A stretch of DNA of 64,000 nt, from positions 310,001-374,000 of the forward strand of contig OZ176053.1 in the NCBI GenBank assembly GCA_964247055.1. The letters run 5' to 3'. This DNA is from Paragordius varius. Lineage: Eukaryota > Animalia > Nematomorpha. A program made the position numbers and the translations under genes. Below are positions 1 through 64,000 of the stretch, piece by piece. Position 1 is the first letter of the stretch. Each line of letters starts with the position of its first letter. Below the pieces are notes generated by a model. That model did no database searches, was not told where the DNA came from, and saw only the letters and a list, made by a program, of their open reading frames with translations.

Positions 1-680
1 CAAGAAGCGGCACAAAAATTATTTTTAACAATTTAGCGAATAATGTTAATCAAAACATTATTGGTAGATACACAACGCTATTCAAACAGCTACTGATTTG
101 TTATCCCTGGATGTGGAAAATATAGATGTTAAATTGCTTGGATATTGTAGAATTGTTGGCTAGTTCTTTTGTCAGCGATTGAAATATTTATAAAAATGTG
201 ATCTCCTAGAATCCTATTTTTTTATCACAGGACAAAGGTCAAAATTCCAAGTCAAAAAAGGTTAGAAAATAATTTTATATCATTACCTAATCGCAATATT
301 ATAAAGCATCCAGAAAAACAAGGCTCAATGAATAGCCAGAATATAAAAATGTATACAAACAGAAACGATTATTTGGAAGACAAGATGGTGCACAATGAAA
401 CTTTTTTATGAAGTCTCATTATTAAAAAATATATTGAATGAAAACTTATATTATGGACAGCAGAAAAAAATACGTAGAATAGAAATGGTTAAAATAATTA
501 TTTTATACAAATTATGTCCATACAATAATATTATAATTGTATAATTTGCATTATCTTTACCTGAACCACTGCTATTGAACACGTTTTTCCACAGTAATTT
601 AAATGTTGAATAAAAGCCATTTTATGTGTTCAAATATAATTTGACAATTATGAAGACTTATACAATATTTTAAGTAATTT
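1..680 (+). pseudogene. Decayed, deletion-riddled copy of the 3' half of a hAT transposase
   Basis: Collinear reverse-complement homology to 790-1880: 41-120 matches revcomp of about 1740-1830, and 550-670 matches revcomp of about 790-945. Many internal deletions, no ORF. Confidence 0.8.
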
Positions 681-744
681 TGTTTATTTTTTAACATAAA
701 AACCTTATAAATATAAGAAAATATTTTATTCTTTGGTATATTTT

Positions 745-2467
745 TAGTTTGAGTTAATGCGTTTTAGCAGATTGTCATCATTTTTTAAAATATTGTAGAA
801 GTCTTCACAAAAATTTGTCAAATTATATAAGACAGATAAAACGGCCTTTAAAGTTTCAACATTTAAATTTGATTCTGATGTCCACACTTGATTTACTGTG
901 AAAAAACGCGCTCAGTAGCAGCGTTGGTTCCAGGTAAAGATATTTCGAATTCCACAATTTTCAAAATATTATTGTATGTAATATAGTTGGCTTCAAAATG
1001 ATGAAATATTTCCAACCTTTTCTTTTCTACTGTATATTTTTCTTTTGTCCATAATTTAAGTTTTTCCTTATAATATATCTTTTAACTAATGATACTTCAG
1101 AAAAAAGATCATTTTCTGAAAGATTACTTATTGAAAATTTTTGGGAGCAGATATAATCAAATGATTTTTGAACATCGCACTAATTAAATTCTGATTTTAA
1201 TGTTATCCAATGAAAATGATCAATTTCATTGAATTGCGTCAAATCTTTACAGTTTGTATAAAACATTTTTATATGGTACAGGATATCTTGGCGATTTATT
1301 AAGCCTTGTTTTTCTAAATTATTTATTATATTGCGGATGGTTAATAGTATAAAATTATTTTCTATCCGTTCTTGACATTAGAATTTTAGGTTACTAACTA
1401 CATTGGCTACTTCGATTGCCGAAATTTTGTCACCTTCGTTAAATTTAATAACATTTTGAAAGAGAGAACCTTGATTATGTAAGAATTCCATATTTTTGAA
1501 GAATCAATTTCAAAAAACTTTTTAAAGTTGTAGGACATTTGTCCTGTGATAAAAAAAGATTTTTAGGGATCATACATTTTTAAAATTCTTTCGATAGCTG
1601 GCATAAAAGCTAACCAGCGAGTTTTACAATATCCAAGCATTTTTTGATATTGAACTTCTGCATTTTCACAGAATTCTTTAAGTGTTTCAACACGTACCGT
1701 GTATATATAAAAATAGGAATATATTTTAACAACATTTTCCACATCTAGGGGTAACAAATCAGCAGCTGTTTGAATAGGGTTGTGTATTATATGCGCTGCA
1801 CACCCAACGCCAATAATGTTTTGATTAAGATTATCTGTTAATTTATGAAAAATATTTTTTGTTCTCCTCCTTGCTTTTCCACCAAAGTTCGTATTGGTGT
1901 TGTCAGCGCAATATGCGATAATTTTGTCTTTTAAATTATTTTTTTCTAGAATATGCATTATTGAAGTAAATATTATCTTGGAATTTTCACTAGGTATAGA
2001 AATTCAATCTAAAATTTTAATTTTTACTCCGGTTTCTGAATCAATATCATATAAAAGTGGGATATAATTTTGTTTCATGGTGATTTGATGCATCAGAGTA
2101 TAGGGAAAAAAATTAATTTTCTTTTTGTATTTCAGAAAGGCGAAAGGACATTGCACACAATGGCTTCAGCCTTTGTACGGGCACATGTAAATTTTTTATG
2201 CAATAACGTGCGAATCTGTGAGGTACAGTCCATAGATCTAAAGGAATGATCGTGATTAACGGTGTGAAAAGATAACACGCCCTCAGCTAATGCCAAATTC
2301 TTTTCTTCCTCTCCAAAAGCGGTTTTTCGAAAAAAATCGCTCATTTTGTAAGATGATGTCGCCATATCTAAACATTTTTTATGTTTCTGTGTTTCCATAT
2401 GCTTTGTAAAATCATGCTTGCCGCCATGTGCTAGGGTGAATTCCCCCTCGCATATAAGACATTTCAC
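745..2467 (-). pseudogene. hAT-family transposase, frameshifted
   Basis: ORF 2467-2132 starts with a C2H2/BED-like finger (CLICEGEF..HGG..D..KH..T.KH). ORF 1958-1563 has ADNTNTNFGG, GCAAHIIHN and KTRWL. Revcomp of about 890-945 reads SLPGTNAATERVFS (hAT C-terminal dimerisation motif). Stops and frameshifts separate the segments. Confidence 0.88.
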
Positions 2468-2558
2468 AGATGATTCATTTTTCGTTTTTTTTGAAAGGAA
2501 AATCTTTCATTAATTTATAATATAATATAATTCAGCTAAAATTATATAAATTTATTAT

Positions 2559-2591
2559 GATATTTCGATTACTACAAGTAATCTTTGTCAA
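2559..2591 (-). ncRNA. Minimal hammerhead-ribozyme-like motif (Penelope-tail fragment) in the transposase leader
   Basis: Minus strand reads UUGACAA-A-GAUUACU-UGU-AGUAAUC-GAAA-UA-UC. About 75 bp (2527-2600) matches the Penelope-like tail at 41129-41200. Confidence 0.5.
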
Positions 2592-2934
2592 ACTTAAAAA
2601 ATATCATCGTTGAATTTACAACCTCTTTTTGTGTTCATATTTATAAACTACTATTAGTATAATAGATATATATTACCTTAATTTTCTCGAATAAACGTGT
2701 AAGGTACCGATTTGTGGTACCAATTTGTCTTTTAATCTAGAGATTTGTGGTATTAACTTGGCTTTTTGATAATGATGACAGTAGTAGTAGGAAGGAAAGT
2801 GCATAATCATTTAATTTAAAATTTATATAGATTTTAAAGATATTTAATGATAAAAAATTTAAATGGATAAAAAAATTTATTTGTATTAAAAATTTTTTTT
2901 TTATATGATCGTGAAAAAGCGGGACATTTTAAAA

Positions 2935-3007
2935 ACGTAGCGGGACGCGGGACAAAGTGTGAAAAAGCGGGACTGTCCCGCCAAAAGCGGGACGTCTGGT
3001 CACCTTA
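2935..3007 (-). mobile_element. Left terminus (TIR plus subterminal GCGGGAC repeats) of the hAT element
   Basis: Revcomp reads TAAGGTGACCAGACGTCCCGCTTTTGGCGGGACAGTCCCG, the TAGGGTGACCAGA-type hAT end. GCGGGAC is repeated about 5 times. Confidence 0.8.
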
Positions 3008-3120
3008 GGTATGCATATAATCTAATACTATTGTATCATCTAATTTATCTGCACTTAGTACCCTTAAAAGCATCCAACAAGGAAGTGGCGCCTAGCTAAA
3101 AGCCTAGGAAGGCGGTAAGG

Positions 3121-4860
3121 TAATGTGACCAGATATTTAGAACCCTGGCGCAGTACAAAATTAAAACATACTTTGCCTATTTTTTACACCAGATTTTCGG
3201 TGTTTTATATTAAATGATATTGTTTATTCCTATTTATAAGCTCATTAGAAACAATTAAAATAACATTTTGGCGATTATATTCGCCACTACTCTAGTCTTA
3301 CTATCGAATTGCAATAAGTTTACCATATCCATGTATTTTTATCTTTTTTTACACATTGATATAATTTAATTAGCAAAGCATTATTATATTTATACCGTTT
3401 ATTTTCTTTTTGATATGAAAATTAGCACATCTATATGATAATATAATAAATTTATTTGTTACCAATGTCTTGATATATATAAATAAAAAGTGGCTCTTTC
3501 GAATTTTGAGGTCAAAAAGGTGGCTCTTCAAGCGTGTTGGACACCCCTGCATTCAATACAAAGGCACGGAAAAGAAAATTAAAATGAAAAGAATTGATAT
3601 AAAAATTATTATGTGTGTCTGTGTGTGTGTGTAAAATTAAAATAGGTCTAAAAATTTGTTTATGCAGAAAAGAATGAAAAGAAAACTGGTTTCAAATAAA
3701 AGTTTAGGGAAGCAAAAAATTAAAAAACATACCTCCCACCTAAAACATAAAAAAGTTATTTTTTCCCTACGAAAAAAAGGTTATATCGAAATTATAAGCC
3801 AAATATAATGAATTTTAAAAATAATATGTTACGGAAAATTTCCGTTTGATAATTATAATTAGCACTTGGATACAACACACTCACGATTCAAATTGGGGTA
3901 GTTGGATACCCCTGGCCTGTTTGAAATTAAATACTAGTATGGAAGAAATTTAAACTATGGGAAAATTTCGCACTTATATAACATTAATAAACCGAAATAT
4001 ATAATGAAATTTATTTGAAAAATACTTGATATTACTTATTTTAAGTTAAAAGCGAAAGGTAAAAATTTGGTCAACCTGACATCAAATGGTAATATTAAAA
4101 ATAATACAAAATAAACCGCGTTTTCTATTTCTATCAATGTTAGATGTAATTTATATAAAAAATTAGCTTTAGTATTACCCTTAAAATATAAAGACGATAT
4201 TTTGCAAAAATTTTGTAAAATAAAAATGGCGTCGAAGTAGTTTGAGATGGAACTTTTTTTTTCAAAACAAAATTTTGTCAAGATATTTTGGCATATTTAT
4301 ATAATTTTAATCAGGATACAAGCATAAATTTAAATTGGGACCGTTTCCTTCAGTAGTTTTTTAAAAATATTAATTTATTTGAATCGAAGTGTTAAAGGAA
4401 ACTCACACAAAATTTAATTAACTGAAACTTATAAGAAACAAAAATGAATTTTTAAAAGATTAAATTACTAAAAAATATATTTATTTTGTGTTTATTAGTC
4501 GCTTTTGCGGAAGCCCTGAGCGGAAGGTTGACCTCAATCTGGAGTCTGATATTTATAGTTCCGCTACTGCGCGAATTTGACCGGTTCAAAACCCAACCCC
4601 ATGTATAATTAGAGCAGAAAATAAAATATTTAAATTAAAAAAGGCCTTAATTTTTTACTGCAAAAGGATTCATTTATTATTTTAACAAAGGGTACTTTAT
4701 CAAATTCTACAATAAAAATTGTATAAATAAAAGTTAATTAAGACATATTTATAAAAAAAATACTTCAAAAAACAGTACAAAAGTCAGCGCAGTACAGGCG
4801 CGGTTTTTTTTTCGAAAACCCAGTACTCTACTGCGAAAAACAGCCTATCTGGTCACTTTA
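3121..4860. mobile_element. Non-autonomous hAT element with 8-bp TSD
   Basis: TIRs TAATGTGACCAGATA (3121) and TATCTGGTCACTTTA (to 4860). Identical flanks CGGTAAGG at 3113-3120 and 4861-4868. Subterminal GCGCAGTAC motifs at both ends. Confidence 0.9.
3955..4390. repeat. Dispersed repeat of about 450 bp, inverted homolog of 45500-45980; partial copy near 37600-37760
   Basis: AAAATGGCGTCGAAGTAGTTTGAGATGGAAC (about 4225-4255) is the revcomp of GTTCCATCTCAAACTACTTCGACGCCATTTT (about 45665-45695). Homology extends hundreds of bp on both sides. Confidence 0.8.
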
Positions 4861-5072
4861 CGGTAAGGGTCGTTCAGTGAGGACAGTAACGGTTGCATCA
4901 TGCCTGTCTCATTTTCTGGACACCTTGATATGCGAGTCATATTTATTTATAAATAACATTGATGCTTAGAAGACCGTTATATTGTTGTTTGCTGCTACAC
5001 TCTTTTAATAAATATAAAAAATTTAGATATTAAATATAATATATTAACTATGGTTGAAACTCTATCAAACAT

Positions 5073-5190
5073 GTTACGACCATATCACGTTGAAAGCACC
5101 GGTTCCCTTCCGAACACCGAAGTTAAGCAACGTTGAGCCCGGTTAGTACTTGGATGGGTGACCGCCTGGGAATCCCGGGTGTCGTAACTT
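5073..5190 (+). rRNA. 5S rRNA: 5S rRNA gene
   Basis: Terminal stem GTTACGAC/GTCGTAAC is perfectly complementary. Internal AAGTTAAGC and GGTTAGTACTTGGATGGGTGACCGCCTGGGAA match eukaryotic 5S boxes. About 118 nt. Confidence 0.96.
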
Positions 5191-5196
5191 TTTTTT
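5189..5196 (+). terminator. Pol III oligo-T terminator
   Basis: T8 run directly after the 5S 3' stem. Confidence 0.85.
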
Positions 5197-5896
5197 ATTT
5201 ATTTTAAATACCTCCTAATTTCTCAGGAATACTTTATTTAAATTCATTATATTTGGTTTTCAAAAATTTTACTTTAAAATATATTTAACTGTATAAAAAT
5301 TTTTGGGTCGATATAAGAAAGGGTGTCATCATTATTACCCCAAAGTTTAGCTGTGAGCAGAGCTAAAAACACATGTAAAAATCACCCTAATAGAAACTAT
5401 ATTCACAATAATTATGTTTTAAAACAATGTTCCGGAAAACTTATGAGGCCATTAAACTCCAAATTATAAGCTCTACTTAAGTATTTTTCCCAATTAAGCT
5501 TTTGACTCTGTAAAAACAATCCCAAAATTAGGCGATTAAAAAGTGTAATGTGTCTATTTATTGAGAATGCACATAAATTCTTGAGTTATGAAAGGCGCAA
5601 AACTTTTTTAAACGTTAATTTGTAAAAATTATATTGAAATTTATCAAAACAACGCTCACCAGATCGGTAAAATATATTAATTTTATACACAATTCTAATG
5701 ATAACAACGGCATTAGAAAAATAAAATCCTGGTGATATTCAATTATACAATTTTTAAAATTAATTTTAGAAAACCTTAAAATTACTTAAATTGTTACAAT
5801 TGCAAAAGGTTATTTTCTAAGATTTGTGGCTTTAATTTTTTAATACGTTTAGCATAATATATTTTCATCATTTTTTGATTAATAGAGTTGCAAATA

Positions 5897-6888
5897 ACAG
5901 CAGCGTATGGTAAAAAACAACAAATGATATGAAATTAAACAATTTTTTTCCCTATCTTTAAGACTAATTTTGCTTAATTATCCGTAAATAAACTTTATTT
6001 TATGCCATACGTTACTGTATATATGTAAATCCTGTAAAATCTAGTTATATCTGTCTTGCAACAAAGCATATTTTTTTAACATTTACTTGAGAGCTATAAA
6101 ATATTGACCGTTGCAAAAAGCGCAAACCAATTAAAACTTTTATAATCTTCTTGAGAAATTAACATCTCTATGAAAATTAATATAAGACACGCATTGTCGA
6201 TAAAACAATAGGGAAAGATGTTTTAATTAACATTTGTCAAGTTTTACATTTATAAAATTAAAATATCTACCTCAAGCATCTTATTTAATTTTTTAAAAAG
6301 AACATTTAATTTATTATATTTATTGAAGTTTTAAAATCATACGTTTATATAATAAATATTGAATTTACCAATCTAAATGCTTCCTATTATATTAAAATGT
6401 CATATAGGTACCTGGTTTCATTTTTGCAATTTAAAAATTTAAGCAATCTTGTATATTTACATTTATATATGAATGGCCACATGCCTTTTTACATATAATT
6501 TACACAGTAGCGTATGGTATAAAACCAAGTTTGTCCTATAAAACATAAACAAAATTAATGTTAAAATATAGGAAGATAAATGCAAAATTTTAACCATTTC
6601 TACTTTTTTACCATACACCACTGTATATAAATTAATCTATAGTATATATCAGATGATAGGGAAAAAGACCACTTGTCACATTGTCCTTTTTGTCATGATT
6701 TTCGATTTCATCATACTATACTAATCAAAATGTGACATACTTTAAACACATGCTATAAAAAAGATTATACAGTAACGTATGGTATAATTAAACGATAGCG
6801 CATAATTAAATACATAGTATTAAGGTTAAAGTATGGGAAAAAATGTTAAATTACAACTAATTGTTGTTTTTTACCATACGCTACTGTA
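5897..6888. mobile_element. Three short MITEs (family D, about 120 bp each: 5897-6019, 6503-6625, 6768-6888; another at about 53704-53790)
   Basis: TIR CAGTAGCGTATGGTAAAAA / TTTTTACCATACGCTACTG, mostly TA-flanked (Tc1/mariner-like signature). Confidence 0.75.
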
Positions 6889-8503
6889 TATATACACAGT
6901 GGTTTATGAAATATCCATATTTCTTATTATATGTATATAAAATTACTATTTTAATATTTTATATTTGATTTATAATTCAAATAAAAGTTGAATAAATATA
7001 AATGTTTTCTGTTTAAAAAACCGCGTTTTATATTTTCAGGTTAAAAAACAGATTAAGCATAGAAGGTCAATTACTTAATAATAAATTAATGATATTTATT
7101 AAAACAAAGCAGCACTTATTAAGCTATATTTTATCAAGTATAATAATATATATACTACTAATTATATATATCTTTAGTTTTAATTTGATAAATTACTCAA
7201 GATTATTTTGAATATAATTATAATTAATATGCCTTTTTTGGTATAATTGAGACGAATAAGTATATTTTAGAATATAAAAAGAGGTGTTTTTAGGTATTCC
7301 GACCCATTGATTTTACTGAGGAAATAATGGTGAACGCTAGAATGGGGAAAAAATGTTAAAATTATTATATTAATGAAACAGAAAATCTTAACCCTCGAAA
7401 TTAATTTAAAATATTGAATTTTTACCAGAAACCTGGGAAAATAGGGTTTGATTGAAAAGTAATCGTTAATAAAATGTAATTTTGTCATTCTTTTATAGGT
7501 AGGACCATCATCGCTAGCTAAGTTATGCAAATTTAATAAAATTATTGTCTAAATTGATAGATATGATAAATTAGGACTTTTTTATGAAGGCTTTATAAAA
7601 ACGCGTTACCTTATTAATATATATACACAGGGGATTTGATTAAAAAATCAATAGATAATTTCTATTGGTTTGTATGTTGACAAAACCTTGAAATAATAGA
7701 CCATCTGTTTTAGGTAAATAAAATCATATGTAATTCTATTATGTGTTAAACCCTTTGTCTTTTTGTTCTTTTTTCTTTATTCTCTATCGTTTTTTATGCA
7801 ATAAACAAACAAAACAAACAACGGCAAATATATAAATTAAAATTTTAGTCAATAATATTATTTCGCAAAATCTATAAATTCAAAACTTGTTAAAAATCAT
7901 TTTTCATTATCGAATAATTTTATTATATCACGAATATATTTTCATACATTTCCATTTTTTGGCTCAAATATCATAATCTTAAACCCCTCTATAAACTAAT
8001 TTAATCTTTATTAAAATATATTATTTTTACCTTTATTTGAAATTTTCATTATTTTTTATCTGTCACTTTATATTTTAACAATTAATTTCGAATCGCGAAA
8101 AACGACATAGCTTGTGATAATATCTGATTATTCTTTTGGAAAGGTAATATTTTAAGAGTCTAATATTTATATGTTATGATATATATTTAATCTATATATT
8201 TTTTGTGTTATAGATAACTGCTTTTACAAAAGACTATTGAAAGATCTCTATTACCGTTTTACCTGTGAAATAATTATTTTTTGCTCATCATATTTGTTCA
8301 GTTCTACACCAATCAAACAAAACACACATTTCCATTTTCAACCCCTCTATACATAAAAATTTGTGATTTGACTAACTTGCATTCATTTTGACTTCAAACA
8401 ATTCTTCTAACTTACTCTTGATTTGAAATTTCCATATATTCTAAGTTTTAAAACTTGAAACATCTGCTTTTTGAGATTCTGATAAAGATAAAAAAGTTGC
8501 ATC

Positions 8504-11500
8504 ATGTTAAACGCTTTGTCCAAATACGTTTCAGGGTACGTGACCAAATGTACATCATCAAATCAAAATGGCGGTTCTGGCCTATCGTCTGCCATGGTAG
8601 AACTACCCAAAAAAGCAGCCGATATTAATTTCCCTTCGCTTGTTCCGAAAGGTGAAATTACCGAAAACGATTTGGATAATGAATGGGTCCTCATAGCTCA
8701 AAAAAGTAAAAATTTAATTTAATTTTTTTTCCTAAGTGTGGAGAAAACTTTTGAACTTTTTTTGATACTTTTTATTTTACTACTATAATTAAATTTTTAA
8801 TTGCTTTACCATTAATAATTATAAATGTATTATATAATTGTTGTTGAAAAATTTAATTATAGTATCTATACCGCCGATACACAAATTTTCTGTCAAAGTA
8901 TATATAGTATAAATAATTGTGTAAAGTGTGTCATTCTAGTTTACCTCTCAATATCATCAAATAACTCGTATATACTATTTATTCATTCTTTTATAAAAAA
9001 ATTTCTACAAAATTTTATAAATATATATGAAAAATCTTGGATTTTTTAGGTTTCTGCCTGCAAATTATATTTAATAATCTGTATATAGCTGTAATATCCG
9101 AAATATATTTGTTAAGGGGGGGGGGGGGCTTTACTCTGCATGTAGGAGAGTTTTAATTAAACAAAAATGATTCAACAATAAATATAGTATAATGTATGTT
9201 AGATACCGCACCGACACAGATATTTAATATATACATGTTATTTATTTGGGTCGCTTTTTATTATTTGATATACCAAGTTGTGAGTTTGTATTTATAATTT
9301 TTTTCATATGCAAGTCTACGTAATGTTAATGTAATGTATTGCATCATCAATTTTGCAATGTGACACGATCCATGTTATGTTATTGTGTGTCTTTTCAAAA
9401 ATATTTACCATTAATCAAATATTTATCGTACATGAAAATTTATAATTTGGCACAAATAGTTGGTCAAACTTTTTTTTACGAAATACGAAAAAATTTTATG
9501 ATGAAAAATTATTCCCTCATTAATGCAAGTTTTTTATACTTGCTATGTACTGTACTATGCATAAGGCTGATTCATGATTGGCTATTTCGCATTTTTTTTT
9601 CTTAAAAATGATTGAAAAAAAAACGTAGCAATAGTTTTTTGGAAGCCTTATACCTATTTTGGGCCAAATTTATCTTTTATTTTTTATACATTCCCTCTTA
9701 TTTTCCAGTTTGCGTCATGCACCGCTCTTTTCTCTTCCCTTGTCTATTGTTAATGGTTTTTTTGTGTTTTGTTATGAATATATACGCGACTAGGCTAATT
9801 TTAATCATTTGTCGTCTTTGTATTAAAAAATATATTTGTGTTGGCACCTACCTCTCTTATATTAACTTGGGACTTATTACTAAGAAAAAAAAATAATTAA
9901 TTAAATTGTTATTGAAAAATGTTACATTGTATAAGCGGTACTACTTTAAATTTGAGATTTATGATTTTAACAATTTCTAATTACAAAGTTACATTCGATT
10001 GCATGATGAAATGCGGAAAATTGTATGAAATTTTGGAAAATATATAATGTTAAATTTTAATTTACCCATATCTATATATGTGTAGTAATAGCTTAAGGAG
10101 ATATGCAAATCGCAGAAATTGTAACTCATTAAGCCCATTGACGTCACAATAATAAAAGGATATGTAAACGAAAACATATATACTTAACTCATTATTATGT
10201 AAATTACTCAATAACAAAAAGATTTAAGTGTTAACTTATAAAATGATAAATACGTACTATTTATTATTTGCCTTAAACATTGTAAATAGTGTTGTTAGAA
10301 AGGTTGATTTAGTATATGTACATAAAAAATTGGATGTCGCTAAAACTTTAAAATTTACAAATGTGACAATTTTTTTAAAAAAAAGAATGATAAAAACCCA
10401 CAATAACAAGATCTATTATAGGCTTTTATGGTTTTTTAAATGGCTAAAATGGGATTTTCATGTTTGCCATGTATGAGATATGTCATTTTTTAATTGTACA
10501 TTGTACTTTTTTTTACATATAATATAACGAAAAATCTTATATACATGTCATTAAATCCCCATTTAACCATTTTATTACCGAATGGCCTATAATAGTCGTT
10601 AATGTAATATGATTCGAAATTAATCAGACGACTGTTTAATTTTATATTTTTTGACATGAAAATGAAATTGCTAACTTTCTTACGTTTTTTTAATTTTTAT
10701 ACTACGGTTAGTTTCGGTAGATAATATAATTTTTTGGTAAACAATTTTCTTTTATTTTTACATTAGGACCAATACCTCTACCCGAAGAAAATGATCAAAT
10801 TTATTTGGACCTAAACAAGGTAATATCTTGCCCGCCTTTATCTTCCACCACAGCGACAACAACAAAAGCAAACCACCAAAAACCAACTATTAGCTGTTCT
10901 AGCATGAACACCACTCCCTTACCGTGCAATAATATGTCCTACACTGCCTCTGGTCCTAAAACGGATAATACGACGGCACAACCCTTTTATCTTGTTACGG
11001 GGACTATGCATGGCCGTGACGGTTATGATGCAGAAAGTCAATCTGTCTTGGTTAACCGGAATAAACTTGTTACTATCCCGGTTAAAGAAAGCGCAGTTTC
11101 ATCCAACAATGATCATAAGACTACTACTATGTCGTCCAAAGACAAGAAAACTACACGCCATATCAAAGTAGGAAACAAGAAAAACGCTGCGAGCAAATTG
11201 CATAATTATTCCAATTTAGAGAAGCAAGTAGACGATGACACCGATGTACTAGATGATCCAATCGCTTCCGATTTTGACGACGGCGAAGATAGTGAATGGG
11301 ACGACGAATATAAGCAACAAAAAGTTTCGTCTGCTGCGACTTTACCGTCTGACAATGATGACAGTGATACATCGAGTTTTACAGCTGATGATGAATTTGG
11401 AAAGAAGAAAAGACTGACTAATAATAAAGTTAATTCCTCGACAACAGGTGTCGTTCCAGCAGCCTCTAAAATGATGGCCAAGTTTCATGATACCTGGGAC

Positions 11501-13074
11501 CGCAAACGAGGGCACGGGGATAAGGCTAAAGCTTTCAATGTGGCCCAAAAACAAGCCGTACGGGCTTTTAATCGAACGATATTGTGCGAGTCAGCTGCTG
11601 TTACAGGCCCCATGATGCAATCAGCTGGAGGTAAACGAGGCAGACGACGATGTTCCGACTCATCATCTTCGGGATGTTCTTCCAATTACAGCACCCACGA
11701 TTGTTACCATGGCAACAACCAGAATGCCAAGTTTAACAAATCACCAGTTAATGCCAAATGTTTGAAATTAAACCACTCTTCTAAGAAACTTACTTGTACT
11801 ACCCCTACCTATGTAAGACAACATGCACTTGTGTTTGACATAGTTTGATAATTCAAATACTTTGGTTTTACCAAATAAGGAAATGTATTTGACAAACAAA
11901 TCAAGAAACACAATAATTTAGCAATCTTAAATTATTAAAAATATTGGCTTGTTTAAAGCCCAAACAAAGCTTAAAAGAAATAACTAGATAGAACATTGTA
12001 AATGAGCGTGTATTTTTTTTCAACTATAAAAAAGTTGGTTTTGTTTGCATTGTGCAGTCATTATCGTTTTTTGCTGGTCGAAATTAACACTAAACACAAA
12101 AACAAAACAACAATTATAACAAAACAATACTGAGTGAACTTTTATAAGCCAAGGTCATTGAGTATTTTCTCATTGCGTTTTTTTTGTTTTAAAAAAGTAA
12201 ATTAACAACGCTCTAGTTTGGAGTGAAACCAAATTATATCATAATAAATGTATTATTTTTAATCAAACAATATATTTATAATATATTAGCATATTAATTT
12301 AACAAATTTCGCCTTTTGTTTGCATAAATAAGTACACAATTGATGTTATGATACTATTAAATCTATAACCTTTACTTTGTTAAACACTTTCAACAAGTGA
12401 TAAAGGTCCATAAAATACAAGATATCTGGCGTTCAAATAAAATTTTACCAACCTATAATTTGACTACAATAATGTTAATAAACTTTGTAAATATTATAAA
12501 ATGTTTTATCACTATATATATTTAGAGTCCGACCGCTTTAAATCAACAATCAGCAGCTGCTGGTTTAGAGCCTATGACTTTGCAGCGTCCTTCAAGCACT
12601 CACCTTTTCGGACGCAGGCGTAAAGAACGTACGGAAGATCGAAATCCATTTCATGGGAAATTCTTTAAGTACGAACTCGAAGCTTGTAAGCGGGACACTA
12701 ACGCTATCAATCCTGCCTTCTTAAGCATTAAGTAATTATTATTTACGTTACAATAATTGAGTACATTATTTTCAACTTGACATATTTGGCCAAAATCGAA
12801 CAATCGTTACAAATTTTGTTTATTTATATTTACACAGATTTTTACAATCGTTCACATTATGCTAACAAAGCAGACAATTATTTGTTTTGTATTATAATAT
12901 ATTGTCGTTATGAGATATTTTATGGGCTTGTACTTAGTATATGTTTATTTTTTTTTTGGTTTAAATAGGAACAAATTTAAACATGCCAAGGCGACGGATG
13001 GCGGTTGTCGTTTTTTCTATGCTGCACTCAAACGAAATAAGACTCAAACGGCGACACCTGCTCTTGTTTATTGA
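8504..13074 (+). CDS. DOR/TP53INP-like autophagy adaptor (LIR-motif protein), about 519 aa; exons 8504-8705, 10767-11812, 12526-12731, 12969-13074
   Basis: All junctions are GT-AG and phase-consistent. The N-terminus MLNALSKYVSG and acidic DLDNEWVLI (W-x-x-I LIR) resemble the DOR/TP53INP family. The rest is low-complexity, so the family call is tentative. Confidence 0.6.
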
Positions 13075-14958
13075 AGCAAAATTTTATTTGATGGATAATA
13101 TAATATCTCATTTATACTACCCAGAAAATTAGAATAGATACTTTTTTATTTAAAAAGAATAATTAACCATTCAACGATTCTACTTACACACGAGATTTAA
13201 TTTTAATATTTTTTGATTAGATGATTCTCACTCATTTACAATACACCCATGCATACGCAAAATCGTATAAAAAATATTTTTAAACATATTTATCACCATA
13301 ACTTTATAATACTACTCAACCAAAACCAATAAACATTATTAAAAAAATTATGAAAAATGCAGTAAAAATAACCTAATCTACTTTTGATTAATACATATTT
13401 GTTTATTTTAATAGACAACAGACTCATTTTCCTATATTTTTAAAAGATTCACATTTTTATTTATCAAATATATTGTATGTCAAAGGTCTCACATTTTATT
13501 TAGATTATATTTATTATTTATTAGTGGCACTTTTTGTCATCCAAATTGTCAAATTCGTTTAATTTATTTTTGAAATTCAGAGGGAATATGTAATTCTGAT
13601 CACTTTCAATGATTGTTGCAATTCTTTTACACCAATATGAAATTAATTAATTTATATTAAATTTCTATTTATGGTTACTTAATGTTTAAATTTATGTGTA
13701 TATAATATGTCCACACTATTTATTTTTCCCCAAAGAACAAAGTAAATGAACAAAAAAATATATAAATATGGTAACTCTATTTTAATTTATTTATATTTAT
13801 TATGTTTAAATAATATTTAATTACAACAAACGCATTCACATTTTTATGATCGGCATATGACTGATTGTATGTGTGTGGTGTATTAAATTAGATAGAAGTG
13901 AGAGAGAAAAACGAAAAAATAAATAAATTAATATTTTCTAAAAATTTAAATTGTATTTCTTGAACCGCTTAATTTTTAAGTGTTTGTCTGGATGTTCTGA
14001 AGATAGATATATATGTGTAAATTTTGTTCATAAGGCCAGACTAAAATCACTTTTATAGTGTTGAATGTCCAACTTAGATTTCGCATTTTTTTGAAAAAAA
14101 CCCACTATAACTATGCTAAAATAAATTTTATTTTACGTTTGTTGAAAAAATAACTTGTTAAAGGAAAATCATACTCTTGCAAAAAACTTTTTCTTTCCTT
14201 CCCATAACAAAAAAGATATGGTTAAAAAAATGGCTATGAAATATTATTTAATCACAATAAAAAAGAAATTGTAACTAAATTTGTGGAATAATAAAAAGAT
14301 AATCGGCTAGCGCATGAATTTTTAAAAAAAATGTAATATTGAAATATTTTTTTAAGATTTATAATCAAATATTTTGACTTAAACCCGATTGAAAATAATT
14401 AAAATAATGATATAAATATTGAAGCATTTATTGGATAAATAGATATATATTAACATTATATTTTTAATTGTCTATCTTAACTATAAGGCCCCCTTTTTTG
14501 GCGAAAATGCTAATTTAAGAGAAATTTCATAACATGAGTAATTAAACAAACTGGTATATCTAAAAAATTGCATATGAATGTACAAATATCAGATAAATAA
14601 TATATACTATTCAGACATGTTTGTTTTGAACATGTATTTTTAAATTGCTAATAAGATATAAAATAAAAAGGGATAAATTTTTTTTAAATTATAGTATATC
14701 TATATATCTAAAGTTCAAGGAATGCCATCAAAAATAAATGATCTTATAATAATAAATTTGTTTTAGAATGTATAAAGAGAGCAAGGAACATAATAAAGAT
14801 ATATAAATTGCTATATATATTATATAAATATATATGATTTAAAGTACAAGGAATGTCTCTCATATAACAAAAAAAAACTTTATAAATTATTTTAGCCAAA
14901 AAAGTTGGAAATCAACAATTTTTTTGCAAGAACCGTTCATATTTTTGTTGCAAAACCA

Positions 14959-17900
14959 TTAATCAGCATTTTGGGCTGATTTATCGCTATAAACAAAATT
15001 TTTGATTTCCGGATTTTCACTGGACGGGTCATCTTCTCTCATGCCTTCACTGTGAGGTCCGCGATTCAGAAGCGTTAACATGGCAACCACATCTGGGTCG
15101 GCGTCCAACATACTAAATCGTTTTTGCTAAAAAAAAATAAAATTTGCAGAGAATGGCAAAAATTTAAAAGATATTGTAAATTTCAGAATAAATAAATGAG
15201 AATGGCAAAAATTTAAAAGATATTGTAAATTTTTCAGAATAAATAAATGAGAATGGCAAAAATTCAAAAAATATTGTAAATTTTTCAGAATAAATTTGCA
15301 GAGAATGGCAAAAATTTAAAAGATATTGTAAATTTTTCAGAATAAATAAATGAGAATGGCAAAAATTTAAATGTTAAAAAGGTAAAAAGTTTGTTAGTGC
15401 GCTAAAACTATAGTAAAGATTCGTTGTTAAACAAACCCTACTTAACCTATTTTGAATATTTTTGTAAACTTATCAAATAATTTATCAACCCACAAAATTA
15501 ATCTAAAAGCAATCTCCTAGTATTTTGTTGTAATTGTAAACCTTTCCAATTATCACATATACCTTAGTATTAAATATTCACACTGTAGTTTATATCTGCT
15601 TAGTATTAAATATGCACACACCTTATTTTACCAAAGTTCTAACATGCAAATATGATATGCAGACAAAAAACTGTGCTTACAACAGAGGCCGATTTATTTT
15701 TTGGTTCATTTATCGTTATATTTAGAAATTGAATTTTATCACCGCGCCTTTTCAGAATCAGAGTTAGTTTTATCGGACGACAGTTAGAGTTCAAAAAAAA
15801 CTTTTTAATGGATAAACCGATAACGTTTGAGATGGCGTATGAAAAAGCGGGCAACAGTTTTTTGAGTGAAAAGAATAGTCAAGTGATGACAAAAAAATGG
15901 TTTTCAGTTTAGAACAAAGACGTTTCAAATGCAAAAAGAAAGATGTCATAGCATAGGGGTGTCAACAAATAGGTGCGCGAGAGGGCCCCAAATATATAGC
16001 ATTTATCAAATTCACCCTTGAACAAACCAAATTCATTTTAAAAATATATTTTTACGACATAGTTTATTATTTTTTCGGCATTATATTATTTTTTAAATAG
16101 AAATTCATACATTAAAAATATTAAAATCTAAAGGTAATCTTAGATTCTAAAAACACATAATTTATTCTAGGGTGAATTTGAATTGTTCGAGGGTGAATTT
16201 AAATTGTAAATGGTATATATGGGCATTAATAAATATTTTGAACACAAGACTACAAAATGCAAACACTCAGTAAAAAATTTTGTTTTAATTTCTGATGGAA
16301 ATGTCATTTAATACTAAATAAAAATCAATTTGTTTCCTTGTTAGCTAACTCATTTTTAATTAATTATAAATCGTTAATTCTTTAAGTTATGTGATAAAAA
16401 AATAAAGTTAATCCTCAAGTCCCCATTTCATAACCATGTATTTTAAAACAAACCCTGATAAGTTTACTTTTAATCTGTTTAGTAACATCGTATTACATTA
16501 ATCATTATACCACAGAATTTAATACTTACTGTAAAAATCAATAAAATTAAATATACAGCAAAAATTGAAATTATACGGACAAAACTTATAAATATAAAGA
16601 CAAATTTTTTTTTCAAAAGACAACCATACTTTTATACTAAACACTAATTTATCCTATTAAAACCATTTAAAAACAAATATGTAATTGATTGTATTATACC
16701 AATATACATTTCTATTTCATAGTAAAGAGTTTAAACAATATGTCATATATAAAAAAAAGGCAAGATATTTAAAAAGTATGGTTGGGTTGTCTTTTAGAAG
16801 TAAATATTTCTCTTTATATTTTTAACCCTTTTGTCCATAGTATAATTTCAATCAATTTTTACTGTATATTCTAAATAAAAATTCAAAAAATTTACCAAAT
16901 TAAAAAAAAGGCAAGAATTAATATGGAATTGTCTTTTAGATGAAAAAAATTTGTCTTTATATTTTTACCTTTTCCAATAAAATTACATATATATATATAT
17001 ATATATTTAAACAAAAGTTTAAAAAATTTACCAAATAAGCCTTTCTTTCAGGCGCCTCAGGGCCAACACCCCAAACTTCGAGACTTTCAATCGTAAAATT
17101 ATGTTGAGTCGAAAGTTGGGGACATTTGTAAGTTAGGCAATTTGTCGCGTTGCCCGTGGTAACCGAAGATTCCACTGCAACACCGAAGTAATTGATTTGA
17201 CCTCCAAAGGCCTAAAAGTAAATATATAAATACCATTTACAGTTCAAATTCACCCTTGAACAATTCAAATTCACCCTTGAACAATTCAAATTCACCCTTG
17301 AACAATTCAAATTCACCCTAGAACAATTCAAATTCACCCTTGAACAATTCAAATTCTCCCTTAAACAATTTAAAATCACCCTCGAACAATTCAAATTCAC
17401 CCTTGAACAATTCAACTTCACCCTTGACCAATTCAAATTCACCCTTGAACAATTCAAATTCACCCTAGAACAATTCAAATTCATCCTTAAACAATTCAAA
17501 TCACCCTTGAACAATTCAAATTCACCCTTGAACAATTCAAATTCACCCTTGAACAATTCAAATTCACCCTAGAACAATTCAAATTCACCCTTGAACAATT
17601 CAAATTTACCCTTGAACAATTCAAATTTACCCTTGAACAATTCAAATTTACCGTTGAACAATATTCACCCTTGAACAATTCAAATTCACCCTAAAAATAA
17701 ATAAGGTGTTTTAAAACTAATATAACTCATTATTAATATGAGTTATATATGTTTATGCTATAGTTTAGTATTTTTTCAGTATTATTTTAATTTAAAATAA
17801 AATTTTTATTTTTGAAATATATATAAAATATAGGAGGCAATTTTTAATCTTAAAAAACATATATTATTTGAGGGTGAATTAGAATTGTTCAAGGGTGAAT

Positions 17901-20900
17901 TTGAATTGTAAATGGTATAGATATATCAATTTTGTTTCCAAACTACAACAAGAAACTATACAATACAAATAAAATACAAACGGTAATAAAAGTTAGAGTG
18001 TGAAATTTTTATGTACACAGAGCTGTAAAAAAAGTCAAAAAACAACAAAAATAAGCATAGAATTCATTTTTAAAAAGCGCATAAACAATATTTTAGAAAA
18101 CCTTAAAAAGAACTGAAAATAAAAAAAAAGTTTTATGAGACTGATGGTATAATTAGCTTTTTTATAATGGGAAATTATCTCAAATCACATAAACAGATTA
18201 AAAGAATTTTAAAAAATATGATTTTACAAAATAAAATTACAGGGTTCCCTGATAAAGCTAATAATTTTTCACCTTATATTTTTTGTTTTAAAATGCATGT
18301 GTAAGGGAATAAATACAAAGTTTATCCTTAAAATATAATTTATTCTTTTTTTTGCATTACAAAAATATTTAATAAATCTAAAATTTAACAAAAAAGAATA
18401 ATAATGAATTTAAATAAATATATATTCAAACAAAAAAAACTAAATTTTTGTAAAAACCAATTTTTAAATTTTAAATAAATTATATAAATATAATTAATTA
18501 CAAAGCAATTGGGTAAGGTTTGTTGATTAACATTGATATAAACGTAATTATCATTCATTTCTGAGGAATGATAAATTTTGAGATGTGGAGTTAAGGAAAA
18601 TACGAAACATGAATCATTACCTAAATAAATAAAAATATATAAAAAATGATTTTTTTAAAAAAAATTATAAATTTTGAAAAAAATATATAATTGCGAATAT
18701 AAAGTAGTTTTTGGTATTTGAACAGTAAAAATTGAAAGACAAAATGCAAATATATAAAGACAAATTTTTTTTTCAAAAACCACTATACTTTTTTTATATA
18801 GTAAAAATTGAAAGACAAAATATAAAAATATAAAAAGACCAATATATTTTTTTAAAAGACACCCATACTTTTTAAAACTTTAATTTTTTGCTATATAAAA
18901 TATTTAATTACAATCGTAAACTACATAATTGATTGTGCTACCAATTTAGAATTCTATTTTATATTTTGAAGTTTAAAAAAATGAGTTTTATTTAAAAAAA
19001 TTAAGATTCAAAAAATATGGTTGTTTTAGAAAAATAATTGTCTTTATATTTTTACGTTTTGTCCCCCCATATAATTTCAATTTTTACTGTAATTCTTGGG
19101 GCCTATTTATGCTTATAATCTTTTGGTTCAAAAATTAAATTTCGATTCCAAAATTAATAGAAATTATTAATCAAATATAAAAACTGGTCATTACAAATTT
19201 TTCCAATTATTTATGAATATTTTAATGTAACCCCAAAAATTGTAGGAATTAAAATAAACCCTTAAAATATGCCATTCACAGTTCAAATTCACCCTAAAAA
19301 TAAATTATGTGTTTTCAAACTAATATAACTCTCCTTATTAATAGGAAATATATCTTTATGGGGCATCATAGTTTATTATTTTTTCAGTATTATTTTAATT
19401 TGAACATAATTTTTATTTTTTAAAAATATATAATAATATAGGTAATTTTTAATCTTAAAAAAAATATATTTTATGGGTGAATTTGAATTGTTCGTAGATG
19501 AATTTTATTTGTTCAAGGATGAATTTGAGTTGTTTTAAGATAAATTCGAATTATGTTATATAAAACCTATTCCTTTCAAGAAATAATATTTTTATACAGG
19601 TAAAAATCTCCTTTTAAATAAATTGCAGTCAGTAAAATGTTACATATGCCCGTTGTATAAATTATTTTTTTAAAAAAATTAGTTTAAATGAAATGTAAAC
19701 CCTAAATATTTACCATATCGCCTTCAAGTAATAAAATATTTTATTTTGTAATTATCTTTTACAGTAAATGTTGAAATTATACGGACAAAACGTAAAAATA
19801 TAAAGGCAAATATTGTTTTCTAAAAGACAACCAGACTATTTTAAATTCCTTTTTTTTTCAAATATTACTTATTGTTTTAGAGAAAATAAGATATACCATT
19901 TACAGTTCAAATTCATTCTTGAACAATTCAAATTCACCCTAAAAATAAATTATGTGTTTTCGAACTAATATAACTCATTATTAGTATAAAATATATCTTT
20001 ATGGCATAATTTATTTTTTATTATTTTAATTTATAACATAATTTTTATTTTTTAAAAATATATAATAATGTAGGTAATTTTTAATCCTAAAAAACATATA
20101 TTTTATGGGTGAATTTGAATTGTTTTATAGAAAAATTTGAATTGTTTTATGATAAATTTGGATTATGTTATATAAATACATCTTATTCCATTCAAGAAAT
20201 AATATATTTATACAGGTAAAAATCTCCTTTTAAATAAATTGCAGTCAGTAAAATATTACATATGCCCGTTGTTTAAATTTTTTAAAATTTTTTTTAAAAA
20301 AATATTCTAAATATTTACCATATCGCCTTCGAATAAATAAATATATTTTATATTTTAATTATCTTTTACAGTAAATGTTGAAATTATACGGACAAAACGT
20401 AAAATAAAAAGACAACCATACTATTTCAAATCCTTTTTTTTCAAATATTACTTATTATTTTAGATTGGAAAATAGGTAGATGTGTAATTTGTGAAAAATT
20501 GTGATCAAATAGTTTATTGTAGAAAAAAATTAAGGGATTTAAAAAGTATGATGGTTAGTTTTTTTTTATCAAAAAAAATACTTGTCTTTATATTTTTACG
20601 TTTTGTCCATAGTATTTAAATATTCGTTTATAAAAAAAGCAATTTTTTTTTATCAAAAGAAAAAAAAACCTTGGAAATGAGGATTAATGGTTAACTTTAC
20701 GGATGAAAATCCACCAAAAATATTGCCATTTTTTTCTTTAATCACGATTATGACTGGGCCAGCATAAACTAAAAAAAAATAAAATAAAATTGAACAAAAA
20801 AAAAACGAAATATACAAGCATTTCAAAAATTAAAAACTTACAACTACATTAATATTGCAATTATATAATTCATCTAAAATTATATATGAAATTGTTCTTT

Positions 20901-23900
20901 GTCAAACGTAAAAAATAAACTAAAAAAAGTAAAGTTGGAAACTATTTACAAATTAAATTGGAAATTTTTTTCAATATATATATACTTAACTTTAAACATT
21001 TTTAGATCAGGAAATAAAACATAAAATGTAAAAGAATTTATACAAATGTTAATTTAAAACTTGAATTACCTATCGTTCATTTTAAGTTGCAAGATAAAAA
21101 AAATTTAAATAATACTCATTTTTTTATTTAACTATAGGTTATTCAAAAAGCAAGGTTCACAAATTTGGACTTTATTAAATGAAAAATAAATATTAGACCA
21201 ACCTCCAATTTTCATATTTTGCCTTTATAAATTTAATTATAACTGTAACTCCAAATTTTTATTAATAAAAATTATATACCATTTACAATTCAAATTCACC
21301 CTTCCTAAAAATAAAAATTAAGTGTTTTCAAGCTAATATAACTCATCATGATTAATAATAAAATATTCTTCTGGCATAAATTATTATTTTTAATTTTAAA
21401 CGAAACTTTATTTTTTTAAAATACAAAAAAATAATAATTTTAATTTTAAAAAACACACATAATTAATTTTAGGTGAATTTAAACGCTGTAAATGGTATAA
21501 TTGACCATTATAAAATTCTTTTTTTAGATTTGAAAATATTTAATTTAATGATTAACCCTTTTTTAACCTCAAAAAAGGTTTTTTATAGTATGCATTTTAA
21601 TGGTACAGTAGTGTATGGAAAAAACAAATTTTTTTCCTTTCTTGTATTAGTTTGCTTATTTTATTCAATATTTTTTTTGTTTTTTTCCATACACTACTGC
21701 TGGATGTTGCTGCAAATTGCCCAACTATAGTATTGTGAAAAAAGCAACCATTAAAATGCATACTGTTAATCATAAAATTTTCTTCAAATATTTAATCAAT
21801 CTAATTTTTATAATTAAATTCAAAAACTTTGTTTTTCGATAATACTAAAAAAATTAAAATGCATACACACTGTAAAATTTATTTTTTTAATAATCTAAAA
21901 AATTAAAATGTATACTCTGTGAATCATCAAATATTTTTTACAATAATATTAATAATATTTGATATTAATCTAATTTTTATAATTAAATTCAAAAACTTTT
22001 TTTTCCGATAAAAAAATAAAAAAATTAAAAAATGTATACTGTAAATTACATAATTTTTTTTAATAATATTAATAATCCTCTTTGACTTAAAATTTTAGAT
22101 AAAACTTTTTTTTCGATAATAAAACTAAAAAATTAAAATGCATACTCTGTTATATATAAAATTTTTATAATATTAATAATAATGCTCTTAATCTTTATGA
22201 TTAAATTCAAAAACTTTTTTATAATATTAAATATTAAAATGCATACTGTTAATCATAAATTTTTTTTTAAATAATATTAATCTAATCTAATTTTTATAAC
22301 TAAATTCAAAACTTTTTTTTTATAATACTAAATATTAAAATGCAGTTATATATAAAATTTTTATAATATTAATAATAATGCTCTTAATCTTTATGTTTTA
22401 TTTCAAAAACTTGTTTTTCGAGATAACAATACTAAAAAAATTAAAAAGCATACACACTTAAAATTATAAAAAAAATTTAATAATATTAATAATGCTCTTA
22501 ATCTTTATTTTCTAATTCGCAAATATTTTCGATAATAAAAATAAAAAATTAAGTAATGTATATTGTATACTATAAATTACAAAAATTTTTTATTGATAAC
22601 AATTATCTTTAATTATATATAAAACTTTATTTTCGAAAATATTTGAGACAAACTTAAATAAATTAAATAATGTATACTATAAATTATAAAAAAATATTTA
22701 TTAATAATAATCATTCTTAATCTTTATTTTTTAATTCAAAAACTTTTTTTTCGATAATATTTAAAATAAAATGATACCAATATGCCTAGCAAGTCTAATA
22801 AAACTTTCCCCGTGAATCGTGGAGGCATATAGGAGGCGCCACACATTCCTATAATCAAGCGGGCAATGATTGTTAAGTGTTAATAGGTCTGAAATATCTA
22901 ACATTGTTTCAAATCGTGTCCAATCTACACTTTCACACAGCGGGATAATGGGAACAGCCATTAACTGGAAGGATTAAGGCAAAAAAATTGAAATTAAAAT
23001 TATACTACCTACTATGGACAAACCAGTGAAAATATAAAGACAAATATTTTTTTTTCTATACAGGCAACCAAACATATGTGTTATATATCATTTAGAGTTT
23101 AAATTCACCTTTGAATTCAAATTCACCCTTTAACAATTCAAATTTACCCTTTAACAATTTAAATTCGCCCTTGAACAATTCAAATTCACCCTTGAACAAT
23201 TCAATTCGCCCTTGAACATTTCAAATTCGGCATTGAATTCAAATTCACCCTCGAACAATTCAAATTCACCCTTGAACAATTCAAATTCGCCCTTAAATTC
23301 AAAGTCGCCCTCGAACAATTCGAATTCACCCTTAAACAATTCGAATTCCCCCTTTAACAATTTAAATTCCCCCTTTAACAATTTAAATTCGCCCTTAAAC
23401 AATTCAAAATCGCCCTCGAACAATCTAAATTCGCCCTTGAACAATTCAAATAATTCACCCTCAAACAATTCAAATTCACCCTTAAACAATTCAAATTCAC
23501 TCTTGAACAATTCAAATTATGTGTTTTCAAACTAATATTACTTGTTATTAGAATGAAATATATCTATATATCTATAGCATTGTTTATTATTTTTTCAGCA
23601 GTATTTTGATTTAAAACCAAATTTTATTTTTCAAAAATATATAATGATATAGATAATTTTTAATCTAAAAAAAATAATTTATTTGAGGGTGAATATGACT
23701 TGTAAATGGTTTATATTAATTATTTTAAATATAACTCATAGTTTAAAATTGTAAAGTATGAAATAAAGATATAATATAGGTTACACAATCAATTATATAT
23801 TTTACAATTGTAATTAAATTATTAAAGGATAAATTAAGGTCTAAAAAAGTATGGGGTTGTCTTTTGAAAAAAATTTTTGTCTTTATATTTTTATGTTTTT

Positions 23901-26900
23901 TGTCCGTATAATTTTTATGTTTATCATATTCTTATAATTTAATTTTATACAAAATCTTTTAAAGTGAAATTTCAAAATATGAAGACAAAACAATTAATCA
24001 ATATTGTTCATTAATAAAACCATATTTTTTAAAACTTAAACAAATCCTTATTTTAAAATCAATTTATTATGCCCGAGTCACTGAAAAGATGATTAATAAT
24101 TTTATATTAATTAATTTATACAATCTGAAATATATGCCATTTAGATTTAAATTCACCCTTGAACAATTTAAATTCACGCTTAAAGAATTCAAAATCAACA
24201 CCCTTGAACAATGAACAATCAAAATATAGCCTATAATAAATTATGCGTTTTTTTATGATTAAAAATTACCTATATTTTATAATTTTAAAATATGAAATTC
24301 TGTTTAAAATTTATATAATGCTAAAAAAATAATTAAAATATGTCGTAAAAATATATTTCATATTGATGAATTAAAATAGCCCGAAAACATATAATTTATT
24401 TTTAGGGTGAATTTGAATTGTTCAAGGGTGCTATATATTATAAAATTAGTTACACAATTTAAATATTAATATTTTTTACACCTGTTCTGTCGGGGTAACC
24501 GGAAAAATTGAGACGAATTTTCTCAGAAGTTTTAAGGGCAAAAAAACAAATAATTAATTATTTTATAAATTTTTTAAAATAAACCAATCACATCACCTGT
24601 AAAAGAACTTATAATTTTTTATAAAATTATTTTATAAAATAAATTTTTTTCTTATTACACAAAACCAAAAAATACCTGTTCTGCCGACATAACGGGAAAA
24701 ATAAGGCAGAATACGCGTTTTATGAAATTTTTTTAAAAGATTATTATTTTCACAAAAAAGCAAATATTAATTTATTAAAATACTTTTACAAATCAGCTGT
24801 TTTTTGGACTCACTAAAAAGATGACATCTTATTTTTTTAAAAAAAACTTTTTTAAACATTTTTTTAATTTCAAAATTTACAAAAAAATCAAAAAAAGTCA
24901 CCTGTTCTGCCGACGTAAAGGGGAAAAATAAGGCAAAATACGCGTTTTATCAAATCTTGTTAAAAGATTATTATTTTCACAAAAAAGCAAATATTAATTT
25001 ATTGAAATACTTTTACAAATCAGCTGTTTTGTTGGACTTTTTTAAAAACTTTTTTAATTTCAATTTTTTTAAAATCACCTGTTCTGCCGGCGTAACCGGG
25101 AAAATAAGATGGAATACGCGTTTTATCATAGAGGCCGAAATGATTGAAGTTTGGAGCCAATGTTGAATATCTTCTTCGCTTATTTCACGGTCCGGAGCTT
25201 TTTCTAAATTTTCTAGAAAACCACCACCAAAAAAATTTTTAAGGACTTTTTTGCGGTAAAAAAAGAATATAAAAAAAAGAATAACTATATGAAAGTTATA
25301 CAATTAAAACTCTTTTTTTCAAATTTTTTTATGAAAATATAATTACAAGTCAAAATACGGGAACCTGTATATTATAAGGCAACACCTCTCCTCTAATTAT
25401 GGTTAAAACAGATTTTATCAAGTCAAATAATTACATTTTAGGGAAAAAATTAGACCATAAAATCCTTTTTGTGACTTAAATGTACTGAAGAACGTACAAA
25501 ATAAAAAAATCATTAATTTAAACAATTTTTTTTTGCATATAAAAACGCGACGTCGCAAAATTTTTTATTTATTTAGTCAAACCAACCTTTTTGCAAATAC
25601 ACAATTCGGGAAAGAAAATACCAATGATATACAGTATGCATTTTAATGGTTGCTTATTTTACACCATTATAGTAGTTGAGCAATTTGCCCTACACAGTAA
25701 TGTATGGAAAAAAGTAAGGTTCCAATGGGTTTATTCAACATTTTGTTGTTTTTTCCATACCCTACAATGTGAAATAAGCAATAATTAAAATGCATACTGT
25801 GTCATTGGTAAGGTTATAAAAATAAGAAAACTTTATATATGAATGCGGATTTTTTTCTAAAATATTTAGACTTCAAATTTACTTTTTCTGTATATAATGT
25901 TAATTTTAAATTTTTAAAAATAAAAAGTATATGTAATAATTTTTCAAAAACAATTTATTTCTAGGGGGGAATTTAAAGAAAAAATGTTTAAAATTAAGAT
26001 AAGATCTTCGAGGGTAAATTGAAATGTTCAAGAATGATTTTTAGGGGTAAATGGTGTTTATAAAAAGAAAGTTTAATTCTTTAAGCGCGTTGTTTAAAAC
26101 CTTATACAATTTCAACCTTCAGCTCATTCATGCGATTATATTGCTCACAAAAAATAAAAAATATAATAGTAGGAAAATTTCACTTTAAAGTTGTATATAT
26201 AGAAATTTAATTTTACATAAATTTTTATCAGTAACACCTGAATTAAAAAATACTAAAAGTTAACTCTATTATAAAACTAACCATCGGTTAAAATCTTTTT
26301 CCTATACATTTATATAGAATTGTTTATCTCATAAGGTTAAAAAACCCCACAACTTCATATTTATCTAAGTTCTGTGCTGGAAAGATATCATAGATAATTT
26401 AATATAATTTTTAACTAAGATTTTAATAGTTGCTTATTTTATACACTATAGTAGGTTGCAACACGATAGAAGTGTATGGAAAAAACAACAAAATGTTGAA
26501 TAAACATCATTTCCTTTTTTTATATATACTCCTGTGTAGGGCAAATTGCCCCCTACTATAATAGTGTGAAATAAGCAAAAAACTTTATATTTTAAATTTT
26601 AGGCTGTTTATTAATTATATTTACAAGTTTTTTTGTTTTATAATAAATGTATAATACTCATATCTGGCCACAAAAGTTCCTGTAATAAATGTTGAGCTAA
26701 ACGATGAACAGAATTAGGATTTTCTCGAAGTTTCCATGTGGCTAAATTGGGTGAATTTTTTGTCATGGCATAATAGGCACTGATGATAGCAACCACAAAC
26801 TATACAGTAAAAATATATATCAATTATAAAGACAAAACATAAAAAGTTCTAATATAAGTATTTTTTCTTCTATAGGTGAAAAGTATATTTATGATTATAA

Positions 26901-27425
26901 CACCATGATTAACATATATAAAAATTGTCTGCGCGTTACCAAATTACAAATTTATTATTTATTTCACAACACGAAATTCAAATAAAAATTTTACATTAAA
27001 ACAAATAGTTTACTTTTTATGTTATAAAATATCTTACTTTAAATAATTCCTCGGCTTTAACTGTTTTATGAGGACTGGCAATTTTATAAATGACATTTGC
27101 GCGTTGAAAAACATTGCCTTTGAGAATGTGTGCCAGAGATATGTTAAAAGATTCAGCAGTGAGCGTATTTACACCCCTAATATGATAGGTTATATTGCAC
27201 ATTTCATTGTACAAATTATCGGCCAAAAATTTAGGTAAATGTTTTTCAATATAACTCTAAAGGTTTAAACACATGGCATACCTTAAACTTGTTTTCATCT
27301 AGCACATCTTTAGATTTTTCATTCGACAACAAATGTACCAGTTTCTTTATATTTTCTTTTTCTTCTGTGTTAAATAACTTTTGAGATTCGGTAAATGAGG
27401 AATGGGCGCTAATGTTTTGTCCCAT
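14959..27425 (-). CDS. MEAK7: TLDc-domain protein MEAK7/TLDC1, 460 aa; exons 27425-27282, 27256-27038, 26799-26658, 25203-25079, 22964-22778, 20768-20670, 18620-18502, 17211-17032, 15126-14959
   Basis: MG N-terminus; TLDc motifs WRLLYASTIHGESF, GPVIIVIKEKNGNIFGGF, GNDSCFVFSL and EVWGVG; C-terminal SMLDADP..HSEGMRE. Nine phase-consistent exons total 1383 nt. Confidence 0.9.
15740..15910 (+). pseudogene. Possible Ty3/Gypsy gag remnant
   Basis: Reads KKNFLMDKPITFEMAYEKAGNSFLSEKNSQVM, resembling the gag pattern QKKLL....LTL.KA.E.A...E...KN. Short and isolated. Confidence 0.3.
16554..16866. mobile_element. MITE family B (about 300 bp, about 90-bp TIRs); other copies about 18723-19091, 33655-33922, 35748-36014, 44198-44494, 46736-47034, 47284-47563, 54720-54985 plus fragments
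   Basis: TIR CAGTAAAAATTGAAATTATACGGACAAAACGTAAAAATATAAAGACAAAT..., with the revcomp at the other end. Mostly TA-flanked. Confidence 0.85.
17231..17917. mobile_element. MITE/foldback family A with a subterminal 21-bp tandem array (about 21 units here); about 19 copies or fragments in the window
   Basis: Ends TACCATTTACARTTCAAATTCACCCT / AGGGTGAATTTGAATTGTAAATGGTA. Unit TTCAAATTCACCCTTGAACAA; conserved core of about 230 bp. Other copies about 16005-16215, 19273-19550, 19894-20160, 21277-21497, 23090-23711, 24135-24430, 30745-33420 (interrupted), 39810-40103, 42562-42954, 43438-43759, 44560-44820, 44957-45300, 46070-46359, 50733-50962, 51778-52045, 59601-60372, 62860-63078, 63663-63906. Confidence 0.9.
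19265..20480. repeat. Tandem duplication of an approximately 620-bp unit (MITE A + spacer + half MITE B)
   Basis: TACAGGTAAAAATCTCCTTTTAAATAAATTGCAGTCAGTAAAA at about 19596 and about 20211; ACAGTAAATGTTGAAATTATACGG at about 19760 and about 20368. Confidence 0.85.
21584..21766. mobile_element. MITE family C (about 180 bp); other copies 25630-25800, 34805-34996, partial 26428-26580 and 43005-43132
   Basis: TIR CAGTATGCATTTTAATGGTTGC / GCAACCATTAAAATGCATACTG; shared core with GGGCAATTTGCCC and CAGTAGTGTATGGAAAAAA. Confidence 0.8.
21770..22770. repeat. Degenerate tandem array of about 100-bp units (about 9-10 copies)
   Basis: Recurring AAAATGCATACTGT...AATAATATTAAT...AAACTTTTTTTTCGATAAT. Confidence 0.8.
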
Positions 27426-27502
27426 TTTCTTAGATTTTTCTTACACGAATTCAAGGTGAAACGTTCACCTGGGAGTGTGTGTGTGGTTTCGATTTGAAAG
27501 TT
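27426..27502. promoter_or_regulatory. Putative bidirectional promoter between MEAK7 and TRMU (77 bp between ATGs)
   Basis: Divergent ATGs at 27425 (-) and 27503 (+). Confidence 0.7.
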
Positions 27503-30500
27503 ATGCGTGTAGCGAAAAATGGCCCAGTTATCGCATGTGCTCTTTCAGGAGGTATTGATAGCCTTATATCAGCTAAAATACTTAAAGAAAAAGGTTTACT
27601 TATAGTTTTAACGACTTAAGGCTATAATCTAATTGGAGTTTACATGAAAAATTGGGATTCAAACGAAGACCTTGGTTATTGTACCGGAGGACGGGATCTG
27701 AGAGATGCGGAAAATGTTTGTAAAATCCTTGATATTCCATTTCATGTTGCAAATTTTGTCCAAGATTATTGGCATAATGTTTTCCAGTAATGGTATATTT
27801 ATTATAAATTTAATGATCCCATCCAATTTTAAAAATTAGGCGTTAAATAAAGTATTTTAATTTTTCAATGTATTATCCCTAATTATAAGGTATACCTTTG
27901 AAAAATCTTGTTTTAAGTTTTTCTATTTAAATTAATTATGATTAAAGGAGGTGAAATCCCATGTTAATTTTATATATATATATATATGTATATATGTACC
28001 TATAAAAATAACTGTTACAATCTATATTTTTCCCACTTTGAATAATAAATAGCCTTTTACTTTTCAAATTTTTACTTTTTAAATTGATCTTCAGATAAAT
28101 AATTTATTAATATTTCCTACTAGACCAGTGTTGAATGATTTTAAGGATGGTTATTACACCCCTAATCCCGATATTCTCTGTAATTCTCAAATCAAATTTG
28201 GTTCTTTTTTGCAATATTGCATTAAAGAACTGCAAGTTGTTGCCATAGCAACAGGACATTATGCTGGAAATAGTTGGCCCGCTCAAAAAGTTTTGGCTAA
28301 TTCAAAAAATACTTCACACTATGATGATGTAAACTATGTCACCACCTTGTCATATTCAGGTTTTAAGAAAAATGTTTAAATTTGAAGAATTTTAAAATGC
28401 GGACTTAAAAGTTTTTTGGATAGCTTGAGTTGAGTTTTCTAATTTTTATTTTTGGCTACGATTCTATAATTATGAGTAATTTTTTGTGTTACTACGGAGC
28501 TATGTTTTTTGGTTTTTTAAAAACATATTTTAGTAAAAATTTAAAATATAGAGTCCAAAAACTAAAAATAAAAGTTCAATGTAGACTCTTGTACATAATT
28601 TAATAATTGATACTGTATTTCAAAAAGTTAATTCCTTTTTTTTCGAAATAGATCAACCCAAATTACTTGAAGCAGCTGGAGATAGTGTTAAAGATCAATC
28701 CTTTTTCTTGGCTAATATCAATACTTTGGCTTTGAGTAAATCTATTTTCCCTCTATCGATTCATACGAAAGATGCAGTAAAGAGTGCCATATGTCACGAT
28801 CCCTCCCTAGCTCCAATCTGGGCCCGAAGGCCTGAGAGTCAGGGCATTTGTTTTGTCGGAAAACGTGAGAAATTTGATCGTTTCCTAGCTCAATACCTAG
28901 GCCACTCCGTGGGTTCCCACCAGGTTAGTTTCTAAATTTTTTTTTATATTTTTGGAAATTGCGGATTTGCATTAATTTTTTATGTTTTATACTATATAGA
29001 GAAAATTAGGAACAATATATCTCTTTTTCTATTTTTTTTCTTGTCGATAACTTTGTAAAACTTGGTAAAATTTTGACATTACCTTTAGAGTGAAATAAAA
29101 TTTACAGGTTTAATGATATAAAATTTAACGCGTGGGAGATTTAATTGTTTCTTAGCCCAGTATTTGGGTCTATCTGTGGGTTCTAACCCAGTGCTTGTAA
29201 TTTTTTTTATTTTTTTTCTTATAAAATTAAAGTTGAATGTAATGATAATTAAATGGATTTTTATTGATTCTTGTGGTGAAAAAAATTAAAAGTTAATTTT
29301 TTTTTGCTTTTAGAGTTTGACCGTTTTTAATTTTTTTTTCATTTTTTAATGTATGGGACGAAATGGTTTATTTTAAGATTATATTTTGTATAATTTTAAA
29401 ATTATTACATATGCGTATAATTTGAAAATAAACATGGGCGAATTTGATTGTTTCTTAGCCCAATATTTTGAGCAAGCATTGGGTATTACCCCAGTTTTTT
29501 AAGGACAATCTTTTATTTTTCTTATACCTGTATGGTATGATTGGTGACCATATGGTGTTTTATATGGAATTTTTATTTTTAACCATTTAAGGAAAATTCA
29601 GATTAAATTTGGTTTTTTGGTCGGATATGTCTTTAAGGAAACAAGCAATTACTAATTACAAAATAAAATAATTTTTCTTTTATATCGTTGAAAATTTAAA
29701 ACTGAATTTTTAAATAATAAATATTATACTTTTTTTTGCAATCAAAAACCAAAAATTATATATTACGCGGCAGTTTCCGAAAAATCCATGGTTGTATTTT
29801 GAAAGATGTCGTAAGATTTATGTTGATATATCCATTTTGAAAATTATACCTAAAGATACAATACCCAAATATTTTATGGTTATTTTAAAAATTTGATGAT
29901 ATATATATGTGTTACTTAAAATATTTATATTTGAAAATATGTTTAAATTTAAAATATTTTTATGTTTGCTTAATTTTGACAGAAAAACAAAGCATTACCT
30001 CGAATAGTTGACATAGAAAATAAAGGGCATTTAATTGGACATTTAAAAGATCACGTTATTGATGTTCCATCTTTTAACTGCGAAACAGCTGACCGGTATA
30101 ATTTTTAAATTTTGGTAATAATTTTATAAATATATATTTAAAAAATTTTACGTGAAATATAGTTTTGAAACTAAAATGATAAAATAATTTTAGGAAAATA
30201 ATTATTTTTTGAGCGATTTTAAAACATTTTAATTACACATCTAAAATTAATAAGCCTTCAGGCAATTAAACAAAATTCACACTTGATATTAAGTTAATAA
30301 TAATTTATTAAAATTATTGCAATTTTGTCCCTGGATTTATTAAAATATTATAATTATTTTTAGTCACTCCATATGAATTTTGCAAAGAAATATAAATTTA
30401 TACTGATATACCTATAATCACAAATAATTTATTTCGATATAAATATATATGTATAAATTGTAAATAATTAATTTTTAATTATTTATTTATAATATATCTT

Positions 30501-33500
30501 AATTTTATTTTTATAATTTCATTTTATATTTTATATTAGCAAAAATATATTGAGTACACCATTTGTAACTATTGGACAACGTATTCCACATTCTAGAATC
30601 CAATTTGAAACTTCAATGATGAATAATAATAGGCTCAATGGTCAGCCTTTTTATGTTGTGTATAAATGCAAATATTCAAGCGATATATACGTGGTTTTTG
30701 ATTTTTTAAATTTTATAAATTTATATATATATATAGCATTTACAAATCAAATTCACCCTTAAACAATTTAAAATCACCCTTGTATAATTTAAATTCCTTA
30801 ATCAATTCTAACTCACCCTTGAACAATTCAAATTCACCCTTGAACAATTCTAATTCACCCTTGAACAATTCAAATTCATCCTTAAATAAATTATATGTCT
30901 TTTAAGATTAAAATTTAACTATAATTTTTTATATTTTTAAAAAATGAAATTTGTTTAATATTAATATAACACAGTGTGCAACAAATTTACTCAAGATATC
31001 ATACCTAGCTTAATATAACCCTTGTGACATATACATCTCAAAAATATAAGGATAAAAAAAATTGTCAATGTAGAAAATTTTTTTTTCACTTTTTCCATAT
31101 ATGGATATATTCGGAAAAAATCAATTTATTTGCATAATACTTGATCAAAAATTATAAAACTTATATATAATATAAATAATATTAAATAAATATTATTTGC
31201 AAAATTTGGCTTAATATGAATGGATAGATTTAAAATAAACGTCAATTTATTAAATCCAACTAAATTTAGCCCTTTATATTAGTAACATAAAAAATACTTG
31301 ATGAAAATCAATATAATATGCGCCAAAATTTAAGTTTAACTTTATATGTTAATATAAATATTACTTATATATAATAAAAATTAGGTTTTAACTAAGTTAA
31401 AAATTTTTGAAATTTTTTATTTTACTAAAATAAAATTAAATTTTTTTAATATCAACTGTAATATAATCATATCTGGTGATTATAAATATAACCATATGGA
31501 TTTTTTTACCTGGATTTTTGAATTGTAGATGATATTGACTGTTGCTTTACCCTGATATGATGGTATATTTTATAATAATTATAGATAAATATATTTGGAA
31601 TTTAGATATAACATTGAAAAACCAATGTAATCCATTGTGAAAATCATATTTTAAAGACAAACTTGCTAATCACAAGCAAACATCCACCAGAAAATTATAT
31701 TTTGATACATTATGTTCATTGTGTAATAAATTAATATATTTAATTTTTTTAATATAAAATTGTTTACTTGGTTTTGAACGAATGTGGGCAAGGTCCATCC
31801 AAAGATTTCTATTAGTTTCAATGTTGAGTTCTGCCAAAGAATTGGTTTCTCTTAAATTACCCATTCTAATTTAAATAAAACTCCTCCATAGATTGCTATT
31901 TTTTGTTATGTTGAGTTATGCCAGTATTCAGGCACATAATTATTTTAGGTTCATTTAGAAATGTAAAATTTAAAAAAATCTTCTGAATACGGCCAGTTTT
32001 TTCTTGAATGATTTTTTAAAAAACGGTTTATGGCAAAAGAAAGTGTTAACGAAGTATACATCAGTTTTACCAAAACTTGGGCTCTAAAAGCTTATTTATG
32101 GCCCTGAATTATCAATTAAATTTTATGTCATACTTATTTTTAATATAAATGTCTGCAAGTTTTTATAGTTATAGTATGTTGCACGGTTCATGAGACAAGA
32201 TTTTGCAGCCCTTTTAATTTTTTTTGAATACCATTTCTTCAAATTCTAATATTTAAATCTTTTAAAAGGTGTTGATAATCATTTTATAAACTATTTTAAT
32301 CGGGTATTTCATGATTAATATTTTGGCAAAAAGACTTTCTCAATATCAAGAACTTTTTCAACAAGGTTGTTTGCGATGGCTTAAGAAGCGCATGATCTAA
32401 GAGAAATCAATTCTTTGGCAGAACTCAACATTAAAACTAATGGAAATCTTTGGATGGACCTTGCCCACATTCGTATAAAAACAAGTAAACAATTTTATAT
32501 TAAAAAAATTAAATATATTAATTTATTACACAATGAACATAATGTATCAAAATATAATTTTCTGGTGGATGTTTGCTTGTGATTAGCAAGTTTGTCTTTA
32601 AAATATGATTTTCACAATGGATTACATTGGTTTTTCAATGTTATATCTAAATTCCAAATATATTTATCTATAATTATTATAAAATATACCATCATATCAG
32701 GGTAAAGCAACAGTCAATATCATCTACAATTCAAAAATCCAGGTAAAAAAATCCATATGGTTATATTTATAATCACCAGACATGATTATATTACAGTTGA
32801 TATTAAAAAAATTTAATTTTATTTTAGTAAAATAAAAAATTTCAAAAATTTTTAACTTAGTTAAAACCTAATTTTTATTATATATAAGTAATATTTATAT
32901 TAACATATAAAGTTAAACTTAAATTTTGGCGCATATTATATTGATTTTCATCAAGTATTTTTTATGTTACTAATATAAAGGGCTGAATTTAGTTGGATTT
33001 AATAAATTGACGTTTATTTTGAATCTATCCATTCATATTGAGCCAAAATTTGGAAATAATATTTATTTAATATTATTTATATTATATATAAGTTTTATAA
33101 TTTTTGATCAAGTATTATGCAAATAAATTGATTTTTTCCGAATATATCCATATATGGTAAAAGTGAAAAAAAAATTTTCTACATTGATAATTTTTTTTAT
33201 CCTTATATTTTTAGGATGTCTATGTCACAACGGTCATATTAAGCTTAATATAATATCCTGAGAAAATAAATACCCCCAATTTTGCACACTGTGTAATACT
33301 GAAAAAATAATAAACTATGCCATAAAGATATACTTTATATTAATAATGAGTTATATTAGCCGCCCGAAAACACTTAAGTGAATTTGAATTGTTCGAGGGT
33401 GAATTGAATTGTCTATAGATTTAAAAAATTTTTGTCTTTTTGAAATTGGATGTTTTACTTTTTTTTGCCAAATTTAACAAAGGAATGTTGCTAATATTTT

Positions 33501-35215
33501 AGAATTGTAATTTTTTTTTTCAAAAAGACAATAAAACTAAGTTTTTAAACCACATTAAATTTAGTGTCCAACACATTATCTCAATAATATTCTTTATTTG
33601 AAAAAATATTTCGTACAAATTAAATCAATACTAACTGTTTATACTACCCTTTAAATGAAATTATACGGACAAAACGTGAAATATAAAGACAAATATATTT
33701 CTTCAAAAAAAACAACCATACTTTTTTATTCTTGATTTTTTTAGATATAACTCAGTTTAAACTGTAATTAAATTATAACTCAATGTAAATTGGTAACAAT
33801 TATGCTCGATTGTAATTAGTTTTTATATAACACAAATTAAGATTTAAAAAAGTATGGGTAAAAAAAATTTTGACTTTATATTTTTACATTTTGTCCATAG
33901 TATAATTTCAATTTTTACTGTACTTTATGTGAAATTTTTAACACAATAAACATAAAATTGCCAATAATGTATTTATATCGTATGTATTATGAGTGTTTTT
34001 AATTTTCTACAATTTTTTTTATTTGTTTAATTAAAATAATTTTTTTTTAAATTTTTTTTTATTTTTTTGTTAAAATAATTTTTTTTAGAGCAAAGCATGG
34101 AATCACCCGCTCTTATATTCCACCCTTTTTATCACAGAACCGGCTCATTGGATTAATAATGATTGCACAACCATTTTTCAAAACGATAATATCAATTCTT
34201 TTTCAAATCAAAATGCCGCCATAGGAAATAAAAGTTTATTTTTACGGCAAAACAACAGAAAAAAGTATGCCTTATACTTTCGACACGTAAATATTGAAGC
34301 TAAATACCCTTGCAATTTATGTACTATTTCCAATACTAATCAAATGGAGTTTTTAAGCGTTTTACAAAGGGCAATTTTTCAAAACGGACCTCAGTATGCG
34401 AAATTTGAACATTTTTATCATGTTATATGTGATGAGTTTGAAAAGAATTTTTGTACAACACGATCAAGAGTGAATTTAAATAATAATTTTAAATACGGTG
34501 GTTTAATTGTTCAAACAAAGTATCCTTCAAGAGCTATAACGCCAGGACAGGTAATACAAAATGAATTATTTTTGAATATAAAATTTGTAGTACGTTTTAA
34601 GGCGAATATATATATATATATATATATCATTTATAAATGTTTACAATCAAATGCTGTATTTTGAAAGAGAAAAATTAATCATAGAGTTTTATATTCATAA
34701 TTTTTTATTTCCAACCTGTTTTTATTTAAGGTAGTATATAGGTGTATTAAATCTCCTCCGGTTTAATATTTGATAAAATCCTACTTTAATACCTTTCTTA
34801 TACTTACAGTATGCAGCATTTTAATGGTTGCTTATTTCACACTATAGGGGGCAATTAGGCCTACACAGTAGTGTATGGAAAAAACGCAACAAAATGGTGA
34901 CTAAACAATCATTTCCTTTCTTTTTTTCCATACACTACTGTGTAGCTTGCAAATTGCCCCCTACTATAGTGTGCAACCATTAAAATGCATACTCTAAATA
35001 TAAACCCCTAAATATATAGTTAATAACTTTTGAAATAGTGGTTTTTATCTTAAAATATGGATTTTTTACCCATTTGCTTTATATTTATTGAATTTTATAT
35101 CATATATTTTATATTATAATAAATGTAGTATGCGGTTTTCTATGAAGGGAATGTGTGCCTAGGATGTGCCCGAATCAAATTTGTTATTCCAAATTTTGAG
35201 GAGATTGATGATTAA
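27503..35215 (+). CDS. TRMU: Mitochondrial tRNA 2-thiouridylase (MnmA/TRMU); exons 27503-27593, 27621-27786, 28124-28359, 28652-28923, about 29981-30095, 30540-30693, 34089-34550, 35129-35215
   Basis: PP-loop [64 protein letters not shown]|YAVFY..CLG. Confidence 0.95.
30970..33293. mobile_element. 2.3-kb foldback element with CACAGTG...CACTGTG termini, TAA TSD and inverted arms of about 890 bp, inserted in a family-A MITE
   Basis: TAA at 30967-30969 and 33294-33296. Removing the element restores the family-A consensus TTAATATAATACTGAAAA. Arm 30970-31860 is a near-identical revcomp of about 32395-33293. Confidence 0.85.
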
Positions 35216-35499
35216 TGAATGAAATTTTGCTCAACAAAAATAAATTTTTAGTCACTTTATATTGTGTGGGTTGATATTTTTTTTTAAAAAAATATTAATA
35301 TTTGATGATACTATGGAACTTTAATCCAAAGTAAATTGACGTGAATAATACTTACATACTTCAGATGTATGTCTATATTCTTAAAAAGTTAATCAGTATT
35401 CTTGCAGAGTCTTATGTTGGCTTTGTAACTAAATAAAAATATCAAAATCTTTCCATTTTGCTAATTATTACTAGTTATTGGTATTTTTATTAGAAATCA

Positions 35500-36640
35500 A
35501 ATAAATGACCAGAAAATTTACGGTTTCTATTACCAATATTTTCCATCGTACAAACGGTTAGATCACACACATTTTTGTCAATTTCTTTAGATTTTATAGA
35601 CTCTAAACTGCGATATTAGTAATTTGGCACGAGAACTTACAAAATTTATGACATTAAAAATCATATTTTGGGTCGAAAATTTTAAAAAAATCTTTTTCAA
35701 TATTCTAAAAAAAAGACATATAGTCCTTATTGAATTATACCTATTATTACAGAAAAAACTGAAGTTATACGGACAAAACGTAAAAATATAAAGACAAATA
35801 TTTTTTTCTTAAAGACAACAGCCTGTTTTAAATGGCAAAGTATATAATAGTGATATATATATAACTAACCCAATCAATTTTATATTTTACAATTGTAATT
35901 AACTGTCTTATATGGGAAACATTAAGTTGTTAAAAAGTATGGTTGTCTTTAAGAAAAAAATATTTATCTTTATAATTTCACGTTTTGTCCTTATAACTTT
36001 CAATTTTTACTGTATTATTCAAATTAATCCACGTCCAGAATTTCGTTGTACCAGGAACACTTGCTTTATTGAAAGCAAGGTTTGAAAAAAATTGTATGTT
36101 AATTATCCATGGCATATGGAATAATCATATTCTGTATGCCAATAATTATGGTGTACAAGTTAAAATTAAATACAAGAGGTTAAAATTGTTTTATTATATT
36201 TATCAAATGTCCGAAAATTCAGGCTTTTTTTTACTTTAAGGCGCCTATATAAACAAAATGCACAGGAAAGTGGTTGTTTTTAGATCAACCAAAAATTAGG
36301 GTGTCTGGAGAGAATATTTATAACCGAAAAAAATGGCTTACAAGGCTAACGGAATTTTCGCTCTAAATACGATTGAGCCTTATCTGTTAAGGGGGCATCA
36401 TCATTGTATGAGGTCCAGCCCGTCCGCTTGTATTATATAGAGCATATAAAGCCCTTTGTCGCTCTTTCCACGGCCCACACTGGACAATCATATCCGCTCT
36501 CGTTGGATGGCTATTTAGGGTAAACCTCCAGGAAGTGAGAGTCGAACTTTCATAAAAAGATCAAAGTTAGACAATTACGACTACAAAGATAGAAGAGATA
36601 TGGATTTAAACCACGGTTTGTGCAAACTAATCAACTTTTT
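35500..36640 (+). pseudogene. Decayed coding-like sequence, probably TE-derived, unidentified; interrupted by a family-B MITE
   Basis: Locally higher GC and long stop-punctuated frames, e.g. KCTGKWLFLDQPKIRVSGENIYNRKKWL and RLYYIEHIKPFVALSTAHTGQSYPLSLDGYLG*TSRK*ESNFHKKIKV. Confidence 0.45.
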
Positions 36641-38977
36641 TTTTAAAGTAAATATTTATACAAACTACTTGATTTGAATACAAAAAAATTGTTAAATTAT
36701 GAGGTGATAAAAATATTCAGCATCATTGAGTTATATAGAAATAAGTGTAATTTTATATCCCAAAGATCAATCTCGTAAATATATTACTGTTCTGAATATT
36801 TTAGTAAATATAAAACATTGTGCTACTGGATAAGATAATTTTTTTAGTTTGCTAACTTCTAGAGTTTATAAATGACAGGGCTCCAAAACTCGATTGATCT
36901 TAACAGTTTATTTCAAAATCAATAAATATCAAGTTTTTTGCTGGGAAAAAGCAACCTTAAATTTAAGTTAATTATTTAGTTTCTAATTTACCGCCATTTT
37001 TTTAAATCGCGAATGCATTAGGCAGATAAATGTATATTATGGTTAGAAAATGTAATTAATTAAATTTAAAAAGCTTTTATGCTATATTTTACCAGCAACT
37101 TGATATATTTTGATTATATCAGCTGTTCATTTCGATTGTGTTTTGGAGTTGTCCAAATTTTAGAAGAGGTCACAAAACTGTTAAAAATATAGGCTTTTTT
37201 TTATCTAATACATGGGAACATGTTTGATAATTAAGTTTCAACTAAAATAACTTTCAAAACTGTAGTTTTTTTACAAAACTGAGGACTCTTATATGAAACT
37301 ACCCCAAAGTGTAAACTAGGATAAAAGCTAAATAAAGCATATTTTTAAATTCTGCCTATTACCTAATTACTTTTTAAGATATTTATAATTTAATATCGCT
37401 CTGAGATATAAAACTACCTACCCTAAAAGTCATGAAGTCGTAGGATAAAAAGACCATTTTACAGGGGTCCAATTTGAGAACGACCATAACTAAAAAACAA
37501 TCTATTTAGTTTTTGACTCTTCAATTTATATTGGGTTATCTAAATATCCCAGACAATATCTAAGTTGAAATTTTTATAAAACTACTATAGAAACGAGCTC
37601 AATTTAAATTTCTGCTTCTATCCTAAAAAAATTATATAGAGAAACCGAAATATCTAAATAAAATTTTATTTAAAGTTTCATATCCAACTGCTTCAACTCC
37701 ATTTTTTTACAATTTTTTGCGAATATCAGGTTGTTTTAAAGCCAAAATTAAAGTTAATTTTTTGTTTTCACATTTAACATTGTTTGAAACAGAAAGAGTG
37801 GCCTATCATATAATATCAAATATTTTTGAATGAATTTTATTTCATATTTCTGTCATTTATGTTATATAGGTGCAAACTTTAGCTGTGATTGGCCTGTGGT
37901 ATCAAACTATTCCAATTCAAATCGAAGGTAAAATAAATGTGCATTATCCAAGTGTTAATAGTATTGATATATTTGGTTATTTTTGGAAATGAAGCTTTTA
38001 GCTTTCATCAAAAAGTATATTAGCATAATGTGCCCAAATTTTTGAATTTCGATATAAAACAATGTAGACAAAAGTAAAAATATTTTATATGTTAAGGCCT
38101 AAACCAGAAGCACTCAAAAATTATCATGCTTCTTCGATCAAATTATATATATTTTCTCATGATATTTTGTCATATTGTGTTAGAGTAAGCTAAATAGTAT
38201 TAGATTTATATTAATTAAATTTTTTTAAGAAGGCCCTCAGTTATTGTGAATTTTTAGATACAGAAATGTCCTCCATAAAAACTGATATAGCCAACAACTT
38301 TATTTATCCGAATCAGCCGTTTTATGTATTCATGAAAAACTCATCAACCATGCTAGGTTTTCGGTCCATGTCCACCTTTTTCAAAACATCAAATATTAAA
38401 GAATTTAAATTGTAATGATATATTGATTTATAATTATAGTAACAATAAATCTGTTGAAATCGACTCAGCCATATTAAATAAAGGACCTGATTGGACATTT
38501 TTAGGTTTTTTAATTTTTTAAAACGCTAATAGATGGTAGACCTACCCCTTTAACAACCGCAAAATATAATAAAAAGCTACGGGATTATGAATTTACGGTA
38601 AAAAACATTTTTTTAACTTGCAATAGAAAAGTATCATAAAAGCCAATGAAGAAATGGAAAGCGCCATACAACTCTATGCTACTTTAGAAACGAAAAAATC
38701 TCAAATCCAAGAAATTATTGACAAAAATAAATTCAAGGCCAAATCTTAATACCTTTTTTTTATAATTTTTTTAGCAAAATTAGTGAATGATTTATTTAAA
38801 ATGAAAAAATTAAATTAATTTTTACAGAGATATACCGTAAATTTTTTTTGATGTTCTTTTAGGCAAAACCCATTATGTTTCAATAATGGTAAAGGGTTGT
38901 TTATCGTTATAATAAGCATAATTTGACTTTTCATTTATATATTTTAACAAATATTTATTAAAACAAACAATATAAAT

Positions 38978-41900
38978 TTATTTTTTCTGTTTTTGGATTT
39001 GTTGTGCCGCATCTACAAAATCCAAAGATGGTTTACTAAAATCAAACAGGTCTGGATGTAAAATATCTTCGGGCAAAGATTCACCCACGTGATCATCCGC
39101 GTAATAGGTTGGGAATGGAGGGGCATTCTTTCATTATAATAAAAAAATTTAAAATGAGAATTTTGAAATAGAAATTTGCAAAAATATAAAGACAAATATT
39201 TCTTTTCAAAAGACAACCATATTTTCAGAAATCTTATATAAATGATGGTGTTATCAATTGCAATTATATTTCAAAAAAATTTGATAGATAAAACAATGAG
39301 TTATATGTTAAAAATCATCTTTATAAAAGTACAGCAGTTTTTTAAATAGGAAAAATTATAAAAGTATGGTTGTGTTTAAAAAATATTTTTCTTTATGTTT
39401 TTACGTTTTGACCTGTATAATATCGATATTTACATACTGTATTATCACAATCTTTTACTTTCAAAAAAAACATAATTTAATTTTCAAATTAATAACCCTT
39501 TCTCAATTTAAACTTAATTTAAAATCAAAAAAAAATCCGACCTCTTTTTCCTTTATTCTCCGGTGAGTGGCTCTACTATCAAAAACTTTAACGAAAGAAT
39601 TGATAGGTCCTGGGACGGCATAACCATGAACATACATTACATTATGTTTCGTATTTATGCGCCAAATCTATAAAACAATAACAAAAAAAGTTTTTTAAAA
39701 AAATCCCTAAAAAATTATAAAGACTAAAACAATTCTTTAAAAAATAAAATTAAAACTGTAAAAAATATATTATAGAAATGATATAATAAAGGTTTACTAT
39801 TTACAGTAAAATTAACCCTCAAACAATTCAAATTAACCCACAAACAAATCAAAGAATTCACCCTAAAATAAATAACGTGTATTTTAAAGTTAAAAATTAC
39901 CTATTCCTTATATTCTTAAAAAAATTAATTTTTATTTAAAATTATTATTATAATACCCAAAAAATGATAAACTATGCCATATGAATATATTTTATTATAT
40001 TAATGATGATGAGTTATATTAGCCGCCCGAAAACACATATAATTTATTTTTAGGGGGTGAAGAATTTGAATTGTTCAAGAGTGAATTTGAATTGTAAATG
40101 GTATATCTTGCAAATTTTATGGAAATTTAATCAAAAAAACTAATATTTTTACGTATAATTCAATTTTTTAGCTTGTATTAGCTATGGCCCCTTAAGTGTG
40201 GAAAATTCCGGTGGGTGGGAATTATTAAATATTTCATTTATATTTTAAGTGTACAAGATTGGAAAAACTACTACTAATTATTTTAACATTTTTTTTAATT
40301 CATTGGCCTCTTTAAAATATTCGGAAAGATATTTATTTAAAAATTTGTTTTAAGAAATAAATTTTACTTTGATTTCTTAAAATTTTTCGATTAAAATTTT
40401 TCCCTACAGATAAATTTTAGAGGGCGGCCTTGGACCCACCCTTACCTGAAACATTTTAAGGTTATAGCTAAATTAAATATAATTAATTTATTTATTATTA
40501 ATGCTGATAAAAGTAAATAAGTGTACTTCTCATAAATAATGTCAATATAATAAAAAGTCTACACCACTAAAATTAAATATTTATAAAATATCACTTTTTT
40601 TATCCAAAAAAACTAAAAATTTGTAATTTTTTTTTTGAAAACTTTTTAGAGCTCAAAAGGACATTTTGAATATGTCAAAAACCATAAAATTTTACCCTAA
40701 GACATCGGGCACATCGCGTTTTTCCACCCATCAAACCAGCCATACGAGTTCCTTTCATAACGGTTCCAGGACTCTAAATAATTAAAAGTTTAGTATTTTT
40801 GAAAAAAAAAACAGTTAAAAAAGAATTATTTTTTCAAAAAAAATGCATAATTTTATAATAAGGAAACACACATATCATAAATAAAATTGTTAAAGAATAT
40901 ATCAATGAGTCAAACAGGTGTGTGTCCATGTATTGATTTTATACTACTAATTAATTTCATTTTAAAATTTGATTAAGGCATGAAAAACTAAAATTTCTAA
41001 GTATACAGCATTTATTTATTAGAAAGACAGAGAACAACTTATAAATTATACCAAAATACTTATTGTAATAATATCTTACATATCGGATATTGTTTACGCT
41101 GAAGTGTGATTGTATTATTATATATGGAATAATTCAGCAAAAATATATATATTTATTATAATATTTCGATTACTACAAGTAATCTTTGTCAAACGTAAAA
41201 ATAAAATAAAAATATAAACTAAAATTTAAATTATAAAGTAAAAATATTAAATGAGATATGAAACTAAAAAAACATGTGTGTATTGTTAATAAGAAAAAAA
41301 TTTGTAATGTTATTAATATTGTTAAGGTCTTTCTTTCTATTCATTATATTCCCTTCTTTGTTAATATAAAAACTTTCTTTCAATATTCTTTTTGTTCTGT
41401 TTTCCTCTGTATCGACAACTTCGGCATCCCAGTTTATTTTATGTTTACATTTAAAGGCATGATATGCCAAAGCCGAATCATTGGTTTTATTCTTGCTAAC
41501 TGCCGTTTTATGTTCTTTATTAACAATACACACATGTTTTTTTAGTTTCATATCTCATTAAATATTTTTACTTTATAATTTAAATTTTAGTTTATATTTT
41601 TATTTTATTTTTACGTTTGACAAAGATTACTTGTAGTAATCGAAATATTATAATAAATTCATATTATTTTTGCTGAATTATTCCATATCTTACATATCAT
41701 TGAGAGAAAATAATTAAATTTATAAAATTTTCACCACAAATTAGTAAGTTTGTGGCAAGATGTGCCCAACTTTAAACGATATATTAGGAATTAAATTAGG
41801 GCCTTATTTAAATATAAAAAAATGCATCATAATTTTATTAAAAAAGTTAATTATGAGGAAATCAGGGCACAAAATAAAAAAAGTTCTAATGAAACCCCAG

Positions 41901-42950
41901 TTATAAATATAAGTATAACTTTCATAAAAGCAAAGGAAAAATCCAAATTTTTTTTCAAAAAAAATCTCTAAAATAGACTTTAGGAGGTAATACAATATGA
42001 GACGGTCTTCTGCTCTAAAAACCCCAATTATAAATAAGTATAACTTTATAAGCAAAGGAAAAATCCAAATTTTATAAAAAAACTCTAAAACAGACTTTAG
42101 GAGGTAATACAATATATGAAGTTTTCCTGAAACCCCAATTATTAATATAAGTATAAATAACTTTCATAAAAGCAAAAAAAATCCATTTTTTTAAAAAAAT
42201 CTTTAAAATAGACTTTAGCAGTTCCACGTTTCCCGCCCCCAAAGGATCCTGGTCTCCGATGGTTTTTTGTGTTTCCTCGACCCTCGCCTGGGCCCCCGGC
42301 GAAACCCCAACGTGTCATAACACCTTGAAATCCATGGAATATTCTAGATTATGTTTGAAAAAGCAACAGAAGAAAGATAAAATTTAGCATTTCTCACTTA
42401 AACCCACCAAAAAAAGATTATTATAAAACACTTTATTTCAAATTAAATAATATACCTCGTACATCAAGGTAGGGGGGGGGGAAATTTCAACATAATTGCT
42501 AATTTAAAATAAGGGTGTGTCAAGCACAAATGGTGACTTAAACTGTGATTGCCGAAAAATATACTATTAACAGTTCAAATTCACCCTTGAATAATTCAAA
42601 ATCACCCTTGAATAATTTAAAATCACCCTTGAACAATTCGAATTTACCCTTGAACAATTCAAATTCACCCTTGATCCATTCAAATTCACCACGATTCAAA
42701 ATCACCCTTGATCACTTCTAATTAACCCTTGAACAATTCAAAATCACCCTGTGCTTTTTAGGGTTAAAATTTACCTATATTTTTTGCATATTTTAAAAAA
42801 ATAAAATTTTGCTTATAATTAAAATAATACAAGAATAATAAATTACCATAAAGTTATATTAGCCCGAAAACACATAATTTATTTTTAGGGTGAATTTGAA
42901 TTGTTCGAGGGTGAATTTGAATTGTTTAAGAATGAATTTGAATTGCAAAT

Positions 42951-42997
<47 letters not shown>

Positions 42998-45900
42998 GGT
43001 AACTAGTGTATGGGAAAAAAGAAACGAAAAAAATGTTTATTTAACATTTTGTTGTTTTTTCCATACACTACTGTATAAGGCAAATTGCCCAACTATAGCG
43101 TGAAATAAGTAACCATTAAAATGCATACTGTAAATATATTCGAAAAAAAAACAAATAAAGTAAAATTTAAACTTCGAATCCATGTTTTAAAAAGTTATCA
43201 AACTATTCTGTAATTTATATCATACTGTATATTCAATCAATATCCAAGGGTTTGATATAACCCACATTTTTTCAAAGTGTATTAAAAATTTTATTTTACA
43301 GCAAATAAAATTACAGTACAAATTGAAATTATAGGGGCAAAACGTAAAAATATAAAGACAATTATCTTTTTCTAAAAGATAACCATACTTTTCTTGATTT
43401 TTTATAGATATAACTCATTGTTTAAAATGGCAATATATACCATTTACAATTCAATTTCACCCTTAAACAATTTAAGTTCACCCTCGAACAATTCAAATTA
43501 AAACTTAGATAAAATATATGTTTTTTAAAATTAAAAATTACCTATATTATATATATTCTTTAAAAATAAAAATTTTAAATTAAAATAATACTGAAAAAAT
43601 AATAAACTATACCATAAACATATATTTCATATAAATAATGAGTTATATTAGTTCGAAAACACAATTTTTTAGGGTGAATTCATATTGTTCAAAGGTGAAT
43701 TTCAATTGTTCAAGGACCAACTTAAATTGTTCAAGGGTGAATTTAAATTGTAAATAGTAATATTACTAAGACAATCAATTCTACATTTTACAATTGAAAC
43801 TTGTAACAAAATAGCACATATATGAAAAAATTTAAGGTTTTAAAAAGTAGTATGGGGTTGTCTTTTAGATAAAAATATTTGTCTTTATATTTTTACGTTC
43901 AGTTTTTACTATGTACTTACGTTTTGCCTTCCACATCAACGAAATGTCCAACCTTAAAGTGATTAACGCTAAGAGGTGTCCCCGGTTGAATAGCGGCTGA
44001 GGGGGAAATTACAAAACGCGCCAATTTCATTTTGGGTCGGGCAAGACCGGATTCACAAAATAGGGCATTGTAAGCCGGATTAAACTGTATCGTAGTAGTA
44101 AAGTATAAAGTTTAGTTACGAAAAAATAAAAAAAACTTTTTAAAAGAAAAAATATTAAAAATTGGAAAAGATTGTTTTAGATTACTTGTTGGAATTAATA
44201 GTAAAAATTGAAATTATACGGACAAAACGTAAAAATATAAAGATAAATGTTTTTTACTAAAAGACAGCCCCATACTTTTTTAAACTTAATTTTTTAAAAT
44301 GTAACTCATTGTTTTGAAGTGTAGTGTATGAAATAGAAATGTAATAGTGTAAAATAATCAATTATATATTTTATATTTAAATTAAATAATTTTTATAGGA
44401 TAAATCAGGGTTTTAAAAAGTATGGTTATCTTTTGAAAAAATATTTGTCTTTATATTTTTGCGTTTTATCCGTATAATTTCAGTTTTTCCTGTAAAGTAT
44501 ACTAGTCATAAAATTATAGATTGGGCCTAAAAAATCAAACATATTAAGCCACCAATTTACGAAAATTCACCCTCGAACAATTTACGAACAATATTCACAC
44601 TTGAACAATTCAAATTTACCCTAAAAAAATAAATTATGTGTTTTCGAACCAATATAACTCATCATTAATAATAATATGAAATAAATCTTTATGGCGGATA
44701 GTTTATTATTTTTCAGTATTATGTTGATTGTAAACAAAATTTCATTTTTAAAGAATACAATGAGTTTATATCTTTAAATACATATGTTATTATAAGGTCA
44801 ATTTGAAGTGCAAATGGTATATCTTATAGACTGTAAAAAAAACTGAGCCTACAAAAAAGTAAAAATCATGATTAATATACATTTTTTTATCAACAAAAAC
44901 CAAATTTGTTTCACAAACCTAGATATATATTTTACGATTGTCTTAAATTATATCACTACCATTTACAGTTCAAATTCACCCTTGAACAATTTAAATTCAC
45001 CCTTGAGCAATTCAAATTCACCCTTGAAGTATTTAAAATCATCCTCGAACAATTCAAATACACCTTCAAATTCGAATTCACCCTATAACAAATTATGTCT
45101 TTTCATAAAAAAAAATGTATATTTTTATCTATGTATTTATAAAAAATGAAATTTTTTGTAAAATTCATATATATATATTTATATATTGAAAAGATAATAA
45201 ACCATGCATGCCATAAAAATTTATTTCATATCAAAGTTGTGTTACATTAACCTGAAAAACATGTAATTTATTTTAGGGTGAAATCGAATTGTAAATGGTA
45301 CATAATAATATAGAATTATATCTAAGATTTGATTAATCCTTTTTATGTAATTTCAGTAATTTTTCGTAGTTAACACTTTATAACCTTTGATTTTTTTGTC
45401 CTAGTTGACATATTGGGGTATTTTTATATCCCCGAGCTCAGTTTTGTTAAAAAAACTATTAGTAAAATGTAATTATCAAACATTGTTCCCATGTATTGGC
45501 ACTTCGATTCAAAGTGGGGTATTGAAATACCCCAGACTAAATTTAAATTAATTTTTTTAAAAACCACAACTGAAGGAAACGGTCCCAATTAAATTTATGC
45601 TTCTATCCTAATAAAAATTAAATAAACAGCCTAAATATCTAAATAATTTTGTTTTGAAAAAAAAGTTCCATCTCAAACTACTTCGACGCCATTTTTATTT
45701 CATAAAATCTTTGGAAAATATCGTCTTCATTTAGTTTTAAAGGTAAAATTAAAGCTTATTTAAATTATATCTAACATTGATAGAAATAAAAAAAGTGGTT
45801 TATTTTGTGTTAGTTTTCAATTTTGCCAATGCACATATGTTAGGAGGTTGACTTAATTTTTACTACCTTTGAGATTTATACATTAATATAAATAATATAT

Positions 45901-48710
45901 ATATCAAGTATTTTTGAATAAAATTTTTAATATATTTCGGTTTATTAATGTTATACAAGTGCAAAATTTTGCCATGGTTTCGATTCCTTCAATATTTTTA
46001 AAAGAATTTAATTTTGAATCGAAAGAATGAAAAGAATATCTTGTATCCAAGTGTTTGATAAAAATATATTTTTACAGTTCAAATTCACCCTCGAACAATT
46101 CAAATTCACCCTTGAACAATTTAAATTCACCCTCGAACAATATAAATTCACCCTCAAATAAAAAACATGTTTATTAAGATTAAAAATTACCCACATTTTA
46201 ATACATTTTTAAAAAATAAAATTTTGTTTTAAATTAAAATAATACTAAAAAAATAATAAATTTTTATCTAAAAAATGAGTTATATTAGTTCGAAAACACA
46301 TAATTTATTTTTAGGGTGAATTTGAATTGTTCAAGGGTGAATTTGAACTGTAAATGGTATATTTTTTACAGTTTTGTGACTTCTAGAATTTAAAGCTCCG
46401 AAACAACGAAACAAAGAGCTGATATTAAAATCAAAAGATTCGAGTTTTTTACAATTTTACATCACATTTTTTTAAAAAAAAATCTTTTTTTTTGTTTAAT
46501 GAAAACTAAATAAAACATATTTTTAGATTGAGCTTAAAATACCTTAGATACTTTTAAAGCGATATTCAAATTTCAAATCGCTCAGGGATATAAAAATACC
46601 CCAAAAGGCTATGAAGTGTTAATAAGTCACACAATTTTTTCCCATTAAATTTAAACGTAAGGAAAAAATTAACTTTTTTGAGATTCTAATTGTATTAAAA
46701 AAAAAGTATTCTTATTTAATGAAAGATTGTCAGCACAGTAAAAAAATTAAAATTATAGGGACAAAACGTAAAAATATAAGGACAAATATTTTTATTCAAA
46801 AGACAACCAACCATACTTTTTAAAGCTTAATTTATCCTACAAAAATCAATCATTTAATAATTACAATCGTATAATACATAATTAATTGTGTTACCAATAT
46901 ACATCCCCCTTATTATATACTCTTTGCATTTTAAAACAATCATTCATATTTAAAAAGTATGGTTGTCTTTTAGAAAAGAATATTTGTATTTATATTTTAA
47001 CATTTTTGTCCGTATAATTCCAATTTTTACTGTATATTTATCAAAGCATGTTGTTTGCACAATAAAATTCCTGTTAAAATTCCTGAGAATGAAAATGCAA
47101 CAATGTTGATAAAAAAAGTTATTTATATCATCATTATACGAAACTTAAGTAAAAACTAAAATTTATACATATAGACTGGTTAAGATCCAATTTTTATCTT
47201 GTATTTTTAATTTTTTCATTATATGCATATAATCGAAAAGTCCTAATTTTACATTTCATTTATAAATCTAAATTTGAGTTATATACAGTAAAAATTGAAA
47301 TTATACAGGGGACAAAACGTAAAAATATAAAGATAAATATTTTTTTTAAAAGACCACAACCATACTTTTTAAATCTTGTTTTTTCTTTTAATAAAACTCA
47401 CAATAATGCATAAACTATATATTACTAATCAATTCTATATTTTACAATCGTAATTACATAGTATTTATAAGAAAAATCAAGGTTCTAAAAAGCATGTTTG
47501 TTGTAAAAAAAATATTTGTCTTTATATTTTTACGTCTTGTCCGTACAATTTCAATTTTTACTGTCATGCCAAATTTTATATTTCACTCCATATTTTAATA
47601 AAATCAAAATTAATTATATTGTAAATACCCACAAAATTTTTTAATTAATTTAAACAAATTTTTAAATCCAAAAATATTTAAATATTTTTAGGGAAAAAAT
47701 AAAAATTAGTTTACCATTCTAGGATCTTGAGAACCGGCTCCCACAACTAAACAACCATATCGACCCTTCCAATACGATTTACAATGCAGAGTTTGAGCAA
47801 ATTCCTCGGGACTTTTGTAACTTATAACGTGATTGTCATAAATCTAAATTATAAATGACAAAAAAATAAGTATAAATTATAAAATTTTTATAAAAACGAT
47901 AAATATATTATATATTGAAATTTTAATTTTTCGCTGATATAATCAACTTGTAGATTTGGGTAGTGGTGAAATAATTAATAGAGAAGTAAAATGGTAAATA
48001 TATTTTTTACATTGTAATCATATAGAAAATATGATTTTATTTATAAAAAATTATGATATAAATAGGATTTTATTAAGAAAATCCATATTTTTCCTTTATT
48101 TTTTAAATAACAAACTAATCTATGGTTTAGAGTATTTATGAAAAATATATAGACGTAAATGGAAAATACTTAATTTTATATTTATGTAGTGTACAAAGAA
48201 AAAAAATCAATCATCAAATGTTTAATCTAAAATTTAAATTTTGAACTGTATTTCTTGTGGTTTTAATAAATAATACTATTTAAAAAGCTGAGGTTCTGTT
48301 ATTAATTAATTTTTTAAGTTGGAATTTGATTTTAAACCATACTTGTAATAGCGTTGTCATAATACGTCTCCCATTATTTAACCATTGAGGAAATTGCCCA
48401 ATCTTTTTTGCAATCAGACCTGTTCGTTTTGAATCATAAGTCCATTCGGCTCTTGGCCAAGGTGGATTTTTCAAAGGAGATTTACTTTCTAAATTTTGAA
48501 CAACTTTCTATATAAATTTTAAATGTCAAAAGAGGGCATACTTACATCTAAAAAAGTTTTGTTTTCAGGCGTTAAATCACGATCAACAACTTTAGTAATT
48601 GGATTTAAATATAAATCTTTAATTTTTGGACGATATGGAAATGTAACCTTCCTTAAACCTCTGACAAGGTTTAAATTTATGTTTTGTAAAATAAACTGGG
48701 TGGTAAACAT
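38978..48710 (-). CDS. MRPL3: Mitochondrial ribosomal protein uL3m, 368 aa; exons 48710-48546, 48507-48343, 47843-47715, 44084-43921, 42343-42214, 40773-40696, 39667-39542, 39127-38978
   Basis: SKRTGLIAKKIG, TTLLQ, AAIQPGTPL..HFKVG, GFQGVMTRWGF, HRRPGS, IWRINTKHNVMYV, PPFPTY. Phases are consistent (1107 nt); the donor at 42214 (AAA|gtctat) is weak. Confidence 0.93.
41160..41192 (-). ncRNA. Minimal type-I hammerhead-like motif (left arm, sense to GIY-YIG)
   Basis: UUGACAA-A-GAUUACU-UGU-AGUAAUC-GAAA-UA-UU: 7-bp stem II and palindromic AUAU stem III. Confidence 0.6.
41617..41649 (+). ncRNA. Minimal type-I hammerhead-like motif (right arm)
   Basis: TTGACAAAGATTACTTGTAGTAATCGAAATATT read directly on the + strand. 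Confidence 0.6.
42955..42993. repeat. (TA)n microsatellite; others at about 16987-17005, 34608-34626, 59305-59333
   Basis: Pure TA run abutting a family-A MITE end. Confidence 0.95.
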
Positions 48711-48814
48711 CGTGAATCAAATTTATTTTGAAAAGCACATGGCTTGGATTTTAAAATTTAAAAGAAACAACGTTTTTTTATTTCATTCATTTATTTTACA
48801 TATTGAAAATTCGC
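48711..48814. promoter_or_regulatory. Putative bidirectional promoter between MRPL3 and ZC3HC1 (104 bp between ATGs)
   Basis: Divergent ATGs at 48710 (-) and 48815 (+). Confidence 0.7.
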
Positions 48815-51800
48815 ATGGATATCGTGAAACACATTCGATCTCTTTTTTCATCTGCCATTCCAGAAAAGTAAATTTATTATTCACATATTATGTCTTAAAT
48901 ATATAAATTAGGCGATTAGATGTACAACCTCACCTGGATACCCAATATCACAGTAAGGAGCAATTTTGGGAAAGAGTCAAAACATATACAATATCCTTAA
49001 TTATATATTTCAAATTTTATTTTTAATATAGTCGAATAATATTTTATTTCCTTAACTCGTTTTTATATTCATCTTAAACGTCATTAATTGGCCCGCTAAA
49101 CCATATCAACTTTCACCATTAATATGTGCTCGGTATGGTTGGGAAAATGTTCGATATAATCTCCTGAAATGCGTGACATGTAAAAAAATTATCTGTGCCA
49201 ATCTTCCTGATCCATGGGATTCTTATTGTATATTTTTTCTCTGCTTTATGCATTTCTGTAATATTTTTGGGTCGTCTTTATACCTATCCGCTATTTTTTT
49301 CCAGATCATATAGCTCTCCATAAATTGGAACAACAGTTAACGGGAAACCATGAACAATTTTGTGCTTGGAAATATAATCCCAGTCCAGAAACGTTTTGTC
49401 TGCTCCCATTTCAAAAAATAAGTACCCACTCCACAAAGTCGTCTGCGCCAATCAATGGCGGCGATACGCTTCATAATGGCATATTGAATTTGGAAACTTT
49501 TGAAAATGGAATGATAGAATACACGAGAGATGCTTTAGATTCTTTATCGGAGCTTTTAACGATCCCTAAAATATCCGTTATAACGGTATATTTTTTATAA
49601 ATTTTTATAATTCTATATTTTATATTTATTTTTTAATTTAATCGTGTTTATTTCTTAATGTTACTACCTGCAAAGTTACCCTTTCATTTGTTATCATGTA
49701 TAACGCTAAATTAAAAGGTCGGAATATTATTTGCTAATCAAATATATCTTTTATTTAATGCTGCATTTAAGCATTAAATATTTTTAGCTATATAAAAAAA
49801 TTCCAATATTATACCAATATATAAGTTTTATTTTATAATTACCATTGTCTTTTCTAAATATTTTATTTTAGACACAAGTATATTAACTGATACTAACATA
49901 AAAGTGTATTGTTTCAATGTACATTAAAATTTTTAGTTTAACTATTAAGAAATTAATATTACATAAATCTATTCATATATTTTTTTAATGAACGATCAAG
50001 TTTTATACAATAACTGAACTCCAAATGCTGTATGCAGTCGTATTTGAAGGGATTAATGATCTCACGAATGCTTCGAAAATCGTATTCACCGAACGAGAAA
50101 AAAACATTTGCATTTTAATGCTTACGGGTTGGGTCAAAAGGTCAAGCATAATTGATTTTTTTAAAAAAAAACTGGATTCCTACCATTTATTTTATTATTA
50201 TTTTTGTAGTTTGTAAAAAAAATTAATTATTTTATAAATAATTTAATAAGATAGGGTTACCCCTTATTTTAAAAGCATATATTTTATTAAAAGCTACTTT
50301 AAACATTTTCTGGGTTTTCAATTTAAAAATAGTTTAAAGACGTCAAAATATTCGTTTATAAATTTAAGATAAAACACACTTGCAAAATTTTTATACAAGA
50401 ATATGTATTATTAAATAGGCTTTTATTTTATTGCCCAATAATTTATAATTTAGACCAAAGCATGGGGATATTATTGAATGCAAATATTGTCAAAGGCATG
50501 TGGGTCTCTGGAATTTTGAAACGATAGATTTTTCATCCATGACTCTAGAAACTAGAAAGAAAATAAACCATATAAACTCACCCCTAGCTTATTTTGCGCA
50601 ACGTGAACAAAATCTCAAAAAAGGTTTGGAAATATTTATACTTTATTATAAGCGATACTATATATTTTAGAATTCTTTAAATTCACTTTTTGATATTGGT
50701 CAATGGGAAATATTCTTTTTGTGAAAAGTATATACCATTTACAATTCAAATCCCTAAAATAAATTATGTGTTTTTTTAAAAAAATTACCTGTATTTTTTT
50801 AGTTTTTAAAAAAAGAATTTTTGTTTACAATTAATATAATACTGAAAAAATAATAAACTATGCCATAAGAATATATTTTATTTAATAATGACTTATATTA
50901 GCCTGAAAACACATTTATTTTTAGGGTGAATTCGAATTTAAGAGTTTGATTTGTAAATGGTATATATTTTAAAGGATAGATATCATATTTGATGACCTAA
51001 TGTATAATTTTTTTGTGAATATATGAGAAAATAATTTTTATAACTTAGTTAATTAATTAATTTATGTTTATGTCTCTAGCTTTTCAACCATCATCCAAAA
51101 ACCATGAGGAAATATTAACTACCAAAAATTCGAATTTAATTGAACCATTATTAAACAATCTTCAAAAAAGTACTGAGACTATCGATTTAGATTTGATAAA
51201 TTCGCCAACATCAATCGATAAAAAACCGGTGACATTTAGTAAAAAACGAATGCGAGAAACTGAAAAGCCAAATGAACAAAACTTTAAAACTCAAGAAAAT
51301 ATTATTAATAATGATAATGATGAAATTAATCCTTCAAAGAAATATAAAAAAGACGAATCAGAAAACAACATAATACTCTCCGAATCAATTGTTCCCATTC
51401 CAAACTCTAGTGTAGATATTAGTACAGAAGTCAAACATCTCCTGAATGATACGTTAGAATTGTTGAGTTCAAATCAGCAGTTATCTTCTGTAGAAACTAA
51501 CTTAAATGTTTCTAATGTTCAAGAAGCTATTTTAGAAACAGTATCAACCTTGCCAATAATGAAAAATGAAATCACCGACGAAATAAAATCTCAAGGTAGG
51601 GTCAATTTTTATAGGAGCATCCTAAAATTTGTGGAATCCTTTGACAGAAAATAAAAATATTATGGCAAAATATAAAAAGCTTAAGTTTTTTTATAAGTCA
51701 TATTAATTTTTATTTTTGAATCTTTAATTTTGGCTCTTCAAAATAATACGAATAATAATGTAAATCAAATATATACTTACCATTTACAATTCAAATTTAC

Positions 51801-53496
51801 CATAAAAATAAGGTATGTGTGTTATCCAACTAATATAACTCATTATTAAAAAATATATCTTTATGGCATAATTTTATATTTTTTCAGTATTTTTTTGATT
51901 TAAAACAAAATTTTATTTTTTAAAAATAAGTTTATTTGAGGGTGAATTTGAATTTTTCGAGGGTGAATTTAAATTGTCTAAGGGTGAATTTAAATCTTTC
52001 GAGGGTGAATTTAAATTGTCTAAGGGCGAATTTGAATCGTAAATTTTTATACCTCAAAATTGTAATCATATAAGTTTTTTAAAAAGGGGGTTTTTTTGCC
52101 TTTTATTCTTCTTATATTTATATATTTAGAACCAATAAATTCACCTGCAGAACCTCTAATTTCCAATGATACAGAAATCAAAATGACGCTAGAATCTTGT
52201 GAAATAACCTTGCTGAATGATACGACCGAATCTATTGTAGAAATCAGTAGCCCACCAACTCAATCATTAAGCCTATTAATGCCATCATCAAGCAAACTTT
52301 TATACCAAATGACAAGTGATTTAGAAATTTCACCTCTGTACACTACTACAATATCAACATTAAACAATAATATGTTAAATGTACCAAATTTAAATGATAT
52401 AATTATATGTTGCGATTCTTCTCAGGGATCATCAACTACACAAGCTTCTTTACTAATGAAAGGACCAAACGGACCCCTAAAAAATACTACTCAAGATTAT
52501 GTAAACAACTCTGACACAGATAATTTTGCTGGAAAAAATTTTAGCGAACGCCCTGACTTGATAATAGAGGATTCTTCAATGTCCTCCATTGATGAAAGTT
52601 TTGAATCATCGCAACAATCATTTACTTCTCCAACGCCAATGACACTAACAGAAAAATCCAAATTTGAGCATTTAAAAAGCCAAGTTAAAGAAACCAACAA
52701 TCACAAAAGTCATAACGTAATGGTAGAAAATAGTAGTAATTCCAATTCTGATTCAGATAATAATGATGATATAATTTGTTTAGATGATGATGGTGGTGAT
52801 GATTCACAAAACTCTTTGAACTCAAAAACACCACAAGAAGATGAAATGCCAGAAAGTTTTTCTGGCACTGAAAATGGGGGGAGTGAAACAGAGGTTGACG
52901 AAATATTAACAACAGAAGAAGGAAGCGATGAAGAATATTCCCAAGATCAATTCCGTGGTGAGGAGTTTTCATCACACGCCGCAAGCCAACACTCTATCAT
53001 CGAATTTACCGATAGTCAGGAACAAGAAAGTATAATTGGCACGATTGATATGAATCAGCAGGATTCAGAAATGTCATGTGTTGGCAAGTCAAACCACCAC
53101 GATGATGAATCTCCCATTGCCCTAAGACCATTTGCAGATCTTGCCACAAAAAATCTTGCTGTCCCCAAAACGAGTAACGGAAATGTGGTACATTATAATT
53201 CTATAGATTTAACTACATCTCCCCTGCAAGCAGAAGAAAAGATGTCATTGACAACTAAATCCCGACACCCCATGAATGGTACATCACTAAATCAGACTGT
53301 CGAAAAGACTAGTAAAAGTTTACATGATGATCTCAACAAAAGCATTAATAACATCATGGTTGATGAAAGCAACATATTACCTTTAGATCCTTTAAGTCAA
53401 CACAGAAGTTGGTGTCCTTGGATCGAACATGGCAAACAAAATTATTATTTGTACTTTAGAGCTTTGGTTCGACACATCAAAACACATTACGCTTAG
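48815..53496 (+). CDS. ZC3HC1: NIPA/ZC3HC1 C3HC zinc-finger nuclear-basket protein, about 917 aa; exons 48815-48867, 48912-48990, 49080-49227, 49305-49585, 50001-50140, 50454-50623, 51080-51595, 52130-53496 (3' end uncertain)
   Basis: SKEQFWERVKTY, WPAKPYQLSPLICARYGW..LKCVTC, HEQFCAW, CKYCQRHVGLW and DPLSQHRSWCPW give the two-BIR-like C3HC/Rsm1 pattern. Exon sum 2754 nt is in frame. Confidence 0.88.
48991..49079 (+). other. U12-type AT-AC intron (89 nt)
   Basis: 5' splice site ATATCCTT, branch site TTTCCTTAAC (49047-49056), 3' end AC. Splicing joins RVKTYT|VINWPAKP in frame. Confidence 0.88.
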
Positions 53497-54199
53497 CAAC
53501 AAAAAATATTTCCATTTCCTTAATAAATGGAAATATTAAGATTATAATGATAATATTCTTTGTCCTAGCTCTCCACACACCAAATTAAAACTTTAATATA
53601 TGAAATATGTAGAATTATCATAAATGTAGCGTTTGTTTTGAAATGCAGTATGCACATTAATATTCTTGTTCGATTCACATTGATTTTCGGGTTAATTGGT
53701 AATTCAGTAGCGTATGATATAAAACAAATTTGTCCGTAATGAATTAATATTGTAAGATGGGAAATTTTTGTAATTAGACCCTTTGTTGCTTTTTATCCAT
53801 ACGCTAATGTATTGTGCTAATTGACCAAAAATAATGTGAATTGTAACACCGTATTATAATCTGGTCCATACATTTTCGCTCATGTTATATATTCCTTTCC
53901 ATATATTATCAATCTCTGTTAATAAAACCTTGTATAAACTCATTTAAATGTGCATTACCTTATTTCTTAATTCTTTTCTTGTAGACTTATTACATACATA
54001 TAGAATTATAACCATTTTTTAAGTTGTACCATTTTTACTATATATATATTTCGATATATTTTTCTTTATGTATATACCCACACGTATATTGATAAATAAA
54101 TGTGCTATTTTAATCTTTAATAATCAATTTATATAAATTTGAAATTATATAAGGAGAGTTAAAATTTATTATAAGATATCAAATGGAAAATTAAAAAAA

Positions 54200-57100
54200 T
54201 CAGGTGATCGACAATGTGGGTGGATTCGTAATAACAGGCGTATGGTCTTTACTTTCCTTGTATTTGTAATAGAGTTCGGCCACATCATAGCTTCCAATCT
54301 TTTCCCAACCCGATTCACTTATGTGATAAACTGTTTAGACATAAAAAAATTTATTAAATAAAAAAAATAAAATATTTTTACCTGAAATTTGGATGAGTGT
54401 TGTCATAAAAATAATTGAAAAATTATTAACTCAAAATTGCAATTGTTTTAAAGCGCTCAACGAATTACAGTAATTACTTTATTGGAAAACAAAGTATAAA
54501 AAATGGGGTATTGGAAAAAATAGGATGAAATGCTAGTATAAATAGGTATTCAATGACTAATTCTTATTATAAACACATATGTTAATGGCAAAAAATACTA
54601 AAATTTAAACAACAAGATAATTTTTGAATAAAACGTTCAAAAGTCTAATTATTGAGTTAAAAATGGATATAATAACAACTGTTTCACACCTAAAAAATAC
54701 ATATAAAACCAGTCTTATTTATAGTAAAAATTAAAATTTATACGAATAAAACTTAAAAATATAAAGACAAATACTTTTTTTCTAAAAGACAACCCCATAC
54801 TTTTAAAATCTTAATTTTATATATTATATATATGTCACTAACTACAAAGTATAAGATCGATATGTACATTGGTAACAAAATCAATTATATATTTTACCAT
54901 TGTAGATATATAAATTATATAAAAAAAATTAAGTAACAAAGTCTGGTTGTCTGTTAAAAAAATATCTGTCTTTTTATTTTTACGTTACTTAATTAACACT
55001 GCCCTTATCCTAATTTCGTTTCAATTCTTTTATAATACCATCCTAATTTCATTCATTTCTATTCATTTTCAGTTTTTTTACAACATTGTAAAAAAATTTT
55101 GTGAAATTTAAAAAAGTAATTATTAATACTACTAACCATTAACGGAACCGCCATTACCCGCATCCCGATACGTGGCATGGAAAATGTCTCAAATTATTTT
55201 CAAAATATAAAAAAACATTTTGGCACAAAATTGTTTGCAACTAAAATCATAAAAATTACCACAATACTCTTCTATAAATATTCCTGTATTATTTCCATAA
55301 TATAGAAATCCAAATAATTTCCTTAAAAAAATAATTGAAATATTTATATATCTTAAAACTAATCTCTCCAAATCCAACAACACTAATATTTCAGTTAATA
55401 AAAAAATAATGCAAAAAAGTTTCTTTGGGTTAATTCCTTGCATAATAATATTTTCTAAACCATTTTTCGGGAACAAATTATGGATAACTCCAAATTCTCT
55501 TACAAAAAAATCAATAGGAATTCTATTTCAAAAATCTATTCTTTCAAAACTAAAAACTTTGACAGACAAATTCATTATAAAAAAAGCTTAAAACTTTTCT
55601 GAAATTCAAAAAAAATCCACAAAAAAAGTAGATAAGTAGGTATAAATAAAAAAAAATTTTTCTTGCACAAACATAATTTTATGATTCTCCTGCAAAAAAA
55701 ACAAAAGGAATGATTCAAAAATCCATTTCAAAACAAAGGACAAAATTAGTATAAAAAGCTTGAAAATTCGATAAAAATCCACAAAAGTAATAATAAATAC
55801 TACTAACCATTAACAAAAAAAACCAAAAGGAATCATTCAAAAATCTATTATTTTAAAACCAAAAACTTTACGGACAAAATTCATTAAAAAAAAAGTTTAA
55901 AACTTTTCCAAAATCCACTCAGTAAGTAAGTAAGTAAATATAATCAATACTAACCATTAACGGAACATTTTCATAAACTAATGATTCTTCTCCTATGATG
56001 AAAAAATCGATAGGAATTACCTTAAAAACTCAATTTCAAAACCATTCATCAAACTAAAAACTAACTTTTTGTGAAATTATTCAACAAAATTTTCATGAAA
56101 AACTTTAAAAAGCTTAAAACTTTTATAAAACCAAAATCCACTCCACACAAAAAAGTAAGTAATTATAAATATGCAAACTAACCATTAACGGAACCGTCAC
56201 TACCCGCATCCCGATACGTGGCATGGAAAATGTCTCAAATTATTTTTAAAATATATAAAAACATTTTCAATAATTTAATTCCCAATTCTCCTCCAAAAAA
56301 AATCAATAGGAATCATTCAAAAATCTATTTCAAAACTAAAAACTTTAAGAATTATAAAAAAGCTTAAAACTTTTCCAAAATCCACAAAAAAACCAAGTAT
56401 AATCAATATACTAACCATTAACGGAACATTTTTCATAAACTAATGATTCTTCTCCTATGATGAAAAAATCAATAGGAATCTATTTCAAAACTAAAAACTT
56501 TAAAAAACTCAATTTCAAAACTAAAAACTTTAAAAAAGACAATTTTCCAAAAAACCAACAATACATACTAACTATTAACGGAACCTTGTTGATAATTTAA
56601 TGATTCTCCTATCATTCAAAAACCCTATTTCAAAACCATTCATCAAATTAAAAAGTTTAAGGGAAGGACATTTTTACTAAAAACTAACTTTTGTGAAATT
56701 ATTCAAAAATATATCATTTCAAAACTAAAAACTTTAAGGGGACAAATTTATTATAAAATAGTAAACTTTTCCAAAATCCACAAAAAAACCAAGTATAATC
56801 AATATACTAACCATTAACGGAACATTTTTCATAAACTAATGATTCTTCTCCTATGACGAAAAAATCGATAGGAATTACCTTAAAAACTCAATTTCAAAAC
56901 CATTCTTCAAACTAAAAACTAACTTTTGTGAAATTATTCAAAAAAATCTATTTTAAAACTAAAAACTTTAAAAAGTTTAAAACTTTTTTGAAATCCAAAA
57001 AAAGTATAAATAAGCTAACTAACCATTAACGGAACCACCACTGCCCGCATCCCGATACGTGGCATGAAAGATTGCTTTTACGCCCAAATTAAGGGCATCG

Positions 57101-59302
57101 CCTTTAGTTAAATCAGCGCGCCATTCGGCATCCAAGATGGGGTAAGCAAAAACCGAACCCGAGCCCACGCTAAACAGGTGATGTTTAAGGCGGGAAGCAT
57201 CATTGTCCACATAGTATATACTCGGTCCCTTTGTAAGAAAAAAAAATTTTTTTTAACCATAAAACATTCAATTTTCAATGTCAAACAAAAGTAAAATTAT
57301 TACATTTCCAATATTATACTATATAACATTCAATTTTTCAATCAATCAAAAGTAAACTTATTACATTTACAATATTTTTTAAAAGTAACATTCAATTTTC
57401 AATATTTCAATTAATCAAAAGTAAAATTATTACAATCAAACGCAACAATTGAAAAAATTTTGTCCACATAGTATATACTTGGTCCCTTTGTTTTGAAATG
57501 ACAAGAAAAAAAAATTTTTTTTAACCATAAAACTTTTAATTTTTCAATATCAAAAGTAACATTTTTACATTTTACAATATTATACCATATAACATTCAAT
57601 TTTCAATATCAATCAAAAGCAATATTATTACATTTACAATATTATACCATATAACATTCAATTTTTAGTCAATGTCAAAAGTTAGATTATTACAATCAAG
57701 CGCAACAACCGAAAAAATTTTGTCCACATAGTATATACTCGGTCCCTTGGTTTGATATCAAAATAAAAAAATTTAAACCATATACAATCATGTATGTTTA
57801 GAATTGTCAAACATACTACGTTTTTCATTGATTTTACTTTGTTTTTAATTTTCATGATGTTGGTTTGATATGTCGTCAACGTTCAACATGCGCGCGCATT
57901 TTTAGCAGGCCTCAATTAAAAACAAAGTAAAATCAATTAAAAAGGTATGTTGGACAATTTTAAACATACATGAGTGGAACATTCAATTTTCAGTCAAAAG
58001 TAACATTTTTTTTCAAATGCCAAACGCAACAGTTGAAAGTGTTTTGTATTGTATTATTATTGCAATTATAATATGAATTTATTGGGTGAATTTTTGATTA
58101 CTATTTTAGTTGATTATTATTTTAGTTTATATTTTAATTGCATTTTTTTACGTTTGACAAAGAATACTAATTAGTAGTAACCAAAAATTCACCCAATAAA
58201 TTCATATAATTTTAGTTGAATTATAATTAACTGCAATAATAAAACTGAAAAAAAAGTTGTGTTTAGATAAAAAATGTTGCATTTGACTGAAAAATATTAA
58301 TTCTTCTTTAGAATATTTATAATTCCTCTTTAAAATAGTAAATAGTAAATTAAAATATTTATAAAAGATTAAATTCCATAAAAAGGATAATATATGTAAA
58401 GTAAATACAGGTAAACTGTAAAAACTTAAAGAAAATATTATTTTTCATAACTATAATTTTTAAAACTGTCATTTTTTTAAACATCAATTTTACTATTGTT
58501 TTTGGTGGAAAACCAAGGATTAGATATGTACATTTGTGATACAATCATTTATATATTTTAAAATTGTAAAATAGTCTATGTAATGAAAAATTAAAGTTTA
58601 AAAATATATATCTGTAGTTTAAAAAATATTTGTCGTCTTGTTTTTATGTTTTGTCGATATATAAATTCAATTTTTACTTTATATATATACCATTTGCACT
58701 TCAACAGTGTCCTTGAACACTTCAAGTTGGTCCTTAAACAGTTCAAGTTGGTCCTTGAACACTTCTTGAACAATTCAAGTTGGTCCTTAAAATTTATAAA
58801 TTTTAATTTAACCATAATTTTTGCATTTATTTTTTTATTTTATTATTTATTAACATAATTTTCTTTATTTATTATATATTATTCATTTAAAAATAAAATT
58901 TTTAATTGAAAAACCACTTTTTTGTTTCAAACTATTTTTTTCAATTAATCAAAATTATTGACTTTTAACTGTTTTTGAGGAAAAACTTTAATTAATAACC
59001 CAGAAAACTTATATATTTTTTAATTTCGTGTTAAAATCTTATATATATCCAAAATTATTTTTAGAAATTAATAAAGATATACGGTTTCTCAAAGATTAAA
59101 AGTTAATATCGATTATAAAAATTATGTTAAATAATAGAAAATAAGTTAAAAACAATAAAATAGATGAATTTATTTACGATTTAATTGATATAAGTTAAAA
59201 CAAAACAAAAAAGTCAAAGGACCAACTTGAACTGTTCAGGGACCAACTTGAACTGTTCAAGGACCAACTTGAAGTGTTCAAGGACACTCTTGAAGTGCAA
59301 AT

Positions 59303-59337
<35 letters not shown>

Positions 59338-61838
59338 CTAAACCTTTTTTTAATTTACTTCTTAAGAGGTATATTTTTTATAAGGAATAATTAGCACAAA
59401 ATAAAAATTATAAAAGTTAATACTAAAAAAAACATATACATACCTTTTTGTCCCATCCACATATCATGGTTCCCTACAATGGAAAATATATTTGTAACAA
59501 CAAATTAGTAAAAAAACCCCAATTATTTCATTACTTTGAAATAAAATAAATATTTTTAAACTGAAAAAATAAATATAAACTATTACGTCGTTATTAAATA
59601 TACCCATGAACAATTCATATTCACCCTTGAAGAATTCAAATTTACCCTTAAATAATTCAATTCATTTTTGAACAATTTAAATTTACCCTCGCACAATTGA
59701 TATTCACCCCTAAACAATACAAATTCACCCTTAAACAATTCAAAATCACCCCTAAACAAAACAAATTCACCCTTGAAAAATTCAAATTCACCCCTGATCA
59801 GTAAAAATTTACCCTAAAAATAAATTATGTGTTTTTGAGCTAATATAACACATCATTAATATGAAACATATTCCTATGGCATAGCTTATTTATTTTTCAG
59901 TATAATTTTCATTTTATAAACAAAATTTCATTTTATTATAAAAAAAAATAAAGGTATAATTTTTAATCTTAAAAAACACACATAATAATTATTATTTTAG
60001 GGTGACGTTAAATTGTTCAAGAGTGAATTTGAATTTGAATTTAAATCGTTCGAGGGTGTATTTGCATTGTTCAAGGGTGAATTTGCATTGTTCAAGGGTG
60101 AATTTGAATCATTTAATGGTGAATTTAAATTGTTCAAGGGTGAATTTGAATCGCTCAAGGGTAAACTTAAATTTTCAAAGGTTGAATTTGAATCGTTCAA
60201 GGGTGAATTTGAATTGTTCAAGGGTGAATTTAAATTGTTCAAGGGTAAATTTGAATTATAAATGGTTCAATTTGAATTGTTCAAGGGTGAATTTGAATCG
60301 TTCGAGGGTGAATATGAATTGTTCAAGGGTGAATTTGAATTGTTCAAGGGTGAATTTGAATTATAAATGGTATGGTATATCCAAAAAAAGTTAGAAAGAT
60401 TATAAAAATTTTACCATGGAAAGTCCCATACCCTTATAATTGTACATTATATTAGCCAAGGATTTCGATGCGGCAGCCACGGATATTCTTTCTTTAGTTC
60501 GTAATTCATGAATTCTGCAAAAAAAATTACCAAAAAAAGTTAAATTAAAAAAATGGGAATTGTAAATCTCATTTTTTTTTGATTCATAAATAAGTTTATA
60601 AAAATATATGCAGTTGTTTTTGAAACTAGAAAAAAAAATAGAATACATATTTTCCGAAAACCTTGATTTATTTATATAAACTTTATAATGAAAAATGATT
60701 ATAATAAAAAATTTATATAGCGACTTATTTACATCTCTAGTGTAGTCCATATTTTATTTTAACCCAAAAAGGCAAAAGATATATATTACAAAAAAATTAA
60801 TATTCAAAAAGGTACGCTTGTCTTTTTTTTACAAAAAATGGTTTTTGTTAAATATCATTCATTCTAAAATAAATTTAAAAAACTTTTATAAAAAATTTAT
60901 TTTCAAATCAGAAAAAAAAGTCTAACCTACAAATTTTAGCTAGGACCCGTTCCCAATACTGACAATCAGCGGCTCCACCCGCCATAGTGCCCAAAATGTG
61001 AGGGCCAATTTCTAAAACTTTGTTGACTGTTTGAGAAGCTATAGATTTATGCATAATTTGAATTCAAAATAAAATATTTTTTTTATAAAACACATAAAAA
61101 CTTTTTTTAAGATATATGTCAAGAAAGAAAGCGTGATGATTGGAACAAATTAAAGTTAAATTGTAAAGAACGTAAATAGTAATAGCAAATATTTTATAAT
61201 TTTAGCCATAAAAATTTCAGACCTTATTTTTTGAAACGATTACAATTTTATTTGATAAAAATGTAGCAATATACATTTGTATCTCATATTTTGTAGTCTA
61301 AAAACGATGGGGTGGGTATATTCAAAAAAATGAATGTCGATTAAAGTATGGGTGTGATTCAAAAAAAAACTTGTTTTTATAATTTCAATTTTACCGAAAA
61401 TAGTTTTGGTGAAATTTATTTAATAAGTTTATCTGTATATTTGAGTTATACAATTCCAATTTTTCATAAATGTTTGAAAAACGGTATATCAAGTTGATGA
61501 AATAAATATTAAATTTTTTAACCAATATATCCACCCGCTGTAGCTCTAGAATCAACCGCTATAACTATCCCCCCTTGATAAATAAAAGCAAGAGTTGTAG
61601 TTCCATGATTTAGCTTAATTTGAATAGCTCCTCTTTTAGTTTCCAGTGGCTGATCATGTTCATTGTGTATGTACTGTTTATAATCTGCAGGCTAAAAATT
61701 ATTAATATCAATAAAAAAAATTACGTTATCGGTAGGATATAGGGTAAATCGATTACAAACGATATCATTAAATTTTATCAGTGGTGTTTCGTCACAAAAC
61801 TTGGGTTTTTTAAAGTTTAACACGCTTTCCAAAGCCAT
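54200..61838 (-). CDS. PSMB5: Proteasome subunit beta-5; exons 61838-61725, 61691-61523, 61038-60927, 60514-60415, 59473-59444, 57228-57024, 54330-54200
   Basis: Propeptide-HG|TTTLAF (catalytic Thr1), [50 protein letters not shown]. Confidence 0.96.
55080..57030. repeat. Complex intronic tandem array seeded by the PSMB5 exon 6 donor region
   Basis: CTAACCATTAACGGAAC recurs about 8 times with shared AAAACTAAAAACTTT and AAAATCCACAAAAAA blocks. Confidence 0.85.
57787..57974. repeat. Inverted repeat or small MITE (about 60-bp arms)
   Basis: TCATGTATGTTTA...TTGATTTTACTTTGTTTTTAATT versus AATTAAAAACAAAGTAAAATCAA...TAAACATACATGA. Confidence 0.7.
58688..59306. mobile_element. Family-A sister element with a different 21-bp unit (TTCAAGTTGGTCCTTGAACAG) and a different core
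   Basis: Ends TACCATTTGCACTTCAA / TTGAAGTGCAAATGGTA with 4-5 units per arm. Confidence 0.8.
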
Positions 61839-61885
61839 TAGTATGAGAGTCGATATGAAAATCCTATCACCAAAAAGTAGAATGA
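61839..61885. promoter_or_regulatory. Putative bidirectional promoter between PSMB5 and KAT8 (47 bp between ATGs)
   Basis: Divergent ATGs at 61838 (-) and 61886 (+); TGA in frame immediately upstream of 61886. Confidence 0.6.
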
Positions 61886-63564
61886 ATGATTTATCTCGAA
61901 AGAAAAATCGTTCTCAATTCAAAATATAAAGTTTTGACGAAGTGGGACACGTGGGGTATTTTTTTACGTTTTAAACCAATAAACAATTTTAGAAGAAGGA
62001 ATCGTTTGTGCTAAAAGACATTATTTTGTGGAAAATGAAAATAATACTACTTCCTATCCAAATTCAGAATTTAGTCATGAATATTTTGTCCATTATTTAA
62101 ACTGTATCACTTCCATATATTTTACTCTATAGATGATAAAAGATTTGATGATTGGGTCACAATCGATAAAATCGATTTAACAACCTATAAATGTCCATAC
62201 GAAGATAATGGGGACTTAAATGGTTTTGCCAAAGATTTATCATCTGCCACCATTCTAACTCGAGATCAATTCAAAAAATTTACGAATAATATTCATCAAA
62301 CGCCTGAAAATTCAAATCATTCTTTGCCACCCAATAAAAAGTTAAAAAATGGAAACGAACACATAAATGATGTACTGGAAAAAGAATTTAAAGAAGTATA
62401 TATATATATGCCTAATATGTAATGTTTGAGTTTTGTTTCGGTTAATTTTCAAGAATATTGGTTACGATCATTGTTTTGGACCAAATGATATCTAATTTTG
62501 GTCTCTTTTTTCAAAAAATTACAGATATATCAAATATCTTGATACAATGTTAATTATATTCTAAAAATTTATGGACACAAAGGACTAAAATTATATTGTG
62601 TGTGTATATAAAATATTTAAAAACCCCTATTTTTATAAAATTTTAAACATGAAATTACATTAAAATTTTGATTAGAATTTTATATTTAAATAGCTTGATT
62701 CTTACAAACGATCACCTTTTGGCCTTAAAAAGTTAATGGTTACCTTTGTAATTTCTTAAATATATATATATATATATTCTCAAATAGAATTTTAATTCCG
62801 AACATTCCAAATTTTTACTTTAAAATAAATTACATTTTTTTAAACAAGATTTTTAAAAAAATATATATAATTAATTAAATTTTAAAATAAAATATATAAA
62901 AAATTATGCCATAAACAAATATTTCATATCAATAAAATGAGTTACATTTTAAAAATTTAATATATTTTCTTAGGGTAAATTTAAATTGTTTAAGGGTCAT
63001 AATGTTTAAACGTGAATTTGAAATGTTACAAGGAATTTAAATTGTGTAAGGATTTATTTTCAGGTGTAAATGGTACATTTCTAACATATATATATATTTT
63101 TAAAATTAACATATGCATTTATGAAATCTCTACAAAATTATAATTTTTATATTATAATATTTTTTAGTTCACCAAAGTGAAATACATTACAAAGATTGAG
63201 TTATTTGAAAAGTTCAAACGTGAATTTGAAATGTTTAAGGGGTTTATTTCGTGTAAATTGTACATAATATATTTTTAAATTTAAATTTGCATGTATACTA
63301 AATTATAAATTATATTATATTATAAATATTTTGCAGTTTACCAAAGTCAAATACATTACCAAGATTCAATTGGGACCTTACATTATTGATACATGGTATT
63401 TTTCCCCTTACCCTAATGCGTTTGGAAAATGTCGAATGTTATATATTTGTCATTTATGCCTGAAATATTTCGCCTTACAATCTGATTTACTTGGACATGT
63501 CCGTACCTGTCAAAACTTTCCATTTACTGCTGATGATAAAAAAAGTTTTTTTTATTTGAAATAA
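61886..63564 (+). CDS. KAT8: MYST histone acetyltransferase, KAT8/MOF-like, 5' part only; exons 61886-61955, 61993-62103, 62133-62395, 63337-(about 63500)
   Basis: Tudor-knot YFVHYLN|YDKRFDDWV and MYST start FTKVKYITKIQLG.Y.IDTWYFSPYP..YIC..CLKYF. The acetyl-CoA domain is not in the window, so the downstream donor is unresolved. Confidence 0.78.
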
Positions 63565-64000
63565 ATTTACAGTAAAAATTGAAATTAATAAACAGACAAA
63601 ATAATTTATGAAAAACAAATATAAAAGATAATTATACTTTTTTAAGCCTATTTTTTCATATATACCATTTACAGTTCAAATTCACCCTTGAACACTTTAA
63701 ATTCACCTTAAAAAATAAATTATGTGTTTTCGGGCAGCTAATATAATTGATCATTAATATGAAATAACCTCTTATGGCATAATTTATTATTTTTTCAGTA
63801 TTTTATTACTTTTATTTAAAAATATAAAAAAATATTAGTTTTTAAATTATAAAAACATATAAACTATATTAGGGTGAATTAGTATGAATTTGAACTGTAA
63901 ATGCTATATTTGAACAATTATAAACCTTAATAATTTTCTATACCTTATTTGAAATTTTAAACTATGAGTCATATTTAAACTACCAATTTAATAAAAATAA

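Follow-up and report, generated by a model that had tools for sequence, protein, structure and literature searches.

An inverted Penelope-like insertion with U3-A8 minimal hammerhead motifs in the nematomorph Paragordius varius

In a 64,000-nucleotide stretch of Paragordius varius DNA (contig OZ176053.1, positions 310,001 to 374,000; hereafter the window), a fragment of a GIY-YIG endonuclease is accompanied by a motif resembling a hammerhead ribozyme in which U3-A8 stands in place of the C3-G8 core pair. Is this a hammerhead of a Penelope-like element (PLE), a decayed relative or a chance likeness in AT-rich DNA, and what kind of insertion carries it? The features at the locus are as follows, in window coordinates.

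41075-41084, strandless: left copy of the target-site duplication, CTTACATATC, identical to 41689-41698.
41085-41121, minus strand: PLE "tail" on one arm only, an AC-rich 3' extension of 37 nt that continues the minus-strand UTR past the end of the inverted repeat.
41122-41292, minus strand: ORF 3' end and 3' UTR, forming the left inverted-repeat arm (repeat arms; alignment with 27 family UTRs).
41160-41192, minus strand: minimal type-I hammerhead motif, U3 (41192) to U17 (41160), an exact pattern match with predicted cleavage at 41160/41159.
41264-41516, minus strand: 5'-truncated ORF fragment, the C-terminal GIY-YIG endonuclease part with its stop (ORF listing; tblastn-type match).
41517-41688, plus strand: inverted second copy (ORF end and 3' UTR), without the tail and more heavily 5'-truncated (repeat arms; UTR alignment).
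41617-41649, plus strand: minimal type-I hammerhead motif, U3 (41617) to U17 (41649), an exact pattern match with predicted cleavage at 41649/41650.
41689-41698, strandless: right copy of the target-site duplication, CTTACATATC, identical to 41075-41084.

The locus is a single 604-bp PLE insertion, 41085-41688, with a perfect 10-bp target-site duplication on both sides. The sequence-only reading had drawn the element as far as 41698; its range stands except for the last 10 bp, which are the right copy of the duplication. The inverted arms are 97% complementary between 41139-41292 and 41517-41670, and 100% between 41122-41145 and 41665-41688. The minus-strand centre matches residues 644-740 of the full-length family ORF with 80% identity, which bears out the GIY-YIG C-terminus that had been proposed beside the motif. 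The tail extension, up to ...GCGTAAACAATATCC, is present on exactly one arm in 8/8 inverted pairs of the family. An optional tail of 30-40 bp is known from PLEs (PMC8557442, PMC11167929) and is matched here by the 37-nt one-sided extension. The insertion hallmarks of EN+ PLEs (inverted or tandem pseudo-LTR, 30-40 bp tail at one end, target-site duplication) are found at this locus. The internal junction of the 604-bp element is peculiar to this locus, since no match but its own spans it. This copy is an ordinary dead relic that was non-functional from the moment of insertion, has no role of its own and has no expected effect on the host.

Each of the two UTRs reads UUGACAA-A-[7-bp helix II]-GAA-AUAU-U. 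The 33 nt from U3 to U17 have 0 mismatches at 41617-41649 (+) and 41160-41192 (-), and 100 shuffles of the window sequence gave 0 matches; the pattern first noticed, UUGACAA-A-[7-bp stem II]-GAAA, is exact on both arms. The invariant core (U4, G5, A6, A9, G12, A13, A14, A15.1-U16.1 and an H17 that is not G) is present in both motifs, every invariant hammerhead base being in place except the covarying 3-8 pair, and positions 3 and 8 are still Watson-Crick paired as U3-A8. Helix II is GAUUACU/AGUAAUC, closed by G10.1-C11.1, with one unpaired A after A9. Helix III is a single base pair within the 4-nt palindrome AUAU, and H17 is U. In the family to which this insertion belongs (family A), helix I amounts to no more than two adjoining pairs, U-A and G.U, as the caution about a weak stem I had it, with a possible UUUAUU/AAUAAA extension past a bulge. 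A dimer helix III would consist of 4 A-U pairs and be very weak, and the minimum free energy (MFE) fold of family-A RNA contains helix II and lacks the three-way junction. The hammerhead lies about 70 nt downstream of the stop of the RT/GIY-YIG ORF, on the same strand, both in the window and in a full-length family member, and AAUAAA occurs at 41653-41658, 3' of the plus-strand motif. Judged from sequence, the identity of the motif as a minimal, dimer-type PLE hammerhead is supported.

Three other places in the window carry related sequences.

2530-2603, minus strand: solo, strongly 5'-truncated family-A tail that starts just 5' of the hammerhead, with H17 = C.
20867-20911, minus strand: decayed tail of family-A type that has lost helix II and GAAA.
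58050-58230, plus strand: inverted pair of an older subfamily, with the motif at 58148-58206, in which helix II is degenerate and G12 has become A.

The claim of three identical copies holds for two of them; the third, at 2559-2591 (-), has one mismatch, U17 to C, which is still H. The remnants suspected at about 20897 and 58154 are real and are the minus-strand tail at 20867-20911 and the plus-strand motif at 58148-58206, the latter with its inverted partner at about 58050-58110.

Across the genome, family A has 330 near-identical motif copies (at most 3 mismatches), where the reversed control yields 0, and more than 100 copies are exact, some of them adjoining intact ORFs. Recovery of full-length PLEs with RT, suggested as a check, yielded the member L031, in which an inverted truncated copy precedes an intact 743-aa RT/GIY-YIG ORF without stops and the same UUGACAA motif is present. 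By homology to annotated PLE proteins this ORF is a PLE protein. Its 77 homologues carry RVT_1, DUF8422 and HTH_animal, and some also GIY-YIG; the Pfam GIY-YIG match in L031 itself (aa 627-707, E 5e-4) is slightly below the curated cut-off. In a protein word search the family-A ORF had no close relative, the best match having 31-35% amino acid identity, and no element sequence was found in the contigs searched of RNA-labelled public runs. When family A is compared with older, decayed lineages, the hammerhead block is 82-92% conserved and the ORF 80-85%, and set against its flanks the block does not stand out more clearly.

The architecture is not confined to family A. This genome, with 25% GC, holds at least 12 further PLE-tail families built in the same way, with different helix I and helix II sequences. 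In families B and C (65% and 40% aa identity, respectively), as in D and E, the layout and its place are the same. Helix II differs among these families (GUUAGA/UCUAAC, GAUAC/GUAUC, GCC/GGC, GAUCAUG/CAUGGUC). Families B-E were recovered through their ORFs; the pattern by which other families were found required both the 3-8 pair and the outer pair of helix II. G10.1-C11.1 is found in 14/14 families, H17 is never G and helix II covaries between families; since the 3-8 and outer helix II pairs were search conditions, only families A-E and two foreign loci are free of circularity in this respect. The helix III palindrome is AAUU, AUAU or ACGU in 13/14 families. Helix I also pairs in other families (UUAAU/AUUAA, AUCCA/UGGAU, ACUC/GAGU), where it is 3-5 bp long; over its positions 1-4, 40 of 56 cells are paired, compared with 23.8 +/- 3.3 after shuffling, and 0/2000 shuffles reach 40. 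With RNAfold and RNAcofold, helix II forms in all families and the three-way junction in C and D only, the RNAcofold dimers using other AU-rich pairings. The two foreign PLE relatives (31-35% aa identity) have canonical minimal hammerheads, CUGAAGA-N-helix II-GAA-ACGU-U, and in a third foreign locus (L082) none was found with the descriptor used. The tails of a further family, F (CUGAGGA-C-GGACA...UGUCC-GAAA, followed by UUCGAA or the UUCGCGAA palindrome), do not fit the helix III register of the minimal hammerheads.

The choice of search method matters for such motifs. The Rfam hammerhead models (Hammerhead_1, _3, _II, HH9 and HH10) gave no match, even at E <= 10; minimal hammerheads with a canonical core, from this genome and from foreign PLEs, were left unmatched too, so the Rfam models do not cover the minimal class and their failure says little. 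A covariance model (R1) built from family A and E sequences scored 74.9 bits at 41146-41198 (-) and 74.3 bits at 41611-41663 (+). Its matches were limited to the family-A clade, with families B-D at noise level, and the census was therefore made by IUPAC patterns with reversed-pattern controls. The MAFFT family alignment is not structural, and motifs were parsed by a custom script instead. In the genome, matches (reversed control in brackets) numbered 405 (49) for U-A, 123 (2) for C-G and 20 (3) for G-C, with A-U at 30 (23) and U.G at 29 (11) remaining at background level. As far as pattern counts can tell, U3-A8 is the commonest 3-8 state in this genome, with about 350 net matches against about 120 canonical ones. 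Such motifs do escape CUGANGA-based searches, as had been predicted. Family D has the canonical core. Of the less common states, G3-C8 is that of family E and has 14 copies, C4 replaces U4 in family B with about 42 copies and intact ORFs, and family N, the one exception to pairing, has a C3.A8 mismatch in about 13 copies.

Newt satellite 2 and the schistosome Sm-alpha hammerheads are dimer-dependent type-I ribozymes with a canonical CUGANGA core and loop-loop tertiary contacts, arranged as tandem sense copies. The motifs described here resemble them in their unstable helix III and palindromic loop, which imply dimer activity, and differ in that tertiary contacts are not evident and the copies are inverted. 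Minimal hammerheads of PLEs are reportedly the subject of further work by Lünse, Weinberg and Breaker (RNA Biol 14:1499). The closest known counterparts are the PLE minimal hammerheads with an extra base after A9, a palindromic helix III and inverted pairs (Cervera & de la Peña 2014, PMC4209133). Shared with these are the type-I topology, a place in the tail or pseudo-LTR, a helix II of 7 bp with G10.1-C11.1 as its closing pair, a short helix I, a single unpaired nucleotide separating A9 from G10.1, a 1-bp helix III in a 4-nt palindrome, U3-A8, and numerous solo copies besides close opposite-strand pairs. The U3-A8 covariant is itself known from Cercyon PLEs of Schistosoma mansoni (PMC4209133). 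The novelty implied by the sequence-only reading thus falls away: a U3-A8 PLE hammerhead with an unpaired base, a palindromic mini helix III and opposite-strand pairs is not new, all of these being in PMC4209133. What differs from Cercyon and the other published cases is the host and the PLE family (best foreign protein 31-35% identical), the helix III palindromes, which here are all A/U (AUAU, AAUU) as against ACGU or other CG-containing ones, and the standing of U3-A8, a majority state over several families here and a side variant there. Compared with canonical EN+ PLEs (Penelope/Poseidon, Neptune and Nematis; Craig et al. 2021, PMC8557442; Frangieh et al. 2024, PMC11167929), the hammerhead here lies wholly in the 3' UTR with AAUAAA within the following 3-10 nt, whereas that of Anolis Poseidon overlaps the ORF start.

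We consider it likely that the locus is a single truncated inverted PLE insertion, and that the tails of this family carry minimal hammerheads that cleave as dimers in active members. Two 5'-truncated copies are joined head to head, both outer ends being element 3' ends. This structure would be explained if both strands of a staggered break were nicked and each primed reverse transcription, starting at one of two internal start sites on the PLE RNA per strand. Priming on both strands, an internal start of reverse transcription and a hammerhead assisted by protein have been described for a PLE in vitro (PMC11167929). U3-A8 would act as an isosteric substitute for the C3-G8 Watson-Crick pair. 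In transcripts of active members, two copies that share a tandem transcript or an RNP dimer may pair by way of the helix III palindrome, probably with the help of the element's own protein; the paired copies could then fold actively, cleave after U17 and trim the element RNA from read-through transcripts. No genomic copy is interrupted at the predicted cleavage site, which means that the reverse-transcribed template was uncut at its 3' hammerhead. Speaking against cleavage as such are the weak helices I and III, the lack of a three-way junction in the family-A MFE fold and the amplification of the C4 and C3.A8 families.

The alternative that survives best, which we nevertheless regard as unlikely, is that the motif is hammerhead-derived and no longer cleaves, being kept for its fold rather than for catalysis as a structured RNA handle that binds the PLE protein, positions the initiation of reverse transcription or dimerises the RNA. 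Hammerhead mutants of a PLE are unimpaired in insertion in vitro (PMC11167929), and published PLE minimal hammerheads cleave poorly in vitro, their activity being very low (PMC4209133); the hammerhead also needs protein. That genomic copies are never cut at the predicted site, that family A has very weak helices I and III and that families with an altered core were still amplified would also fit a handle. However, G5, A6, A9, G12, A13, A14, A15.1-U16.1 and a non-G17 are kept in at least 12 families with unrelated helices, and the 3-8 pair shifts almost only between Watson-Crick states, as selection on a catalytic core predicts. A protein-binding hairpin alone would need neither H17 nor the GAAA junction. 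Given the amplified C4 and C3.A8 families, catalytic competence may not be needed for PLE mobility.

Very improbable is a non-autonomous retrozyme-type element that circulates in the form of a small circular RNA. This genome does contain many hammerhead elements without an ORF and many short inverted pairs, and animal retrozymes have been connected with PLE pLTRs in a 2026 preprint, but the centre of 41085-41688 is a colinear piece of family-A ORF and UTR, its internal junction is found at this locus only, and with hammerheads on opposite strands no transcript has two sense copies from which a unit could be excised. A decayed canonical hammerhead or a chance resemblance, which the 25% G+C of the window and the 49 reversed-control matches of the U-A pattern might suggest, is scarcely credible and is refuted by the window shuffles, by the 330 near-identical copies (0 in the control), by the architecture kept in independent PLE families and by L031, which has an intact ORF and, like the more than 100 exact copies, carries UUGACAA and not CUGANGA; the window motif is not decayed, because an intact-ORF member has it too.

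For annotation it matters that searches with CUGANGA descriptors or with Rfam overlook most of the hammerhead motifs here. With 405 U3-A8 matches against 123 canonical ones, PLE tails and their ribozymes will be under-called in AT-rich genomes. The covariation at 3-8 among families (U-A, C-G and G-C, but neither A-U nor U.G) lends independent support from nature to C3-G8 as a Watson-Crick pair in the active fold. It is conceivable, though we would stop somewhat short of calling it probable, that the whole core of the PLE hammerhead has undergone remodelling in this genome of 25% GC, with a U3-A8 majority, A/U palindromes and amplified G3-C8, C4 and C3.A8 families. If so, the genome would be a natural mutational scan of the PLE hammerhead core, and either the sequence space of active hammerheads would be wider or PLE mobility would be independent of hammerhead catalysis; the C4 and C3.A8 families are ready-made constructs for asking whether PLE hammerheads must cleave.

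The 33-nt motif, proposed from the sequence alone to be a U3-A8 variant of the minimal type-I hammerhead ribozyme (min-HHR; core pair 3-8 normally C3-G8), and the Penelope-like element (PLE) insertion carrying it were placed in the window as follows.

41617-41649, plus strand: motif from U3 to U17, exact
41160-41192, minus strand: same motif, exact
2559-2591, minus strand: same motif, single change (U17 to C)
41122-41292 and 41517-41688: inverted repeat, recovered as two pieces of 154 nt (97%) and 24 nt (100% complementarity)
41085-41121: one-sided, AC-rich extension of 37 nt that continues the left arm; the right arm is without it
41075-41084 and 41689-41698: perfect 10-bp direct repeat CTTACATATC bracketing the whole insertion

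In the motif, the core UUGACAA is followed by a lone unpaired A and by helix II (GAUUACU/AGUAAUC, capped by the loop UGU); then come GAA, the 4-nt palindrome AUAU (A15.1 and U16.1 enclosing two loop nucleotides) and U17. None of 100 shuffled controls matched it. Helix I has only 2 contiguous pairs when parsed, a weakness that the sequence-only reading had already pointed out. Its location of the motif in an inverted tail next to a GIY-YIG C-terminus is confirmed by the parse, the inverted repeat and the ORF match. Identity of three copies holds for the two exact ones and fails for 2559-2591. The two suspected remnants are real: that near 20897 (20867-20911, minus strand) has lost helix II and GAAA by deletion, and that near 58154 (58148-58206 and about 58050-58110) is an inverted pair of an older subfamily with G12 mutated.

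On the minus strand, an ORF runs through the 224-nt inter-arm spacer into the left arm, with its stop end at 41264, and aligns with aa 644-740 of a 743-aa ORF elsewhere in the genome. The full-length ORF matches Pfam GIY-YIG at aa 627-707 (E 5e-4, slightly under the curated cut-off). The ORF match and the arm layout therefore identify the minus-strand copy as ORF tail plus 3' UTR. Another, shorter copy (ORF end and UTR) makes up the plus-strand arm and meets the first one head to head. Since the 10-bp duplication flanks it, the element proper spans 41085-41688; the start proposed earlier stands, and the end at 41698 had counted in the right duplication copy. The region is AT-rich (25% G+C in the window), as is the duplicated target, and the two 3' ends face outward. 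Tandem repeats lie just right of the insertion, at 41892-42218 (period 117 nt, 2.7 copies) and 42569-42750 (21 nt, 8.9 copies), and a 5S rRNA gene is found at 5072-5190 (plus strand, 116.6 bits).

PLE min-HHRs were defined by Cervera & de la Peña in 2014 by a helix II of 7-8 bp, a short helix I, G10.1-C11.1 and a palindromic 15.2-16.2; motif pairs on opposite strands 100-700 bp apart were noted, dimeric action was predicted and activity in vitro was low (PMC4209133). The window motif shows these structural traits, its helix I amounting to 2 contiguous pairs, and it belongs to the kind already described in 2014. For Cercyon elements of Schistosoma mansoni, the same authors reported a U3-A8 covariant with about 1,300 hits, overlooked by their first descriptor; a full-text literature search for U3-A8 or C3-G8 covariation in hammerheads returned PMC4209133 alone. 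An optional tail of 30-40 bp is a PLE trait in Craig et al. 2021 (PMC8557442). In work in vitro by Frangieh et al. (2024), a PLE protein cut both strands of the DNA and extended them, and an AC-rich stem-loop contained two neighbouring internal sites where reverse transcription began; the tail is the sequence between these sites (PMC11167929). In their assays, a C3G/G8C double mutant partly restored cleavage, the hammerhead needed the protein, and hammerhead mutants left insertion unimpaired. The window locus resembles such insertions in its one-arm AC-rich tail, its AT-rich duplicated target and its two outward 3' ends, and is a textbook PLE insertion.

Further PLE families of the same genome were found by a six-frame search with the ORF, so that their tails were located via the ORF and not via the motif. 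Layout and place are as in family A, the family of the window insertion.

Family B (65% aa identity to A): core CCGAAGA, extra A, helix II GUUAGA/UCUAAC, AAUU-C, helix I UUAAU/AUUAA
Family C (40% aa to A): core UUGAAAA, extra A, helix II GAUAC/GUAUC, AAUU-U, helix I AUCCA/UGGAU
Family D (distant from A): core CUGAUGA, extra U, helix II GCC/GGC, AAUU-U, helix I ACUC/GAGU
Family E (34% aa to A): core GUGAUCA, extra A, helix II GAUCAUG/CAUGGUC, AUAU-A, helix I 2-3 bp

More U3-A8 families came from a pattern search (helix II GACUUU/AAAGUC, GGAUC/GAUCC, GAGUGA/UCACUC and GUUUA/UAAAC), and CUGAAGA-N-helix II-GAA-ACGU-U with a 5-bp helix I is carried by two foreign PLEs that are only distantly related (31-35% aa identity). 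G10.1-C11.1 is invariant over 14 families, the 3-8 pair and the closing helix II pair being search conditions for the pattern-found families and not for the foreign loci or families A-E. At 10.2/11.2 and 10.3/11.3, four or five pair types occur. H17, the base at the predicted cleavage site, may be U, A or C but is G in no family. Of the 56 cells for helix I positions 1-4, 40 are paired; permuting partners between families gives 23.8 +/- 3.3 (0/2000 shuffles reach 40). As far as sequence comparison goes, the hammerhead reading is well supported. An Rfam search of the motif gave no hammerhead match; canonical min-HHRs are equally missed by Rfam.

The 3-8 state was varied in a genome census with one descriptor, N3-U-G-A-N-N8-A-N-G-N{7,19}-C-GAAA-WW-U-H, the reversed pattern serving as control.

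U-A: 405 matches, control 49
C-G: 123 matches, control 2
G-C: 20 matches (14 from family E), control 3
A-U: 30 matches, control 23
U.G: 29 matches (scattered single copies only), control 11
C.A: 39 matches, control 17

The 3-8 pair therefore shifts between Watson-Crick states, with U-A the commonest in this genome. In the literature search, U3-A8 was the only natural 3-8 covariant found reported. Family E has a natural G3-C8 core, GUGAUCA-A-GAUCAUG/CAUGGUC-GAA-AUAU-A (L070:269-342 = G000:C1:8514158-8514231, and 13 further loci; G000 is the genome searched, C its contigs and L fetched loci); within the family, helix II has a G.U pair replaced by A-U and a G-C pair replaced by A-U in a compensatory change. 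Watson-Crick pairing is broken by one family among the C.A matches, with about 13 copies: CUGAAAA-A-GGUUAUA/UAUAACC-GAA-AAUU-A is otherwise a well-formed min-HHR whose helix I has 4 bp (UAUC/GAUA; L104-L107, e.g. G000:C7:6929988-6930021); no PLE ORF was found upstream on the motif strand in four copies examined. In family B, C4 replaces the normally invariant U4 in about 42 copies (among them L040:3670-3743, L041, L045, L074, L075, L077), some adjoining intact ORFs, and the canonical CUGAAGA version has two genomic copies only. In view of this C4 family and of the C3.A8 family, a less likely alternative is that the motif is a structural handle without a catalytic role.

Tails of a further PLE family, F (L065-L069, L079, L080; e.g. 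L079:736-809) carry CUGAGGA-C-GGACA...UGUCC-GAAA, then a UUCGAA or UUCGCGAA palindrome, which survives a CG insertion; an attempted fit to the min-HHR helix III register failed. Motifs with a canonical core, CUGACGA-C-GG...CC-GAA-AAAU-C, recur 2-10 kb from several contig ends (C1:3393-3423, C2:3536-3566, C5:2600-2630, C7:2437-2467 and 8869-8899, C3:14410914-14417111, C4:14187777-14194246), which suggests telomere-associated PLE-type elements.

In the genome searched (110 Mb, 44 contigs), the element has at least 79 DNA matches, and the hammerhead string within 3 mismatches has 330 (more than 100 exact), against 0 for the reversed control. The full-length PLE sought was recovered at L031 (contig 6), with an intact 743-aa ORF; upstream of it lies a 5'-truncated copy in inverted orientation, with 99-100% identity between the arms. 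Both L031 tails carry UUGACAA-A, identical to the window's; therefore the idea that intact members have CUGANGA fails. That the motif is a decayed canonical hammerhead is ruled out by the 330 near-identical copies and this intact element. Exactly one arm has a 33-37 nt tail in eight of eight family-A inverted pairs, the tailed arm being the longer copy in some and the shorter in others (window; C5:5846750/5850100; C6:305621/309275; C2:3659057/3659579; C1:14541198/14543829; C3:3779711/3782020; C1:4914212/4917339; C3:12689326/12690480). Family-A hammerheads also recur about 47 kb apart on C4 (6987831, 7035093, 7082007, 7127454, 7175099), suggesting a large tandem segmental repeat with a PLE copy inside.

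The most likely model is as follows. The insertion probably arose in a single event in which each of the nicked strands primed reverse transcription. In active elements, the hammerhead would fold only once two copies pair via the helix III palindrome, probably with assistance from protein, because helices I and III of family A are very weak. A cut after U17 would trim the element RNA out of longer transcripts. The predicted cleavage site precedes the tail-less end by 39 nt, and genomic copies are all continuous across this site; the RNA being copied is therefore uncut at the 3' hammerhead, in agreement with unprocessed RNA being the substrate in vitro (PMC11167929). The window relic has a single sense hammerhead per strand, and a transcript through it would instead fold as a hairpin of about 170 bp; therefore no ribozyme function is expected there. 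AAUAAA lies 3-25 nt 3' of the hammerhead in 5/5 families A-E (41653-41658, plus strand, in the window, 3 nt 3' of the predicted cleavage site), and in family A it shares positions with the 3' strand of helix I. In these five families, cleavage at the predicted site would strip the poly(A) tail added downstream.
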